A stretch of DNA of 64,000 bases from the NCBI GenBank assembly GCA_963810935.1, contig CAWEPK010000001.1:1-64000 (forward strand). The letters are read 5' to 3'. Below the pieces are notes generated by a model that ran no database searches, was not told where the DNA came from, and worked only from the letters and a program-made list of their open reading frames with translations. Every line of letters begins with the position of its first letter. Position 1 is the stretch's first letter. Source of the stretch: an uncultured delta proteobacterium. Lineage in GTDB: Bacteria > Desulfobacterota > Syntrophorhabdia > Syntrophorhabdales > WCHB1-27. Positions 1-64,000 of the stretch are shown in pieces. The position numbers and the translations under genes are program-made.

Positions 1-1895
1 GCTTCTTCGGTAAGGGGCGGCGGAACGGGGACGCCCGATATCTTGGTCACCGCGCGGAACTTGGGAGGACAGACTTCAAAGCACGTTCCACATTTCGTGC
101 ACTTTTCCTGATCTACCATATGGATGAGGTTCTTCCCCCCTATAATCGCTTCCGAGGGGCATTTCCTGGCGCAGGTGGTGCAGGCGTTGCACTTCGCGGG
201 GTCGATGTAGAAGTTGATAAGCTCCTTGCACGACAAGGCGGGGCAGCGCTTCTCTTTAACGTGCGCCTCGTACTCGTCCCTGAAGTATTTAAGCGTTGAG
301 AGGAAGGGGTTCGGGGAGCTTTTACCGAGCGCGCAGAGGGCCGCCTCTATGGCAGTCTCGGAGAGCGCCTCGAGGGTCTCTACGTCGCCTTCCTTGCCTT
401 TGCCCTTGGTGATATTGGTAAGCAGCTTGAGCATCTGCCTCATGCCCTCACGGCAGGGTACGCACTTGCCGCACGACTCGTCGGTGAGGAACTCCATGAA
501 GTACCTGGCGACGTCGACCATGCAGGTATCTTCATCCATGACGATCATGCCGCCGGAGCCCATCATCGAGCCTGCTTTGGTCATCTCGTCGAAGCCGACT
601 GGCAGGTCAAGGGCGTCTTCAGGCAGGCAGCCGCCCGAAGGCCCGCCCGTCTGTACTGCCTTGAACTTCTTGCCGTTCGGTATGCCGCCGCCTATGTCGT
701 AAATGATCTCCTTCAGAGGAGTGCCCATAGGCACTTCCACGAGACCCGTATTCGTTATCTTGCCGACAAGGGAGAATATCTTGGTGCCCTTGCTCGTCTC
801 CGTGCCGTATTGCGTGAACCAGTCGGCGCCGTTGTTGATGATAAGCGGGACGTTGGCCCACGTCTCGACGTTGTTGAGGACGGACGGTTTGCTCCAGAGG
901 CCGACGATATTGGACCGGATATACTTGGGCCTGGGCTCTCCCGCCCTGCCTTCGATGGCGGTCATCAGGGCGGTCGATTCGCCGCAAACAAAGGCGCCTG
1001 CGCCCCTGTGTACCTTGACGACGAAGTCGAAGCCGGAACCCAGGATGTTCTTGCCCTGGAGGCCCATTTCTTCCGCCGTCTTTATGGCCATGTTGACGTT
1101 TTCGACAGCGAGGGGATATTCCTGGCGGACGTATATGTAGCCCTCGTGGGCGCCTATCGCATAAGCCCCCAGGGTCAGGCCCTCAAGCACCGCATGCGGG
1201 TTGCCTTCGAGCAAGCTCCTGTCCATGTAGGCGCCGGGGTCGCCCTCATCCGCGTTGACGATCACGTATTTCACAGGGTCTTTCGCGTTGCGGGAGCCTT
1301 CCCATTTGACGCCTGCCGGGAAGCCGCCGCCTCCACGACCCCGGAGGTTGGCCTTCTTGACTTCCTGGAGCACGTCGTCGGGGCTCATGGCGCCCAGGGC
1401 CTTGGCCAGGGCGGCGTATCCGCCTATGGCCAGGTAGTCGTCGACGTTCTTCGGGTCAACGCTGACGTTCGCGCCGAAGACGATGCGCCCCTGGTTCTTG
1501 TAGAAAGGTATCTCCGACTCGTGGATGATCTTTTCTTTGGTGACCGGGTCGTTGTAGACCAGGCGGTCTATGACCTTCTTGCCCACTATCGTCTCGGAGA
1601 TGATCTCAGGCACGTCCTCCGGCTTGATCTGGAAGTAGCATATCTCGTCGGGCCGGATGACGATGATGGGGCCTCTCTCGCAGAAGCCGTGGCAGCCTGT
1701 CTTCCTTATATCGACCGTGGAAGAAAGGCCCTGCTTTGCCACCTCTTCTTCGAGCTTGATCGCCACTTCCCGGCTGCCCGAGGCATGGCAGGCAGAACCC
1801 GAGCAGAGGGTGATGACCGTCTTCTTCGGGTCTCTCTGCGAGATGATATCTTTTCTGAGTGCTTCGAGGTCGGCGGGTGAGTTTATCCGCGGCAT
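1..1895 (-). CDS. NuoF/HydB-like NAD(P)H-binding flavoprotein subunit (BamH-like); 3' end runs off the window
   Basis: Manual translation from ATG at 1895: MPRINSPADLEALRKDIISQRDPKKTVITLCSGSACHASG..., LRGRGGGGFPAGVKW, NADEGDPGAYMDR, ESCGKCVPCREG, C-terminal 2x[4Fe-4S] (CTKCGTCFEVCP). Absent from the ORF track because it is partial. Confidence 0.92.
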   Translation of the reverse strand, partial: MPRINSPADLEALRKDIISQRDPKKTVITLCSGSACHASGSREVAIKLEEEVAKQGLSSTVDIRKTGCHGFCERGPIIVIRPDEICYFQIKPEDVPEIISETIVGKKVIDRLVYNDPVTKEKIIHESEIPFYKNQGRIVFGANVSVDPKNVDDYLAIGGYAALAKALGAMSPDDVLQEVKKANLRGRGGGGFPAGVKWEGSRNAKDPVKYVIVNADEGDPGAYMDRSLLEGNPHAVLEGLTLGAYAIGAHEGYIYVRQEYPLAVENVNMAIKTAEEMGLQGKNILGSGFDFVVKVHRGAGAFVCGESTALMTAIEGRAGEPRPKYIRSNIVGLWSKPSVLNNVETWANVPLIINNGADWFTQYGTETSKGTKIFSLVGKITNTGLVEVPMGTPLKEIIYDIGGGIPNGKKFKAVQTGGPSGGCLPEDALDLPVGFDEMTKAGSMMGSGGMIVMDEDTCMVDVARYFMEFLTDESCGKCVPCREGMRQMLKLLTNITKGKGKEGDVETLEALSETAIEAALCALGKSSPNPFLSTLKYFRDEYEAHVKEKRCPALSCKELINFYIDPAKCNACTTCARKCPSEAIIGGKNLIHMVDQEKCTKCGTCFEVCPPKFRAVTKISGVPVPPPLTEE

Positions 1896-1905
1896 GATTT
1901 TTTCC

Positions 1906-2358
1906 TCAATCGTAGTTTTTCAGTACGTCGGCCGTCTGGACAGGGGACATCTTGCCGTGTGTCTTCCCGTCGATCTCCATGACGGGACCCAAGGCGCAGC
2001 AGCCCAGGCAGTTGACGATCTCCAGGCTGAATTTCAGCTCCAGGTCCGTCTCGCCGGGCTTGATGCCCGTTATCTCCTCCACCGTGTCGAGGACGCGTGA
2101 CGCCCCTCGGACGTGGCAGGCCGTGCCCATGCAGATGTGGACCTGGTGGCGGCCCTTCGGCACTAGGCTGAATGCCTTGTAGAAGGTGGCGATATGCTGG
2201 ATGCGCGTCATGGGGACCTGGAGTTTTTCTGCTACTCTGCCCAAGGCCTCCCTGGGCAGCCAGCTATTCTCCGCCTGGATGTCTAAAAGCACCTGGATGA
2301 GATAGCTCGCATCGCCGTGATACTTGTCGATGATCTGGTCGATTCTCTCATTGTCCAT
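1906..2358 (-). CDS. NuoE/HydC-like [2Fe-2S] subunit (BamG-like)
   Basis: ATFYKAF, CMGTACHVRG and NCLGCCALGP motifs. Confidence 0.93.
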   Translation of the reverse strand: MDNERIDQIIDKYHGDASYLIQVLLDIQAENSWLPREALGRVAEKLQVPMTRIQHIATFYKAFSLVPKGRHQVHICMGTACHVRGASRVLDTVEEITGIKPGETDLELKFSLEIVNCLGCCALGPVMEIDGKTHGKMSPVQTADVLKNYD

Positions 2359-2412
2359 AGGATATGTCCCGGTCCTTACTTTTTTTGCTCTCTGCTCAAG
2401 GCACAGTCCGCC

Positions 2413-3198
2413 TTAAGCGACGGCGTAACGCTTCTCGCTTTCGTCGTACCTGACGAGCCTCTGGCGCGACGAGCTGTTCAGGTACTTCGACACCTCCGAC
2501 GGGGTAAGGCCCAGGGCCTTAGCTATCTCGGCTGTGGACAGCGGCTTCTCCCGCAAAAGGGCGATGATCTGCGTGACAGCGAGCTTGTCGAAAATTGTTT
2601 CCTTAAATATCCTGTTCACTTCGTCGCTGTTGAAAAACTTGTCGTAGCGCTCTTCCTGCTCTCCCGATACCCGCAAGGAGAGGGGCGGTCTCAGCCTTTC
2701 CGTTTGTACCAGCTTGATGTACGGGATAAGCTTTCTGACTGATTCAAGCCTGAACTTTAATGCATCTTTGTCAATTCCTTCGCTTTTGCCCAGCGGGCCC
2801 AGCTCCTCAACTTGCCTGCCGAAATCGTTCATGATATTGGCAAACCGGATTCCTTCACCAGCGGAAACCCATTCAAGCCTTAACCGGTCCGGGTTCACCC
2901 CTATATGCCCCAGTAATTTCCTGGCTATGGTTACCACGCTCAGCGCATCGTAATTTCCGTTGGTAATATAATGGCAGTCGTCAAGATGGCAGCCGCCGAC
3001 AAACATCGCGTCCTGCCCGGTCGAAAAGGCGAGCAGTATGTGGGCCAGATCGACCCTGGCCGAGCACATCACCCTTATAAGCCTTATATAGGGAGGGTAT
3101 TGAAAACGGGAGACGCCGCAAAGGTCCGCCCCTCCGTAGCAGCACCAGTTGCATATAATGCCTAATATCCTTGGTTTAGACCTGGATCCCGTACTCAT
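2413..3198 (-). CDS. MvhD/FlpD-like [2Fe-2S] subunit with C-terminal winged HTH (BamF-like), Cys form
   Basis: CNWCCYGGADLCG, IRVMCSARVD, GCHLDDCHY, RLRLEWVSAGEG; C-terminal LSTAEIAKALGLTPSEVSKYL. Confidence 0.9.
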   Translation of the reverse strand: MSTGSRSKPRILGIICNWCCYGGADLCGVSRFQYPPYIRLIRVMCSARVDLAHILLAFSTGQDAMFVGGCHLDDCHYITNGNYDALSVVTIARKLLGHIGVNPDRLRLEWVSAGEGIRFANIMNDFGRQVEELGPLGKSEGIDKDALKFRLESVRKLIPYIKLVQTERLRPPLSLRVSGEQEERYDKFFNSDEVNRIFKETIFDKLAVTQIIALLREKPLSTAEIAKALGLTPSEVSKYLNSSSRQRLVRYDESEKRYAVA

Positions 3199-3256
3199 TT
3201 TATCGAACCTCCTTCGCTACCGACACCGGCTCTCTATTCATTCGTATACTCAGGCT

Positions 3257-6200
3257 CTACGATTCTCCAACGGCCGCATCAATCTGTTGAGCGGTTTCTT
3301 CCTGCGGCGCCGCAGCAATGATCTGGCTGAACAGCTCTTCATCGGTATAGTGCTTCAATGAGATAGCCCCTGTCGGGCATTTCGGATTGCAGAGACCGTC
3401 CCCCTTGCAGAGGACAGGAGTGACCCTGGCCTTCCTGCCTTGCGGCGACTCACAAAACTCTATAGCGCCGTAGGTGCATGCGCTAATGCATGCCCCGCAG
3501 GAAATGCACTTGTCCTCATCGACCGCGCACACGGAGCCGGAGGCGACGACCGTATCGTTTGCGAGGAGGGTCAAGGCCCGGCCCGCTGCGCCGTAGGCCT
3601 GGCTGACCGTTTCAGGTATAAGCTTGGGATAGTGGGCTATCCCGCAGAGGTAAATGCCTTCCGCCCCGAAGTCGACCGGTCTCAATTTTACATGGGCCTC
3701 CTGGAAGAACTCGTCAGGGCCCAGGGTGACCTTGAATAACCCGGAGATTTGTTTTCTGTCCGCGGAAGGGACCACGGCCGCGGCCAGGGCGACGATATCG
3801 GCATCCAATTCGAGCTTCTTCCCCAGAACATAATCGGTCACGGTCACTTTCAGGACCGGCCGGCCGTCTTCCGACTCGCCGGGCGCCACCTGGGGCGCCT
3901 CTTCCGGCTCGTAGCGAATGAACCTGACGCCCCTGTTTGCCGCTTCCCGGTAATAATCCTCTTTGAAGCCGTATGTCCTCATGTCCCTGTAGAGCACGTA
4001 AATGTCCATATTCGGGTTGATCTCTTTCAGCTTTAGGGCGTTCTTTATCGACTCGCTGCAGCATATCCTGCTGCAATAGTTCCTCTCTTCGTTCCTGCAC
4101 CCGACGCACTGGATCATCACGAGGCTCTGCGCAGCCGTGACCTTCTCGTCGCCCGCGAAGATCTTCTCCTCAAGCTCCAGGTGCGTCATGACCCTTTCGT
4201 CCTGCCCATAGAGGTATTCGGTGGGCTTGTATACCTCGGCGCCGGTCGCGATGACGGCGGCGCCGTGTTTTATCGCGGTGACTCCCCTGTCGGATTTCAC
4301 CGTGGTGACGAAATTACCAACGTAACCGGCGGCGCTGGTGATGGCAGCTTCCATATAAACATGTATCAGGGGGTGGTGATAAACCTTCTTGATGAGGTCG
4401 TTCAGATACGCCTGAACGTCCAGCCCCTCCAGGGTGTAGTGCACTTTTCGCGCGATTCCCCCGAGGTCTTTCCCCTTCTCCACCAGGTACACCTCATGTC
4501 CCTGGTTGGCTATGGAAAGAGCCGATGTCATGCCTGCTATGCCTCCACCGACCACGAGCGCTCTCTTGTCAACGGGCAAGTCGAACTCCTGGAGCGGCTC
4601 CAGCCGGCACGCCCGCGCCACCGCCATCCGGATGATGTCCTGCGCCTTTTCGGTGGCCTCTTCCTTTTCCTTCGAGTGGACCCAGGAGCAATGCTCCCTG
4701 ATATTCGCCATATCGTAGTAGTATTGGTTGATCCCCGCTTCCCGGAGGGTGTCCCGGAACAGGGGCTCGTGCGTCCTCGGAGTGCAGGCGGCGACGACCA
4801 CGCGATTGAGCCCCCTTTCCTTAATATCTTTTGAGAGCATCGCGGCTGCTTCGGTAGAACATATGAAGAGGCTTTCCTCGGCGTGAACGACATTCGGTAG
4901 CGTCAGGGCGTAGTTAACCGTGGAGGGAACGTTGACGATCCTTCCGATATTGGCCCCGCAATGACAGACATAGACGCCTACCCTGGGCTCGTCCCGAGAG
5001 ACATCTCTTTCCGCCGGATATACCCTTTCTTTCGAAAGGTTCCCCCTCCTGTAATCGAGCAGCTCGCCGCATTGAGCGCCGGCCCCGCATCCGGTCACCA
5101 CCGATTCGGGGATATCGAGAGGACCCTGGAAGGCGCCGCTTATAAAAACTCCCGGACGAGACGTCTCCATGGGATTGAAGGGATTGACCTTGCAGAATCC
5201 GTGAGCGTTAAGCTCTACGCCGAACCTCTTTGCGAGGTCCTTGAAATCGCGGGGAGGGTTCAACCCGACAGATAGCACGACCATGTCGAATTCTTCTTCT
5301 TTCACGCCATCGTCCGTGGTCGAGTACCTGACAGTAACGTTTTTCGTCTCCGGGTCCTCTTTCACTATCGACGTGTAGCTCCTGATAAACCGGATCCCCG
5401 GAAGTTTTTCCGCCCGCTGGTAGAATCGCTCGAAATCCTTGCCGTAGGAACGGATGTCGTTATGGAATATGGTGCACGCGGCCTCAGAGTCATGGTCTTT
5501 CGTTAAAATTACCTGTTTCTGCGTATAGGTGCAGCAGACAGCCGAGCAATAGCTGTTGCCGCCCTCCAGGACCTGTCTCGATCCGACGCAGTGGAGCCAT
5601 GCTATGTTGTGGGGATGCCTTTTGTCGGAAGCGCGCAGTATCTCGCCTTCGTAAGGACCGGTGGCGCAGAGCAGTCTTTCGTAGTCCATACTGGTTACCA
5701 CGTTCCGGAACTCTCCGTAACGATATTCCGCCCTTGTCCTGGGATCGAAGGGCTCGAAGCCGGGCGCCAGGATTATGCCGCCTACTTTTACCTCTACCTT
5801 CTCACCCGTCTGGTTAAAGTCTATGGCGTTGTTCTTACACACCCCTTCGCATAGACGACATTTTTTCTCTTTGAGGTAAAGACAGCTTTCGTCTATATAA
5901 GGCTTCAGGGGAATGGCCTGGGGGAAGTATATGTGTATGGCTTTGTTCTTCGATATATCCTGATTGAATCGATCGGGGTACTTGACCGGGCAGTACTCCG
6001 CGCAGCTCGTACAACCCGTGCATTTCTCCGCATGAATGTACCTGGGCTTTTTAATCAGCGTTACCTTGAAGTTCCCCGCTTCGCCTTCTATGCTGTCGAC
6101 CTCTGTATAGGTCATGATTTCTATGTTGGAATGCCGGTTGCATTCAACGAACTTTGGGGATTCGATGCACATGGAGCAGTCGTTCGTGGGAAAGGTCTTA

Positions 6201-6397
6201 TCGAGCTGGGCCATGTGGCCGCCGATGGTCGGCGCAGCATCGACCAGATAGACTTTGAAGCCCGCCGTGCCCAGGTCGAGGGATGCCTGTATGCCGCTGA
6301 TGCCGCCGCCGACGACCATTACATCCCCGAAGTTATCGCCTCCAAGGTTCCTGCAAAGTCGCTGGATATTGTCTTTAAGCTGTATTACGTTCTCCAT
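3257..6397 (-). CDS. hdrA: Large HdrA-like flavoprotein with two FAD domains (BamE-like)
   Basis: Two GGGxxG FAD motifs, LDKTFPTNDCSMC, CVGSR...YCSAVCC, CHCGANI, ANIREHCSWVH, ferredoxin motifs. Confidence 0.92.
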   Translation of the reverse strand: MENVIQLKDNIQRLCRNLGGDNFGDVMVVGGGISGIQASLDLGTAGFKVYLVDAAPTIGGHMAQLDKTFPTNDCSMCIESPKFVECNRHSNIEIMTYTEVDSIEGEAGNFKVTLIKKPRYIHAEKCTGCTSCAEYCPVKYPDRFNQDISKNKAIHIYFPQAIPLKPYIDESCLYLKEKKCRLCEGVCKNNAIDFNQTGEKVEVKVGGIILAPGFEPFDPRTRAEYRYGEFRNVVTSMDYERLLCATGPYEGEILRASDKRHPHNIAWLHCVGSRQVLEGGNSYCSAVCCTYTQKQVILTKDHDSEAACTIFHNDIRSYGKDFERFYQRAEKLPGIRFIRSYTSIVKEDPETKNVTVRYSTTDDGVKEEEFDMVVLSVGLNPPRDFKDLAKRFGVELNAHGFCKVNPFNPMETSRPGVFISGAFQGPLDIPESVVTGCGAGAQCGELLDYRRGNLSKERVYPAERDVSRDEPRVGVYVCHCGANIGRIVNVPSTVNYALTLPNVVHAEESLFICSTEAAAMLSKDIKERGLNRVVVAACTPRTHEPLFRDTLREAGINQYYYDMANIREHCSWVHSKEKEEATEKAQDIIRMAVARACRLEPLQEFDLPVDKRALVVGGGIAGMTSALSIANQGHEVYLVEKGKDLGGIARKVHYTLEGLDVQAYLNDLIKKVYHHPLIHVYMEAAITSAAGYVGNFVTTVKSDRGVTAIKHGAAVIATGAEVYKPTEYLYGQDERVMTHLELEEKIFAGDEKVTAAQSLVMIQCVGCRNEERNYCSRICCSESIKNALKLKEINPNMDIYVLYRDMRTYGFKEDYYREAANRGVRFIRYEPEEAPQVAPGESEDGRPVLKVTVTDYVLGKKLELDADIVALAAAVVPSADRKQISGLFKVTLGPDEFFQEAHVKLRPVDFGAEGIYLCGIAHYPKLIPETVSQAYGAAGRALTLLANDTVVASGSVCAVDEDKCISCGACISACTYGAIEFCESPQGRKARVTPVLCKGDGLCNPKCPTGAISLKHYTDEELFSQIIAAAPQEETAQQIDAAVGES

Positions 6398-6554
6398 TTT
6401 CCTTCACCTCATCAGATTCCTTGTGCCCCGTGCGGTTTCTCGCGCCCGTGGAAGCGCGCTACATTGCCGCAACGATCCGCTCCCTACTTCAAAAGGACAA
6501 ACGAGGCCACAGCCGATGATTTATTTTTAGGGAAGGAAAAAGGCGGGGGAAAAG

Positions 6555-6689
6555 TCAGGGCGAGGCGGGTGCTGTGCGAGAGACCGACCCCCTTTCTCTC
6601 TCCTTCCGTCGAACCTGAAGACCCAACCTAGGTCTTCCGCGGCCGGATTTGACCGCTCATATAAGAGAAAAGGGCGCCAAACGGTGCAT
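6555..6689 (-). CDS. Putative leader peptide (uORF) MHRLAPFSLI-UGA; 44 aa if UGA at 6659-6657 is read as Sec
   Basis: SD AAGGAGGTGA at 6703-6694, ATG at 6689, in-frame TGA at 6659-6657, next in-frame stop TGA at 6557-6555. Confidence 0.6.
6617..6656 (-). promoter_or_regulatory. SECIS-like structure 3' of the uORF UGA
   Basis: Hairpin GCGGUC-AAAUCC-GGCCGC (6656-6639), then hairpin GAAGACCU-AGGUU-GGGUCUUC (6637-6617) with apical AGGU resembling the E. coli fdhF SECIS loop. Confidence 0.55.
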
Positions 6690-6730
6690 TATGTCACCTC
6701 CTTTACCTTGAGAAAATAAGCACATGCTCT

Positions 6731-6759
6731 ATCCTAAATCAAATATTTTAATAAGTCAA
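6731..6759 (-). promoter_or_regulatory. sigma70-type promoter for the hdrA operon leader
   Basis: TTGACT (6759-6754), 17-nt spacer, TAGGAT (6736-6731) in an AT-rich patch. Confidence 0.65.
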
Positions 6760-6834
6760 AGGAAAAGCTGCGGGGCAAAAGGAAGTGCAAAAAACAGACG
6801 GTATCGGTCGTATCGGGACTAATGAGAATATTCG

Positions 6835-7737
6835 TTACGCGCTCTTCCCCCTGGTGCGCACCAGCTCCGACAACAGCCTGTCCGCTATCGTCCGGCCTTC
6901 GGCACGGTCGCCCTGCATCGCGTCCCTGAACAGTATGGTCCCGTCTTCTTCTGCGTAAACGGCGCGCACCACGACCCGGTTTCCTGAAAGCTGAGCGTTG
7001 ACGCCAAGGGGCACGCTGCACCCTCCACCGATGCCCAGGAGCAGCCTCCGCTCCAGGCCCACCTCGAACGCGGTCGCGTCGTGGTCGAGGGGACGCACCA
7101 GCTCCTCGGCCTCGGTTGCCGACCTCGCCTCTATGCCTATGGCCCCCTGGCCGCAGGGCGGCACCATGACATCGAGGGAGATGGCTTCTTTGATGCTCTC
7201 CCGGAGGCCCATCCGCATTACGCCCGCGCAAGCGAGAATAACGGCGTCGAGGTCGCCGGCTTCGAGCTTCCTTACCCGCGTGTCAACGTTGCCCCTTAGC
7301 GGGACGACTTCGATGTCCGGCCTCAGCGCAGCGATCTGCGCCTTGCGGCGCATACTGCTCGTGCCTATCCTGGCTCCCTGCCGCACGCCGAGAAGGGTAT
7401 CGTATTTCAGTGAGATAAAGGCGTCTCTCGGGTCTTCCCTCTTGAGTACGGCGCTCAAGCACAGCCCGTCGGAAAGCTCGGTCGGAAGGTCCTTGACGCT
7501 GTGGACCGCCAGGTCTATCCCGCCGGCCACAAGCTCTTCCTCAATCTCCTTTATGAAGAGGCCTTTGCTGCCGATCAGGTAGAGGGGCGTGTCCCAGATG
7601 GAATCACCCGTTGTTTTAATGACCTTGATAGTGAACTCCATCTCAGGGTAAAGGCGTGAAAGGCCGTCCCGGACGATATCCGTCTGGATCAGGGCGAGCT
7701 TACTTCCCCTCGTCCCTATTATCCACTTCTTTTTCAT
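6835..7737 (-). CDS. hemC: Hydroxymethylbilane synthase (porphobilinogen deaminase)
   Basis: IGTRGSKLALIQ, KGLFIKEIE, AVHSVKDLP, GTSSMRRKAQ, RGNVDTR. Confidence 0.97.
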   Translation of the reverse strand: MKKKWIIGTRGSKLALIQTDIVRDGLSRLYPEMEFTIKVIKTTGDSIWDTPLYLIGSKGLFIKEIEEELVAGGIDLAVHSVKDLPTELSDGLCLSAVLKREDPRDAFISLKYDTLLGVRQGARIGTSSMRRKAQIAALRPDIEVVPLRGNVDTRVRKLEAGDLDAVILACAGVMRMGLRESIKEAISLDVMVPPCGQGAIGIEARSATEAEELVRPLDHDATAFEVGLERRLLLGIGGGCSVPLGVNAQLSGNRVVVRAVYAEEDGTILFRDAMQGDRAEGRTIADRLLSELVRTRGKSA

Positions 7738-8980
7738 TATTCTCTCCGAGCAGCAGTTGTTTTATCAGGTCGAGGACTTCACGGCTGCCGTCTTCCTTAA
7801 GCGCGGCCAGATGGGGATGGACGATCTTGTTGACGATCGACTGAGTGAGCAGGTCTATCTGCCTGACGGTCTCGTCGTCCGGGTCCTTCAATTTTTGGAG
7901 CGTCTTTTTCAGCTCCTTGTCTCTCATAGCATCGAGATGCTTCCGGATGCGGGCGATAACCGGGTTCAGGTCGAGCCGGTCGAGCCACAGCGAGAACTTG
8001 CGGACCTCTTCGTCCACGATATCGTGCGCCTTGCGGGACTCCTCGACCCTGTTAGCCAGATGCGCCTGCGACTGGTCTTTCAGGTCGTCTATGTCATAAA
8101 GATAGACGTTCTCGATGTCGTTCACCGCAGGGTGTACGTCCCTCGGCACTGCGATGTCAATAAAAAAGAGGGGACGCATCTTCCTCTTCTTCATGGCGTC
8201 CATAACCATTGTCTTGTCGATGATCGGCTTCTCCGAGCCCGTGGAAGAGAGCACCATATCGACCCGCACGAGCAGGTCCGCCAGAGCTTCGAATGGGTGC
8301 GCTGTCCCTATTATCTGCTCGGCAAGCTGCTGGGCCGCTGCGAAGGTGCGGTTCGTCACCAGCACTTCCCCCAGGCCTTCCTTCCTGAAATGCTTGAGCG
8401 CGATTTCGCACATCTCGCCTGCGCCGACCACGAGTATCTGTTTCCGCTCGAGGGCGCCGAATATCTTGCGGGCGAGATCGACCGCCATTGCGCTGATCGA
8501 GACAGGGTTATAACCGATCCGCGTCTCCGAGCGGACCCGTTTTGCCACCTGAAACGCCCGGTTGAACACCTTTTCCAGAAAAGGACCGGCGGCCCCGCTT
8601 CCGCTCGCCGACCGATAGGCGTCTTTGACCTGCCCGAGTATCTGCGGCTCCCCTATGACCATCGAATCGAGTCCGGAGGCAACCAGGAAAAGGTGCCTGT
8701 ACGCCTCCTCATCGGTCAAAAGATAGGTATAGGAAGAAAGGGAGTCCGTGCCGAAGCGTCCCGTCAGAACATCGATTGCCGCCCGGCCCTGCGCCTCCTG
8801 TTCCGGCCCGGTGACGTAAACTTCCGTCCTGTTGCAGGTAGATATGACGGCAGCCTCTTGTGCCCCGGCGGCCTTCAGGTCGCCCAGCAGCCCGTGCGCA
8901 GCCTCTTCGGATATATAGAGCTTTTCCCTGATATCGAGAGGCGCAGTGTTATGGTTAAGGCCGAGGACGATTATGTGCAT
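7700..8980 (-). CDS. hemA: Glutamyl-tRNA reductase
   Basis: GLNHNTAP, STCNRTE, SGLDSMVIGEPQILGQVK, GAGEM, DIAVPRD; start taken at ATG 8980. Confidence 0.97.
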   Translation of the reverse strand: MHIIVLGLNHNTAPLDIREKLYISEEAAHGLLGDLKAAGAQEAAVISTCNRTEVYVTGPEQEAQGRAAIDVLTGRFGTDSLSSYTYLLTDEEAYRHLFLVASGLDSMVIGEPQILGQVKDAYRSASGSGAAGPFLEKVFNRAFQVAKRVRSETRIGYNPVSISAMAVDLARKIFGALERKQILVVGAGEMCEIALKHFRKEGLGEVLVTNRTFAAAQQLAEQIIGTAHPFEALADLLVRVDMVLSSTGSEKPIIDKTMVMDAMKKRKMRPLFFIDIAVPRDVHPAVNDIENVYLYDIDDLKDQSQAHLANRVEESRKAHDIVDEEVRKFSLWLDRLDLNPVIARIRKHLDAMRDKELKKTLQKLKDPDDETVRQIDLLTQSIVNKIVHPHLAALKEDGSREVLDLIKQLLLGENNEKEVDNRDEGK

Positions 8981-8986
8981 AATCAC

Positions 8987-9805
8987 TTAGATATAGGCGT
9001 GGAGGCCGCCGATGAAAAGATTTACCCCGATGAAGGTGACCACGACAGAGACAAAGCCCGCGATCATCATGTATGCCGTCTTCCTCCCCCTCCAGCCGAT
9101 GGCAAGCCGGTTATGGATAAGTATTGCATACATAATCCACGTGATGAGGGACCAGGTCTCTTTGGGGTCCCAGCTCCAGTACGAGCCCCAGGCCATCTCG
9201 GCCCAGATGGCGCCGGTGATGATGCCTATCGTCAGGAACGGAAACCCGTAAGACATGCATTTGTAATTAATCCGGTCGAGCACTTCCAGCGAGGGAAAAC
9301 GGCCCGAGACGTCGCGTATCCGCTTCTTCTTTATGCCCCGCTCGATGAACAGGTAGACAATGGAGACGAGGAACCCGGAAAAGAAGACGGCGTTCCCTAT
9401 GAAGGCGAAGGTTGTATGAATGGGCAGCCAATAGCTCCGCAGGACGGGCGGCAGGGGTCGGATTGCTGCCGGAGCGGCCAGCGCCCCTATTAGCATAAGG
9501 ACCAGGACAGGCGCGAACAGGGCGCCGAGCAACTCGATTTTATAGACGCGCCTCAGGAAGAGGAAAAACCCCGCCATGCAGAGGGTGAAAAAGGAAAGGG
9601 ACTCGTGAAGGCTGGTAATCGGCGTGTAGCCGGCGACGAAGTACCGGAGGACCACGGCGACGAGGTGGACCAAAAAGCCGATGACAAGAAGGTGCCGTCC
9701 CGCTCTCTCAAGCCGGTTGCCGGCTGCCCGGAGCGCGCCGAGGTAGCAGAAGGCGGAAGAAAGATAGAGACCGAGAGCCGCATAGAGCGCCCATATACTG
9801 CTCAT
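8987..9805 (-). CDS. ccsA: System II cytochrome c biogenesis protein, CcsA/ResC family
   Basis: Multi-TM protein with WWD motif WGSYWSWDPKETWSLITW. Confidence 0.92.
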   Translation of the reverse strand: MSSIWALYAALGLYLSSAFCYLGALRAAGNRLERAGRHLLVIGFLVHLVAVVLRYFVAGYTPITSLHESLSFFTLCMAGFFLFLRRVYKIELLGALFAPVLVLMLIGALAAPAAIRPLPPVLRSYWLPIHTTFAFIGNAVFFSGFLVSIVYLFIERGIKKKRIRDVSGRFPSLEVLDRINYKCMSYGFPFLTIGIITGAIWAEMAWGSYWSWDPKETWSLITWIMYAILIHNRLAIGWRGRKTAYMMIAGFVSVVVTFIGVNLFIGGLHAYI

Positions 9806-9896
9806 TCACGCACCCCATTGTTTCCGCCGGCAATCATGAAACGTAATATTATACACGACGTATAAACGAATTGCCATGCGCGGCGGAGGTCGGCCG

Positions 9897-10496
9897 TTAT
9901 TCGTCCGCGCGGCCCGTGATCATCTCTTTGATGTGCGTGAAGGGCGTCTTGCCCATCGTTGCCATGTAGACGTGGACGATGAGGAAGCACATGAAGAGAT
10001 AGGCTGCGCCGCCGTGAATCGAGTCGAGGACCGGAAGGCCCCCGATAAAGTTGATGGCGCGGCGGAAGCGTCCGATATCGCTGAAGAGCACGCCGCTGGC
10101 CGCCATGATAGGCGTAAGGATAAACTGGACGGCGATGTAGGAAAACTTCTGTAGGGGATTGAATTTTTCCCTTGCCGTTGCCGGGAAAGGGGTCTTCTCC
10201 CCTTTAAAGACGCCAAAGGCATAGTAGCGCCCCTGCGGCCACATGGTGCGCACGTCCTTCCCCCGCGGCCTGTAAAACCGGCCCAGGCTTCCATCCACGA
10301 GGGCCGCAACGAGCCAGAAAAGGAACCCAGCGATCATAATGAACCCGAGCACCTTGTGTATCAGCACTGCCTTATCGAACGGAAAAATATGGAGGCCCGA
10401 GACACTGAGCTGCATGCCCGTGAGGAGCAAGAGGAGCACTAGGGCCGCGTTGATCCAGTGCCATATACGGAGCCAGAGGGGATGCAGCGGCCTCAT
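9897..10496 (-). CDS. Di-heme cytochrome b (Ni-hydrogenase/FdnI/PhsC-type b subunit)
   Basis: RIWHWINA, KFNPLQKFSY, IVHVYM; ATG 10496 overlaps the upstream stop (ATGA). Confidence 0.88.
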   Translation of the reverse strand: MRPLHPLWLRIWHWINAALVLLLLLTGMQLSVSGLHIFPFDKAVLIHKVLGFIMIAGFLFWLVAALVDGSLGRFYRPRGKDVRTMWPQGRYYAFGVFKGEKTPFPATAREKFNPLQKFSYIAVQFILTPIMAASGVLFSDIGRFRRAINFIGGLPVLDSIHGGAAYLFMCFLIVHVYMATMGKTPFTHIKEMITGRADE

Positions 10497-12220
10497 TTTC
10501 TCACCACGATGCGCAGGATAATGTGCACGCAGACGCCGGCAAGGACCAGTATGGTCAGCCAGAATCCCGCAAAATCGACCCATTTGAAGCCAATGTCCAG
10601 CCCGCGTGTGAGCGGCCTGAGAAGCAGGAAGCCCAGAAGTTCTTGCGCGCTCAGCCTGTCTTCATTCAAAAGGAAGAAATCGACGGAGCGCGCGATAGGG
10701 TAGGAGGCAAGCAGCGTGCCTTTGACGGGGATATAGCCGGTCCCGGACGCGCCCGGCATCATGAAATACATCGAGCTGTAGAACCCGGCCTTGCGCGAGT
10801 GGCAGGAGACGCAGTGCCTGACTTCGGGCGGCTTTTCCGAATAATCATGGAAAGGCCGTGTCACGCTGATGGACGCGTCGATGGTGACACTCGGGCCCTT
10901 CCGGTTGAGGACGGCGAAAAGCCGGCCAATCTCCTCATCCGTGCTTTCTCTTTTGAGTTGTACGGGGGGCTCGCCCCCGTATAGTCCGGCCAGATCGTTA
11001 TAGTTGAGCCGCGTCTCACCCTGTGCGGTATTACGCGCGAAAAAGAAGACCATGCTTTTTTCGGAGCGCGGGCTGTGGCAGGAAGCGCATTCAAGGTAGT
11101 TGAAGTGGAGGGCGGTGTTCGGGAGCCACGCGTGTTTTTGGAGGTAATCTGTATGGCAACGGGCGCAGATGGCAATGCGTTCCTTTGCCCCGAGTGCTCC
11201 GAACAGTTTTATCTTGTGCGGGTCGTGGCAATCGGTGCAGCGGGCGGCCCCGGCTTTTGCGTGGAGCGAGGCGTTGTAAGTGCGCTCGGCGTCATTGTGG
11301 CACCGGCCGCAGGCAGCGGATGCCGTCCCCTTACCCGTATGGCAGTCTGCGCAGGATACGCCGGCCATCCCGTGCGGTGTTTTTGTATAGTCCTTGAGTG
11401 AAGGCAGCTCGGGCACGAATATGCGGGGGTTTATGGCGAGCCTGAAGGACTGTGGTCCATTGACGATTAGCTTAGCAGACGCGAGACGGCCGCCTGCCGA
11501 ATGGCAGCTTTCACAGGCGGCAGGTGACGGCGTTACCGTGTGCGGGTCGGCGCTCGCGCTGTACGCCCGCTCTATCCTGTATCTCCCCTTGAACGAGCTG
11601 CGAAGCGTTTCTTCGAGGGCGCGCCATTCCGCCTGGTCGACGACCCCGTTGCCGTTTTTGTCGATGGCGGTGGGCGTTATCCCCTTCGCGCCTTCAATGG
11701 AAAGGCGGATTTGCATGCCGGTGCTTTCAGGCTTTGCATGACAGGCGAGGCAGGAGAGCCTGTCTATGTGGTCCGCCCTTGCGGGCAGGCCCTTATGTTG
11801 CACGCCCGCATGACAGGAGGCGCAGGTGCGCCTGTCTTTTTGCGGGTAATGGACGTTATGGCAGTCTTTGCAGGAAAGGCCCTTCTTTTTATGGACGCTC
11901 GCCGCGTATCGGCCGGCAGTCACGTCGTGGCACGTGCGGCAATCCGGCAACGGCAGCTTTTCTTCGTGGGGCAATGCCGTTATCGTAGAGTGGCAATCCG
12001 TGCAACTGACACCCGAGTGGTTGACGTTTTTGTATGTTTCGTGGCATCCAAGGCAGTCCTCCGAGGTGACGGCGGCCGCAGCCCCCGAAGGGAGAAAAAA
12101 CAGAAGCACCGCCAGTAACAGCAGGCAGGCGGCGCTTTTTCCCGGACTTATCTTTTTCAAGGAACCCGTCCAATGCGGCTCGACCGGAAAGCCGTGCCCG
12201 TCGAAGGCAGACGTCGGCAT
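10493..12220 (-). CDS. Periplasmic multiheme cytochrome c, 13 CxxCH motifs, C-terminal TM anchor
   Basis: Signal-like N-terminus, 13 CxxCH counted, C-terminal hydrophobic helix containing His; exact start uncertain. Confidence 0.9.
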   Translation of the reverse strand: MPTSAFDGHGFPVEPHWTGSLKKISPGKSAACLLLLAVLLFFLPSGAAAAVTSEDCLGCHETYKNVNHSGVSCTDCHSTITALPHEEKLPLPDCRTCHDVTAGRYAASVHKKKGLSCKDCHNVHYPQKDRRTCASCHAGVQHKGLPARADHIDRLSCLACHAKPESTGMQIRLSIEGAKGITPTAIDKNGNGVVDQAEWRALEETLRSSFKGRYRIERAYSASADPHTVTPSPAACESCHSAGGRLASAKLIVNGPQSFRLAINPRIFVPELPSLKDYTKTPHGMAGVSCADCHTGKGTASAACGRCHNDAERTYNASLHAKAGAARCTDCHDPHKIKLFGALGAKERIAICARCHTDYLQKHAWLPNTALHFNYLECASCHSPRSEKSMVFFFARNTAQGETRLNYNDLAGLYGGEPPVQLKRESTDEEIGRLFAVLNRKGPSVTIDASISVTRPFHDYSEKPPEVRHCVSCHSRKAGFYSSMYFMMPGASGTGYIPVKGTLLASYPIARSVDFFLLNEDRLSAQELLGFLLLRPLTRGLDIGFKWVDFAGFWLTILVLAGVCVHIILRIVVRK

Positions 12221-12230
12221 CGGCGAAAAG

Positions 12231-12596
12231 CTATCTCTTATGGCATTCCATACATTTAGTCGGCGCTTTCAATCCGTCTTTAGCCATATCTTTATGGCAG
12301 CTTATGCACATATTGTGGAAGGCTTCCTTGGCCGGGATTGCCGCGCCTTTCGGCTCTTTCTCGTGACAGATCGTACAGGCTTTGGGGTCCTTCGCGTCTT
12401 TGTGGTGGCATTTCGCGCAGTCGATGCCGCGCTTCTGGTGGGCCTCATGGGAGAAAGCGACAGGGGGCATCTTGGCCCCTTCAATTTTAATCGTGATCGG
12501 TTCTTTCGGCGCGTCCGCCGCTATGGTGGCCGGGGAGGCGAGGAAGAGCATCAACAGGAAGGAGACGAGCAACATAGCGAGCGAGCCGGCTTTCAT
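12231..12596 (-). CDS. Tetraheme cytochrome c3 (class III)
   Basis: Signal peptide, FSHEAH, CAKCHH, CTICH, CISCH, CMECH; GGAGG SD before ATG 12596. Confidence 0.9.
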   Translation of the reverse strand: MKAGSLAMLLVSFLLMLFLASPATIAADAPKEPITIKIEGAKMPPVAFSHEAHQKRGIDCAKCHHKDAKDPKACTICHEKEPKGAAIPAKEAFHNMCISCHKDMAKDGLKAPTKCMECHKR

Positions 12597-12730
12597 GAAA
12601 GGCACCTCCGCAGGCAGCATTATCATAAATATCCTACGACAGGGCCGGTTAGTCAAGCTGAATGTAATCGAGCGGGAGGAAAGTGTCTTGAAAGACCGTC
12701 CGGTTCTGTCCAGGATGGTGCGAAAACCCG

Positions 12731-12759
12731 TTGACCGGCACAGAGAGTAGTTATAGAAT
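12731..12759 (+). promoter_or_regulatory. sigma70-type promoter for the molybdoenzyme operon
   Basis: TTGACC, 17-nt spacer, TAGAAT. Confidence 0.6.
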
Positions 12760-12816
12760 TCCCTATGCATTGTGCGTGAATGGGGCTTCCGCACAATGCC
12801 TGGAGGGGAGGAAGGC

Positions 12817-15054
12817 ATGAGGCAAACCCGCAGGGAATTTCTAAAAACAGTTGCAGTGGCAGGCTCGTCGGCGGTCCTTCTCGATTGCGGGGGGCTCCTG
12901 CGAAGGGCCTCGGCGGAAGAGCTTGCACAGGCAGAGGCCGAGAAAATGGGCTACACGTACTGTGACGGCTGCAACCATGTCCCTATGTGCGGCATGGTCT
13001 ATTACAGGCGGGGCAACGTCATCACGCGGCTGGAGACGCGGCGCGACCACAACTACCCCAACAATACGATCTGCTCGAAGGGTTATGCGCAGCTCCAGGA
13101 ACAGTACCATCCGGACCGCCTCCGGTACCCGCTGAAGCGGACGAACGCCAAGGGGCGTCCGGCGCGCTGGCAGCGCATCTCATGGGACGAGGCGATAGGG
13201 ACCATAGCGAAGAAGCTCCAGGAGGTAAAGACCAGATTCGGGGCTGACAAGGTCGCTTTCTTTACGGGAGACCCGAAAGAGATGCGTCCGGTCCTGCAGC
13301 GGCTGGCCTATTCTTTCGGCTCGCCCAATTACGGGACGGAAAGCTCTACCTGCTTCCGGTCCGTCTCCCTGGGCAGCCTGCTCCTGTCAGGCCTGCCGAG
13401 GCCGGGCGCAGGCCCGGGCAAGGAGACCAAGAACTGTTTTATCTGGGGCGTGAACCAGTCTTATTCGATGGCGACTGCCATGAAGGGGCTGATCAAAGCA
13501 AAGGGCGAGGGCGTTCGCTTCTTTATAGTCGATCCCCGGCGGACCCCGATGGTGCGCACCCTGGGCGGTTATCACCTGCCTTTGAGGCCCGGTACGGACG
13601 GGGCGCTTGCCCTGGGAATGATGCACGTCGTAATTAAGGAGAACCTATACGATAAGGAATTTGTAGATAAATGGGTGCATGGCTTCGACGAGCTGAAGAC
13701 TTACGTACAGGACTTCCCGCCGGAGAAGACCGCGCAGATAACGGGCGTCCCCGCAGAACGCATAGTAGAGGCGGCCAGGGCGTTTGCCGCCGGTCCCAGC
13801 ACCGTTATGGTGAGCGCGTCGCCCATCGTCCATCACACGAACGGGAACCAGAACATACGGGCGGTCTTTTCGCTTTTCGCGATAACGGGCAATTTCGACA
13901 GGCCGGGTGGCATGATGGTCGCCCCGCCCGCAATCCTGCCGTCCACGACGGACGGCCACCCCGTTTTCTGCCGCCGCTCGGACCTCCTGCCGAAGCTCCA
14001 GCCCCTGCGCGCGGACCGCAGCTATTTTCCCGTCTGGGCGGAGCTTGTCTCCGAGATACAGATGAACAGACTGCCCGAGTACGTAGACCAGGGAAAGATA
14101 AGGGCCATGGTGATATTCGGCGGCAACGCCAAGATGTGGCCCCAGCCGCACCTCTACCAGAAGGCGCTCCGCAGGCTCGATTTTTCCGTCGCAGCCGATT
14201 ATTTCTATCGCCCCTGGACGCACGATTCGGTGGATATGCTTCTGCCGGCAGCCACATGCTTCGAGAGGCTTGCCCCTGCCGCAGTCTTCGGCAGGTCGGT
14301 CTACCAGAGGCAGCCCGTCAAGCCCCTCGGCGAGGCCCGCGAAGACTGGAAGATCATCGTCGATATCGGGACTGCCCTCGGGCTCAAAGAGGAATTCTGT
14401 AACGGGAGCCTGGAAGGGGTCGTCAATGAAGACCTGAAGCCGACGGGCCTTACCGTCGAGCGCCTGAAAAACGCGGACGGCTGCATGGTCGCCTCGCCGC
14501 CTCTGGGTACGCCCAAATCGAAGAAATACGAGCTGGGTATGCTCAGGCCGGACGGGAAGCCGGGCTTCGACACGCCTACGGGCAAAATCGAAGTTTACTC
14601 CACGATCCTGAAGAAGCACGGCATCGACCCACTCCCCACGTACAAGGAACCGCTCGAAAGCCCGGTCTCCGACCCGCGGATGGCGCAGAGGTATCCCCTT
14701 GTCCTTATGACGGGCGCCCGCGTGCCGTTCTACACGCATACCAAGTGGCGCGACGTGCCGTGGGTCAGCGAACTGCAGCCGGAACCGGTCGTCAACCTTA
14801 ATCCGAAGGACGCAAGCGTAAGGGGGATCAAGGAGGGAGACAAGGTCTTTATCGAGAACACGCACGGCCATATCACGGTCCGGGCCCATCTTACGGAGAT
14901 GGTGACTGCCGGCATGGTCGATGTATATCACGGATGGGCCAAGCAGGACGTAAACACGATGCTGACCCGGGATTTCGACCCCATATCAGGGTTTCCCCCG
15001 TACAAGTCGGCGCTCTGCAACGTAAGGAAAGCGCCCGCCGGCGCGGTCATATAG
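12817..15054 (+). CDS. Tat-exported Mo/W-bis-PGD oxidoreductase catalytic subunit (DMSO reductase superfamily), substrate unknown
   Basis: MRQTRREFLK Tat signal, CDGCNHVPMC...CSKG [4Fe-4S], RLRYPLKR, LRPGTDGALALG, C-terminal molydop-binding domain. Confidence 0.92.
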   Translation: MRQTRREFLKTVAVAGSSAVLLDCGGLLRRASAEELAQAEAEKMGYTYCDGCNHVPMCGMVYYRRGNVITRLETRRDHNYPNNTICSKGYAQLQEQYHPDRLRYPLKRTNAKGRPARWQRISWDEAIGTIAKKLQEVKTRFGADKVAFFTGDPKEMRPVLQRLAYSFGSPNYGTESSTCFRSVSLGSLLLSGLPRPGAGPGKETKNCFIWGVNQSYSMATAMKGLIKAKGEGVRFFIVDPRRTPMVRTLGGYHLPLRPGTDGALALGMMHVVIKENLYDKEFVDKWVHGFDELKTYVQDFPPEKTAQITGVPAERIVEAARAFAAGPSTVMVSASPIVHHTNGNQNIRAVFSLFAITGNFDRPGGMMVAPPAILPSTTDGHPVFCRRSDLLPKLQPLRADRSYFPVWAELVSEIQMNRLPEYVDQGKIRAMVIFGGNAKMWPQPHLYQKALRRLDFSVAADYFYRPWTHDSVDMLLPAATCFERLAPAAVFGRSVYQRQPVKPLGEAREDWKIIVDIGTALGLKEEFCNGSLEGVVNEDLKPTGLTVERLKNADGCMVASPPLGTPKSKKYELGMLRPDGKPGFDTPTGKIEVYSTILKKHGIDPLPTYKEPLESPVSDPRMAQRYPLVLMTGARVPFYTHTKWRDVPWVSELQPEPVVNLNPKDASVRGIKEGDKVFIENTHGHITVRAHLTEMVTAGMVDVYHGWAKQDVNTMLTRDFDPISGFPPYKSALCNVRKAPAGAVI

Positions 15055-15067
15055 GGAGGAATGAGTT

Positions 15068-15655
15068 ATGGCCAGATACGCCATGGTGATAGTTAACAAC
15101 CTTTGTACGGGGTGCCAGACGTGCTCGGTAGCCTGCAAGATGGAGAACCTCACACTTCCCGGCTGCGCGCGCACGCGCATCACCGAGCGCGCAGACACCG
15201 CGTGGGACGTGGCGGTCTGCATGCAGTGCGAGGACCCGCCGTGCGTCGGGGCCTGCCCCGTCAAGGCCACGTCCAAAAATGATAAAGGCGTTATCATCGT
15301 AGAGCAGGATGCATGCATCGGCTGCGGAAAGTGCGTCGAGGCATGCCCCTACGACGCAAGGCGGCTCAACCCGGAAAAGCTCTATTTCAGCGAGCCCCTT
15401 CCGTATGAAGAGATGGCGAAGAAGGCGGGTGAGGCCAACCGGCGCCACGTTGCCGGAAAGGCGGACAAGTGCGACTGGTGCCTCCACCGCATCATTCGGA
15501 ACATGCCGCCCATGTGCGTGGAGGCGTGCACGACCGGCGCCAGGGTTTTCGGCGACAGGGACAACCCGGGCTCCCAGGTCGCCCGGCTGATAAAGGATGG
15601 CGCAAAGCCGGCCAGGCCCGAGCTTGGCACGCGGCCTTCCGTCTTCTACCTGTGA
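15068..15655 (+). CDS. 4x[4Fe-4S] electron-transfer subunit (DmsB/PsrB-like)
   Basis: CTGCQTCSVAC, CMQCEDPPCVGACP, CIGCGKCVEACP, KCDWC...CVEAC. Confidence 0.92.
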   Translation: MARYAMVIVNNLCTGCQTCSVACKMENLTLPGCARTRITERADTAWDVAVCMQCEDPPCVGACPVKATSKNDKGVIIVEQDACIGCGKCVEACPYDARRLNPEKLYFSEPLPYEEMAKKAGEANRRHVAGKADKCDWCLHRIIRNMPPMCVEACTTGARVFGDRDNPGSQVARLIKDGAKPARPELGTRPSVFYL

Positions 15656-15658
15656 ATT

Positions 15659-16321
15659 ATGACTGGAGCTTCGCCGGACCCCCTCGTCGTTTCTTCGGCC
15701 CTGTATTGGTCCCTTGCAGCGGTGCTTGCGGACACGCCGACGAGAGAATCGATCAATCGACTTCGCGCCAAGCTAACCGCCCTTCACGAGACGCGGGATA
15801 TCTGGCAGGAACCGGAAGTCTGGGAAGCGGTCCGCAATGTGCTCGATTCCGTCAAGGGTGTGCGGATCGCGCGCCTCGCTGCCGATTACGCGGGCCTTTT
15901 TCTCGGAGGACGGGACGAGTCCGTCTGCCCAACGGAGTCGTGCTACGCAGACGGCAGCCTTTACGGTCCGGCCACGCTTGCCGTTACAAGGGCCTATGCG
16001 GCTAAAGGGTTTATGAAGGACCCCGCCTTCGGCGAGCCGGATGACCACATAGCCGTCGAGCTCCTCTTCAGGGCCGTTTGCGGCGCAGACCTTGCCGCGA
16101 AGCTTACAGCCGAGGGCGCACAGGCCCAACCCCGCCCGGATGATGCGCAGGATTGCCTCGATTTCGTCTCCCGCCATCTGCTCGGATGGGTGCCGCTTCT
16201 CTGCGAAAGGGTGGCTGCTGCGGGGCAAACTGCCTTTTACAAGGCGCTCCTTGCGCTCGTGCGCGACCTGATCAGGGCGGACGCGCGCCTGCTTGCGGCC
16301 TTTGTACATCCGCCCTTGTAG
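15659..16321 (+). CDS. TorD/DmsD-family redox enzyme maturation chaperone
   Basis: YAGLFLG, PTESCY, EPDDHIAVEL, HLLGW. Confidence 0.88.
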   Translation: MTGASPDPLVVSSALYWSLAAVLADTPTRESINRLRAKLTALHETRDIWQEPEVWEAVRNVLDSVKGVRIARLAADYAGLFLGGRDESVCPTESCYADGSLYGPATLAVTRAYAAKGFMKDPAFGEPDDHIAVELLFRAVCGADLAAKLTAEGAQAQPRPDDAQDCLDFVSRHLLGWVPLLCERVAAAGQTAFYKALLALVRDLIRADARLLAAFVHPPL

Positions 16322-16348
16322 AATCTCTTGTCGGTCGTTCCCTTTCGC

Positions 16349-16939
16349 CTAAGGAGCGTGCGGGATTTCCTCTCCCGTCGCATGGCGTGTTGCAATGCCG
16401 AGCATTACCAGAGACCAGCCGTTAAAGATCATCTCGATCCCTATAAAGAGGCCGATCACCCAGAACCCGGTCGCAGGCCAGCCGGCCCAGAGGAAGATGC
16501 CGAGCAGGAAAGCGATTATTCCGCTCACAAGGACGGACAACCTGTTCGAGAACGGCACTGTGACGGACGCCACTATCCTGAATATGCCGGCGATGAGAAA
16601 GAAAGCGGTCAAAAGCAGTGTAACGCCCATCTCTGCGGCAACCGGGTTAGTGATGACCATTATCCCCACCACAACGTACAGGGTGGCGAAAAGCAGGTGC
16701 GTCAGTATTCGTCGCCGCTCGTAGGAGAACGCATGGATCCCGTGCGCTATGCCGCCTATGACGAGGAACCAGCCGAGGAAAACCATAGACACGAGGGTGA
16801 CCGCCGCTGAGATGCTGACGGCTATTGCGCCCAGCGCTATCAGGAGGACCCCCAGGATTACGGCAAGCGTCCAATGGCCGTGGAACTCAGTGGTGTCCGT
16901 CCGGACTGTTTTGTCGGTATCGTCTCTTTCCAGTCTCAT
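16349..16939 (-). CDS. HdeD/DUF308 family membrane protein
   Basis: About six TM segments; GLFIGIEMIFNGW. Confidence 0.85.
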   Translation of the reverse strand: MRLERDDTDKTVRTDTTEFHGHWTLAVILGVLLIALGAIAVSISAAVTLVSMVFLGWFLVIGGIAHGIHAFSYERRRILTHLLFATLYVVVGIMVITNPVAAEMGVTLLLTAFFLIAGIFRIVASVTVPFSNRLSVLVSGIIAFLLGIFLWAGWPATGFWVIGLFIGIEMIFNGWSLVMLGIATRHATGEEIPHAP

Positions 16940-17054
16940 TCCTGCCTCCTTACTGCTTGATTATAGGAAGTTTAATCATGGGCCGGGAAAGTTCAACCGA
17001 ACCGGACGGCAGGTACGGGCAATGCAGGGGAGACGGGGGTGGGAAAAGACGGAG

Positions 17055-17675
17055 TTAGAGGAACTTCTTCTTCATTTCCGCAAGGCCCATGCGCGCGAGG
17101 GCGCGGAGGTCGGCGCGGGCGACGCGGGCCATGATCCGCTTTCTCTCACCGGCATTTTTCACGTTTGCCAGCAGGTAGCGCCTGAACGCGCCTATGCGCC
17201 TTGCGCAGGCGGCATGTTCGGCCGTCAGGGACCGCTCGATTTCCTGCCTCAGCTTTTTCGACAGCATGGGCAGGACGCCTGATGTCGAGATGGCAACGGC
17301 GATCGGTCCCCTATGAATCGCGGACGGGACGATGAAATCACAGAGGTCGGGTCTGTCTGCCGCATTCATAAATATGGCCCGCCGCTTCGCCTCCGCCCTC
17401 ACCCGCCGGGTTATTTCGTCTTTGCCCGTGGCAGCGAATACAAGGCTGGCCCCTTCTAGGTCCCCATCCCGGTATTCTCTCTGGGCAATCTCTATTTTCC
17501 CTTCAGCCGCAAGCTGTGCCAGGCCTTTCGTTGTCGCGGGGCTGACGAGCCTCACGTGCGCCCTTGCCGCGATAAGCGTGCGCACCTTGCGGCCGGCGAC
17601 GGCCCCGCCTCCGACCACGATGCAGAGCTTTCCCTGAAGGTCGAGAAAAAGGGGATAAAAAACGGGCGCTTTCAT
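17055..17675 (-). CDS. Precorrin-2 dehydrogenase / sirohydrochlorin ferrochelatase (CysG N-terminal type)
   Basis: YPLFLDL, VVGGGAVAGRK, CDFIVPS, AISTSG; ATG 17675 overlaps the glgX stop. Confidence 0.9.
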   Translation of the reverse strand: MKAPVFYPLFLDLQGKLCIVVGGGAVAGRKVRTLIAARAHVRLVSPATTKGLAQLAAEGKIEIAQREYRDGDLEGASLVFAATGKDEITRRVRAEAKRRAIFMNAADRPDLCDFIVPSAIHRGPIAVAISTSGVLPMLSKKLRQEIERSLTAEHAACARRIGAFRRYLLANVKNAGERKRIMARVARADLRALARMGLAEMKKKFL

Positions 17676-19801
17676 CGCGCTGCCAGTATGACAAAGGAGC
17701 GTCCGGCCATCGTAAAGCGGTCGGACACCACGAGCGGTATTTCCGAGCCGGCCGCGCAGACGTCGTCCGGCGACGTCCTCGACGTATCGACTGCCTGCCG
17801 CCATGTCTTGCCGCCTGGCGCAACGGGTATGACGAACTCTATCTCATTCGGGTCTGCGTGGAACATAACATAGAGCTCGTCTTTGCCGTGCACCATGCAG
17901 GCGAGGCTGTGACCCTCGTGTTCCCAGCCCTGCGGCCCGCCGCCGGGTGCGTGCCAGGACACGTCCGCGTCCGTATAGAACGTCGGCCTGCTGAGCACCT
18001 CGTTCCTTTTGCGGAACGCCGCCATCCCGGAGGCGAACCTGAATAGGGCGCGATTTTTCTCAAGCAGTCCCCAGTCATACCACGATATCTCATTGTCCTG
18101 GCAGTACGCGTTGTTGTTGCCTTTCTGCGTCCTTCGGAACTCGTCGCCGCCCGAAAATAAAGGCACGCCACGCGATACGAAAAGGGTGGCGATGAAATTC
18201 TTGATCTGGCGCAGCCTGAGCGCCTCTATCGCCGGGTCGTCCGACTCCCCCTCGACGCCGTGGTTGAAACTGTAATTTGCGTCCGTGCCGTCCCGGTTGT
18301 TCTCCCCGTTGGCCTCGTTATGTTTTTCGTCGTAGCTGACGAGGTCGTTCAGCGTGAAGCCGTCATGGCAGGTCACGAAATTGATGCTGTTCAGGGGCTC
18401 TTTGCCCGCCTTCTGGTAAATGTCGGCGCTTCCCGCTATGCGGGAAGCCAGGATGCCGACCATCCCCGGGTCGCCGCGCCAGAACATGCGGATATCGTCC
18501 CGGTACTTGCCGTTCCATTCGGACCACCTGTGCCCGGGGAAGGAGCCGACCTGGTACGCCCCAGCCGCGTCCCACGCCTCGGCGATCAGCTTGGTATTGC
18601 GCAGGATCGGGTTTTCGGCTATCTCGGCCAGAAGTGGCGGGCTGTTCATGATCTCGCCGTTCTCGTCGCGCCCCATGACGGAAGCGAGGTCGAACCGGAA
18701 GCCGTCAACGTGCATCTTGATGACCCAGTAGGTGAGGCAGTCGATGATGAACTGGCGCACGACAGGGTGGTTGCAGTTGACCGTGTTGCCGCATCCCGAA
18801 TAGTTCTTGTAGAACCGCTTGTCCGGCTGGAGCATGTAATAGATCGTGTTGTCGAGGCCGCGGAAGGAAATGGTGGGGCCGGTGTGGTTGCCCTCAGCCG
18901 TGTGGTTGAAAACGATGTCCAGGATTACCTCCATGCCCGCTGCATGAAGCTCCTTTACCATCCGCTTGAACTCGGCCACCTGGCCGCCCTCGTCGCGCGC
19001 GCCCGCGTAGCTCGATTTCGGCGCGAAGAAGGAGACCGTGCTGTACCCCCAGTAGTTTTTGAGCGGCGCGCCCGTGAGCGGGTTGAGCCTGTCAGGCTCG
19101 TGCTCGTTGAACTCCTGCACGGGCAGGAGCTCCACGGCGGTAACGCCAAGCTCTTTCAGGTAGGGTATCTTTTCGATGAGGCCGGCATACGACCCCGGCT
19201 GCTTTACGCCCGACGAGGGGTGCACCGTCAGGCCCCGCACGTGGGTCTCATAGATGACCGTATCCGACCATGAGACCCTCGGCGCCATATCGTCCGCCCA
19301 GTTGAAGCGGTTGCCCGTAACGATGCATCTCGGCGCCGAGTCCACGTTGTCCACGGCGGAGAATGAAAGGTCCGCGTCGCGCCCACCCGGGTTGAAGCCC
19401 TTGGCCTTCAGGAAGTCCCATTGCGATCTGGACGAGAGGGCTGTCGCATAAGGATCGAGGATAAGCTTATGTTTGTTGAAGCGCTGCCCTTCCAGCGGCT
19501 TGTACGGCCCGTCGATGCGGTAGGCATAAATCGCGCCCGCCGATATGCCCTCTACCCATACGTGCCAGATATCGCCTGTCCGGTTTTGAAGAGGATCGAG
19601 ATCGATGGTCTGATAAGGCTCGACGTCGCCGTTATGATCGAAGAACAAGAGCCTCACTGCGGTGGCATTGCGGCTGAAGACGGCGAACTGCGCACCGTCG
19701 TCATGGAGGTGGACGCCCAGAGGAAGGGGATAACCGGGATAGAACCGGTGCCTCACCGGCTGCCCCTTCGGCGCCCCCGTATCCTGTCGTCCCGCCTTCA
19801 T
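17672..19801 (-). CDS. glgX: Glycogen debranching enzyme (GH13 isoamylase)
   Basis: NYWGYST, VDGFRFDLAS, LIAEAWD, NFVTCHDGFTLNDLVSY, GNNNAYCQDN. Confidence 0.96.
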   Translation of the reverse strand: MKAGRQDTGAPKGQPVRHRFYPGYPLPLGVHLHDDGAQFAVFSRNATAVRLLFFDHNGDVEPYQTIDLDPLQNRTGDIWHVWVEGISAGAIYAYRIDGPYKPLEGQRFNKHKLILDPYATALSSRSQWDFLKAKGFNPGGRDADLSFSAVDNVDSAPRCIVTGNRFNWADDMAPRVSWSDTVIYETHVRGLTVHPSSGVKQPGSYAGLIEKIPYLKELGVTAVELLPVQEFNEHEPDRLNPLTGAPLKNYWGYSTVSFFAPKSSYAGARDEGGQVAEFKRMVKELHAAGMEVILDIVFNHTAEGNHTGPTISFRGLDNTIYYMLQPDKRFYKNYSGCGNTVNCNHPVVRQFIIDCLTYWVIKMHVDGFRFDLASVMGRDENGEIMNSPPLLAEIAENPILRNTKLIAEAWDAAGAYQVGSFPGHRWSEWNGKYRDDIRMFWRGDPGMVGILASRIAGSADIYQKAGKEPLNSINFVTCHDGFTLNDLVSYDEKHNEANGENNRDGTDANYSFNHGVEGESDDPAIEALRLRQIKNFIATLFVSRGVPLFSGGDEFRRTQKGNNNAYCQDNEISWYDWGLLEKNRALFRFASGMAAFRKRNEVLSRPTFYTDADVSWHAPGGGPQGWEHEGHSLACMVHGKDELYVMFHADPNEIEFVIPVAPGGKTWRQAVDTSRTSPDDVCAAGSEIPLVVSDRFTMAGRSFVILAAR

Positions 19802-19879
19802 GCTTCCCCATTCTAGCCTTTATGGGAATATGATGCAAGAAAAAGTAATCCCCTTGCTGCGCCGGCCCCTTGGAATGAG

Positions 19880-19908
19880 TTGACATTTGTGGGCTGAGCC
19901 GTTAAGAT
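19880..19908 (+). promoter_or_regulatory. sigma70-type promoter of the ftsB-LPS operon; very short leader
   Basis: TTGACA, 17-nt spacer, TAAGAT; ATG only 9 nt after the -10 box. Confidence 0.6.
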
Positions 19909-19917
19909 AACACCATA

Positions 19918-20196
19918 ATGCTGGCGGATGCGGCGAAGAAGTACGGCTTAATCGCAGTAGCCCTCGTCGTGCTTTTCATTGTCTGCCTTTCAGAGAACGG
20001 CGTTGTCGAATACCTCAAACTGAAAAGCCGTGTGCAGGCCGTGGACACGTCGATCAAACGGCTTAGTGCCGAGAACGTAGATCTGCAGCGCGAGATAGAC
20101 CGCCTGCACAAGGACGACCGCTACCTCGAAGAAGTTGCGCGCCTGAAGTTCGGCTTCATAAGAGAAGGCGAGAAGGTATACAGGATTGAAAAATGA
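19918..20196 (+). CDS. ftsB: Septum formation initiator FtsB/DivIC family
   Basis: TM helix, coiled coil, YLEEVARLKFGFIREGE. Confidence 0.85.
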   Translation: MLADAAKKYGLIAVALVVLFIVCLSENGVVEYLKLKSRVQAVDTSIKRLSAENVDLQREIDRLHKDDRYLEEVARLKFGFIREGEKVYRIEK

Positions 20197-21068
20197 AGTA
20201 CGAAGGCATGATCTACCGGCCTCCGAGCGAGGCATACAGTCTCATCCTCCAGGTCACAGTCGGCTGCTCGCATAACAGGTGCACGTTCTGTGGGTCCTTC
20301 AAGGACAAGAAATTCAGGGTCAAGAGCTTCGATGAGATACGCGAAGACGTCGAAGAGGCGAAGGCCTACGAGCGGTACGTCAAAAAGGTCTTCCTTGCTG
20401 ACGGCGACGCGCTCATTATCCCGCAGAAGAGGCTCGTCCCGATTTTCGAGCTTGTAAAGGGCGCCTTCCCGAGGCTGGAGCGGATCGGCATCTACGGCAA
20501 CGCGAAATCGATCCTGAAGAAATCGGTTGAAGAGCTGAAAGCCCTGAAAGAGATGGGCCTCGGCATCGTCTATCTGGGCGTCGAATCTGGCGACCAGGTG
20601 ACGCTCGACCGGGTCAACAAAGGCACGACCCTCGACAAGGTGGCTGCGGCTGCGGCGCGCGTGAAAGAGGCGGGCATCACGCTTTCCGTCACTGTCCTTC
20701 TAGGCCTCGGCGGCGTAGAGCGCAGCGAGATACACGCGGAGGAGACGGGCAAGTTCTTGAGCAGGATAGACCCGGAGTACGTCGGCGCCCTGAGCATCAT
20801 CGTCGTGCCGGGCACGCTCCTTGCCGAAGAGATCGAGAAGGGGACGTTCGTAGCGCCCGACCCTTATCAACTCCTTAAAGAGCTTTCGATCATGATCGCC
20901 AACACGAACGTGACGCACACGTTCTTCGCATCGAACCATGCCTCGAACTATCTGCCGATCAAGGTCTGGCTGCCCGAAGATAAGGACAGGGCGCTAAGGG
21001 CGATTGCGCATGTGCTCGAAAGGAGAGACCCTGCGCTTCTAAGACCCGAATCTTCGAGGGCACTCTGA
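20193..21068 (+). CDS. Radical SAM protein of unknown function
   Basis: YRPPSEAYSLILQVTVGCSHNRCTFC (CxxxCxxC). Confidence 0.9.
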   Translation: MKYEGMIYRPPSEAYSLILQVTVGCSHNRCTFCGSFKDKKFRVKSFDEIREDVEEAKAYERYVKKVFLADGDALIIPQKRLVPIFELVKGAFPRLERIGIYGNAKSILKKSVEELKALKEMGLGIVYLGVESGDQVTLDRVNKGTTLDKVAAAAARVKEAGITLSVTVLLGLGGVERSEIHAEETGKFLSRIDPEYVGALSIIVVPGTLLAEEIEKGTFVAPDPYQLLKELSIMIANTNVTHTFFASNHASNYLPIKVWLPEDKDRALRAIAHVLERRDPALLRPESSRAL

Positions 21069-21472
21069 TGGAGTACGTCGATGTCCCCTTGCGCGTGCGC
21101 TATGCAGACACCGACATGATGGGCATCGTCTATTACGGCACATATCCTGTCTACCTGGAAGTGGCAAGGAGCGAGTTTATGCGGGAGAAAGGCTTCTCCT
21201 ACCGCAGCTTCGAGGAGATGGGGTACCGGCTGATCGTTGCGGGCCTCGAGATCAAGTATTATAACCCTGCCGTCTATGACGACCTCCTGACGATAAGGAC
21301 GAGCGTCGCCGACGTCCAGTCGCGGGGCGTCACCTTTAATTACGAGATTATGAAGGACGGGACTACGGTGATCAGGGGGAAGACGAGACATATCTGCGTG
21401 AACACCGACAGGAAACCGACAAGGATCCCAGCCTCACTCCTGCAAGTCCTCAAGAATGACGGTGTATCGTAA
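21068..21472 (+). CDS. YbgC/4-HBT family acyl-CoA thioesterase
   Basis: RVRYADTDMMGIVYYGTY. Confidence 0.9.
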   Translation: MEYVDVPLRVRYADTDMMGIVYYGTYPVYLEVARSEFMREKGFSYRSFEEMGYRLIVAGLEIKYYNPAVYDDLLTIRTSVADVQSRGVTFNYEIMKDGTTVIRGKTRHICVNTDRKPTRIPASLLQVLKNDGVS

Positions 21473-22519
21473 TATCCTGGTCATCAGGCTAAGCTCGCTC
21501 GGCGACGTCCTGCTGACCATGCCCGCAGTGCAGGCCATCAAGGCCGCCTGCCCGGCGTCGGCAGTCTCGTGGCTCGTTGAAGGGCCGCCTTCCGAGCTTC
21601 TGGCCTGCCAGGATTTTGTCGACAAAGTCATCGAGTTCCCGCGCGGGACGATCAGCAAAGATTTGAGGAGCGGGCGGTTCTTCTCCGCGGCTGCGGCGCT
21701 CTCCGCCTTCCGCTCCGCCTTGCGGCGCCAGGCGTACGACATGGTCGTTGATTTTCACGGGATAGCGAAGAGCGCGCTTCTGGCGTTGACCGCGCGTACC
21801 CGGAAGAGGCTTGGTTTTGACAGGACCTTCGCCAAAGAAGGGGAGCTGGCTCGTCTACAACGAGAAAACGGAAGGAGCAGACAGGAGGCTCCATAAGGCC
21901 GCGAGGAACATGCTGCTGGCCACCAGGCTGGGCGCTGCCGGCCTGCCGGAGATAGACCTCAAGGCGCCGCCTGTCGCCGATGCCTACATCGACGCTTTCT
22001 TCGCGAAAGAAGGCATAACCGGGCCGGTCATCGCAGTCAACCCCTTTTGCAGCAAAGGGAGCGCCTTCAAGAGATGGGAGATGGATAAGTACGCGGGCCT
22101 TATAAGGCGCGTGGGCGATGCGACAGGGGCGACGATGATGGTCCTCTGGGGGCCGGGCGAAGAGGAAGAGGCGGCCGGTCTGGTGCGCGATGCGGGCGGC
22201 CGCGCGATGCTCGCCTGCCCTACAACGGTGGCGCAGGTCCTCGCCCTTTTGAAGCGCACGGACCTTTACGTGGGCGGCGATACGGGCGTGATGCACCTGG
22301 CCGCATTTCGCCCGCGTACCCATCGTCGCCATATTCGGGCCGACGGACCACCTCGTAAACGGACCTGTCGGCAAAGGCCATACGATAGTGCGGAAGGATA
22401 TTCCATGCAGCCCGTGCAGGGACAAGAGCTGCAAAGACCGGGTCTGCCTGCGGTCGATTACTGTTGAAGAGGTGAGCGATGCAGTGCTTGAAGCCCATGC
22501 CCGGAAGCGGGAGCGATGA
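21456..22519 (+). CDS. GT9 heptosyltransferase (WaaC/WaaF-like), split by two +1 frameshifts that are probably sequencing errors
   Basis: RLSSLGDVLL in the first frame; YVGGDTGVMHLAA in the second; VPIVAIFGPT...CSPCRDKSC in the third; shifts at GGGG 21840-21843 and TTT 22306-22308. Confidence 0.8.
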
Positions 22520-24012
22520 TGCGCGTTTTATTCATATACCCCAACCTCAATGCCCAGATCGGCTTCAATTACGGCGTGGCGGCCATATCGGGCTTTCTCA
22601 GGTCCGAAGGGATAGAGACGTTCCTTTTGAACGTCAATGCGGAGATGGGCTACGGGCTCGACCTGGAGCGCATCAAAAAAGACGTGGCCGCGATCCGTCC
22701 CGACCTCATCGGCTTTTCCGTAGTGACGAACCAGTACAAGTACGCCCTGGAGATCGCCTCTGCCATTCGCGGATCGTATGAAGGGCCTATCGTATTCGGC
22801 GGCATACACCCTACCATGGACCCCCACGGCTGCCTTTCGGAGAAGGTCATTGACTCCGTCTGCGTCGGCGAGGGGGAAGAGGCCATGCTGGAGCTGGTAA
22901 GGAAGGGAAGTCCGGTGGGTGTCCGGAACATGGGTTACAGGGGCGCAAGCGGCACGGTCATCGAGCCCCTCCGGCCGTTTATAGACATCACGCGCCTGCC
23001 GCCTAAGGATTACGATATCTTCGACTTCCAGAGGATGATCGACGCGAAGGACGGGTGGGTGGGTATTCTTGCGTCGCGGGGCTGCCCCTTCCGGTGCACG
23101 TATTGCCTGAACCACAAGATCATAAAGCTGTACAAGGAGTCGGGCAGCCTGCCGAGAGACTACATGAGGCGGCATACGGTGGAGCAGGTCATGGGCGAGA
23201 TCGATTACCTGCTGACCCATTACAGCCGCATAAAGATGTTCATTTTCGACGACGACCTTTTCACTTTCGATAAGGAATGGCTGCGCGATTTCTCCCGGGC
23301 GTACCGGGCGGCGACGCGCATCGGCTTCGTCTGCAACGCGCACGTCCGCATGTTCGACGACGAGGCGGCATCGTACCTGAAAGAGGCTGGCTGCAGGATA
23401 ATCAAGTTCGGTATTGAGAGTGGGAGCGAAAGGATGCGCCGGGGCGTGCTTTGCCGCTACATGACGAATAAGGACATAGAAGGCGCGTTCGCGTCTGCGC
23501 ACAAATTCGGCCTTCACACGTCGGCGTTCGTTATGATAGGCTTACCTGGCGAGAAAAAAGAGGACGTGCTTGCCACCGTTAAGCTCCTTGCCCGCGTGCA
23601 GCCGGGGCGCTTCAGGTGGACGCTGTTTTTCCCCTACGTGGGCACGAGGGCCTACGATATAGCGAAGGAGGCAGGGACCATCGATTTCGCGAAGATGGCC
23701 GGCCTCGACAACTTCACGGACGAGACCTGCATGGACCTGGGGGCCGACGTCAATCTTTACGTCAGGAAGGTAAAGGACTTCTTCTGCGCCTTCGTGAACG
23801 GATATGCGGGCCTGCCCGAATACGAGCGCATCGTGTCGGAAATAGAGGCTTTCGACGAAGCGGCCTGGCCAACTGCGGTCCCTTTAGTCGCCAAAAAGAT
23901 AGAGGACGCGGACAGGCGGATGCGTGACGCCGGCCGCATGCATTACGAGGTGAGGTACAACCGCTTCATGGGTGTGAGGAGTGATTGGGAAGACGATAAT
24001 ATATCTGCCTAA
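22516..24012 (+). CDS. B12-binding-domain radical SAM protein
   Basis: N-terminal cobalamin-binding-like domain (GGIHPT, VGEGE), SRGCPFRCTYC, GIESGS. Confidence 0.88.
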   Translation: MMRVLFIYPNLNAQIGFNYGVAAISGFLRSEGIETFLLNVNAEMGYGLDLERIKKDVAAIRPDLIGFSVVTNQYKYALEIASAIRGSYEGPIVFGGIHPTMDPHGCLSEKVIDSVCVGEGEEAMLELVRKGSPVGVRNMGYRGASGTVIEPLRPFIDITRLPPKDYDIFDFQRMIDAKDGWVGILASRGCPFRCTYCLNHKIIKLYKESGSLPRDYMRRHTVEQVMGEIDYLLTHYSRIKMFIFDDDLFTFDKEWLRDFSRAYRAATRIGFVCNAHVRMFDDEAASYLKEAGCRIIKFGIESGSERMRRGVLCRYMTNKDIEGAFASAHKFGLHTSAFVMIGLPGEKKEDVLATVKLLARVQPGRFRWTLFFPYVGTRAYDIAKEAGTIDFAKMAGLDNFTDETCMDLGADVNLYVRKVKDFFCAFVNGYAGLPEYERIVSEIEAFDEAAWPTAVPLVAKKIEDADRRMRDAGRMHYEVRYNRFMGVRSDWEDDNISA

Positions 24013-24992
24013 TTGGCTGGGCGACATGGTGATGGCCACGCCTTTCCTGCATGCCCTGAAGCAGATCGGGCGCCGGGCAGACGTGGGCAGTGGGCAAGCC
24101 TTCGGCCATGTACCTTTACCATGGCCTCGATTTCTTCGACCGCTTTATCTCGTATGAAGGCAACGGGCTCGTCCGCTTCTTCGATATCGTGAATGCCATG
24201 CGGGGCGCGCGTTTCGGGCGAGGCATAGTCCTGCCCCACTCATTCAGGTCGGCCCTCCTCTTTTTTCTGGGGTCCGTCGGCGAGAGGGTCGGCTACAACA
24301 GGAACGGGAGGGGCTTCATGCTCCACCGGACGGTTGCGGAAGGGAAGGGGGCGGAGCCGGGGCCTACGGTCGCGCATTACCTTCGCATCCTCGATGAGAT
24401 GGGGATAGCCAGGTCCGTAGAGACGCCTTTTCTGAAAGTGACGGACGATGAAGAGCGCAGGTTCGACGAGCGCTTTCCGGATGTCTCGGGCGCGTATGCC
24501 GTATTCATAATCGGTGCGGAGTACGGCCCGTCGAAGCGTTGGCCGGAGGGCCATTTTTCGGCCCTGGCGGACATGCTGTCCGAAAAGCTGGGCCTGAAGG
24601 TCTACCTGCTGCCCGGAAAAGGCGAGCAGGAGATGGCCGCGCGCGTATCCGACGGCGCGCGCAGCGCAGGATCGGTAAGCGTGAAGCAGATGGACGTCAG
24701 GGATATGAAGGTCTGCCTGGCCCGCGCTTCAGTGGTCGTCGGCAACGATACCGGGCCGCGCCACGTCTCGGCCGCCCTCGGCGTGCCGACCATAGTGCTC
24801 ATGGGGCCGATGGACGACCGATATACGTCCTACGCCAGCCGCTTTACCCATACGCTGGCTGAGGACGTGCCGTGCAGGCCGTGCAACGAGAGGCGCTGCG
24901 GGCGCGACCACGAATGTTTGAAGGGCTTAAGCCCGGAGAGAGTCTTCAGTAAAGTAGAGGAGGTCCTTGAGTGGAAATCCGTCCGGAGCTGA
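23981..24992 (+). CDS. waaF: Lipopolysaccharide heptosyltransferase II, with one +1 frameshift near 24068-24070
   Basis: YLPNWLGDMVMATP in the upstream frame from GTG 23981; LPHSFRSA, GAEYGPSKRWP, NDTGPRHVSAA in the downstream frame. Confidence 0.8.
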
Positions 24993-25969
24993 TAGACCGG
25001 TTCAGGGACAGGCGCATCTGCGTAGTGGGCGATGTGATCGCCGATATCTACATTTACGGGAAGCCCCATAAGCTGTCGCGGGAAGCGCCTGTTGTCGTCA
25101 TCAAGTACGAGGAAGAGAGCATCTGTCCCGGCAGTGCGGGCAACACGATAAATAACCTGCTCGCCCTGGGCGCGCACGTCTTCCCGGTCGCCTGCATAGG
25201 CAAAGACGAGGCAGGGGACAAGCTGGTCGGCCATTTTTCTGCCTTGCCCAACGTCGACATGGGAGGCCTCGTCCGCTACGAAGGCAGGACGGTGACGAAG
25301 ACGCGTATACTTGCGGGCGACACGCACACGTCGAAACAGCAGGTAATCCGCGTAGACAGGGAGATGGAAGGCCCCCTTCCGGCCGGGTGCAGGGCAGCTT
25401 TGATGGAAAAGCTTGCGGAGATCGCGCCGTCCGTCGATGCCGTTATCCTTTCCGACTACGAGTACGGCCTGATCGATGCACCCATCAGGGCCCTTATCGC
25501 GGAGATATCGCCGAAGAAGATAGTCGTGGGCGATTCGAGGTATAATCTATCCGAGTTCAGGGGGATCACGCTGATAACGCCCAACGAATCGGAGGCGTAT
25601 GCACTTTCCGGACTGAGGCCGGACGCGGCAGTCGAGGAGGTGGGTCGGTCGATCATGGACCGCATGAACGTGGAGGCGCTTCTCATCACACGCGGCAACA
25701 AGGGCATGGCGCTCTTTTTGCGTGACGGGCAGGTGCGCCATATACCGATATCGGGCACAGACGAGATCGCTGACGTTACGGGCGCGGGGGATACCGTTGC
25801 CGCCGCAGTAACCCTCGGTCTCTCGTCCGGCGCAGACTTCTATACGGCTGCAAGGATTGCAAACTGCGCGGCGGGTATAGTCGTCATGAAGAGAGGAACG
25901 GCCGTCGTAACGGCCGAGGAGCTTAAAGCTGTGATTGGCGGGGAGGGGTATGGGGCGGTGGGTGCGTGA
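24971..25969 (+). CDS. Heptose-7-phosphate kinase (HldA/RfaE domain I)
   Basis: PfkB family; [25 protein letters not shown]. Confidence 0.9.
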
Positions 25970-26432
25970 CCTCGCGGCCTTGAAGGCCATAGTCGAGGAC
26001 GAGCGGAAGACAGGGAAGAAGATCGTATTCGGGAACGGCTGCTTCGACCTGCTCCACGTGGGCCACGTGCGCTACCTCCGCGCGGCAAGAGCGATGGGCG
26101 ACCTTCTGATAGTCGGCGTCAACGACGACGAGTCGCTCGTGAGCCTCGGAAAAAGGCAGAGCGTCATCACGCCCGTCGACGAGCGGGTGGAGATACTGGC
26201 AGCGCTGGCCTGCGTCGATTACGTGATAGCATTCAAAGAGCCGACCGTCGAGCACCTCCTTCGCGAGCTTAAGCCGGACATCCACGCGAAGGGGACCGAC
26301 TACACGGCGGAGACGGTGCCCGAGAGGGCGATAGTCGAGGAGTACGGCGGACAGATCGCCATCGTGGGCGACCCCAAGGACCACTCGACCAGGGACATCA
26401 TCGAGATGGTCAAGCAGTTGGAGCGGCGGTGA
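25950..26432 (+). CDS. Heptose-1-phosphate adenylyltransferase (HldC/RfaE domain II)
   Basis: [27 protein letters not shown] before ATG 25950. Confidence 0.9.
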
Positions 26433-27196
26433 GCCTGCCCCTTTCCGTCTACATGGTGACGTACAACAACGCCGCGACCATTGAAAAGGCGCTCGCGTCG
26501 GTGGTAGGCTGGGCTCCTGAGCTTGTTGTAGTCGATTCGCAGAGTACGGACGGCGCAATAGATATCATCTGCCGCTACACGGACCGCCTGTACCAGTTAG
26601 CGACGACGAACATGGCGGAGAAATATGGATATGCTCAGGAGTTGTGCACGTCGCCTTGGGTGCTCTTCATCGACGCGGACGAGTGGTTGACGCCCGAGAT
26701 CAAGGCCGAGATAGAGGGCGTGCTTGCCGGACAGACGCCTTACGACGGGTTCATGGTAAGGCGGAAGAATTTCTACCTCGGCAGGGTGATAGGCTATGGC
26801 GGGTGGTATCCGGACCACGAGATACGCCTTTACAGGAAAGACAAGGGGCGCTGGCAGGGGGGCATCCACGCAAAGGTCCACGTAGACGGAAAGGTGGGCC
26901 GCCTTTCGAGCTATTACATGCATACGCCGTATACGGACATCGGCCACCAGATACGTACGGTGGACCGGTATTCAGGGGCGTTCGCCGAGGACATGGCCGC
27001 GTCCGGCCGCCGCTTTTGCGCATTGAACATGATCGGCCGGCCGCTTTTCCGTTTTTTGCGCGACTATATCTTCAAGGGGGGGTTTCGCGACGGCGTCCCC
27101 GGCCTTATTATCGTGGCCTCGACGATGTACTACGTCTTCATGAAGCACGCGAGACTCTGGGAGCTGGAGAAGAAGAATGGAAGGGTTAAAGGATAA
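26429..27196 (+). CDS. GT2 glycosyltransferase (WaaE/KdtX-like)
   Basis: [30 protein letters not shown]. Confidence 0.88.
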
Positions 27197-28163
27197 GCAG
27201 GTCCTGGTTACCGGCGGACTCGGGTTCATAGGGAGCAACCTGTCGATAGAGCTCGTCCGCCTCGGCGCGCACGTCACCATAGTCGATAACATGCTGCCCA
27301 GGCAGGGCGGCAACCTGTTCAATATCGCGGAGATCGAGGATAGGATGCGCGTAAATGTCTCCGACGTGCGCAACCAGCTTTCAATGAACCACCTGGTCAA
27401 GGGTATGGATTATATCTTTCACCTGGCCGGGCAGGTCAACCACGTCGACAGCATGAAGAACCCCATCCAGGACCTGGACATCAACTGCCGGGGCACGCTT
27501 GTGCTGCTGGAGGCGCTGCGGGCCAACAACAGAACGGCGCGGGTCATCTTCGCGGGCACCAGGGGCGAGTACGGGGCAAGCGTCAAGCTACCCGTCGCGG
27601 AAGACCATCCGACGAACCCGAAAGGCATCTATGCGGTCACCAACCTGACCGCGGAGAAGATGGTCCTCATCTATGACGACATCTTCGGCATAAAGGGGAC
27701 GTGCCTGCGCATCACGAATACCTTCGGCCCGCGCCACCAGATGGCGCACGATGAATATGGCGTCTTCAACTGGTTCATCCGCAAGGCCCTGGACGGTGAG
27801 ATGATACCCGTGTTCGGCGACGGCCGGATACTACGCGATTTCCTTTACGTCGAAGACCTGGTCGAGTGCCTGCTGATGGTAGCGGCGACGGAAGGCGCCT
27901 ACGGCGAGGTTTTTAACGTAGGCGGCGGCGTGCCCGTCTCGTTCCACGAGCTTGCGCAGACAATAGTGAAGGTTGTCGGCTCGGGGCAGGTGGGCTTTAC
28001 CGAATTCACGCGGGAACGCAAAGAGGTCGAGCCCGGCGACTACTACACGGACATATCGAAGATAAAGAAGGTCGTCGGATGGAAGCCTGAGACGGGGCTC
28101 GAAGAGGGCATACGCAGGACCGCCGATTTTTACAGAAAGCACAAGAAGGAGTACTGGGGTTGA
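27177..28163 (+). CDS. NAD-dependent nucleotide-sugar epimerase/dehydratase
   Basis: TGGLGFIGSNL, FHLAGQ, GDGRILRDFLYV; YAVTN in place of canonical YxxxK. Confidence 0.9.
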   Translation: MEGLKDKQVLVTGGLGFIGSNLSIELVRLGAHVTIVDNMLPRQGGNLFNIAEIEDRMRVNVSDVRNQLSMNHLVKGMDYIFHLAGQVNHVDSMKNPIQDLDINCRGTLVLLEALRANNRTARVIFAGTRGEYGASVKLPVAEDHPTNPKGIYAVTNLTAEKMVLIYDDIFGIKGTCLRITNTFGPRHQMAHDEYGVFNWFIRKALDGEMIPVFGDGRILRDFLYVEDLVECLLMVAATEGAYGEVFNVGGGVPVSFHELAQTIVKVVGSGQVGFTEFTRERKEVEPGDYYTDISKIKKVVGWKPETGLEEGIRRTADFYRKHKKEYWG

Positions 28164-29272
28164 TGGTAAAGATCTTCGACTTGCAGAGGGAATACGAGGG
28201 CCTAAAGGATGAGCTGGCCGGGGCGTTCGAGAGGGTGTGCAAAAGCGGCGAGTTCATACTGGGTAAAGAGGTGTCCGCTTTCGAAGAGGCCTTTGCCCGG
28301 TACACGGGCGTCCATTTCGCCGCAGGCCTGGGGTCGGGAACGGACGCGCTCCGTATAGGCGGGCTGGCACTGGGCCTGAAGGCGGGCGATAAGGTCGTTA
28401 CAACGCCGAACACATATATTGCGACAGTCATGGCCCTCTCCGTCCACGGCATCACGCCCGTCTTCTGCGACATAGACCCGGAAGATATGACGATGGACCC
28501 CGGCTCCCTGGAAGAGGCGCTCAAAGCGAACCCCGGTGTAAAGGTCTGCATACCCGTCCATCTATACGGCCATACTTGCCGGATGGAAGAGATCATGGAT
28601 GTATGCGGCCGCTTCGGGGTCAGCATATTGGAGGACGCCTGCCAGGCGCACGGCGCGCTCTACAAGGGCAGGAAGGTCGGCACCTTTGGGGCCGCGGCCG
28701 CTTTCAGCTTTTACCCGACCAAGAACCTGGGCGCATACGGAGACGCGGGCGGCCTCGTGACCGCCGACAGGCACGTATACGACGAGATATGCCGGCTGCG
28801 CAACTACGGACAGACCGGAAAGCACGTGCATACCGTAGAGGGCTTCAACTCGCGTCTCGACGAGCTGCAAGCCGCGATCCTTTCCGTGAAGCTGCGCGTG
28901 CTCGATGCAGCGAACGAGAGCCGCCGCCACCTGGCCGATATCTACCGCATGGACCTGGAGGACGACGCGTTTGTCGCGCTGCCCGTCGAGCAACCCTGGG
29001 CGCGCCACGTATATCATCTTTACGTCGTGCGCTGCGGCGAGCGGGACGCGCTTTCGGAGTATCTCAGGTCGCGCGGGGTCGGCAGCCTGGTCCACTACCC
29101 CACGCCCATCCATCTCCAGGAAGCGTACCAGCAGCTCGGCTACCAGAAAGGCGCATTCCCTCAATCGGAGAAGGCCGCTGACGAGATCCTCACACTGCCT
29201 CTTTACCCGACGCTCAGGGAGGATGAGGTAGTCTACGTCTGCTCCGCAATAAGGGCCTTCTACGCCAGATGA
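28160..29272 (+). CDS. DegT/DnrJ/EryC1/StrS PLP-dependent sugar aminotransferase
   Basis: PVHLYG, EDACQAHGA, FSFYPTKNLGAYGDAG. Confidence 0.93.
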   Translation: MMVKIFDLQREYEGLKDELAGAFERVCKSGEFILGKEVSAFEEAFARYTGVHFAAGLGSGTDALRIGGLALGLKAGDKVVTTPNTYIATVMALSVHGITPVFCDIDPEDMTMDPGSLEEALKANPGVKVCIPVHLYGHTCRMEEIMDVCGRFGVSILEDACQAHGALYKGRKVGTFGAAAAFSFYPTKNLGAYGDAGGLVTADRHVYDEICRLRNYGQTGKHVHTVEGFNSRLDELQAAILSVKLRVLDAANESRRHLADIYRMDLEDDAFVALPVEQPWARHVYHLYVVRCGERDALSEYLRSRGVGSLVHYPTPIHLQEAYQQLGYQKGAFPQSEKAADEILTLPLYPTLREDEVVYVCSAIRAFYAR

Positions 29273-30402
29273 GGTGCCTCCACACTTTCAGCGATTGGAA
29301 ATGGACCGGCCCGGCTGAGCCGGTTGTCTCCCTGTGCGAAGCGCTGGCCGGATGCGGCATCGACGTGGTCCTCGCCTTCAGGCAGGCCCCTGCCGACTTC
29401 CGGGAGCGGACGGTGGGCAAGGAAATCGCGCGGCGCGGCATACCTTCCTCCGGTGACTTGCGGCTCAACAGATATTTTTCCATGCGGGATTGGCTCTTCG
29501 ACGTGCGCGCGATCGGCCGGTACGCACAGGAACATAAGATCGATATCGTCCACACCCACCTGACGCACGACCACGCGTTGGCGGCCCTCTCCCTCTTCGG
29601 CCGCAGCAACCGCCCGATCCTCGTCAGGACCGACCATAAGCGGGACGGTCTGGACGCGGGTTTCGCGATGAGCCGCCTTCTCGCAAGGACCGACGGCCTT
29701 GCCGCTTACAGCGCGAGGCTCATTAGCCGGGACACCGAGCGCTTTGCGTTCCCTGCCGAGAGGACCGTCCTTTTGCCGCCCGGCGTCCACATCTACGAAG
29801 GTCCGGTGGCCGACGTCAGGGCCTCGCTCGGCATCGCGCCGGACGAGCTTGTGATAGGCGTCATCGGCAGGCTCAAGCCGGACCGGGGATACGACCGCAT
29901 CCTGGGCGCGTTCAAGACATTGCGCGGCCGGATGAACAAGGTGAAGCTCGTGATCGTCGGCCGCAGCTCGCAGATAGAGGAGAGCGTGAAGAAGCCGCTG
30001 GCCGCCCTCGGGATTGCCTCGGACGTGATACTGGCCGGCTACCGCCTGGAAGACTACTTTTCCGTGATCGCCGCCTTCGACCTCTTCGTTATGATGAGGG
30101 CCGGCAGCGACGGCACCGCGCGGGCATTGAGGGAGGTCATGGGCATGGGCAAGCCCGCCGTCGTGTCCGACCTTGGGATGCTGCCCGAGCTTGTCCGGGA
30201 CGGATACAACGGCTTTGTCGCTGCCGACGAGCAGACCCTTGCGGCCAGGATGGAGCAGGTGCTCTCCGACGCTTCCTTGAGGGAAACGCTGGGCGCCAAC
30301 GCCAGGAAGAGGGCTGTCGGGGAGTGGGACTACAAGGCCCAGGCGGAAAAGCTTGTGCGCTTTTATGAGAAGCTGATGGCGCTCGGAAAGAGGGGCGGAT
30401 AG
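29269..30402 (+). CDS. GT4 glycosyltransferase
   Basis: GT-B features: IGRLKPDRG, REVMGMGKPAVVSD. Confidence 0.85.
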   Translation: MRCLHTFSDWKWTGPAEPVVSLCEALAGCGIDVVLAFRQAPADFRERTVGKEIARRGIPSSGDLRLNRYFSMRDWLFDVRAIGRYAQEHKIDIVHTHLTHDHALAALSLFGRSNRPILVRTDHKRDGLDAGFAMSRLLARTDGLAAYSARLISRDTERFAFPAERTVLLPPGVHIYEGPVADVRASLGIAPDELVIGVIGRLKPDRGYDRILGAFKTLRGRMNKVKLVIVGRSSQIEESVKKPLAALGIASDVILAGYRLEDYFSVIAAFDLFVMMRAGSDGTARALREVMGMGKPAVVSDLGMLPELVRDGYNGFVAADEQTLAARMEQVLSDASLRETLGANARKRAVGEWDYKAQAEKLVRFYEKLMALGKRGG

Positions 30403-30404
30403 GC

Positions 30405-31595
30405 ATGCGCGGGATGGGCGCGCCAAGGCATCCTTTAAGGGTCGCCATAGTCCTCGATAAATTTCTCCCTTCCCGCGGCGGGGAGCGTTATTTATCCTTC
30501 CTCGCCGAAGAGCTGGCCGGGAGGGGACACGAGGTCCACGTCTTCGCGACGAAGGTCGAGGCGGCCGGCGGACTGCCTTACAGCGTCCACGTCGTAGAGG
30601 GCGGAGGTTTTTCGCGGACACGCCGTACGCTTGCCCTCTGGCGGCTCGACCCGGAAAAGATCGCCGGGGTCCGTTTCGACGTAGTCCACGGCGTTGCCCA
30701 GTGCCGCGCCGCTACAGTGCTCAACCCCCATGGGGGCGTGGAATGGGCCTATCTCGGGCAGGAGTTCGCTTCCATCGAAAGTCCCGTCTACCGCGCCTAC
30801 AAGTACATCCGGCGGTACCTCTCGCCGCGCCACTACCTCGACACGGAGCTTCAGTCCCGCCTGTATGCGGAAGGGGGCGTGCGGCGCGTGATCGCCATAT
30901 CGCGGATGGTCAAGACTGACATCGTTAATTACTACAAATTCCCGGAAGACCTCATCGACGTTGTTTTCAATACTGTAGACCTTGGCCGCTTCCACCCGAA
31001 AAATGCGCAGGCGAACCGTAGGCAGACGAGAGAGAAACTGGGTGTTGGCGAAGACGCCATGCTGCTCCTTTTTGCAGGCAACAATTTCCGCTTGAAAGGG
31101 CTGCCCACACTGCTGAAGGCGATGTCGCTGCTTGTCTCGCGCATCCCCGGTCCCGACCTTCGCCTGCTTGTCGCGGGGAGGGGACGACCCGGCCGTTACA
31201 GGGGCCTGATGGCCCGCCTAGGCATCTCCGACAGGGTAATCTTCGGCGGCGCGCTGCCCTCGATGGAAAACGTCTACGGGGCGAGCGACGTATACGTCCA
31301 TCCGACTTTTTACGATTCGTGCTCCCTCACCGTTCTCGAGGCCCTCGCGTGCGGCCTGCCTGTTGTTACCACGCGGTTTAACGGGGCATCGGACGCCATC
31401 GTCTCGCAAGAGGGAGGCATGGTATTGGACGACCCGGCGGATGCCGACGCCCTGGCCGAAGCCATCGCGTATTATCTGCCCCCGGAAAGGCGTGCAGCGG
31501 CGCTGCCCGTAGCCCGGTCATGGATGGAGGCTTATCCGCCGCTTCGTAACGTTGAAGAGACGGAAAACTCCTATTACGCTTCGCTCGAAGAATAA
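30405..31595 (+). CDS. GT4 glycosyltransferase (WaaG-like)
   Basis: GGERY, NFRLKGL, PTFYDSCSLTVLEALACGLPVVTT. Confidence 0.88.
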   Translation: MRGMGAPRHPLRVAIVLDKFLPSRGGERYLSFLAEELAGRGHEVHVFATKVEAAGGLPYSVHVVEGGGFSRTRRTLALWRLDPEKIAGVRFDVVHGVAQCRAATVLNPHGGVEWAYLGQEFASIESPVYRAYKYIRRYLSPRHYLDTELQSRLYAEGGVRRVIAISRMVKTDIVNYYKFPEDLIDVVFNTVDLGRFHPKNAQANRRQTREKLGVGEDAMLLLFAGNNFRLKGLPTLLKAMSLLVSRIPGPDLRLLVAGRGRPGRYRGLMARLGISDRVIFGGALPSMENVYGASDVYVHPTFYDSCSLTVLEALACGLPVVTTRFNGASDAIVSQEGGMVLDDPADADALAEAIAYYLPPERRAAALPVARSWMEAYPPLRNVEETENSYYASLEE

Positions 31596-31614
31596 TAAAA
31601 AGAGAAGTGCGGCC

Positions 31615-32508
31615 TTATCCCCGCCTGAAAAAAGAGCGGACGGCCTTCGACAGGTAGCTGAGCCTGAAGAGGCTCGCCGGCCGGATAGCTACCGCCTTAG
31701 CGTAATGGCTGCGCGCCTCGCGCAGCCGCCCGGAAAGGTAAAGCCGCCTGAAAAGCTCGAGGTGCCTTTTGGACGTCAGCTCCCCGCGCATGTACTCCAG
31801 GGCGCCCGCGTAATACGGGTCATCGAGGATGGCGCTGACGAACGAGATATCCTGCCTGACGATTTCGCCTACGTTGTGCCGCAGGCTGTCCGCGTGGTGA
31901 AGGTTGACGACCGCTTCCTTTGCGATGAAATAGCCCTTCACGGCAAAGAAGACCTTCGAGAAATAGACCAGGTCTTCGCCGTTGGCGAGGTCGTCAGGGA
32001 ACAAGAACCGCTTTGCCGTCTCCGCCCTTACCATCGCGGTGCTCGTCTGAAAGCGCAGGTGCCTGAGCAGGAGGTCTTCATAGAAGCGGTCCGATTCAAT
32101 GTCTTTAGCCGCTTCCCGCCGGTAGTGCAGGTTCCCTTCAGCGTCCTCCGTGCAGGTGTCGCAAAAGACAATGCCGATATCGGGCCTGCTCAGGAGTATC
32201 CCGGCCCTCATTGAGATTGCGCCGTCCAGAAGGTAGTCGTCCGCGTCGAGGAAGGCGATGAAGGTGCCGGTGGCTGCGGCGAGGCCCGCATTCCTGGCCG
32301 AAGAGACTCCCCCGTTCGCTTGGTGTATGTAGGTCACGTCGAGGCCCGACCGGGCTATGACATTGCGGGTGTCGTCCGTCGAGCCGTCATCCACTACGAT
32401 GATCTCCAAGGGCTTGTAATCCTGCGAGGCAAGGGAGGCGAGGGCGCGCCCGATATACCGTCCGTAGTTATAGGTAGGGATTATAATGGAGACGAGCGGG
32501 TTGTCCAT
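31615..32508 (-). CDS. GT2 glycosyltransferase
   Basis: VSIIIPTYN, VVDDGSTD, NGGVSSARN, FLDADD. Confidence 0.92.
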   Translation of the reverse strand: MDNPLVSIIIPTYNYGRYIGRALASLASQDYKPLEIIVVDDGSTDDTRNVIARSGLDVTYIHQANGGVSSARNAGLAAATGTFIAFLDADDYLLDGAISMRAGILLSRPDIGIVFCDTCTEDAEGNLHYRREAAKDIESDRFYEDLLLRHLRFQTSTAMVRAETAKRFLFPDDLANGEDLVYFSKVFFAVKGYFIAKEAVVNLHHADSLRHNVGEIVRQDISFVSAILDDPYYAGALEYMRGELTSKRHLELFRRLYLSGRLREARSHYAKAVAIRPASLFRLSYLSKAVRSFFRRG

Positions 32509-32666
32509 AGCAGATTAATGTACCTTCGGTCTTACCCGGAGTCAAATTTACCGTGCTTAATACTAGACGACCCAATCGGCGGCGTGTCAAGTGAAAGCTC
32601 CCGGCCTATACATTTCAGGAGAGGGGACTTACATTGGTTAGAAAAGAAATGAGGAGGTAGGTTCTT

Positions 32667-33017
32667 ATGATCCACAACATGAACAGGGACGCCGAAGTGC
32701 CGCGCAACGAGTGGCTCAAGTTCTTCGACCAGTTCGCGAACGGGAACCAGGGCCGTCCGGTCAGGGTGGAGACCTTCGGTGACGAGCTTGGCGCCGAGGA
32801 AGTGGGTCGCTGCCTGCCGCTTTTGTCGATCAATTACGATCCGAAGGCGAAGGGTGATGCCGTCACGATATCGACGGGCCGCAGCGCGGTCGAGTACGAG
32901 CACTCGGTGCCCAAGCCGAAGGAAATATGGGTGGAGCAGGGCGGATCGGGCCCCGGAAAGGCTATCGAGATCGTGAGCGAGGACGGGGCCCGCACGGTGG
33001 TCAGCTTCGAGCAGTGA
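32667..33017 (+). CDS. Small conserved protein (DUF5335-like)
   Basis: Strong SD GAGGAGG; EWLKFFDQF...PLLSINYDPK pattern. Confidence 0.6.
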   Translation: MIHNMNRDAEVPRNEWLKFFDQFANGNQGRPVRVETFGDELGAEEVGRCLPLLSINYDPKAKGDAVTISTGRSAVEYEHSVPKPKEIWVEQGGSGPGKAIEIVSEDGARTVVSFEQ

Positions 33018-33049
33018 GCGGCGAGGATAGCCGGCTTGAATGCCTTTTC

Positions 33050-33116
33050 CTTTTTATGAGGGGGAGGCTCAGCGAGCTTTGCTCGTGGAGGGGGCGACGC
33101 TAGCCCCAATAATTGT
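33050..33116 (+). repeat. REP-like dispersed repeat supplying the 3' end of the adjacent CDS
   Basis: TTTTTATGAGGGGGAGGCTC..GCGAGCTTTGCTCGTGGAGGGGGCGACGCTAGCCCC is near-identical to the copies at ~60725 and ~60850. Confidence 0.85.
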
Positions 33117-33956
33117 CGTTTCCATCTCCGCAATCTGCTCTGCTGTCAGCGTGCACCGCTTGCGCGCCATCTCCAGGGCGACAAGGGACAAGTCCCTGTA
33201 TACCTTGTCGGGAAGGCCCGTACCGGCGATGGCCTTGAGGTGGGAGGCGACGGTGCCCACGTCCCCTCGGACAACAGGTCCGGTCAGAGAGAGGAGCGGC
33301 CCCTTTGCCTCGATATTGGCGAGGGTGGCCCTTATGATAGGGTAAAAAGGCGGCAGGTCTATGCCGATCCGCTTCATGATACCCTGGGCGCAGTAGAGCA
33401 GCGCGGACAGAAGGTTGCAGACGAAGACTGCGCAGAGGTGGTAGAGCACCTTGTCCCGGCTGTCTATGTGGACGACCTCTGCCCCTATGCTCGAGGCGAG
33501 GTGTTGAAGCGGCGGGATCGCCTTCTCGTCGCCTTCGATAAAAATATAGGTCGAGGGCAATGAGGCGATGCCTGCTTCGATGTCGGGGAACGTCTGGAGG
33601 GGATGGAGAGAGCCGAGAAGCGCCCCCTTCTCTTCTAATGGAGAAAGGTCGGACGCGCCGTGAGCGCCGCTCGTATGGAAGAACAGCTTGCCGTCGAGCC
33701 GCCCGGCTTCGTGGAAGATTTGTGCCGCCACATTGGAGATTTCCCTGTCCTGCGTTGTAACGGCGATAACGTCCGCAGCCTCGACGACCCGCATGTTGTC
33801 CTTCGTGTACAGGCAGCCTTCGCCGACGTAGCGCCCCGCGGTATCGAGGGCATCCTGCGAAAGGTCGGCGGCAGCCACCACATCGAACCCTTTGCTTTTC
33901 AGCGTGTATCCGAGAGCGCAGCCGACCTTTCCCATCCCGATCATACCGATTTTCAT
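33069..33956 (-). CDS. Rossmann-like + DUF2520 oxidoreductase (PanG-like)
   Basis: IGMGKVG, HTSGA, LHPLQTF, LTGPVVRGD. Confidence 0.88.
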   Translation of the reverse strand: MKIGMIGMGKVGCALGYTLKSKGFDVVAAADLSQDALDTAGRYVGEGCLYTKDNMRVVEAADVIAVTTQDREISNVAAQIFHEAGRLDGKLFFHTSGAHGASDLSPLEEKGALLGSLHPLQTFPDIEAGIASLPSTYIFIEGDEKAIPPLQHLASSIGAEVVHIDSRDKVLYHLCAVFVCNLLSALLYCAQGIMKRIGIDLPPFYPIIRATLANIEAKGPLLSLTGPVVRGDVGTVASHLKAIAGTGLPDKVYRDLSLVALEMARKRCTLTAEQIAEMETTIIGASVAPSTSKAR

Positions 33957-36900
33957 CTGTCCAACTCCTTATTCAGCTCGTCCCATGCTCCTTTCGGCAA
34001 TTGAAAGGCGTTCCTGAGCACGTAGACCGGCCTCGATCCCACGCTCCGCACGTAGCGGGACTCGATGTGAGGGTCGCGCGCGGGGCCATTGATATCATAG
34101 ACGAAGAACAGGAAGCCGCTGGTCCGCTCCCTGACTATATTGCGTACCAGCGGCAGCAGGTCGATTACCTTGTCGAGCGTTACGAAAGGCGAGACGGTCA
34201 TCCGGCCGCTCAGTTCCTTTCCCGCCGCGTCGATGTCTCCCCGTCCGGTGATAATCATTGAAGGGCTGTCGATAAGGAAGTCGCCCGTGTGGAACTTGCC
34301 GTTATTTCCTTCGAAGGAGACGCTCAGCCTCTTGTAGGCAAGGCCCTTGCGGGTCAGGTCCACCTTTCCCGTAAAGAGGTCGTAGACGTTGGTCAGGGCG
34401 AGGATTTTCGAGATAATATTCCATCTCTTGATCACGCCGTTTTTGCTTTCGACGCTCAACCTGCCGCTTGCACCGGCGGCTATTTCTTCGGCGTCCCGCC
34501 CTGCGGACGTGATCCATCCGGATATCGACCCTGTTCCTTCCATTATGTCCGGTTTTCCCCTGAAGAGTGCCAGTGCGCCGGCCGCGGTCACGTCCGTCGC
34601 ACGCCCCGTGACCTCTATCCGCGGCATGGGAGATGCCAGGTTGGCGCTGCCTTCAAAGCAGATATCGCCCTGGGCCGTTGCCATCCGCCCCTCGGCGATG
34701 CTTAAGGTCCGCCCGGCGAAGCCGCCCTGGAGCACGAGGTTCCGTCCTGCCGCACCGTTCATGCCGACCTCGTTCGACCTGATGGTCAGACTCTCCATCC
34801 GTCCTGGCCAACAGGTTGTCCTCTCGTATTACAGGCAACCTCAAAGGCTTCGATTCCTTACGCGCGAAGTCGGCGGGGTCAAAGCGGGCCATGTCAAGGT
34901 CCAGTTTGAAGGAAGGGTGCGTGAGACCCGCGACCTGCAGCAGCCCGCGCGAGACCGCGCTCTTTCCCGAGCGGAGCCCGGTGAGGTCTACGGTGAACCT
35001 GTCCCCCTGGAAGGCGCAGAAAAGGTCGATGCCGGTCAACGGATTGACGAGGGCCGGGGGATGAAGCGCTCCGTTCTTTAACGAGAGATAACCGTTCAGC
35101 CTGGGCAGGCGCGTCGCCGGCAGCGGCATGTCGCCGATGGTGAAATCTGCCCGGAGGTCGCCCCGGGGCTCGTCTTCACCAAAAAAAAAGAGGCCGGAGA
35201 GGGCCTCGACATTAGGCACGTAAAGATCTACATGCATCTCCGATATTTTTTCCCTGCCGAAGCTGCCGGTCAAAGAGGCATTGAGCGGACCGAGGGTATA
35301 GGCGAGGTTGTCGACCACAACGTCGCCCCGCCCGTCCAGGTGCAGGCGGAACGAAGCAGCGCTTTCTATCCCCCTCGTTTTCCTTGCCACGTGGGGTACG
35401 TCGAAGGAGAGGTCCTTCATAGCAAGGTTCCCGTCGGCCCTGAGCCTGCCGTCTTCCACGGCGAAATCGCCGCGAACGCCGACTGTGCCGCGCAGGTCGT
35501 ACGCTACGCCCAGAAGGGACTCAATCCGGTCGGCTTCGACCGTACCTTCCACCTGCATGTCGGCCGAGTCTTTACGGGCCTTGCCTTTAAGGACGAGCTG
35601 GGTGCCTGCCTTGCCTATGACGAGCGGCGCAAGTGTCACCTCGCCGTTTTTGAACGAATAACCGCCTGACGCCTCAAGGGCCATGCGGCGGAAAAGGAAC
35701 CTGGCGTCGTGCAGTCTCCCTGTCCCTTCCAGGTTGAAGCCCTGGCCCTCTCTTCCTGAAATCAGGACCTCGCCCTCGGTCAGGCCGGAAAGCACACGGA
35801 CGGCCCCCTTCCCGGCGAGCTTCGACAACTCGGCAAGGTTCAGCGAGAAGACCCCGCTAATCCTGACGTCCCGGTCGAGTTTCAACGGGAGCAGGCCGTT
35901 GACTTCCGATATCCGTCCCTCCGCCAGCCTTCCCTCGAAGCCGTCGAGGGTAAGGGCCGTACCGTCTGCCTGGAGAGAGCCGGCGACGTCAGTGAAGCAT
36001 ACGCGGCCGTCGCCCACGTTCACGTCGCGCACGTCTATCCTTGCGGTGACAGGCGAGCCGCGCCGGTAAGCGAAGTTGTGTATTGTCATGCGCCCGCCCT
36101 TGATGAAAAAGAGTGGGCCCCATTCTCCCTCCGAAAGCACTTCGGGGTTTATGTATTCCAGCACGTCCGTTATTGACATGGAGTCCGTCCGCAGATCGAG
36201 GCTGTACATTCTCTTCGAATCGGCGGTAAAGTGCAGAAAGATGGGCGTGCCTTTGAAGGCCAGCTCCGTCAGTGTGACGTCGCAGAGATCGCCTTTCCTG
36301 TCGATATGAATGTGGCACTCGTTGTGGGTGGGGCTGAGCCGTTTCTTGAGAAAGTCTTCCATAATGGAGAAATAGGACGCCGTCACCCTGCCGTCCATCA
36401 CTAAACGGCCGTCCTTGAACGCGTAAGTGCCTTCCGTATCGGTCAGCCCTTCGTAATTTTTTAGGACCTTGTCCATGTGGACGGCCGAAAGGCGGTACTC
36501 GCCTTTTAAGTCGGAGCGCAGATCGGGGAAGAGAATGCCGGTGCCCTTGGTCTTCAGATTTCCGACGCCGTCGACGCCGCCGTCTATGCTGAATTCAAGT
36601 GTCCCGCCCGTATTGAAGTTCGATACGGTCAGCTCGCGCAGCGTATACTTGTGGCCCTCGTAATCGACCCGTCCGTTTGCGATCCGCGCAAACTCGACGG
36701 GCACGGGATAGAAGACGAAGTGCGCCTTCTCTTTTTTCATCGTTATGTCGAAGTCGGAGATCTCGAAGTATTTGACGTAGGCGCCCCTGGAGGGCTTGAG
36801 CCGCAGCTCGCATTTGCGGACGGTCCCCGAGATCCTTCCCTTCATCTTTACGTTGTTGAGCTTGAAGACGAGGAGGCCGCCACGGAACGCCACACTCGAC

Positions 36901-37037
36901 CCTTCCGCCTCCACCGTGCCGCCGACCGCCTTTCCGAGCAGGTTGAAGGCTATTTTCGGTAAGTAAAGCCAGGCGGAGACCACAAGCCCGCCGATGAGGG
37001 CTGCTGCAACGATGGATATGACAAGCGCTTTCTTCAT
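33953..37037 (-). CDS. AsmA-like/YhdP-family lipid-bridge protein, split by one frameshift near 34790-34800
   Basis: N-terminal TM (MKKALVISIV..., ATG 37037) and long beta-rich body; the 33953-34798 ORF carries an AsmA-like C-terminus. Confidence 0.72.
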
Positions 37038-37762
37038 TAAGGTGTTCTTGCGAGGGCGAAGAAGTATATCGTACGCGTCTTTGCGCGTAGGAGCGCCCTG
37101 CAAGCCTCCCGTGCCGTGTTACCAGTCGTGTAGAGATCGTCAACCACGAGAAGGCGCAGGCCCGCTACGCCGGCAGCGGCGGAGAAGGCGCCCCGGATAT
37201 TCCTTTTCCTCTCTTTTTTCGACAGGGTGTACTGGTCTTCGGTCTGTCTCACCTTGACGAGGCTCTCGCAGTCTACAGGTGCGCCGAGAGAGCGGGATAG
37301 CTCCTCTGCGATGATGAAAGACTGGTTGAAGCCCCGCGCCTTGAGTCTCCTTTCCGTCACCGGCATGGGCACGATGGCATCTATGGCGCCTGTCAGGGCG
37401 CTTACTGCGCCACCCCCGGCAATGCGCGCGAGCATCCTTCCCACGTCCGTCCTTCCCCTGAATTTGAAGGCGTGTATGGCCTCTCTCATCGCTCCCTCGA
37501 ACGAAAAACCGTAAAACCCCTTCTCAAAATAGGTGCGCTGCGAGATGCACTCCCCGCAGAGGCCTTCCGTGCCCGTCCGCATGCCGCATATGGGGCAGAC
37601 GAACGGCGGGTCGAGGGACACCAGGGATTGGCGGCAGGCGCTGCAAAGTATCTCGCCGTGGCCACCGCAGCCTCCGCAATGGGTCGGATAGACGAGGTCC
37701 AGGACGGGCTTTAGAATTTCACGCGCCGTACTTATCAAGTTTCGAACCATAAGCGAGGGCAA
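37037..37762 (-). CDS. comF: ComF family protein (zinc ribbon + PRTase domain)
   Basis: CxxC pairs, RGFNQS, LVVDDLYTTGNT. Confidence 0.9.
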   Translation of the reverse strand: MPSLMVRNLISTAREILKPVLDLVYPTHCGGCGGHGEILCSACRQSLVSLDPPFVCPICGMRTGTEGLCGECISQRTYFEKGFYGFSFEGAMREAIHAFKFRGRTDVGRMLARIAGGGAVSALTGAIDAIVPMPVTERRLKARGFNQSFIIAEELSRSLGAPVDCESLVKVRQTEDQYTLSKKERKRNIRGAFSAAAGVAGLRLLVVDDLYTTGNTAREACRALLRAKTRTIYFFALARTP

Positions 37763-38912
37763 GCGTCATCAGCTCTTTCGCGTATATCGTACCGAGGCTG
37801 CCTTTGAGGCAGTTCTTCTCGTGAAAAGGCAGGCCGTCCGTCTCGCCGGTCCTGCCGGCGATAAGCAGCGGCACAGGGTGCCAGCTATGTCCCTTGAGCG
37901 GGCATGGGGTCGAGTGGTCGCCCGTAATTACGAGCACCGTAGGGTCGAGGGCGCATATATCCGGCAATACGCGGTCGAATTGTTCGATGGCTTTTGTCTT
38001 TTCCTCGAAATTGCCGTCTTCCCCGGCAACGTCCGTCTCCTTGACGTGCATGAAGAAGAATTGGTAGCTGCCGTAATGCTCCTTCAGGACTGCGATCATG
38101 TCATCGTAGTCGCGCGGTACCTTCTCCACGCTCATGCCGAGCACCTTTGCGAGGCCCCGGTACATGGGGTAGGTGGCGATAGCAAGGCTTGCCATGCGGT
38201 ATTTTTCCGGAAAGAGTGTTATGTCCGGCCTTTTGGAAAAACCCCGCAGGAGCACGGCGTTCGCCTTGCCCTCCGCCTTGAGCACCTCCTGCGCTTTTTC
38301 GAGGAATGTGTTGACGATGCGGGCCGTCGCTTTGGCCGAGGCCGATTTGGGCTCGGCGAATGCGAAGGCTTTCTGCTCCTTGTGCGGATCGGCGTCTTCC
38401 ATCTCGTCCGAGAGCCCCTCGCCGCTGAATATCACGCCGAACCTGTGCGAGACCCCCGGCTCGATCTTCACGGCTATACCCTCGATCTCAGGGATCTCAT
38501 TCGACATCTTCTCACAGAGGCGCCTGGTGATGGCCGTCTCCACCCTGCCAGCGCGCCGGTCCACTACGATCCCGTCCCTGACGGTCGCAAAGTTGCCCCG
38601 CGCGGCAACGTCGTTCGGCCCTAGGTCCATGTCTAATCCGAGCACCTCGAGTATGCCCCTGCCTATCTCTACGCTCGATGGATCGTATCCGAAGAGGCTC
38701 AGGTGGCCCGGCCCGCTGCCCGGCGTGACGCCGATGCCCACCGGGATAGTGCGGCCGAGGCTTCCCCTTTCAACGGCAAGCCTGTCCATATTGGGCTTCT
38801 TGGCCGCCTCAAGCGGCGTAAGGTGCGAGTGGTCCGGATTCGGGATGTCGCCCAGGCCGTCGAAAACGAGGAAGATCACCTTGTTGTCGTTTGAAAGCAC
38901 GGTGCCTGTCAC
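37719..38912 (-). CDS. apgM: 2,3-BPG-independent phosphoglycerate mutase (ApgM type)
   Basis: DGLGD, TPLEAA, PGSGPGHLSLFGYD, TGDHSTP, HSWHPVP. Confidence 0.93.
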   Translation of the reverse strand: MTGTVLSNDNKVIFLVFDGLGDIPNPDHSHLTPLEAAKKPNMDRLAVERGSLGRTIPVGIGVTPGSGPGHLSLFGYDPSSVEIGRGILEVLGLDMDLGPNDVAARGNFATVRDGIVVDRRAGRVETAITRRLCEKMSNEIPEIEGIAVKIEPGVSHRFGVIFSGEGLSDEMEDADPHKEQKAFAFAEPKSASAKATARIVNTFLEKAQEVLKAEGKANAVLLRGFSKRPDITLFPEKYRMASLAIATYPMYRGLAKVLGMSVEKVPRDYDDMIAVLKEHYGSYQFFFMHVKETDVAGEDGNFEEKTKAIEQFDRVLPDICALDPTVLVITGDHSTPCPLKGHSWHPVPLLIAGRTGETDGLPFHEKNCLKGSLGTIYAKELMTLALAYGSKLDKYGA

Positions 38913-40270
38913 GTCGTTGCCTCCCAGCTCTCCTCGTAAAGTATCCGCAGGTCTTCGGCCTCCTTCACGAAGAGTCCGTCCTGTTTTATGTTGATCGTGT
39001 TCCAGTTATAGCAGTTCTCGCAAAAGTCGGACCATTCTGCCTTAACCGCGTTGCACTTGACACAATAGAAGGGCAGGTAGACTTGGTTCATGGGAAAGGC
39101 AAGCCCGAATTCCTTGACCGCCTCGGCCAGCTTGCCCCTGTGGATGTAGGCCTCCGCCATGGCCCGATGCAGCCCCCTGAATTCTTTTTCGTCGGCGAGG
39201 AGCGTGGTAAGGATGTCGGTGGCCTCGTCGATCATCTCCAGCTTCAGGCAGAGCCGCGCGTATAGAAACATGAGGAGCTGGTTCTTCGGCGCGACGTCCA
39301 TGAGCCTGCGGTAGATCTTCAGGATGACGCCCGGCTCCCTCTTACCCAGATAGAGGTCTTCCATCTGGCTGAGGAAAATGACGTGGCCCGTTTTTGCAAA
39401 GCCCCTTCCGTACACCCGGCCCGCGTCATTCAGCTTGTTCGTCTTCCTGTATATGGCGCCGGAAAGGATATAAGCGGGGATAAAGCGCTTGAAGTCGCCT
39501 ATAAGCTCCCGCAGGTTCTTGAGCACCTGGTCGTAAAGCCTGGGGTCTTCCCTCAGGAAAAGCTCCTTGGCATTTGCGTATTTCAGCCCGGCCAGTCGCA
39601 GGTCCTCATCGGGGGTCTTTATCTGCTTGCGTATCTTCTCCTGTATCTCCAGCGCCTCCGGCCACGCCTTCCGGCCGATATAGACGTCGCGCAGGGCGCC
39701 CATCGCCTCAAGGCTTCCCTCCCTGACCTTCAGCAGGTCTTTCAGGTCTCGCTCTACCGCGCCCATGTCCTGCTGCGCCCGGTGGACCTGCGCCTTCTTG
39801 AGCATAACGTGCTCGGTCTTGCCGATGTGCGCTTCCGCGAGGTCGAGGATACCCGCGGCCCTTGCCGGCTCGCCCCTTGACGCGTGCATGTCGGCGTAAG
39901 CAAGATACGCCTCCTCCATATCGGGAACGGCCTTGAGAACGCGGTTGAAGTTTTCAACGGCTTTATCGATGTCGCCCTTCATCTCGTAGAGCTTGGCCTT
40001 ATCGAAGAACTCGATGGCCTCGTTCCTTTCCCTGTCTTTTCTCTCTCTGCGCCATTTTGCTATGCCCCGCCTGGCGTCGCCGAAGAAGCTGGCGACTATG
40101 GAAACGATCACGCCCAGCACGAAAGACGCAGCTATGTAATTCGTGACCGTCGTCTCGAACGGCCTGCCGAAGCCGACCTCCAGCCTGACCTTGTCCGAGT
40201 TCAGAAAAGAGAGCATGACGTAGGCAATGAAAAACAAGAGAAAGAAAAGCAGCGAGATTTTATACTTCAT
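38909..40270 (-). CDS. LapA/LapB-like TPR protein with C-terminal rubredoxin-like domain
   Basis: Two N-terminal TM helices, TPR repeats, YCVKC...WSDFCENC. Confidence 0.78.
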   Translation of the reverse strand: MKYKISLLFFLLFFIAYVMLSFLNSDKVRLEVGFGRPFETTVTNYIAASFVLGVIVSIVASFFGDARRGIAKWRRERKDRERNEAIEFFDKAKLYEMKGDIDKAVENFNRVLKAVPDMEEAYLAYADMHASRGEPARAAGILDLAEAHIGKTEHVMLKKAQVHRAQQDMGAVERDLKDLLKVREGSLEAMGALRDVYIGRKAWPEALEIQEKIRKQIKTPDEDLRLAGLKYANAKELFLREDPRLYDQVLKNLRELIGDFKRFIPAYILSGAIYRKTNKLNDAGRVYGRGFAKTGHVIFLSQMEDLYLGKREPGVILKIYRRLMDVAPKNQLLMFLYARLCLKLEMIDEATDILTTLLADEKEFRGLHRAMAEAYIHRGKLAEAVKEFGLAFPMNQVYLPFYCVKCNAVKAEWSDFCENCYNWNTINIKQDGLFVKEAEDLRILYEESWEATT

Positions 40271-40274
40271 CGGC

Positions 40275-41564
40275 TTATATCCCCTTCTCTTCGATCATCC
40301 TCTTGCATGTAATGCAGTAACGGGCAACGGGGTTTGCCTCGAGCCGCTTCTCATTTATGGGCTCGTCGCATTCCTCGCATATCCCGTAAGTGCCGTTCGC
40401 GATTTTGTCCAGCGCTGAATCGATCTCCTTGACCATGTTCCTTTCGTTGTCGGAAAGGCTCATGAGGATATCGGCATTGTACGCGTTGCTTGCCGCATCG
40501 GCCATGTCCTGGATGCCATCGGTGCCGAGCGTATAGGAATACTCCTTCAGCTTCTTGGCCTTATCAAGGATAGCTTCCCTTTGTTTCAATAGTTTTCTCT
40601 TGAAGTACTCGAGCCTCTCCTTGTTCATTAAGACACTCCTGTGCTCATCAATTATGTCGCCGGTCTCCACTATGCGTTCTTCCTTAGGAGGGCCTACGTG
40701 CGTTACTGGTGCAGCAGCCCTGCCGGTCTCCGGGATACGCCTTTCCTCGGGAGCGCTTATCGGTTTTTCCGGTATTGGGGTCCTAACGGTGACCGGCGCC
40801 GGTGCTTGTTTGGCGGCGGCCTTGGGCGCCGCCGGTTTCGCGGCCTCTACAGGCGCCGCCGCGCGTTTTTCCATGACAGGGGCCTTTACGGCCGCCGCCG
40901 GGGGCGCTTTCGGCTTCGCGATGCTTTTCGCCGCGACCGGCTTTGCGGTCTTAACCGACGAAACCGGGTGTTTTTCTTTCGCAGCGATTTTCGGCTTTAC
41001 CGCCTTCGCGGCAACCCTTGCTGTGACTGGTGCGCGCACAGCCTTGGCGCCGGCAGCGCCTTTGCCTGCCTTCGGTTTTGCGGCCTTAACTGCCGAAACC
41101 GGGCGCTTTTCCTTAGGACGGCTTGTCACCGGCGCTTTTTTGGCAGCTTTGCCGGGTACCGCCGGGTGTTTTCCCTTCGCAGCGATTTTCGGCTTTACCG
41201 GCTTCGCGGCCTTGGCCGTCATTGCCTTCCGGGCCGGTTTGGAAGCGCCCTTAGCTTCCTTAGGCTTTGCAGGCTTGACCGCCGGGACCGGACGCTTTTC
41301 TTTAGGACGGTTTTTCACCGGTGCCTTTTTGGCGCCCTTAACGGCGGCGGCCGCCCGCACAGCCCCGGCCTTTGGAGCGCCTTTCGCTGCGACCGGCTTC
41401 ACGGCCCTGGTGGTAACTACCTTCCGGGCCGGTTTGGAAGCGCCCTTAGCTTCCTTAGGCTTTGCAGACTTGACCGCCGGGACCGGGCGCTTTTCCTTCG
41501 CAGGGCTTCTTCGTGCCGTTGCTCTGCCGCCTATTCCACCGTGTGTCGCTTTGCCTCTAGCCAT
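40275..41564 (-). CDS. dksA: DksA/TraR C4 zinc-finger protein with ~310-aa Ala/Lys/Pro-rich N-terminal extension
   Basis: QDMADAA, YGICEECDEPINEKRLEANPVARYCITC; alternative start ATG 40628 with AGGAG SD. Confidence 0.8.
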   Translation of the reverse strand: MARGKATHGGIGGRATARRSPAKEKRPVPAVKSAKPKEAKGASKPARKVVTTRAVKPVAAKGAPKAGAVRAAAAVKGAKKAPVKNRPKEKRPVPAVKPAKPKEAKGASKPARKAMTAKAAKPVKPKIAAKGKHPAVPGKAAKKAPVTSRPKEKRPVSAVKAAKPKAGKGAAGAKAVRAPVTARVAAKAVKPKIAAKEKHPVSSVKTAKPVAAKSIAKPKAPPAAAVKAPVMEKRAAAPVEAAKPAAPKAAAKQAPAPVTVRTPIPEKPISAPEERRIPETGRAAAPVTHVGPPKEERIVETGDIIDEHRSVLMNKERLEYFKRKLLKQREAILDKAKKLKEYSYTLGTDGIQDMADAASNAYNADILMSLSDNERNMVKEIDSALDKIANGTYGICEECDEPINEKRLEANPVARYCITCKRMIEEKGI

Positions 41565-41872
41565 AGGCTCTCCAGGTCGTACATTTCTCGCAGCGATTCG
41601 AGGAAAACGTGGACGATCACGTCTCCATAGTCAATTATGACCCATCGCCCCTCGTCGTAACCTTCCATGGAGGAAGGGCTTACGCCCTTTTCCTTCATGT
41701 CGTGCTCGACCGCCCCCGCTATCGTCTTTACGTGGCGTTCGCTGGCGCCGCTCGCCAGAACGAAAAAGTCTGCGATATCGGTCAGTCCCGAAAGCTCCAG
41801 TACTACAACGTCCCTGGCCTTTTTTTCAGACGCCGCCCTTCCTGCGTGACCTGCCCTTTCGCTCGTTTCCAC
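41531..41872 (-). CDS. rsfS: Ribosome silencing factor
   Basis: DFFVLASG, WVIIDYGDVIVHVF, YDLESLW. Confidence 0.95.
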   Translation of the reverse strand: METSERAGHAGRAASEKKARDVVVLELSGLTDIADFFVLASGASERHVKTIAGAVEHDMKEKGVSPSSMEGYDEGRWVIIDYGDVIVHVFLESLREMYDLESLWLEAKRHTVE

Positions 41873-42498
41873 TATCCTCCGTACAATCCTCTGCTGATAA
41901 TATACCGCTCTACCGTGCTCGGCACCAAATACTTTATCGACTTCCCCTCACGCGCAAGCTCCCTTATCCGGGTGGAAGAGACGTCGAGCTGCGTTATGTC
42001 CAGTAGATAAATGCGCCTGCCCGACGTGTGTTCGTAAGTCGCCTTGCCTGCCTTGCGCACCTGTTTCTTCAGCGCCTCAGGAAAACCCCTGAACACCCTG
42101 CCCGGCCTTACCATTACCACGATCTCCGCGGAAGAGATCAATTCCGCCCAATCCTTCCACCGGCCGATCTCAAGGAAGGCGTCCATACCCATAATGAAGT
42201 ATATCTGCCCGAACCTCCTGGCAAAATACCTGACCGTATCGATAGAGTAAGAGATGCCGCCTCTTTGGATCTCTATCGTGGACGCCCGGAAGAACGTATT
42301 CCCCGCCAGGGACATCTTGAGCATGCGGACCCTGTCCTCGGCGCCCGCACAGTCGGCCGACAGCTTCAGCGGCTGGACCCTGGCCGGCACGAAATATACC
42401 TTGTCCAGGGAGAAGGTCTCCCGCACCTCTTCGGCGACCCTGAGATGGCCGATATGCACCGGGTCGAAAGTCCCCCCAAATACCCCTATTGCCACCAA
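41872..42498 (-). CDS. nadD: Nicotinate-nucleotide adenylyltransferase
   Basis: FGGTFDPVHIGH, SYSIDT, VSSTRIR. Confidence 0.96.
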   Translation of the reverse strand: MVAIGVFGGTFDPVHIGHLRVAEEVRETFSLDKVYFVPARVQPLKLSADCAGAEDRVRMLKMSLAGNTFFRASTIEIQRGGISYSIDTVRYFARRFGQIYFIMGMDAFLEIGRWKDWAELISSAEIVVMVRPGRVFRGFPEALKKQVRKAGKATYEHTSGRRIYLLDITQLDVSSTRIRELAREGKSIKYLVPSTVERYIISRGLYGG

Positions 42499-42527
42499 CC
42501 CACCTTAAAACCCCATTACGCTGCTAT

Positions 42528-43772
42528 TCAACTCCTCTGCTGTCCGTCTCCAAAAGCGATGAATTTGGTTACCGTAAGCTCTTCGAGCCCCATGGGGCCG
42601 AAGGCGTGGAGCTTCGTCGTGCTTATGCCCATCTCCGCGCCCAACCCGAGCTGAAACCCATCGTTCAGCCGCGTGGACGCATTCACCAGGACGAGCGAGG
42701 AGTTCACCTCCCTCACGAACCTCCAGGCGTTAGTATAGTCACTCGTGATAATGGCGTCCGTATGGTGAGAGCCGTATCTCCTTATGTGGTCCATCGCCTC
42801 GTCCATGCTTGCGACGACTTTCACCGAGAGGACCAGATCGAGATACTCCTCACTCCAGTCCTGTTCGGTCGCCGTGGCGGCGCCGGGCACGATCTGCCTT
42901 GTCTTCGCGCACCCCTTTACGGTGACGCCCGCGCCTGCGAAAGCGCGCAGCATGACGGGCAGAAAGCGCGGTGCTATGGCCTGGTGCACGAGCAGCGTCT
43001 CCATGGCGTTGCAGGTGGCCGGTTTCTGGACCTTGGCATTTAGGCAGACGGCAACGGCCATATCCGCATCGGCGCTCTCGTCCACGTACGTCGCGCAGAC
43101 ACCCTTGTAGTGCTTGAGGACCGGTACCCGGGAATGCTCGGCGACGCTCCGTATAAGCGCCTCTCCCCCGCGCGGGATAACAAGGTCAATATAATCATCT
43201 AGCTTAAGCAGCTCATAAAGGTAATCCCTGTCGCCCGTCTCGATGAGCTGGGCGACGCCTTCCGGCACGCCGCAGCGCGCGAGCGCCTCCCCGATAAGGG
43301 CGAAGAGCGCCAGATTGGAGTGAATTGCCTCGCTGCCGCCCTTCAGGATCACTGCATTACCGCTCTTGAGGCAGAGGGCGAAGGCATCGACCGTCACATT
43401 CGGCCTGGATTCGTAAATAATGGCGATGACCCCTATCGGTATGCGCATCCTGCCGACGAGCAGGCCGCTCGGCCGCCTCCACGTCCGGACGATTTCCCCG
43501 ACAGGGTCCGTCAGGCCGGCCACGTCCCGCAGGCCGGCCGCCATCTCGTCCACGGTTTTCGCGTCCACCAGGAGTCTCTCTATGAGGCTGGCCGCCAGCC
43601 CTTCGCCTTTTGCCTTCCCGACGTCCTTCGCGTTCTCGGCGATTATGTAATCGCGCCTTGCTATCAGCAGCTCGGCCAGCGTCGAGAGGACGAGGTCTTT
43701 CGTCTCTGTCGAGAGGCGGGCGGCTGCGCCCGCTGCCTCACGGGCCCTTGCAGCCATCTCCACGGCCTTCAT
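42528..43772 (-). CDS. proA: Gamma-glutamyl phosphate reductase
   Basis: IYESRPNVT, IPRGGEAL, TCNAMETLL, STTKLHAFGPMG. Confidence 0.97.
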   Translation of the reverse strand: MKAVEMAARAREAAGAAARLSTETKDLVLSTLAELLIARRDYIIAENAKDVGKAKGEGLAASLIERLLVDAKTVDEMAAGLRDVAGLTDPVGEIVRTWRRPSGLLVGRMRIPIGVIAIIYESRPNVTVDAFALCLKSGNAVILKGGSEAIHSNLALFALIGEALARCGVPEGVAQLIETGDRDYLYELLKLDDYIDLVIPRGGEALIRSVAEHSRVPVLKHYKGVCATYVDESADADMAVAVCLNAKVQKPATCNAMETLLVHQAIAPRFLPVMLRAFAGAGVTVKGCAKTRQIVPGAATATEQDWSEEYLDLVLSVKVVASMDEAMDHIRRYGSHHTDAIITSDYTNAWRFVREVNSSLVLVNASTRLNDGFQLGLGAEMGISTTKLHAFGPMGLEELTVTKFIAFGDGQQRS

Positions 43773-44881
43773 AGGATCACCATATTGTCTCTGTGGATCA
43801 CTTCTGCCGTATATTTATAGCCGAGCTTCTTTTCTATCTCAATACTTTTCGACCCCTTTATTCTGTCGATATCGGCTGACGAGTAGTTGGCTATTCCCCT
43901 CGCTATGATGCGGGAATCGCCGTCCATTACCTCAACGCACTCGCCCCTCGAAAACGCGCCTTCAACGACGAGGATGCCCGAAGGCAGGAGACTTTTCCCG
44001 CTCTCGACGAGCGCTTTCTGGGCGCCGCGATCTATGGCAAGCTTCCCCTTCGGCTTGAAGGCGAAGGCTATCCAACACTCTTTTCTGCTCATGCGCTTGG
44101 CTGCGGCGAAGAGGGTGCCAACCTTGTCTCCGGCTACCGCCTTAAGCACCACATCCTTCAGGCTTCCGCTCACGAGTCTCGTGGGGATGCCGTAATCCGC
44201 GGCCTTCTTCGCCGCTTCCAGCTTGCTCTTCATGCCGCCCACGCTCTTTTCGCTGTTCGTCCCCTGCGCGTATGCCTCGACTCGCTCGTCGATGTGCCGG
44301 ACGGTCTTGATGATGCGCGCGTCCGGGTGGTGCTTCGGGTCCTTCTCGTAGAGGCCTTCGACGTCCGAAAGGAGCACGAGCAGGTCGGCGCTCGTGATCT
44401 GGGCGATGAGGGCGGAGAGGTTGTCGTTGTCCCCGAACATTATCTCCTCGAAGGAAAGGGTGTCATTCTCGTTGATTATGGGCACCACTCCCATGTCGAG
44501 GAGCGCATCGATCGTGTTGAGCAGATTGATGCAGCGCTCGTTCGACTGCGTGTCCTCGTGGGTGAGGAGTATCTGGCTGGTGCTGAGACCGGCCTCCGAG
44601 AAGGCGTCCATGTACATCGCCATGAGCGCGACCTGACCGACGGACGCGAGGGCCTGCTTCCTGGCAATCTCCTTAGGCTTCCGTTTCAGGCCCATCGTCT
44701 CCATGCCGCATGCCACCGCCCCGCTGGATACAAGGATAACGTCGACGGAGCGTTCGCGCACGGCCTTTATCTGTCGCGCGAAATCGAGCATCCTCGTGCG
44801 GCTTACCCTCTTTTTTTCGTCGAGCAGGACGGACGTGCCTATTTTAAGGACCATCCTGCGGACATCAGACATGCACTTCAC
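43769..44881 (-). CDS. proB: Glutamate 5-kinase with PUA domain
   Basis: VLKIGTS, VSSGAV, INENDT, FGDNDNLSA, GGMKSKL. Confidence 0.96.
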   Translation of the reverse strand: MKCMSDVRRMVLKIGTSVLLDEKKRVSRTRMLDFARQIKAVRERSVDVILVSSGAVACGMETMGLKRKPKEIARKQALASVGQVALMAMYMDAFSEAGLSTSQILLTHEDTQSNERCINLLNTIDALLDMGVVPIINENDTLSFEEIMFGDNDNLSALIAQITSADLLVLLSDVEGLYEKDPKHHPDARIIKTVRHIDERVEAYAQGTNSEKSVGGMKSKLEAAKKAADYGIPTRLVSGSLKDVVLKAVAGDKVGTLFAAAKRMSRKECWIAFAFKPKGKLAIDRGAQKALVESGKSLLPSGILVVEGAFSRGECVEVMDGDSRIIARGIANYSSADIDRIKGSKSIEIEKKLGYKYTAEVIHRDNMVIL

Positions 44882-45839
44882 CTATACGTTCCTTCAGGCC
44901 CGCAATGCCCTCGCCGGTCGCGGCGCTCACCGCGAAGACGGCCTCTCCCGCTGCCTGCAGCGAGGCGAGCCTTCCGGCCAGGGCGTCAGGGCTTATGAGG
45001 TCTATCTTATTCAGCACTATAAATCGCTGTTTTGCGGCTGTCCCTCTGTCGTAAAGGGTAAGCTCGTTCAGAAGCGTCGTATAATCCGCCATTACATCGG
45101 AATCCGCATCAATGACCCAGAGCAGCATGCGCGTCCTCTCGATGTGGCGCAGAAAAGTTAGCCCCAGGCCCTTGCCGCGCGAGGCCCCTTCAATGATGCC
45201 GGGGATGTCCGCCAGGACCAGCCGCTCATCGTTTTCTTCGAAGACGCCCAAGGAGGGAGTCAGCGTCGTGAAAGGGTAATCCCCGACCTCGGGCCTTGCG
45301 CCCGTGAGGCGCGAAAGGAGCGTCGATTTGCCGGCGTTCGGCAGGCCGATTATGCCTATGGCGGCAAGGAGCTTAAGCTCCAGCCTGAGGTTGCGCTCCT
45401 CTCCTTTGTCGCCCGTGTCGAATTTGACGGGCGCGCGGTTGACAGGGCTCGCGAAGCGGGCGTTGCCCCTGCCTCCACGGCCGCCCTTTGCAGCCGCCCA
45501 GGTCTGCCCCTCGCCCGTGATGTCGGCCAGGAGCGCACCCGTCTCGTCGTTTACCTGCGTTCCGAGAGGGACGTATATGGAGAGGTTGGCGCCGTTGCGG
45601 CCGTGCCTGTTATTTGCGCCGCCGCCTTTGCCGCTTTCCGCCCTGTAGTTTCTCTTGTATCTGAAATCGAGAAGACTTATGAGACGAACCGTGCCGACGA
45701 TGAGGACATCGCCCCCTTTTCCGCCGTCGCCCCCGTCAGGACCGCCTCTCGGCACGAATTTCTCTCTTCTGAAACTTACGCTCCCTCGTCCGCCATCCCC
45801 CGCTTTTACGTATAGAGACGCCTCATCGACGAATTTCAT
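44865..45839 (-). CDS. obgE: GTPase ObgE/CgtA
   Basis: [36 protein letters not shown]. Confidence 0.97.
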
Positions 45840-46090
45840 TCAACAGGATAGACGCTCACCTTCTTCTTTTCCCGTGCCGTCTCGAACGTTACGATGCCCT
45901 GCACGAGCGCGAAAAGGGTATTGTCCCTGCCCATACCGACGTTTGTACCCGGATGTATCTTCGTCCCGTGCTGCCGTACTATGATGCTGCCTGCCTTTGC
46001 GAGAGAGCCGCCAAAAACCTTCACGCCCAGCCTCTGGCCGCTTGAGTCCCTACCGTTTCTTGAGCTTCCTCCGGCTTTTTTGTGTGCCAT
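45836..46090 (-). CDS. rpmA: 50S ribosomal protein L27
   Basis: [16 protein letters not shown]. Confidence 0.98.
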
Positions 46091-46091
46091 G

Positions 46092-46409
46092 TTATGCCTC
46101 CACCTCTATCTTTTCTACGAGCAGCTCGGTATACGACTGGCGGTGGCCCTTTTTCTTCTTGGTGTCTTTTCTGCGCTTGTACTTGAAAACCGTGACTTTC
46201 CTGGCCTTGCCCTGAGCCACTATCTTACCGCTAACCGAGGCGCCCTGGATATAAGGGGCGCCGACCAGCAGGCGCTCGCCGTCCTCTATCGCAAGCACCT
46301 GTCCGAGCGAAACCAGGTCATCCGTGTTGCCCGGGAGCTTCTCGAGCCTTACTTTTTGACCCTGCGTTATCCGGTACTGTTTGCCGCCGTTTTCTATAAT
46401 TGCATACAT
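46092..46409 (-). CDS. rplU: 50S ribosomal protein L21
   Basis: [12 protein letters not shown]...KGHRQSYT; start at ATG 46409. Confidence 0.97.
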
Positions 46410-46446
46410 GACGATCTCCCGATTGAAGGAAAAAATTTGAACTAGT

Positions 46447-46475
46447 ATAGTAGCCATTTTTGCCCGGAAAGTCAA
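46447..46475 (-). promoter_or_regulatory. sigma70-type promoter of the rplU operon
   Basis: TTGACT, 17-nt spacer, TACTAT. Confidence 0.6.
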
Positions 46476-46509
46476 CAAACTTGTCGTAATGATCGGGGTT
46501 CGCAATCCT

Positions 46510-46600
46510 TGGGGTTCGGCACTCTCTCCACGGGCATCAGCCCGCCGGGGCACCCGCTTTGCGGGTCGTCCTCGCTCGGCGCTGCGTATCCGCTCGTTTT
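46510..46600. repeat. REP-like palindromic dispersed repeat
   Basis: CTCCACGGGCATCAGCCCGCCGGGGCACCCGCTTTGCGGGTCGTCCTCGCTCGGCGCT closely matches 50177-50235. Confidence 0.8.
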
Positions 46601-46837
46601 ATTACTGCCAGTGCTGAGCGTCCCCGCTACGCCAAGGGCCTGCTCCCGCCTTTTCCTCATTGCGGCCATGTGCGCATTATGATGTTATACTCAATATTAC
46701 AAAAGTCACCCGTTATAATTAAAGATTTGCCGTCGAACGGGTGAATTCTCCTCGGGGTAGGTGTGCTCCCATAATGGCCAAATACCGGCCTTGTTCCTTA
46801 ATAAAGTCCGTTTCTTAAATATTTTTAAAGAAAGTTC

Positions 46838-46866
46838 TTGACATGATGTATAACAACGTATATTCT
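46838..46866 (+). promoter_or_regulatory. sigma70-type promoter upstream of the riboswitch
   Basis: TTGACA, 17-nt spacer, TATTCT. Confidence 0.65.
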
Positions 46867-46883
46867 TTAGTGTCAGACAGCGT

Positions 46884-46964
46884 TATACTGCTCATGCCAA
46901 ACCATCTGCGAAGGTGGGACGGAAAGCCAAGGGTCTTCTACAAGACAGCCTGGTTGCCAGTTAT
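46884..46964 (+). ncRNA. Cyclic di-GMP-I (GEMM-I) riboswitch
   Basis: GCCAAACCATCT-GCGA-AGGTGGGACGGAAAGCC-AAGGGTCT..AGACAGCCTGGTTGCC matches the GEMM consensus; P1 ACUG/CAGU; position-20 equivalent (46896) is G. Confidence 0.88.
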
Positions 46965-46985
46965 TAAAAAGAAAGGAGGCATTTT

Positions 46986-47693
46986 ATGCATAAGATGCCG
47001 AAGGCACGAATCTGGATAAGGGCTGTAACAAGATCGGCGCTGATCATGGCCGTGATCTGCTCTTTGTGGCTTGGCGCCGCAGGGGCCGCGCGGGCTGACT
47101 TTACCTTGAAGCTCACCGGGCTGCCGAGCACGACGTACAACGGGACTTATGTAGGTTTCTCCACAGTGACGGTGAACGGGGCGCCTATGAGCCTAATCTG
47201 TGATGACTACACAACAACCGTAAGTCTGAACAGCACCTGGAGCGCGGTGGCTGTCTCAGGTACGCAGGTTGCCTCGATGAAGTTCGCAAACCCCAGCGGG
47301 ACGCCTAAGTGGGGCAACGGCGCGACCACGGCGACGCAGGCGTACCAGGAGGTATTCTGGCTCACCAGCCAGTTGGCCAGTCAGAGCAATTCAAATGTCA
47401 TAGCGGCCATCCAGTATGCCATGTGGACGATTCTCGATCCCGCCACGACGGGCGCTCCGGCACTCGGTGGAAACAGCTCCACAAGTACTTGGCTGACCCT
47501 GGCCGGACAGAGCTCCAACTACGGCAGCGTAAACATGGCGAACTACGAGGTCTATGTACCGGACCCGCTCACTTCCTCACAGGAATTCATCGGCATAAAC
47601 CCGGTCCCTGTCCCTCCGTCGATGATATTGATGGGCACGGGGCTCCTGGGTATTGCCGGCCTGCGGAAGAGGCTCAAATGGCGGCGGGGCTAA
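46986..47693 (+). CDS. PEP-CTERM-type exosortase-targeted surface protein, possible thioester domain
   Basis: Signal peptide ending ARA; Thr/Ser/Gly-rich; C-terminal PVPVPPS + TM + RKRLKWRR; SD AAAGGAGG. Confidence 0.85.
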   Translation: MHKMPKARIWIRAVTRSALIMAVICSLWLGAAGAARADFTLKLTGLPSTTYNGTYVGFSTVTVNGAPMSLICDDYTTTVSLNSTWSAVAVSGTQVASMKFANPSGTPKWGNGATTATQAYQEVFWLTSQLASQSNSNVIAAIQYAMWTILDPATTGAPALGGNSSTSTWLTLAGQSSNYGSVNMANYEVYVPDPLTSSQEFIGINPVPVPPSMILMGTGLLGIAGLRKRLKWRRG

Positions 47694-47808
47694 GCCGCTG
47701 GAGGCTTGGGGGGTTTTGAAAGTCTCCCGTGTCGGGAAGCAAGCGTAATGCTTCGAAGGCGGCCGTGGAAATGAAGCGAGCCGTCCGGGCCATACGGGGA
47801 GCCACGCC

Positions 47809-48276
47809 ATGAAAGACTCGGTGATATGTTTCAGAATCAACAGCGAGTTAAAGGCTGCGCTTGAAAGGATCTCCACGAGCGAAAGAAGGTCTCTCTCGGG
47901 CGCAATAGAGAAGATACTCTACGATCACATCGAAGAGGCGGGGAAAATGGCCGCCTGGGACGAAAAACGGCAGCACGCCCGGCGGTCCGTCTCAGTACCC
48001 GCCCTCGTGCAGACGGCAGGCGGCGCTTTCGCCGGAACCGTCCGCGACATCTCTTTGGGGGGTATAGGGATCTCGGCGGGGCCGGGCTTCAAGCGTCCCC
48101 TGCACGAGAAATCAAAGATGTCCGTCGTATTCACACTGCCTGAAACGAGCAGCCCGCTGCTCATACAGTGCGAGCCGCGCCATTTCAGCGGCGATAAGAA
48201 GCCGTTTATAGGCGCGTCGTTTGCCCAAGGCGGCCACCAGGGTTATGCGGCGCTGGAAACTTACCTCATGCAATGA
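47809..48276 (+). CDS. Ribbon-helix-helix + PilZ domain protein
   Basis: N-terminal ICFRINSELKAALERISTSERRSLSGAIEKIL; PilZ motifs RQHAR (RxxxR) and DISLGG (DxSxxG). Confidence 0.82.
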   Translation: MKDSVICFRINSELKAALERISTSERRSLSGAIEKILYDHIEEAGKMAAWDEKRQHARRSVSVPALVQTAGGAFAGTVRDISLGGIGISAGPGFKRPLHEKSKMSVVFTLPETSSPLLIQCEPRHFSGDKKPFIGASFAQGGHQGYAALETYLMQ

Positions 48277-48832
48277 GGTCGTCGCCTTCCGCAGTGTTTA
48301 GCATGGGGAGCCGGACTACCCGCTTTATAGGGCTGCAATGCTCTATCTTTGTGAACATCTTTTTGGCGACACCGCAAACCGGGCACTTGTCGGGCGGCTC
48401 GCCTTCCACCGTATTGCCGCAGTTCTGGCAGACGTAATAATCGGTCTGCCCGTTCTTGCCCAGCTCTTCTAACGCCTTTTTATAAAGGGCCGCGTGGATT
48501 TTCTCGACATCGTTTGCGTAAGTGAATGTCCTCTCTGCGCCCTTGTTGCCCTCGGCTTTAGCATCATCGATCATGCCCGGATACATTTTCTGGAACTCGA
48601 AGACTTCGCCGGCTACGGCCTCCTCGAGGTTCTCCTTTGTTGTCTTGATGCCGCCCATCTCCCGCAGGTGGTTGTGCGCGTGCACGGTTTCGGCCTCGGC
48701 GGCCGCCCTGAACAGTTTTGCGACCTGCGGGTAGCCCTCCTGGTCTGCCTTTTTTGCAAAGGCCAGGTATTTCCTGTTCGCCTGTGATTCGCCGGCAAAC
48801 GCTTCCTTGAGATTGTCCGCGCTCTTCGCCAT
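48266..48832 (-). CDS. rbr: Rubrerythrin
   Basis: AFAGESQANRKY, AETVHA, EKIH, CQNCG...CPVCG; start at ATG 48832. Confidence 0.93.
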   Translation of the reverse strand: MAKSADNLKEAFAGESQANRKYLAFAKKADQEGYPQVAKLFRAAAEAETVHAHNHLREMGGIKTTKENLEEAVAGEVFEFQKMYPGMIDDAKAEGNKGAERTFTYANDVEKIHAALYKKALEELGKNGQTDYYVCQNCGNTVEGEPPDKCPVCGVAKKMFTKIEHCSPIKRVVRLPMLNTAEGDDLIA

Positions 48833-48849
48833 GTCTCCCTCCGTTATGC

Positions 48850-50064
48850 TTAGAATTTTGAGTTGTATTCCTTCACTTTTTGGGCGAACCCATACCCGAA
48901 GTCGTAGCAGCGCTGCTCGTCTTCGGGGCCTGGCCGGTAGGTCACCTCGACCCCCGGCTCGTAAACTTCGAGCCCCATCTGCTTGAGGGTTGCGTAAACC
49001 TCTTTTACCGCGCCGCCCCCCCACCCGAAGCTGCCGAAAGCGCCGGTTATCCTGTTTTTCGGCCTCAGTCCCCTTATGTAGGTGAGGAACTGGGCGATGG
49101 TGGGGAAGGGGATGTTGTTGAGCGTCGGGCAGCCGATGAGCGTGCCCCGCGCCCTCCAGAATTCCTTGGTCGCGACGCTTATGGGCGAGGCCCTCAGCTT
49201 TATGACCCTGCACTCGCACCCGGCCTCTTCAACGCCCCTTGCTATGAACTGGGTCATCTGCTCCGTGCTGTGCCACATCGTATCGTACACGATTGCCACG
49301 CTCGGCACGGCCTTGCCCCGCGCCATGTCGAGGTACATCTGGAGTATGCGGCCGGGGTCCCGCCTCCATATAATGCCGTGGTCGGGCGCTATAACTTCTA
49401 TCTCCAGCCCCAGGGCCTGCACCTCGCCGATCTTCTTCTCGATGAGGGGACCGAAGGGCATCAATATATTCGCGTAATAATCGAGCACCGCGTCATCGAG
49501 CTCCGCTATCGACTCGCAGGCAATATAGTCGTCGTCGAAGCGGGCCGAAGAGGCGATATGCTGGCCGAATGCATCCTGGCTGAAGAGCAGCTTATCTTCC
49601 GGCACGTACGAGACCATCGAATCGGGCCAGTGGAGCATGGGCGTTTCCAGGAAAAGGATGGTCTTCTTTCCGATCTTCAGCTTGTCGCCGGTCTTCACCG
49701 TCTTGATGCGCCACGCGGACAGGTCGAAGAAGCGCGCGAGCCCTTTTTGAGCCCTCTCGGTCATGTAGATATCGGCCGAAGGTGCAAGCCGCATTACTTT
49801 ATCGAGGCTCGTACTGTGGTCGTTCTCGATGTGGTTGATGATAACGTGCTTGATCGCGCCGGGGTCTGTAATCTCCCTGATGTTTTTGATCGTCATGTCG
49901 GCGAAGTCATACTTGACCGTATCGACCAGCGTTGGCTCGTCGTCCATGATCAGGTAGTTGTTGTACGACGTGCCCCTCGGCGTCTCGTACCCGTGGAAGT
50001 CCCTTATGGCCCAGTCTACGGCCCCGACCCAGTAAATCCCGTTCCTTACCTCGACAGCCTTCAT
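48850..50064 (-). CDS. fprA: Flavodiiron protein (A-type flavoprotein)
   Basis: GTSYNNYLI, NHIENDH, MLHWPDSM, DAFGQH, APDHG, AFGSFGWGG. Confidence 0.94.
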   Translation of the reverse strand: MKAVEVRNGIYWVGAVDWAIRDFHGYETPRGTSYNNYLIMDDEPTLVDTVKYDFADMTIKNIREITDPGAIKHVIINHIENDHSTSLDKVMRLAPSADIYMTERAQKGLARFFDLSAWRIKTVKTGDKLKIGKKTILFLETPMLHWPDSMVSYVPEDKLLFSQDAFGQHIASSARFDDDYIACESIAELDDAVLDYYANILMPFGPLIEKKIGEVQALGLEIEVIAPDHGIIWRRDPGRILQMYLDMARGKAVPSVAIVYDTMWHSTEQMTQFIARGVEEAGCECRVIKLRASPISVATKEFWRARGTLIGCPTLNNIPFPTIAQFLTYIRGLRPKNRITGAFGSFGWGGGAVKEVYATLKQMGLEVYEPGVEVTYRPGPEDEQRCYDFGYGFAQKVKEYNSKF

Positions 50065-50149
50065 AACCTTATAGTCTCCTCATGCAGGTTCTTTGGTCTC
50101 CACGCTTTTTGCATCAGACTGTCCCGCCGTAGCTTTGGCACACTTTGAA

Positions 50150-50248
50150 ACCCCAATCATTGGGCTTCAGCAGCCCCTCCACGAGCAAAGCCCGTCGGGG
50201 CACCCGCTTTTGCGGGTCGTCCCTGCTCGGCGCTCACATACGTTCGCT
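50150..50248. repeat. REP-like palindromic repeat directly after the cutA stop
   Basis: Matches 46510-46600; its reverse complement contains GCTTTGCTCGTGGAGGGG, shared with the 33050 and 60725 repeats. Confidence 0.8.
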
Positions 50249-50563
50249 TTATTGCTGCCGTATCACATCCGCGAGCCAGCGCCCGTACGCGCCAAGCACG
50301 TTCGTTGCCTCGACTGCCTCGATCTGCGGCACCTCATACGGATGGAGAGCCTTTATCTCGCTCTCCACGGCAGCGTACAACTCGCGCCGCGTCTTCATGA
50401 TGCCCATCCACTCGTCCGCCTCTTCGATGCGCCCCTTCCACCAGTAAACGCTCCTCACCGGCCCCACTATCTGGATGCAGGCCACGAGCCGCTTCTCAAG
50501 AAGAACGCGGCCGATATGCTCCAGCGTCTCCCGGTTGTCGAGAGTGGTGATGACGTTTATCAT
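50249..50563 (-). CDS. cutA: Divalent-cation tolerance protein CutA
   Basis: LVACIQI, SVYWWKG, HPYEVPQI. Confidence 0.94.
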   Translation of the reverse strand: MINVITTLDNRETLEHIGRVLLEKRLVACIQIVGPVRSVYWWKGRIEEADEWMGIMKTRRELYAAVESEIKALHPYEVPQIEAVEATNVLGAYGRWLADVIRQQ

Positions 50564-50586
50564 AACATCCGTTGTTACATTGTAAT

Positions 50587-50628
50587 CCCTCCCCTATAGC
50601 CCATGCAAGCATGGGCTATAGGGGAGGG
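50587..50628. repeat. Perfect 20-bp inverted repeat
   Basis: CCCTCCCCTATAGCCCATGC-AA-GCATGGGCTATAGGGGAGGG. Confidence 0.9.
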
Positions 50629-50795
50629 GGGCCGGATCTTTTCGCGCCTTTCGCGTCGTTTCCTCGGGCGCGAGTCCTCACGTACAGAAAACGTACGCTG
50701 CGGCTCGCTTCGTCGAAAAGCAACGCGAAATCCATCGAAAACCTCCAGCCTGGGTTGGCTGCGCAAAAACCTCCGGCCCGGTTGCCTGTAGTTGT

Positions 50796-50975
50796 TTATA
50801 ATTGTACTTTATCTATGTTTACGCGTTGTAACGTCTGTAAATCGAGGTACATATATGACGTTGTAGGTGGCCCCCTCTCCCACCATACCCGTCGGTCAAA
50901 GTATTCGAGCGTCTGTACACCGGTACCCTTACCCCAACCCGTAAGATAAAATTGAATAGAAGGCGCTCGGTTCAT
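50796..50975 (-). pseudogene. Truncated, degenerate phage replication-initiator N-terminus (DUF1376/YdaU-like)
   Basis: MNRAPSIQFYLTGWGKGTGVQTLEYFDRRVWWE resembles the PAFQFYPGDW..D.GV..L...DRG.W.E pattern (recalled, not searched); stops after 59 aa. Confidence 0.5.
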
Positions 50976-50978
50976 CAG

Positions 50979-51221
50979 TTAGCATCCTCTAATCGGCTTG
51001 CCGAATCGGGGGCAGTAGCGGACCGCGATCACGAAAACAGGGCTGAACGATCCATCGGGCCGCTTGTCGTGTCCCTGAAGGAAGGGGACGGCCGTAAGGG
51101 CTTTGCAGGACTCGCATGTTTTTATATCGGTGCTCGGGATTTGCGTCGTTGCAGTGTTCGTTATAAGACGCAGGTGGGGTAGCTTATTACGGGTGAGTCC
51201 TTTGGTCGTACCGTGCTGCAT
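50979..51221 (-). CDS. Small hypothetical protein in the AT-rich islet
   Basis: GGAGGG SD before ATG; CxxC and YCPRFG; ends 3 nt before the next ATG. Confidence 0.45.
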   Translation of the reverse strand: MQHGTTKGLTRNKLPHLRLITNTATTQIPSTDIKTCESCKALTAVPFLQGHDKRPDGSFSPVFVIAVRYCPRFGKPIRGC

Positions 51222-51425
51222 TGTGCCCTCCGTTTAAGAACTCTATCGGGATTGAGGAAAAGCCCCTCGCTTGTGATTGAGAAGAGCATAGTCGTAAAAA
51301 CGAGATTTGTAGATTGAGTTATAAAGGGTAGTTTAAACGTCTATTTGACGTATAAGATTTGTCTTATACGTCAAGTCGGAGAAGTGCCTGACCTGAAAAA
51401 TATGAGATGGCCGTGGGAGTTACTC

Positions 51426-52094
51426 TCAATCCTTATCATCTTTGTGCTTGCGCGAGCGCTCCATGGGCGAAATACTTACCACGGGTCTTTCCAGACGCAG
51501 TTTTTGTGGATGGAGAATCATGTCTTCCACGATTGCAATAATCTTCACGGCTTGGCCATATGCCTTCTGCACGCGTTTGTAGGGCGGCCATAACTCAGGG
51601 TTATAAGCTGGATTTTTTTCTTGCCCCCGCTTGTAGTTTTTACCACTCTTTTGACGCGCTATTTCGAGAAAGGATAAGTTGGAAAGATGATGCAAATCCC
51701 AGATTTGCCATTTATCGTAAGTTGTACCTCTCAGCCTTGTTGATCTAGTATGAGGTTTATGCCGCTCCAGTATATCCGTAAAGGCTTTCTTTAGGGTCTC
51801 CTCGTCTTCGGTCAAGTCTACTCGCAGATCAAGGTATCGCTCATCTTGAGGTTTAGCAAAATCTTCCTCTGCTATTTCCTTTATAGGGAAGAGCCCGATT
51901 TTGATCTTATCAAAAAGCCATTCCAGGTCCTCATCGATGGGCAAATATGGCCCGAAAAGACATGAAAGCCCGTATTTTTCGTGGAGCGTTCTAGTATCGA
52001 CTATCCCCTTATCCCTGTTCGAAAAGTCCTTCACATATGTTTGGGAGCGCGATAAAGCCATAAATCGGTCTCGCCTGTTTATTTTCATTTCCAC
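51426..52094 (-). CDS. Hypothetical protein, possibly DNA-binding and mobile-element derived
   Basis: 222-aa ORF with AT-richer codon usage; basic C-terminal half with an HTH-like segment (LSFLEIAR). Confidence 0.55.
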   Translation of the reverse strand: MEMKINRRDRFMALSRSQTYVKDFSNRDKGIVDTRTLHEKYGLSCLFGPYLPIDEDLEWLFDKIKIGLFPIKEIAEEDFAKPQDERYLDLRVDLTEDEETLKKAFTDILERHKPHTRSTRLRGTTYDKWQIWDLHHLSNLSFLEIARQKSGKNYKRGQEKNPAYNPELWPPYKRVQKAYGQAVKIIAIVEDMILHPQKLRLERPVVSISPMERSRKHKDDKD

Positions 52095-52435
52095 TGCCCC
52101 CTTTCCCCTATTCGATTTCCCAATATGTTCGGAGCACCGAGATAGTATTATAACATTCTCGCACCCGACGTAAGCGAGCGGGCCCAGACGTAGCCCCTGT
52201 GCATTTTCACTTCAATTACCATGCCCGTCCCCTTTTGCCCAATAATCGTGGTATACTACCCCTATTGCATTATGGCTACCACCAATGACCTGCGCCTGAC
52301 CGCTTCTTCGTATTTCTGAAAAGCCTCCCTGGGGCTCGGGGTTGCTGCCAGTAAAACCCCCAACGAGGAAAAAGTTGTCCTTGTAGACTCCAAACGGCTA
52401 ACCCCACATGGGTTGCCGATTAACGATATCAGGCA

Positions 52436-52753
52436 ATGAATGTAAGAAGAGGAGTGCCAGATATGGAAAGTACCGTTAAGCCTTTCAATGGCCAGTTTGT
52501 TGCGCGGAGGAGTTTCGCGCGCGCAAAAGAAAAACAGTGCCGCTCGAAGAATTACCTCGAATTCCTGGCCCACTATGATGCAAGATTAGTGCAGGTCAAT
52601 GGGCCGATAATGGTCGTAAGATACAACACCGGTATAGAATTGCCGCTGGAGGCGAAAGGCAAGCTGCAATTGGTGAAACTGCTGCTCACTGAATTCGGAA
52701 CGGTCGATGAGGCCAACCGGGCGATAGACGATTATAAAGCCGCGCACCCTTAA
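52436..52753 (+). CDS. Hypothetical protein
   Basis: 105-aa ORF; GAGGAG SD before an internal ATG (MESTVK). Confidence 0.45.
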   Translation: MNVRRGVPDMESTVKPFNGQFVARRSFARAKEKQCRSKNYLEFLAHYDARLVQVNGPIMVVRYNTGIELPLEAKGKLQLVKLLLTEFGTVDEANRAIDDYKAAHP

Positions 52754-52761
52754 GTTTCGCT

Positions 52762-53889
52762 TTACGGCCTTCCCATTTTCCGCAGCCAGCGCCAATGTTC
52801 GGCAAGCCCCGACCAGAAAGTGGGATGCACCTCATATTTCACGCCGAATTCCCGGCACGTCTCCTCGACGACCTTCGCCATCCCCGGGTAGTTTACATGA
52901 CTGATAGAGGGGAAGAGATGGTGCTCCAGGTGAAAATTCAACCCCCCGAATAACCATGTCCTTACCCGGCTCTGCCTGTCGTAATCGAGGGTGACCTGCG
53001 CCTGGTGCACGGCCCAAGGGTTATTCATACGGTGGGATGCGCCGTCGGGCAGGGGGAAATCGGAGCGGCCCGTGCAGTGCGGGATCTGGAATACGACCGC
53101 AATCGGTACGCCGATGATAAGGGCGGTTACCGCGTAGTAGAAGAGGACGACCGGAACTGGATGCAGGAACATGGGAAACACGAAGGCGATGACAAAAAAG
53201 TATGCCTTCCCCCCGACGAACGTAGCGAGGTCCCAACCCTTCGGGCGGGGTATTGGATGGGTGTGGATAATGCCGGTCGCGATATGCCAGAAATCGCTAA
53301 ACAGGTGGAATTTTAGTACGAGGCATGCGTAGAGCGCCCATATGTACAGGTGCTGCCAGCGATGGAACCATCTCCTTTTCTGATGCGGCGCAAACCGGGC
53401 ATATATACCCAAATCGATGTCAGGGTCGTATCCCACTATATTGACATTGTTGTGATGATATATGGCGTGCTTCCAATGCCACACATATGAGCTGGCGCCC
53501 ACAAGGTCGAGTGTCGCCGCAGCGAGCCTGTTAACCCACCGCTGCCCGGAGAAGCTGCGGTGCCCTCCGTCGTGCATGATGTTGAAGCCTATCCCCGTCA
53601 CGGAGAGGGCAAGCACGACAGCGGCCGCGAGGCCCTGCCACAGGTCTCGGGCCAGAAGCACCAGCACCAGGTACGAGAGGAAGAAGCAGGAGAGAAAAAC
53701 GGCAGCCTTCACGTACATCTGCCGGCCGCCGCGTCTTGGCCGTCCCGTCTGTCGAAAATAGTCGTCCACACGCCGGCGCAGCGCAGCGTGGAACTCCGGG
53801 TTGTCGCTGAATTTTATCCCGGGTCTTAATTGTCGAGGCTGGTGGGGACCTCTTTTGGCTCCCTCTATATCGCCTTGTTTCTCCGGCAT
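52762..53889 (-). CDS. Membrane fatty-acid/acyl-CoA desaturase (front-end desaturase-like)
   Basis: His boxes HDGGH, HAIYHH, HLEHHLFP; several TM segments. Confidence 0.92.
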   Translation of the reverse strand: MPEKQGDIEGAKRGPHQPRQLRPGIKFSDNPEFHAALRRRVDDYFRQTGRPRRGGRQMYVKAAVFLSCFFLSYLVLVLLARDLWQGLAAAVVLALSVTGIGFNIMHDGGHRSFSGQRWVNRLAAATLDLVGASSYVWHWKHAIYHHNNVNIVGYDPDIDLGIYARFAPHQKRRWFHRWQHLYIWALYACLVLKFHLFSDFWHIATGIIHTHPIPRPKGWDLATFVGGKAYFFVIAFVFPMFLHPVPVVLFYYAVTALIIGVPIAVVFQIPHCTGRSDFPLPDGASHRMNNPWAVHQAQVTLDYDRQSRVRTWLFGGLNFHLEHHLFPSISHVNYPGMAKVVEETCREFGVKYEVHPTFWSGLAEHWRWLRKMGRP

Positions 53890-54008
53890 AGGAATATATC
53901 ATAAATTTAATCGTGGCCGGTGCGATGGTAAAGTCCCACGGTATAAGCTAAGGCTCCCTGACCGATCATTTGACTTGAATTGCCAGCCATTTCATATTAT
54001 TTTGTAGC

Positions 54009-54599
54009 ATGTTCCACATAAACGACCAAAATGCGCTGGTGCTGGCGAGTGAATCTACTAGACGGGTCGATCTCCTCCGGAGCCTTGGCGTCTCATTCGC
54101 CATCATGCCGCCGGGCATCGACGAGCACAGGCGGCATTCGGAATCGCCCAAGGACTACGTGCTGCGCATGGCTTACGAAAAGGCGCAGAAGGTCGGCAGC
54201 CTCTTTCCCGAGAAATGGGTCATCGGGGCGGACACGATCGTCGTCCACAAAGGCAGGGTGCTCGGCAAGCCGAAGACGGAAGAAGACGCCTTCGCTATGC
54301 TGAAAAGGCTCCGGGCAAGCTGGCACAAGGTCTACACGGGCTACTGCATCCTTAACGTGTCGAGGCACATCGTCTATCAGGACGTGGCCGAAACGAAAGT
54401 CTTCATCAAGGACCTGACCGACGAAGAGATCGAGAAGTACATAAACACCACCGAGCCCTTCGACAAGGCCGGCTCCTATGCAGTGCAGGGAAAGGGCGGC
54501 TACATGGTGAAGGAGATAAAGGGCTCGTACTCGAACGTCGTCGGTCTGCCCATCTGCGAGATCACCGAGGCCCTCCTTTCCCTGGGCATTCTTTCGTGA
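54009..54599 (+). CDS. maf: Maf family nucleotide pyrophosphatase
   Basis: LASESTRR, IGADTIV, LGKP, DKAGSYAVQG, NVVGLP. Confidence 0.95.
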   Translation: MFHINDQNALVLASESTRRVDLLRSLGVSFAIMPPGIDEHRRHSESPKDYVLRMAYEKAQKVGSLFPEKWVIGADTIVVHKGRVLGKPKTEEDAFAMLKRLRASWHKVYTGYCILNVSRHIVYQDVAETKVFIKDLTDEEIEKYINTTEPFDKAGSYAVQGKGGYMVKEIKGSYSNVVGLPICEITEALLSLGILS

Positions 54600-55267
54600 G
54601 CGACATCGGAGCTTCAATCTCGGCAGTGCGCGACCGGATGGCGGCCGCGTGCAGGAAAGCGGGGCGCCGCCCTGAAGAAGTAAGGCTTATAGCGGTCACG
54701 AAAAAGGTGGATGCGGAAAGGGTGCGCGAGGCGGCCTCTTTCGGTCTTTCGGATTTCGGGGAGAACTACGTGCAGGAGGCGCAGCGGAAGATAGACGCCA
54801 TAGGGCCGGGCCCCACCTGGCACATGATCGGCCACGTGCAGACGAACAAGGCGAAATACGTCTCAAGGCTTTTTAAATACGTCCATTCGGTCGACAGGGA
54901 GGCGTTGCTTGACGAGCTGGAGCGCCTGGGCAACCCGCTCGACGTCCTTTTCGAAGTCAACATTTCGCAGGAGCCGCAGAAGCACGGCGCGGCCGAGCAA
55001 GCGTTGCGCCCGCTCCTCGAGAAAACGGCGGCCATGCGTAACATAAGGCCCGTCGGGCTCATGACGGTGCCGCCCTTCGATGAGGAGCCGGAAAAATCGC
55101 GTCCCTATTTCGCCGCCCTGCGCGCCCTGCTCGATACGGTCAACAGGGACCTGGGCATGGGAATGTCGGAGCTTTCGATGGGCATGTCGGCAGATTTCGA
55201 AGTAGCCATAGAGGAGGGCGCGACGATGGTGCGCGTCGGCACCGCCATATTCGGGGAGAGACTATGA
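54596..55267 (+). CDS. yggS: PLP homeostasis protein
   Basis: IAVTK, FGENYVQE, HMIGHVQTNK, LSMGMSADF, VRVGTAIFG. Confidence 0.96.
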   Translation: MSDIGASISAVRDRMAAACRKAGRRPEEVRLIAVTKKVDAERVREAASFGLSDFGENYVQEAQRKIDAIGPGPTWHMIGHVQTNKAKYVSRLFKYVHSVDREALLDELERLGNPLDVLFEVNISQEPQKHGAAEQALRPLLEKTAAMRNIRPVGLMTVPPFDEEPEKSRPYFAALRALLDTVNRDLGMGMSELSMGMSADFEVAIEEGATMVRVGTAIFGERL

Positions 55268-56640
55268 AGCCGTGGGAGGGGAGGTTCAGCGGGCCTACCG
55301 ACGCCCTCATGGAACGCTTCAGCTCGTCCATAGACGTCGATTGGCGCCTTTTTCATTACGACATCGAGGGCAGCATCGCATACGCCCGTGGCCTAAAGCG
55401 GGCGGGTATCCTTAATGACGACGAGACCGGCCGCATCATCGCCGGATTGAAAGAGATAGAGGCGGAGATAGCCGAAGGGAGGCTGCCCTTCCGGGAGGCC
55501 CTTGAAGATATCCACATGCACGTGGAACAGAGGCTCATCGAAAAAATCGGAGAGACGGGCAAGAAGCTGCACACGGGTAGGAGCAGGAACGAGCAGGTCT
55601 CTCTCGATATGCGGATGTACGTGAAGGACGAGCTTGCCAGATTAGATGCGGGCCTGAAGGCCCTGATGGCGGCCATAGTGGCGAGGGCGGAAAAAGAGAA
55701 AACGGCGATCATGCCCGGATACACGCACACGCGGCGCGCCCAGGCGGTGCCCTTCGCTCATTATCTGATGGCCTGCTATTATCCGCTCAAGCGCGACAGA
55801 CAGCGCATCGCGGGCGCGCTCGCCCGGTGCGACGCAATGCCGCTGGGCAGCGGGGCCCTGGCAGGCTCGACGCTGCCTATCGACCGCGAGTTCCTGAAAA
55901 ACGAGCTGGGTTTTGCGGCGACCACGGACAACAGCATGGACGCCGCTTCCGACCGCGACTTCGCGCTGGATGCCCTTTATTGCGCTGCCACGGTAATGAC
56001 GCACCTGAGCCGGGTTGCGGAGGACCTGATCCTTTACTCCACCGAGGAATTCTCCTTCATTTCCCTGCCGGACGGCCTCTGCACGGGGAGCAGCCTCATG
56101 CCCCACAAAAAGAACCCCGATGCCCTGGAGCTGATCAGGGGTAAGGCCGCAATCGTGACGGGCAAGCTTTTCGGCCTGTTCTGCCTCCTTAAAGGGTTGC
56201 CGTCGACGTATGACCGGGACCTTCAGGAGGACAAGCCTCCGCTCTTCGAGGGGATGGCGGCAGCGTGCGATGCGTGCGCGGTGATGACGCTCGCCTTAGA
56301 GGGGATGGGCCTCAACAGGGCAGCCATGGAAAAGGCCGTAGAGGAAAGCTTCATGCCTGCCGTGGAGATGACGGAATACCTGGCATACAGGGGCGTGCCT
56401 TTCAGACAGGCGCACCACATCGTCGGCGCGATAGTCAAAGAATGCGAGGAGACCGGGCGCCGCCTCGCCGGGATGGACCTTGCCGATTTGAAACGCCGGT
56501 CGGACGCATTTGACGAATCGGTTTTCGATTACATGGACCCGCGCCACGCGGCGGAGCGCAGGAAGACGCAGGGTGGGGCCTCCTTTGCCGAGGTCGAGAG
56601 ACAGATTGCAAAAGAAAAAGATTATCTTAGCCGTAATTAG
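55264..56640 (+). CDS. argH: Argininosuccinate lyase
   Basis: EDIHM, LHTGRSRNEQ, GSSLMPHKKNPD, RDLQEDK. Confidence 0.97.
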   Translation: MKPWEGRFSGPTDALMERFSSSIDVDWRLFHYDIEGSIAYARGLKRAGILNDDETGRIIAGLKEIEAEIAEGRLPFREALEDIHMHVEQRLIEKIGETGKKLHTGRSRNEQVSLDMRMYVKDELARLDAGLKALMAAIVARAEKEKTAIMPGYTHTRRAQAVPFAHYLMACYYPLKRDRQRIAGALARCDAMPLGSGALAGSTLPIDREFLKNELGFAATTDNSMDAASDRDFALDALYCAATVMTHLSRVAEDLILYSTEEFSFISLPDGLCTGSSLMPHKKNPDALELIRGKAAIVTGKLFGLFCLLKGLPSTYDRDLQEDKPPLFEGMAAACDACAVMTLALEGMGLNRAAMEKAVEESFMPAVEMTEYLAYRGVPFRQAHHIVGAIVKECEETGRRLAGMDLADLKRRSDAFDESVFDYMDPRHAAERRKTQGGASFAEVERQIAKEKDYLSRN

Positions 56641-57607
56641 CCTTTCCGTCCTTGCCCTGGTCGCTTGTGGAAGGAAAGGGAACCCCAGGCCGAAGAGTCT
56701 GCCGACTCCGGCGACGATAAACGACCTGCGGGGCGACGTCAAGGACGGGGTGCTATTCCTCTCCTTCACGGTCCCCACGAAGAACAGGGACGGGACGCCC
56801 ACTACGAACGTCGCGGGCTTCCAGTTCTTGAAGAGCTGCGGTGCGTGCGGCGGGGCGTTCGAGCCGTGGAAGGACGTGCGCCTTGCGGACAGACAGGGGT
56901 ACACGATAAGGAACGGCAGGATGTTTGTCTACGATGACGACCTTGTCCCCGGCTTCCCATACGAATACCGGGTCTTCCCCTACACGTACAGGGGCACCCG
57001 GCTGGACGGCTCGAACTTCTACATGATAAAGTGGCAAAAGCCGCCGGCGCCGCCGGAAGGCCTGACCGCAGATGCGCAGGACTCGAAAGTCGTACTATCG
57101 TGGAAAAAAGCGGAGAAGCTGACGTACAATGTTTACCGCTGGGACAGCGCGGTTTACCCGCTTACCCCGGTCAACGCAGCCCCCATAGAGGCCAACACGT
57201 TCACCGACTCGGCCCTGCAAAACGGGAAGACCTATAAGTACGAGGTCAGGGCCGTTAAGACCGAGGGGACCTACCAGTTCGAAGGCCAGGGAATCACTGT
57301 CACCGCAACGCCTAAGGATATGACGCCTCCGGAACCGCCGGCTGCTCCGAAGCTGGAGAAGAAGGACAACGGCGTGCTTATTTCGTGGCAGGCGAGCCCG
57401 GAGGCGGACGTGGCCGGATACAACGTCTACAGGCTTACCGGGGAGAAGGCGGAGAAACTGAATAAGGAGCCGATTACAACGCTGGACTTCTTCGACCCGT
57501 CGCCCGGCCATAACATCAGGTACGTGTCGTACTATTTAACGGCAGTCGACAAGAGCGGGAACGAGAGCGGGCCGTCGAGGGAGCAGGTAATAGTCATCAA
57601 AGAATAA
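56606..57607 (+). CDS. Lipoprotein with LptM/YifL-like N-terminal motif and fibronectin type III domains
   Basis: Probable TTG start at 56606; lipobox LVA-C followed by CGRKGNP; FN3 motifs (YNVYR, YKYEVRAV, AVDKSGNES). Confidence 0.78.
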   Translation: MQKKKIILAVISLSVLALVACGRKGNPRPKSLPTPATINDLRGDVKDGVLFLSFTVPTKNRDGTPTTNVAGFQFLKSCGACGGAFEPWKDVRLADRQGYTIRNGRMFVYDDDLVPGFPYEYRVFPYTYRGTRLDGSNFYMIKWQKPPAPPEGLTADAQDSKVVLSWKKAEKLTYNVYRWDSAVYPLTPVNAAPIEANTFTDSALQNGKTYKYEVRAVKTEGTYQFEGQGITVTATPKDMTPPEPPAAPKLEKKDNGVLISWQASPEADVAGYNVYRLTGEKAEKLNKEPITTLDFFDPSPGHNIRYVSYYLTAVDKSGNESGPSREQVIVIKE

Positions 57608-57624
57608 GGGTCTGTGCTTTCCTG

Positions 57625-58395
57625 CTATCTCCCCACTATCCCCGTCCATATAAGCTGGATGCCGGAAAGAAAAAGGATCGAGTAGACCAGGCGCATGAAC
57701 CAGACCTCGCTCACGCGGCGGTTGAGCCAGACGCCGAGCTTTACCCCGATTATGCAGAAGGGCGCGAGCAGGACGATGGTGCCGATGCTGCTGGCCTTCA
57801 GCAGCCCGAGCATGCTGTAAGGGACCAGCTTCACGGCATTGGTTACTGCGAAAAATATGGCGGTCGTCCCGACATAGATATGCTTGGGGAACCGTTGGGG
57901 CAGCAGGTAGACCGCAAGCGGCGGGCCGCCGGCGTGCGAGATCGTGGAAGTGAAACCCGTAAGTGTGCCCATACCGACGCCTTCCAGGACGCCGGGGGCA
58001 TGCTTGATCTTTCCGAAGACATACTCCCTTGCTACCTGAAAGATCACGAACAGCAGGGCTATCGTGCCGATGCCTATCCGCAGCACATCATCCTTTCCAG
58101 TAAAGGAGCGGAAGAAGAGGCTACCGGCGAAGATGCCGATAAGGGCGCCCGGAATGAGGACCCTCATGCTCTTCGAATCGAAGTCCCTTCTGTAATAGAA
58201 AAGGGCCAGGATATCGGTGAAGATCAAAAGCGGCAGCAGTATCGCGGCCGCCTCGGCCACCGTTATGGTGAGGGCGACGAGCGGTGTTGCCAGCGTGCCT
58301 ACGCCTCCTGCAAACCCCGCTTTGGAGATGCCGAGAAGGAGCACTGCTGTAATGGCGGCCGCCCAAAAGGCGGCCGGGTAATGGGTAGGGAACAT
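57625..58395 (-). CDS. TauE/SafE (sulfite exporter) family membrane protein
   Basis: GISKAGFAGG, HAGGPP, multiple TMs. Confidence 0.88.
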   Translation of the reverse strand: MFPTHYPAAFWAAAITAVLLLGISKAGFAGGVGTLATPLVALTITVAEAAAILLPLLIFTDILALFYYRRDFDSKSMRVLIPGALIGIFAGSLFFRSFTGKDDVLRIGIGTIALLFVIFQVAREYVFGKIKHAPGVLEGVGMGTLTGFTSTISHAGGPPLAVYLLPQRFPKHIYVGTTAIFFAVTNAVKLVPYSMLGLLKASSIGTIVLLAPFCIIGVKLGVWLNRRVSEVWFMRLVYSILFLSGIQLIWTGIVGR

Positions 58396-58622
58396 GTAAT
58401 CTCCTTTTTCTCGTCATGCCCCGGACCGAAAGCCCGTTACGAAAGGCCGGGGCGGCAACCCCGATTGTAACATCAGACACGCTGTACGGGCGAGAAAAAT
58501 CGATGGTGGCTTGCGCAATACGCTTGCCCTTTGCACAAACCGGCAATGATATTGCGGATAGGGCGTGTGTTGGTATAAAATAGAGGCTCGTCAAGTACCG
58601 CCAAAGGACCGAGGATACGGAT

Positions 58623-59882
58623 ATGAACTATTTCAATTACAGGAGCGGTGTGCTCCACGCGGAAGACGTTCCTTTAGAAAAGATCGCGGCGAAGGTCGGC
58701 ACGCCCTTCTACGTTTACAGCTACGGCACGCTGGAGCGACATTTCCTCGTGTTCGACCGTGCCTTCAAAAAGATACCCCATATAACCTGCTATTCGTGCA
58801 AGGCCAACACGAGCATGGCGCTGCTCAAAACGGTGGCGCGGCTGGGCGGCGGCGGCGACATCGTGTCGGGCGGCGAGCTGTACAGGGCGCTGCGGGCATC
58901 GATACCGGCCGCCAAAATTGTCTTTTCCGGTGTCGGCAAGTCGCCTGAAGAGATTGCCTATGCCGTGAAGTCGGGTATCGCTATGATAAACGTTGAATCG
59001 GAAGGGGAGCTTGCCGCAATAGCGGACGCCGGGAAAAAGCTGGGCAAAAAAGTCCCCGTCTCTATAAGGGTCAACCCGGAGATAGACGCAGGGACGCACC
59101 CGTATATCACGACGGGGCTGCGGAAAAACAAGTTCGGGCTCTTGTGGCCCGACGCGCGGCGCCTGTACGGCGAGATAAAGAAGTCAAGCCACCTTGCCCC
59201 TGTCGGCATATCCTCGCACATCGGCTCACAGATAGTCGAGATACCGCCGTTCGTCGACGCTGTCCGGTCCCTGAAAGGGATGGTCCGCGAGCTGGCCGGC
59301 TCCGGCATTAAGCTGCGCTACATGGACATCGGGGGCGGTTTGGGTATCACTTACAAGGACGAAACCCCGCCCCGCCCGGAGGAATACGCCGGTGCCGTAG
59401 AGGCAGAGCTGAAGGGCATGGGCCTGACCCTCGTGCTGGAGCCCGGCAGGGTGATTGTAGGGAACGCGGGTATCTTCGTAGCGAAGCTCCTTTACGTGAA
59501 GGCCGCGCCCAACAAGACCTTTTACGTGGTTGACGGGGCCATGAACGACCTCGTGCGCCCGGCTTTTTACGACGCCTACCACGAGATCCTGCCCGTGGTG
59601 CAGACGAACGCCAAAATGCAGAAAGTCGACGTGGTGGGGCCGGTCTGCGAATCGGGCGATTTCTTCGCCAAAGGAAGAAAAGTCGCGGCGATGGCGCCGG
59701 GTGCGCTTATTGCAATCATGAGCGCAGGCGCTTATGGTTTCTCTATGTCTTCGAATTACAATTCGAGGCCGAGAGTTGCCGAGGTGCTCGTGAGAGGCGA
59801 AGAGTTTTTCGTTATCAGGAAAAGAGAGAAGTATGGGGACCTGGTAGCCGGCGAGGCGATCCCTGAGTTCCTGGAGGGGTAG
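58623..59882 (+). CDS. lysA: Diaminopimelate decarboxylase
   Basis: YSCKAN, DIVSGGEL, HIGSQ, EPGR, GPVCESGD, AGAYG.SMSSNYN. Confidence 0.97.
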   Translation: MNYFNYRSGVLHAEDVPLEKIAAKVGTPFYVYSYGTLERHFLVFDRAFKKIPHITCYSCKANTSMALLKTVARLGGGGDIVSGGELYRALRASIPAAKIVFSGVGKSPEEIAYAVKSGIAMINVESEGELAAIADAGKKLGKKVPVSIRVNPEIDAGTHPYITTGLRKNKFGLLWPDARRLYGEIKKSSHLAPVGISSHIGSQIVEIPPFVDAVRSLKGMVRELAGSGIKLRYMDIGGGLGITYKDETPPRPEEYAGAVEAELKGMGLTLVLEPGRVIVGNAGIFVAKLLYVKAAPNKTFYVVDGAMNDLVRPAFYDAYHEILPVVQTNAKMQKVDVVGPVCESGDFFAKGRKVAAMAPGALIAIMSAGAYGFSMSSNYNSRPRVAEVLVRGEEFFVIRKREKYGDLVAGEAIPEFLEG

Positions 59883-59883
59883 G

Positions 59884-60696
59884 ATGGATTCTCTTCGGTT
59901 CTTCAAGATGAGTGCCAGCGGCAACGATTTCATCATTATAGACAACCGGGAAGGCGTTGTGGAAGCTGCGTTCCCGGATGTGGCCGATCTGGTGCGCAAG
60001 GTCTGCCGCAGGCGCCATTCCGTCGGGGCCGACGGCCTGATATTGATAGAGAAATCGGATGTCCTCGATTTCGTCTGGCGGTTCTATAACGCGGACGGCT
60101 CGGAGGCGGAGATGTGCGGGAACGGCGGCAGGTGCGCGGCCAGGTTCGCGCACCTGTTGGGGATCGCAGGCAGCCGCCTCTCCTTCGGCACGCTTGCCGG
60201 CACGATGAAAGCGGAGGTGCGGCCCGACGGGAAAGTGAAGCTGCAGCTCACAAAACCAAAGGACCTGAAGCTCGACTACCCCATCGACCTCGGTACGAAA
60301 GAGCTTTTCGTCAGCAGCGTCGATACGGGCGTGCCCCATGCAGTGCTTTTGACGGACGTGGAGCTTGCCCCCGTGGAGGAGCTGGGCCGGGCGATACGCT
60401 ACCACAGGGCGTTCTCGCCGAAGGGGACCAACGTAGACTTCGTCCAGGTCGTAGACACGAAGAACGTGAGGATCAGAACGTACGAGCGCGGCGTGGAGGG
60501 AGAGACCTACGCGTGCGGGACCGGATGCGTGGCAGCGGGCGTCATACTGCACGAGAAGGGGCTCGTCGAAAGCAAGGTCAATCTCCTGACCAAAGGCGGC
60601 GAGGGCTTGCGCGTCTACGTCGGCGACGAGGTGTACCTGGAAGGCAGCGTCAGGATTATATATGCAGGGACGCTCTGGCCTGAGGCCGTGGAATAA
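59884..60696 (+). CDS. dapF: Diaminopimelate epimerase
   Basis: GNDF, NADGSEAEMCGNG, ERGVEGETYACGTG. Confidence 0.97.
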   Translation: MDSLRFFKMSASGNDFIIIDNREGVVEAAFPDVADLVRKVCRRRHSVGADGLILIEKSDVLDFVWRFYNADGSEAEMCGNGGRCAARFAHLLGIAGSRLSFGTLAGTMKAEVRPDGKVKLQLTKPKDLKLDYPIDLGTKELFVSSVDTGVPHAVLLTDVELAPVEELGRAIRYHRAFSPKGTNVDFVQVVDTKNVRIRTYERGVEGETYACGTGCVAAGVILHEKGLVESKVNLLTKGGEGLRVYVGDEVYLEGSVRIIYAGTLWPEAVE

Positions 60697-60945
60697 GGAA
60701 CGGGACCGGTTGACTGCCTCTTCCTTTTTATGAGGGGGTGGCTCCGCGAGCCTTGCTCGTGGAGGGGGCGACGCTAGCCCCAGTAATTGCAGGGACGCTC
60801 TGGCCTGAGGCCGTGGAATAAGGAACGGGACCGGTTGACTGCCTCTTCCTTTTTATGAGGGGGTGGCTCCACGGGCTTCGCTCGTGGAGGGGGCGACGCT
60901 AGCCCCGGTAATTGCAGGGACGCTCTGGCCTGAGGCCGTGGAATA
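60663..60945 (+). repeat. 125-bp tandem repeat (2 full units + 33-bp partial): dapF 3' end plus REP-like element
   Basis: TGCAGGGACGCTCTGGCCTGAGGCCGTGGAATA starts at 60663, 60788 and 60913; the two 92-bp intervening segments are near-identical. Confidence 0.93.
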
Positions 60946-60973
60946 GAAAGCAGATGAAGCAGGAAGGAGGCCG

Positions 60974-61858
60974 ATGAACCTGAAAGGAGTCTTTACGGCG
61001 CTTGTTACGCCGTTCAAGTATGGTGAGCTTGACGAAGAGGCCCTGAAGGGGCTGATCGATTTTCAGGTGAGGGCAGGCGTGGACGGCATCTCCCCCTGCG
61101 GGACTACGGGCGAGACCTCCACGCTCTCATACGAAGAGCACGAGAGGGTGATCTTCCTTACCGTCAAGTGGGCGGGCGACGTCCCCGTCATGGCGGGAAC
61201 GGGCTCTAACAGCACGAAAGAGACCGTTGAGCTTACGCAGATAGCGAAGGACTTGGGGGCATCGGCCGCACTCGTCGTTGCGCCGTACTATAACCGGCCT
61301 ACGCAGGAGGGTTTGTACCTGCATTTCAAAAAGGTGGCCGAAGAGGTCGATATACCCCTTGTGCTTTACAACATACCGGGCAGGACAGGCGTCAACATGC
61401 TGCCGGAGCTGGTGGCGCGCCTGGCGCAGATACCCGGCATAGCGGGCATCAAGGAAGCCTCCGGCTCCGTTCAGCAGGCGGCCGATGTCTACCGGCTTAC
61501 CGGCGGCAAGTTTCCCATACTTTCAGGGGACGACAACCTGCTGCTGCCTTTGATGTCCGTCGGGGCATCTGGCGTTATCTCGGTCGTATCGAATATCCTG
61601 CCCGAGCGGATGTTGGAGCTTGTCCGGGCCTTGCTCGAGGAGAACGACAGGGAAAAGGCGCTGGACCTCCACGCCGGGCTTATGCCGCTCTTCAATGCGA
61701 TGTTTATCGAGACGAACCCCGTGCCTGTCAAGACGGCGCTTTACCATATGGGCATGATCGAAAAAGACGTCCGCCTGCCGCTTTGCGAATTGTCCGGCAA
61801 GAGCAGCGATTTCTTAAAAGAAGTGCTGAAAGAATACGGTCTCTTTCGCAGGGAATAG
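60974..61858 (+). CDS. dapA: 4-hydroxy-tetrahydrodipicolinate synthase
   Basis: CGTTGE, PYYNRPTQEG, LYNIPGRT, GIKEASG, ETNPVPVK. Confidence 0.97.
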   Translation: MNLKGVFTALVTPFKYGELDEEALKGLIDFQVRAGVDGISPCGTTGETSTLSYEEHERVIFLTVKWAGDVPVMAGTGSNSTKETVELTQIAKDLGASAALVVAPYYNRPTQEGLYLHFKKVAEEVDIPLVLYNIPGRTGVNMLPELVARLAQIPGIAGIKEASGSVQQAADVYRLTGGKFPILSGDDNLLLPLMSVGASGVISVVSNILPERMLELVRALLEENDREKALDLHAGLMPLFNAMFIETNPVPVKTALYHMGMIEKDVRLPLCELSGKSSDFLKEVLKEYGLFRRE

Positions 61859-61876
61859 CACGGGGGAGGGGGCGCG

Positions 61877-62668
61877 ATGATAAAACTGATCGTCACCGGG
61901 GCCTGCGGCCGGATGGGCAGCGCGATCCTCAGGCTGGCAGCGGCCGACCGGGACTTCCTGGTAACGCACGTTATCGAGACGGCGATGCACCCGCTCATAG
62001 GCGGCAAGATCGACGTCCCGGACACCCTGGGTGCCTCCTTCCAGGTGGAAGACAGCCTGGCGCGGGTAATTGACGACTGTGACGCGGTAATCGACTTCAC
62101 TAACCCGGAGACGTCCCTTTTTAATTTCCAGCTCTGCGCTGAGAATGGCAGGGCAATCGTCATCGGCACGACGGGTATCCCCGCAGGCAGCCTTTCCGAG
62201 ATGCAGGGCACGAAGGGGGCAAAGGCAGTTATCTCGCCGAACATGAGCATCGGCGTCAACGTGCTTTTCACGCTCGCCGAGAAGGCGGCGGCAGTCCTCG
62301 CGGCAGAATACGACGCCGAGATCCTGGAGATGCACCACAAGTGGAAGAAGGACGCTCCGAGCGGGACGGCCGTGAAGCTGAAGGAGATCGTCAAGGGGGC
62401 CTGTCCGGGCCGCGCCTGGGTCGAGGTTGCCGGCAGGCAGGGCATGGTCGGCGAGCGCGGTAAAGACGAGATCGGCATATTGAGCGTCCGGGCCGGCGAC
62501 ACAATCGGCGAGCACACGGTCCTTTTCGCCGGGACCGGCGAGAGGTTGGAGATTACGCACCGCGCTTACTCAAGGGACAATTTCGCGCGCGGCGCCCTGG
62601 AGGCAGCCCGCTGGCTGGTCCGCCAGAAAAACGGCGTCTACGATATGCGGAACGTGCTGGGCCTCTAA
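61877..62668 (+). CDS. dapB: 4-hydroxy-tetrahydrodipicolinate reductase
   Basis: GACGRMG, IDFT, IGTTG, EMHHKWKKDAPSGTA. Confidence 0.97.
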   Translation: MIKLIVTGACGRMGSAILRLAAADRDFLVTHVIETAMHPLIGGKIDVPDTLGASFQVEDSLARVIDDCDAVIDFTNPETSLFNFQLCAENGRAIVIGTTGIPAGSLSEMQGTKGAKAVISPNMSIGVNVLFTLAEKAAAVLAAEYDAEILEMHHKWKKDAPSGTAVKLKEIVKGACPGRAWVEVAGRQGMVGERGKDEIGILSVRAGDTIGEHTVLFAGTGERLEITHRAYSRDNFARGALEAARWLVRQKNGVYDMRNVLGL

Positions 62669-62852
62669 AAACCGCGCGAAAGAAACAATTACTCACCTCC
62701 TTTTTTGTTTGCCCCATCTTTTCGCAGCTTGAAGTGATCGGTGCCGGATGATACACTAAAACCGAACTAAGGAAGTTTAAACGGACCTTTCGAAGAAGCG
62801 CCCATGGCCCGGCCGCGCTGGGCGTGACGCAGGCGACATCAAGGAGCAAAGC

Positions 62853-64000
62853 TTGTTCGGCGGATCTCAGCTTATAGAGCCGGTATACATGGTGGTCCTG
62901 ACCGGGGGTCCGTGTTCGGGGAAAAGCTCCTCCCTCGCGTACCTCACGGAAAAACTGACCGACAGCGGCTTCATGGTCTTCGTCATACCGGAGACGGCTA
63001 CCCTTATAACGGGCAACGGCATCGACAGGCGAAAGATGGACAGGCCAAGGCAGGTGCTGGTGTACGAGGAGGCGATCCTCGACATGCAGCTTTCCTTCGA
63101 AGAGACCTACAGGGAGGCCGTCACCAGGATATTCCCTGAGAAAAAGAAGGTCCTGCTCCTCGACCGGGGCGTCATAGACATAAAGGCGTTTATGCCCCAT
63201 GAGGAGTTCTATGCCATATTGAAGCGCAAGGGCCTTAGGGAAGCGCAGCTTCGCGACCGTTACCACGGGGTCGTCCATCTCGTCACGGCGGCAGACGGGG
63301 CCAGGGAGCACTACACCGGCGAGAACAATCAGGCCAGGATCGAGACCCCGGAAGAGGCCATCGTTATAGACCACAGGATACGCGAGAGCTGGCTCGGCCA
63401 TCCCCGGTTCAGGCTCATCGATAACCGGACGGACTTCGAAGGCAAGATGCACCGTACCTTCTCGGCCATCTCGCAGCTTCTGGGGATACCCGCCGTACGC
63501 GACGAGCGGGAGAGGTACGTCATCAAGAGCATAGAATGGGAAGAGCTGCCCACCCATCGCACCATAGAAATAGAGCAGGTTTGTCTGAAGTCGCAAAGCC
63601 GTGATGAAGAGATATGGATCAAAAGAAGGGGCCAGGACGGCTCCTACCTCTATTTCCTCACCAGGACCAGGACCGGGGGCGGGCGCGTCGAGGAGGAGGA
63701 GCTGATAACGGAGCAGCAGTATTCGAACCTCAAAAGGCTGAAAGAGCCCGGCACGGAAGCACTGGTCAAGGACCGGACCTCCTTTTTCTGGAACGGCCGG
63801 CATTTCGATATCGACAGGTACCGGGACAGACACGAAGGGCTCTCGATGGTAGAAGTGGAAGCCGGTGCGTCGCCCGGCCAGGACGTGCCCAAAGCGGCAG
63901 CAGACGCGGACGCAACCTTGCCGCCCTTCATATCCGTGCAGAAAGCCGTTACGAACAACCCGCGCTACGACGAGCGCCGCATGGCGGCCAGGAAGAGCAA
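62853..64000 (+). CDS. AAA_28/NadR-like P-loop NTPase fused to a CYTH-like domain; partial
   Basis: Manual translation: TTG start after AAGGAG; VLTGGPCSGKSS, IPETAT, LLDRG, VHLVTAADGA, ERERYVI, MVEVE; open to the window end. Confidence 0.8.
   Translation, partial: MFGGSQLIEPVYMVVLTGGPCSGKSSSLAYLTEKLTDSGFMVFVIPETATLITGNGIDRRKMDRPRQVLVYEEAILDMQLSFEETYREAVTRIFPEKKKVLLLDRGVIDIKAFMPHEEFYAILKRKGLREAQLRDRYHGVVHLVTAADGAREHYTGENNQARIETPEEAIVIDHRIRESWLGHPRFRLIDNRTDFEGKMHRTFSAISQLLGIPAVRDERERYVIKSIEWEELPTHRTIEIEQVCLKSQSRDEEIWIKRRGQDGSYLYFLTRTRTGGGRVEEEELITEQQYSNLKRLKEPGTEALVKDRTSFFWNGRHFDIDRYRDRHEGLSMVEVEAGASPGQDVPKAAADADATLPPFISVQKAVTNNPRYDERRMAARKS

Follow-up and report, generated by a model that had tools for sequence, protein, structure and literature searches.

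Between hemC and a four-gene operon for HdrA-like, MvhD-domain, NuoE-like and NuoF-like proteins, the minus strand of the window (the whole 64,000-nt stretch of DNA analysed here) carries a 440-nt leader that is best explained, from comparative sequence and folding evidence, as a translation-attenuating sensor of selenocysteine (Sec). We put the probability of this reading at roughly two in three. That the leader senses Sec, whatever its output, appears very likely from its sequence features and, judged by its homologues, the leader is a real, conserved element.

Leader layout and the Cys/Sec operon pair

From the promoter to the last gene of the operon, the following features were placed:

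6731..6759, minus strand: predicted sigma-70-type promoter, TTGACT-17-TAGGAT, 9/12 consensus matches
6694..6703, minus strand: uORF Shine-Dalgarno (SD) sequence AAGGAGGTGA, with GGTGA invariant in a 7-sequence alignment
6657..6689, minus strand: uORF MHRLAPFSLI, codons 6689-6660, with UGA, the proposed sensor codon, at 6659-6657
6663..6674, minus strand: pyrimidine tract U within the uORF, alternative partner of purine tract P
6639..6656, minus strand: hairpin 1, directly after the UGA, an optional 12-nt spacer module
6617..6637, minus strand: hairpin 2, SECIS-type, with its loop GGU at 6628-6626
6555..6656, minus strand: read-through extension of 33 codons, ending at TGA 6557-6555
6588..6607, minus strand: purine tract P, inside the read-through frame, predicted by folding to be an anti-anti-SD
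6530..6549, minus strand: pyrimidine tract Y, predicted by folding to be the anti-SD of hdrA; its composition is also rut-like
6409..6519, minus strand: spacer, predicted to fold closed on itself and so put Y beside the hdrA start
6392..6408, minus strand: hdrA ribosome-binding site (RBS) and start codon (ATG 6397-6395), the target of Y
3257..6397, minus strand: HdrA-like flavoprotein, Cys form; Cys77 is TGA in the paralogue on contig C12, 76% identical
2413..3198, minus strand: MvhD/FlpD-domain protein, Cys form; Cys19 is TGA in the C12 paralogue, 65% identical
1906..2358, minus strand: NuoE-like subunit
3..1895, minus strand: NuoF-like subunit, cut by the contig end

The original prediction had set out the promoter, SD, uORF, two hairpins, tracts and second stop of this leader, and its coordinates all hold on the minus strand; the apical loop that it gave as AGGU folds as GGU closed by an A-U pair. 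Promoter-like sites number 2 in 6390-6840 compared with 0.4 in shuffles, and a comparable promoter lies upstream in 33/69 homologous leaders having enough flank. Taken alone, the window sequence is weak evidence for a leader element. The folding z-score of this single leader is -1.9, and a loose genome-wide scan for SD, uORF, stop and hairpin found no TGA enrichment (TGA 47/763, TAA 32/544, TAG 36/628) and is therefore not counted as evidence.

The window operon represents the Cys member of a pair, since a paralogous operon on contig C12 of the same genome (G000, to which contig coordinates refer unless another genome is named) carries TGA at both HdrA Cys77 and MvhD Cys19, with a G-loop hairpin after each. 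This comparison establishes the Cys/Sec paralogue pair, and HdrA and MvhD are both listed as selenoprotein families in the accessible part of PMC13188914. The nuoE/nuoF DNA of the Cys and Sec operons is 99.3% identical (window 1-2590; C12:604-3193, C8:1-1279), a repeat that interrupts the assembly, at three contig ends. Such near-identity, compared with 76% for the HdrA proteins, suggests that duplication or gene conversion occurred recently. Among close hdrA copies in the family, 17 are of the Sec form; a further two are close Cys forms (85-87%).

The Sec machinery that the original prediction presupposed was found in large part: selA, selC (tRNA-Sec, three matches), both Sec-form and Cys-form selD and the Sec-form paralogous operon are present, together with rho; selB is frameshifted in the assembly. 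Compared with G001 and G002, the selB gene (C5:224260-226186, plus strand) differs by three single-base indels; each of the three congeners has it whole, and 18/21 family genomes have a match above cut-off. Its frameshifts are probably assembly or sequencing errors, since frame-breaking indels occur in 23/62 ORFs compared with G002; similarly, 12/91 orthologues of G003 proteins are split in this assembly (three being selB and its antisense frames), and AGCT is the context of 9 of the 41 indel events listed and of two selB indels. The three tRNA-Sec genes are near-identical (C4:30323-30418, C6:4921-5016 and C11:126660-126755), lie ≤4 kb from contig ends and may represent duplication, integration sites or assembly overlap. 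Two rhodanese-like frames (C5:54414 and C12:211480, both minus strand) have a TGA aligned to Cys plus a G-loop hairpin and are candidate selenoproteins; the self-comparison for selenoproteins gave mostly noise from non-coding frames, and only the HdrA, MvhD and rhodanese rows among the matches listed were used. Elsewhere in the window, a c-di-GMP-I-GGC riboswitch (RF03167) lies at 46887-46962 on the plus strand (62.6 bits).

Conservation of the leader and the genes that follow it

A second copy of the leader lies in the same genome at C8:19837-19723 (E 2e-17) and precedes genes for a corrinoid protein, two methyltransferase-like proteins and an ABC transporter. Searches with blastn gave matches in 8/61 related genomes (6 real). 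With covariance models, 18/96 genomes of the order and, in a later round, 21/96 gave a match, each time with one weak or false match; in a phylum sample the count was 7/151 genomes (one false). The selA gene is nearly universal in the order (91/96 genomes, compared with 21/96, one match false, for the leader family by model), so its co-occurrence with the leader tests nothing. Metagenomes were searched with a stop-blind pattern consisting of an SD, a gap of 41-71 nt and a hairpin, the stop codon being left unnamed to avoid selecting UGA. The following were dropped before counting: short blastn matches (L011, L012, L015), two duplicate loci, the second of a pair of identical copies in G020, weak matches to the model in G016 (degenerate) and in G222:C251, G112 and G052 (gene starts, false), and, as duplicates, 16 metagenome leaders and three genome leaders repeated among them. 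Because the homologues share ancestry, the counts below are not independent.

All 65 stop-blind metagenome matches (49 distinct) have a uORF that ends in UGA. For comparison, TGA ends 396/1045 long genes of this genome, and all three stop codons occur as the second stop among the 49 distinct leaders (TAA 21, TGA 18, TAG 9, one cut off). The hairpin is in frame with the UGA in 48 of the 49. The UGA is separated from the stem by 21 nt in 45 leaders and by 9 nt in three; the remaining leader (L150) has 20 nt, which puts its hairpin out of frame and gives a stop after 10 codons, reflecting decay or a sequencing error. Across 71 distinct leaders, a stop ≤20 codons past the UGA is found in frame 0 in 2 and in each other frame in 68, the latter stops being partly due to the hairpin's own sequence (TAG triplets).

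Hairpin 2 was aligned in 19 sequences fitted to the model, which are kin and thus not independent: 100% of cells are paired, compensatory changes occur in 5/8 pairs and the covariation beats 500/500 shuffles and all slid controls. Hairpin 1 is paired in 87% of cells, with compensatory changes in 3/6 pairs, and does not occur in the short variants with 9-nt spacing. The bSECIS consensus model, as given in the accessible part of PMC13188914, has a loop of 3-9 nt with G in its first two positions, a stem of 4-16 bp, a UGA-to-loop distance of 16-37 nt and an MFE ≤ -7.5 kcal/mol. Hairpin 2 of the window agrees with this model (3-nt loop, GGU; 9-bp stem; 28 nt; -10.5 kcal/mol), and 69/71 homologues pass on all four counts, both failures arising from a wrongly placed cut of the sequence examined. 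The UGA-to-loop distance in the leader also resembles that of Sec genes in the same genome. Homologous leaders thus keep UGA rather than UAA or UAG, a conserved SD and a covarying hairpin, as had been anticipated, and their comparison establishes the uORF, its invariant UGA and the in-frame SECIS-type hairpin. Rfam 15 has no family at the leader at gathering score, the best E-values (3.6-7.9) belonging to unrelated families.

The genes that follow the leaders are linked to selenium. The first gene after the 71 leaders is yedE (30), double-cubane reductase (10) or its activase (1), TIGR01977 desulfurase (8), URO-D/MtaA-like (3), Mop-like oxidoreductase (2), CCG Fe-S protein (2), an unnamed family (2), Cys-form HdrA (2), rhodanese (1) or corrinoid protein (1), with 9 lacking an assignment, five of these cut by contig ends; only 2/71 leaders directly head hdrA. 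A yedE representative scores above the cut-off for TIGR04112 seleno_YedE, and the best named relative of the TIGR01977 desulfurase is the Sec lyase SclA, below cut-off. No stop was found within aligned stretches of the downstream genes. According to the accessible part of PMC11097638, selenium starvation of M. maripaludis induces yedE and URO-D-annotated SdmABC-like genes, and the gene content after the leaders establishes a selenium regulon. In G035 (L074:2067-5088) the leader heads yedE-yedF-selA and may there control Sec synthesis itself too. In two metagenome contigs (L099:460-969 and L137:691-1200) it is followed by a 170-residue protein with a Tat-like N-terminus, for which no Pfam or NCBIfam match was found at the thresholds used.

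The original prediction had proposed comparing the leaders of orthologous Cys-form hdrA-mvhD operons. The leader model gave no match at any of the 29 further hdrA loci that were tested, including 17 Sec-form ones. Upstream of the Cys orthologue in G008, across a decayed double-cubane gene, lies a uORF-UGA-hairpin arrangement of unrelated sequence, whose homologue in the window's genome is at C8:21866-22021 (E 1e-11); at C8:21845-22021 (plus strand), a leader comprising uORF MKIYGIIFVPLS-UGA and a hairpin precedes a double-cubane reductase gene. The G011 orthologue adjoins Cys-form selD and mvhD, and its contig ends upstream. At C8:19991-20037 (plus strand), a uORF MFKICA-UGA with a G-loop hairpin stands before Cys-form selD and mvhD; leaders of this type are a further sequence family, found before Cys-form selD in G000, G002 and G008. 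Leaders of unrelated sequence thus stand before the same targets, which indicates that UGA leaders converge.

Predicted RNA switch and competing readings

We folded leaders with their 5' part removed, to represent a ribosome that stands at the UGA or covers P. The energy needed to open the downstream RBS was then calculated for 46/71 leaders, each with a clear downstream start chosen by eye. For the control comparison, 40 of these (start within 300 nt) were set against 120 of 282 ordinary 5' regions under the same truncation. With P covered, the predicted RBS opening energy goes up in 41/46 leaders and down in 2, and the median rise is +4.75 kcal/mol in the 40 leaders compared with -0.13 in the 120 controls. 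In the window, opening of the hdrA RBS is predicted to go from 6.4 to 15.6 kcal/mol with P covered (+9.2; control maximum +6.9) and from 6.4 to 16.4 kcal/mol when P is removed in silico, and such deletion mimics read-through in 35/40 leaders. Spacers shuffled with composition kept still raise the opening energy (median +1.67 kcal/mol; more than +2 in 19/40), so the effect is partly compositional; the shuffled value lies below the real one in 33/40.

When a ribosome sits on the UGA, P is predicted to pair with 6549-6531 at a probability of about 0.7, a pairing (6607-6588 with 6549-6531) that had been proposed and is present in the MFE fold. When P is covered, 6545-6530 is predicted to pair with 6408-6392, which holds the hdrA SD and start codon (core probability 0.85-1.0), and this pairing accounts for the rise in RBS energy in the window. 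These folding results point to P as an anti-anti-SD and Y as an anti-SD. The second partner proposed for P, tract U (6607-6588 with 6674-6663), gains support as a third state (12 bp, -19.2 kcal/mol): the U:P duplex is stronger than its own shuffles in 61/65 homologues (median -19.4 compared with -14.5 kcal/mol). The preference for CCY at the uORF Pro codon (59/61, compared with 53% genome-wide) speaks for the same pairing. P:Y is stronger than U:P in 64/65 in folds without ribosomes, so U would be able to trap P only after a ribosome has passed, and the OFF state would need ongoing read-through or kinetic trapping.

The mechanism that best fits these predictions is as follows. Ribosomes would load on the strong uORF SD and arrive at the UGA after 10 codons. 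If Sec-tRNA is scarce, they would pause or terminate there and leave P uncrossed; uncovered P would hold Y, the hdrA RBS would stay open and the Cys-form HdrA-MvhD-NuoEF backup would be made. Stalling at the UGA is not required, since ribosomes that repeatedly terminate at this codon would also leave the switch ON. If Sec-tRNA is available, SelB on hairpin 2 would recode the UGA and the ribosome would translate 33 further codons across P, breaking P:Y, after which U could capture P; freed Y would pair with the hdrA SD and start codon and turn translation off, and Rho may afterwards end the untranslated transcript. Within this scheme the P/Y/RBS switch is predicted by folding, and we infer translation of the uORF, Sec insertion, a selenium response and a Rho step, if there is one. 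Both sensor and polarity (ON without Sec-tRNA, OFF upon read-through), as given in the original prediction, are strongly supported computationally, given the invariant UGA, the in-frame and covarying hairpin, the selenium regulon, the Sec-form paralogue and the presence of selA, selC and selD.

The original prediction had assigned a different output to the same Sec sensor, namely that read-through frees Y as a rut site and Rho-dependent termination follows. Several features are compatible with such transcription attenuation: rho is present, no intrinsic terminator competes (none in 6390-6840 and 0/46 homologues by a heuristic search), the segment 6556-6526 is C-rich and G-poor (13 C, 12 U, 4 A, 2 G) and the second stop is followed by 140-250 nt of untranslated RNA. 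On the other hand, folding predicts that Y, once freed, pairs with the hdrA RBS rather than staying single-stranded, and that it is paired in both states; RBS occlusion exceeds composition-matched shuffles in 33/40 leaders, and the RNA downstream of Y is folded and G-rich. We therefore regard Rho-dependent termination as possible but unlikely to be the main output, and the pairing of Y with the hdrA RBS and start codon once P is covered points to translational attenuation.

It is improbable that SelB-GTP-Sec-tRNA bound to hairpin 2 regulates directly, with read-through incidental. Hairpin 2 is the best-conserved structure of the leader and the E. coli selAB leader offers a precedent (10.64898/2026.03.03.709296, accessible part), but the distance from hairpin 2 to the hdrA RBS is about 210 nt (6617 to 6408), compared with 3 nt in E. 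coli, and direct SelB control leaves unexplained the invariant in-frame UGA, the spacing steps of three and the open frame across P. An operator of the E. coli selAB type was rejected for the window on the same geometry, as hairpin 2 ends at 6617 and does not abut the RBS beginning at 6408.

The uORF might also be kept for its product, an 11-residue peptide or 44-residue selenopeptide, or for sensing something other than selenium, with the UGA an ordinary or leaky stop. Among 67 distinct segments, Pro stands at -5 from the UGA in 61 and Ser at -3 in 66, the latter encoded by all four TCN codons; Phe/Leu before the UGA is also highly conserved, and P-R-L-G-L is conserved past it. However, P-R-L-G-L results from reading the hairpin sequence in frame, the remaining extension (10-51 codons) is unconserved, the Pro codon is CCY in 59/61 compared with 53% genome-wide, which is an RNA-level constraint, Phe/Leu is absent from the short variants and the genes after the leaders are selenium-linked, so that we hold a product-based role to be very improbable. 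A chance arrangement of an intergenic region, with which the loose scan and the folding z-score would agree, is contradicted by the second copy in the genome and by 71 distinct homologues of fixed geometry, and its likelihood is negligible.

Known systems and significance

The preferred reading, a translation-attenuating Sec sensor, belongs with leader-ORF attenuators in having a short uORF with a conserved sensing codon and, in silico only, an RBS switch (41/46). No run of one sense codon was found in the uORFs; what is conserved as the sensing position is one UGA, accompanied by a SECIS-type hairpin. Attenuators of the trpL/hisL type use tandem sense codons and an intrinsic terminator, and in tnaC free tryptophan is sensed when the peptide arrests at a stop, with no read-through, E. 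coli tna being attenuated in a Rho-dependent manner. The window leader resembles tnaC in that events take place at the UGA of a leader ORF, with a C-rich tract downstream and rho present in the genome; it differs in that read-through itself is the proposed signal. With trpL/hisL-type leaders it shares mutually exclusive pairings and a leader ORF in which the amino acid to be sensed has a codon (accessible parts of PMC3847290 and 10.1101/834739), and differs in its single stop/sense codon, rather than tandem sense codons, and in having no intrinsic terminator. A trp-type transcription attenuator was rejected on this last ground for the window and 46 homologues.

As described in the accessible part of 10.1101/834739, mycobacterial polycysteine sORF attenuators likewise combine a short ORF, RBS sequestration governed by ribosome position and a sensor common to many operons. 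They stall ribosomes in a run of sense codons, whereas the window leader would use one UGA with SelB and a SECIS; its uORF also has its own SD, and its ON state would be reached by not passing a stop. The leader is not a member of this class because its sensor is a recoded stop. In ermCL and cat leaders, the position of a ribosome on the leader ORF likewise frees or hides a downstream SD, but these sense antibiotics by nascent-peptide arrest with no recoding, by the account in the same accessible text (10.1101/834739), and recoding is what we propose here. The E. coli selAB 5' UTR similarly has a SelB-type hairpin that reports Sec-tRNA supply and lowers translation; there a gap of 3 nt separates hairpin and SD, repression comes from SelB binding itself, and the accessible part of 10.64898/2026.03.03.709296 describes no uORF or UGA. 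In M. maripaludis the physiology is the same, with Cys backups, yedE and methyl-selenide methyltransferases rising on selenium starvation, but HrsM is an archaeal LysR repressor acting on DNA whose sensed signal is unknown according to the accessible part of PMC11097638, unlike the RNA leader proposed here, which would be read by the ribosome. Within the open full-text literature searched, which included passages of PMC11955535, PMC8124441 and PMC3847290, no description of a UGA/SECIS leader sensor was found. The original prediction likewise did not recognise it as a described element.

We consider it quite probable that Desulfobacterota possess a selenium-starvation regulon that operates without a protein regulator, in which at least three unrelated leader families sense stop-or-Sec at one UGA and act through an anti-SD output to control selenium uptake and Cys backups. 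How selenium is sensed and Sec enzymes are swapped for Cys enzymes is unknown even in the best-studied model, by the accessible account in PMC11097638, and the leader offers a complete, directly testable bacterial answer. As a marker of selenium-starvation genes, it makes the double-cubane reductase, rhodanese and methyltransferase-ABC operons candidates for selenium scavenging, and the switch could be used as a genetic reporter of Sec insertion. If the proposed mechanism is true, leader-peptide attenuation would extend to the 21st amino acid, with genetic recoding itself as the signal.
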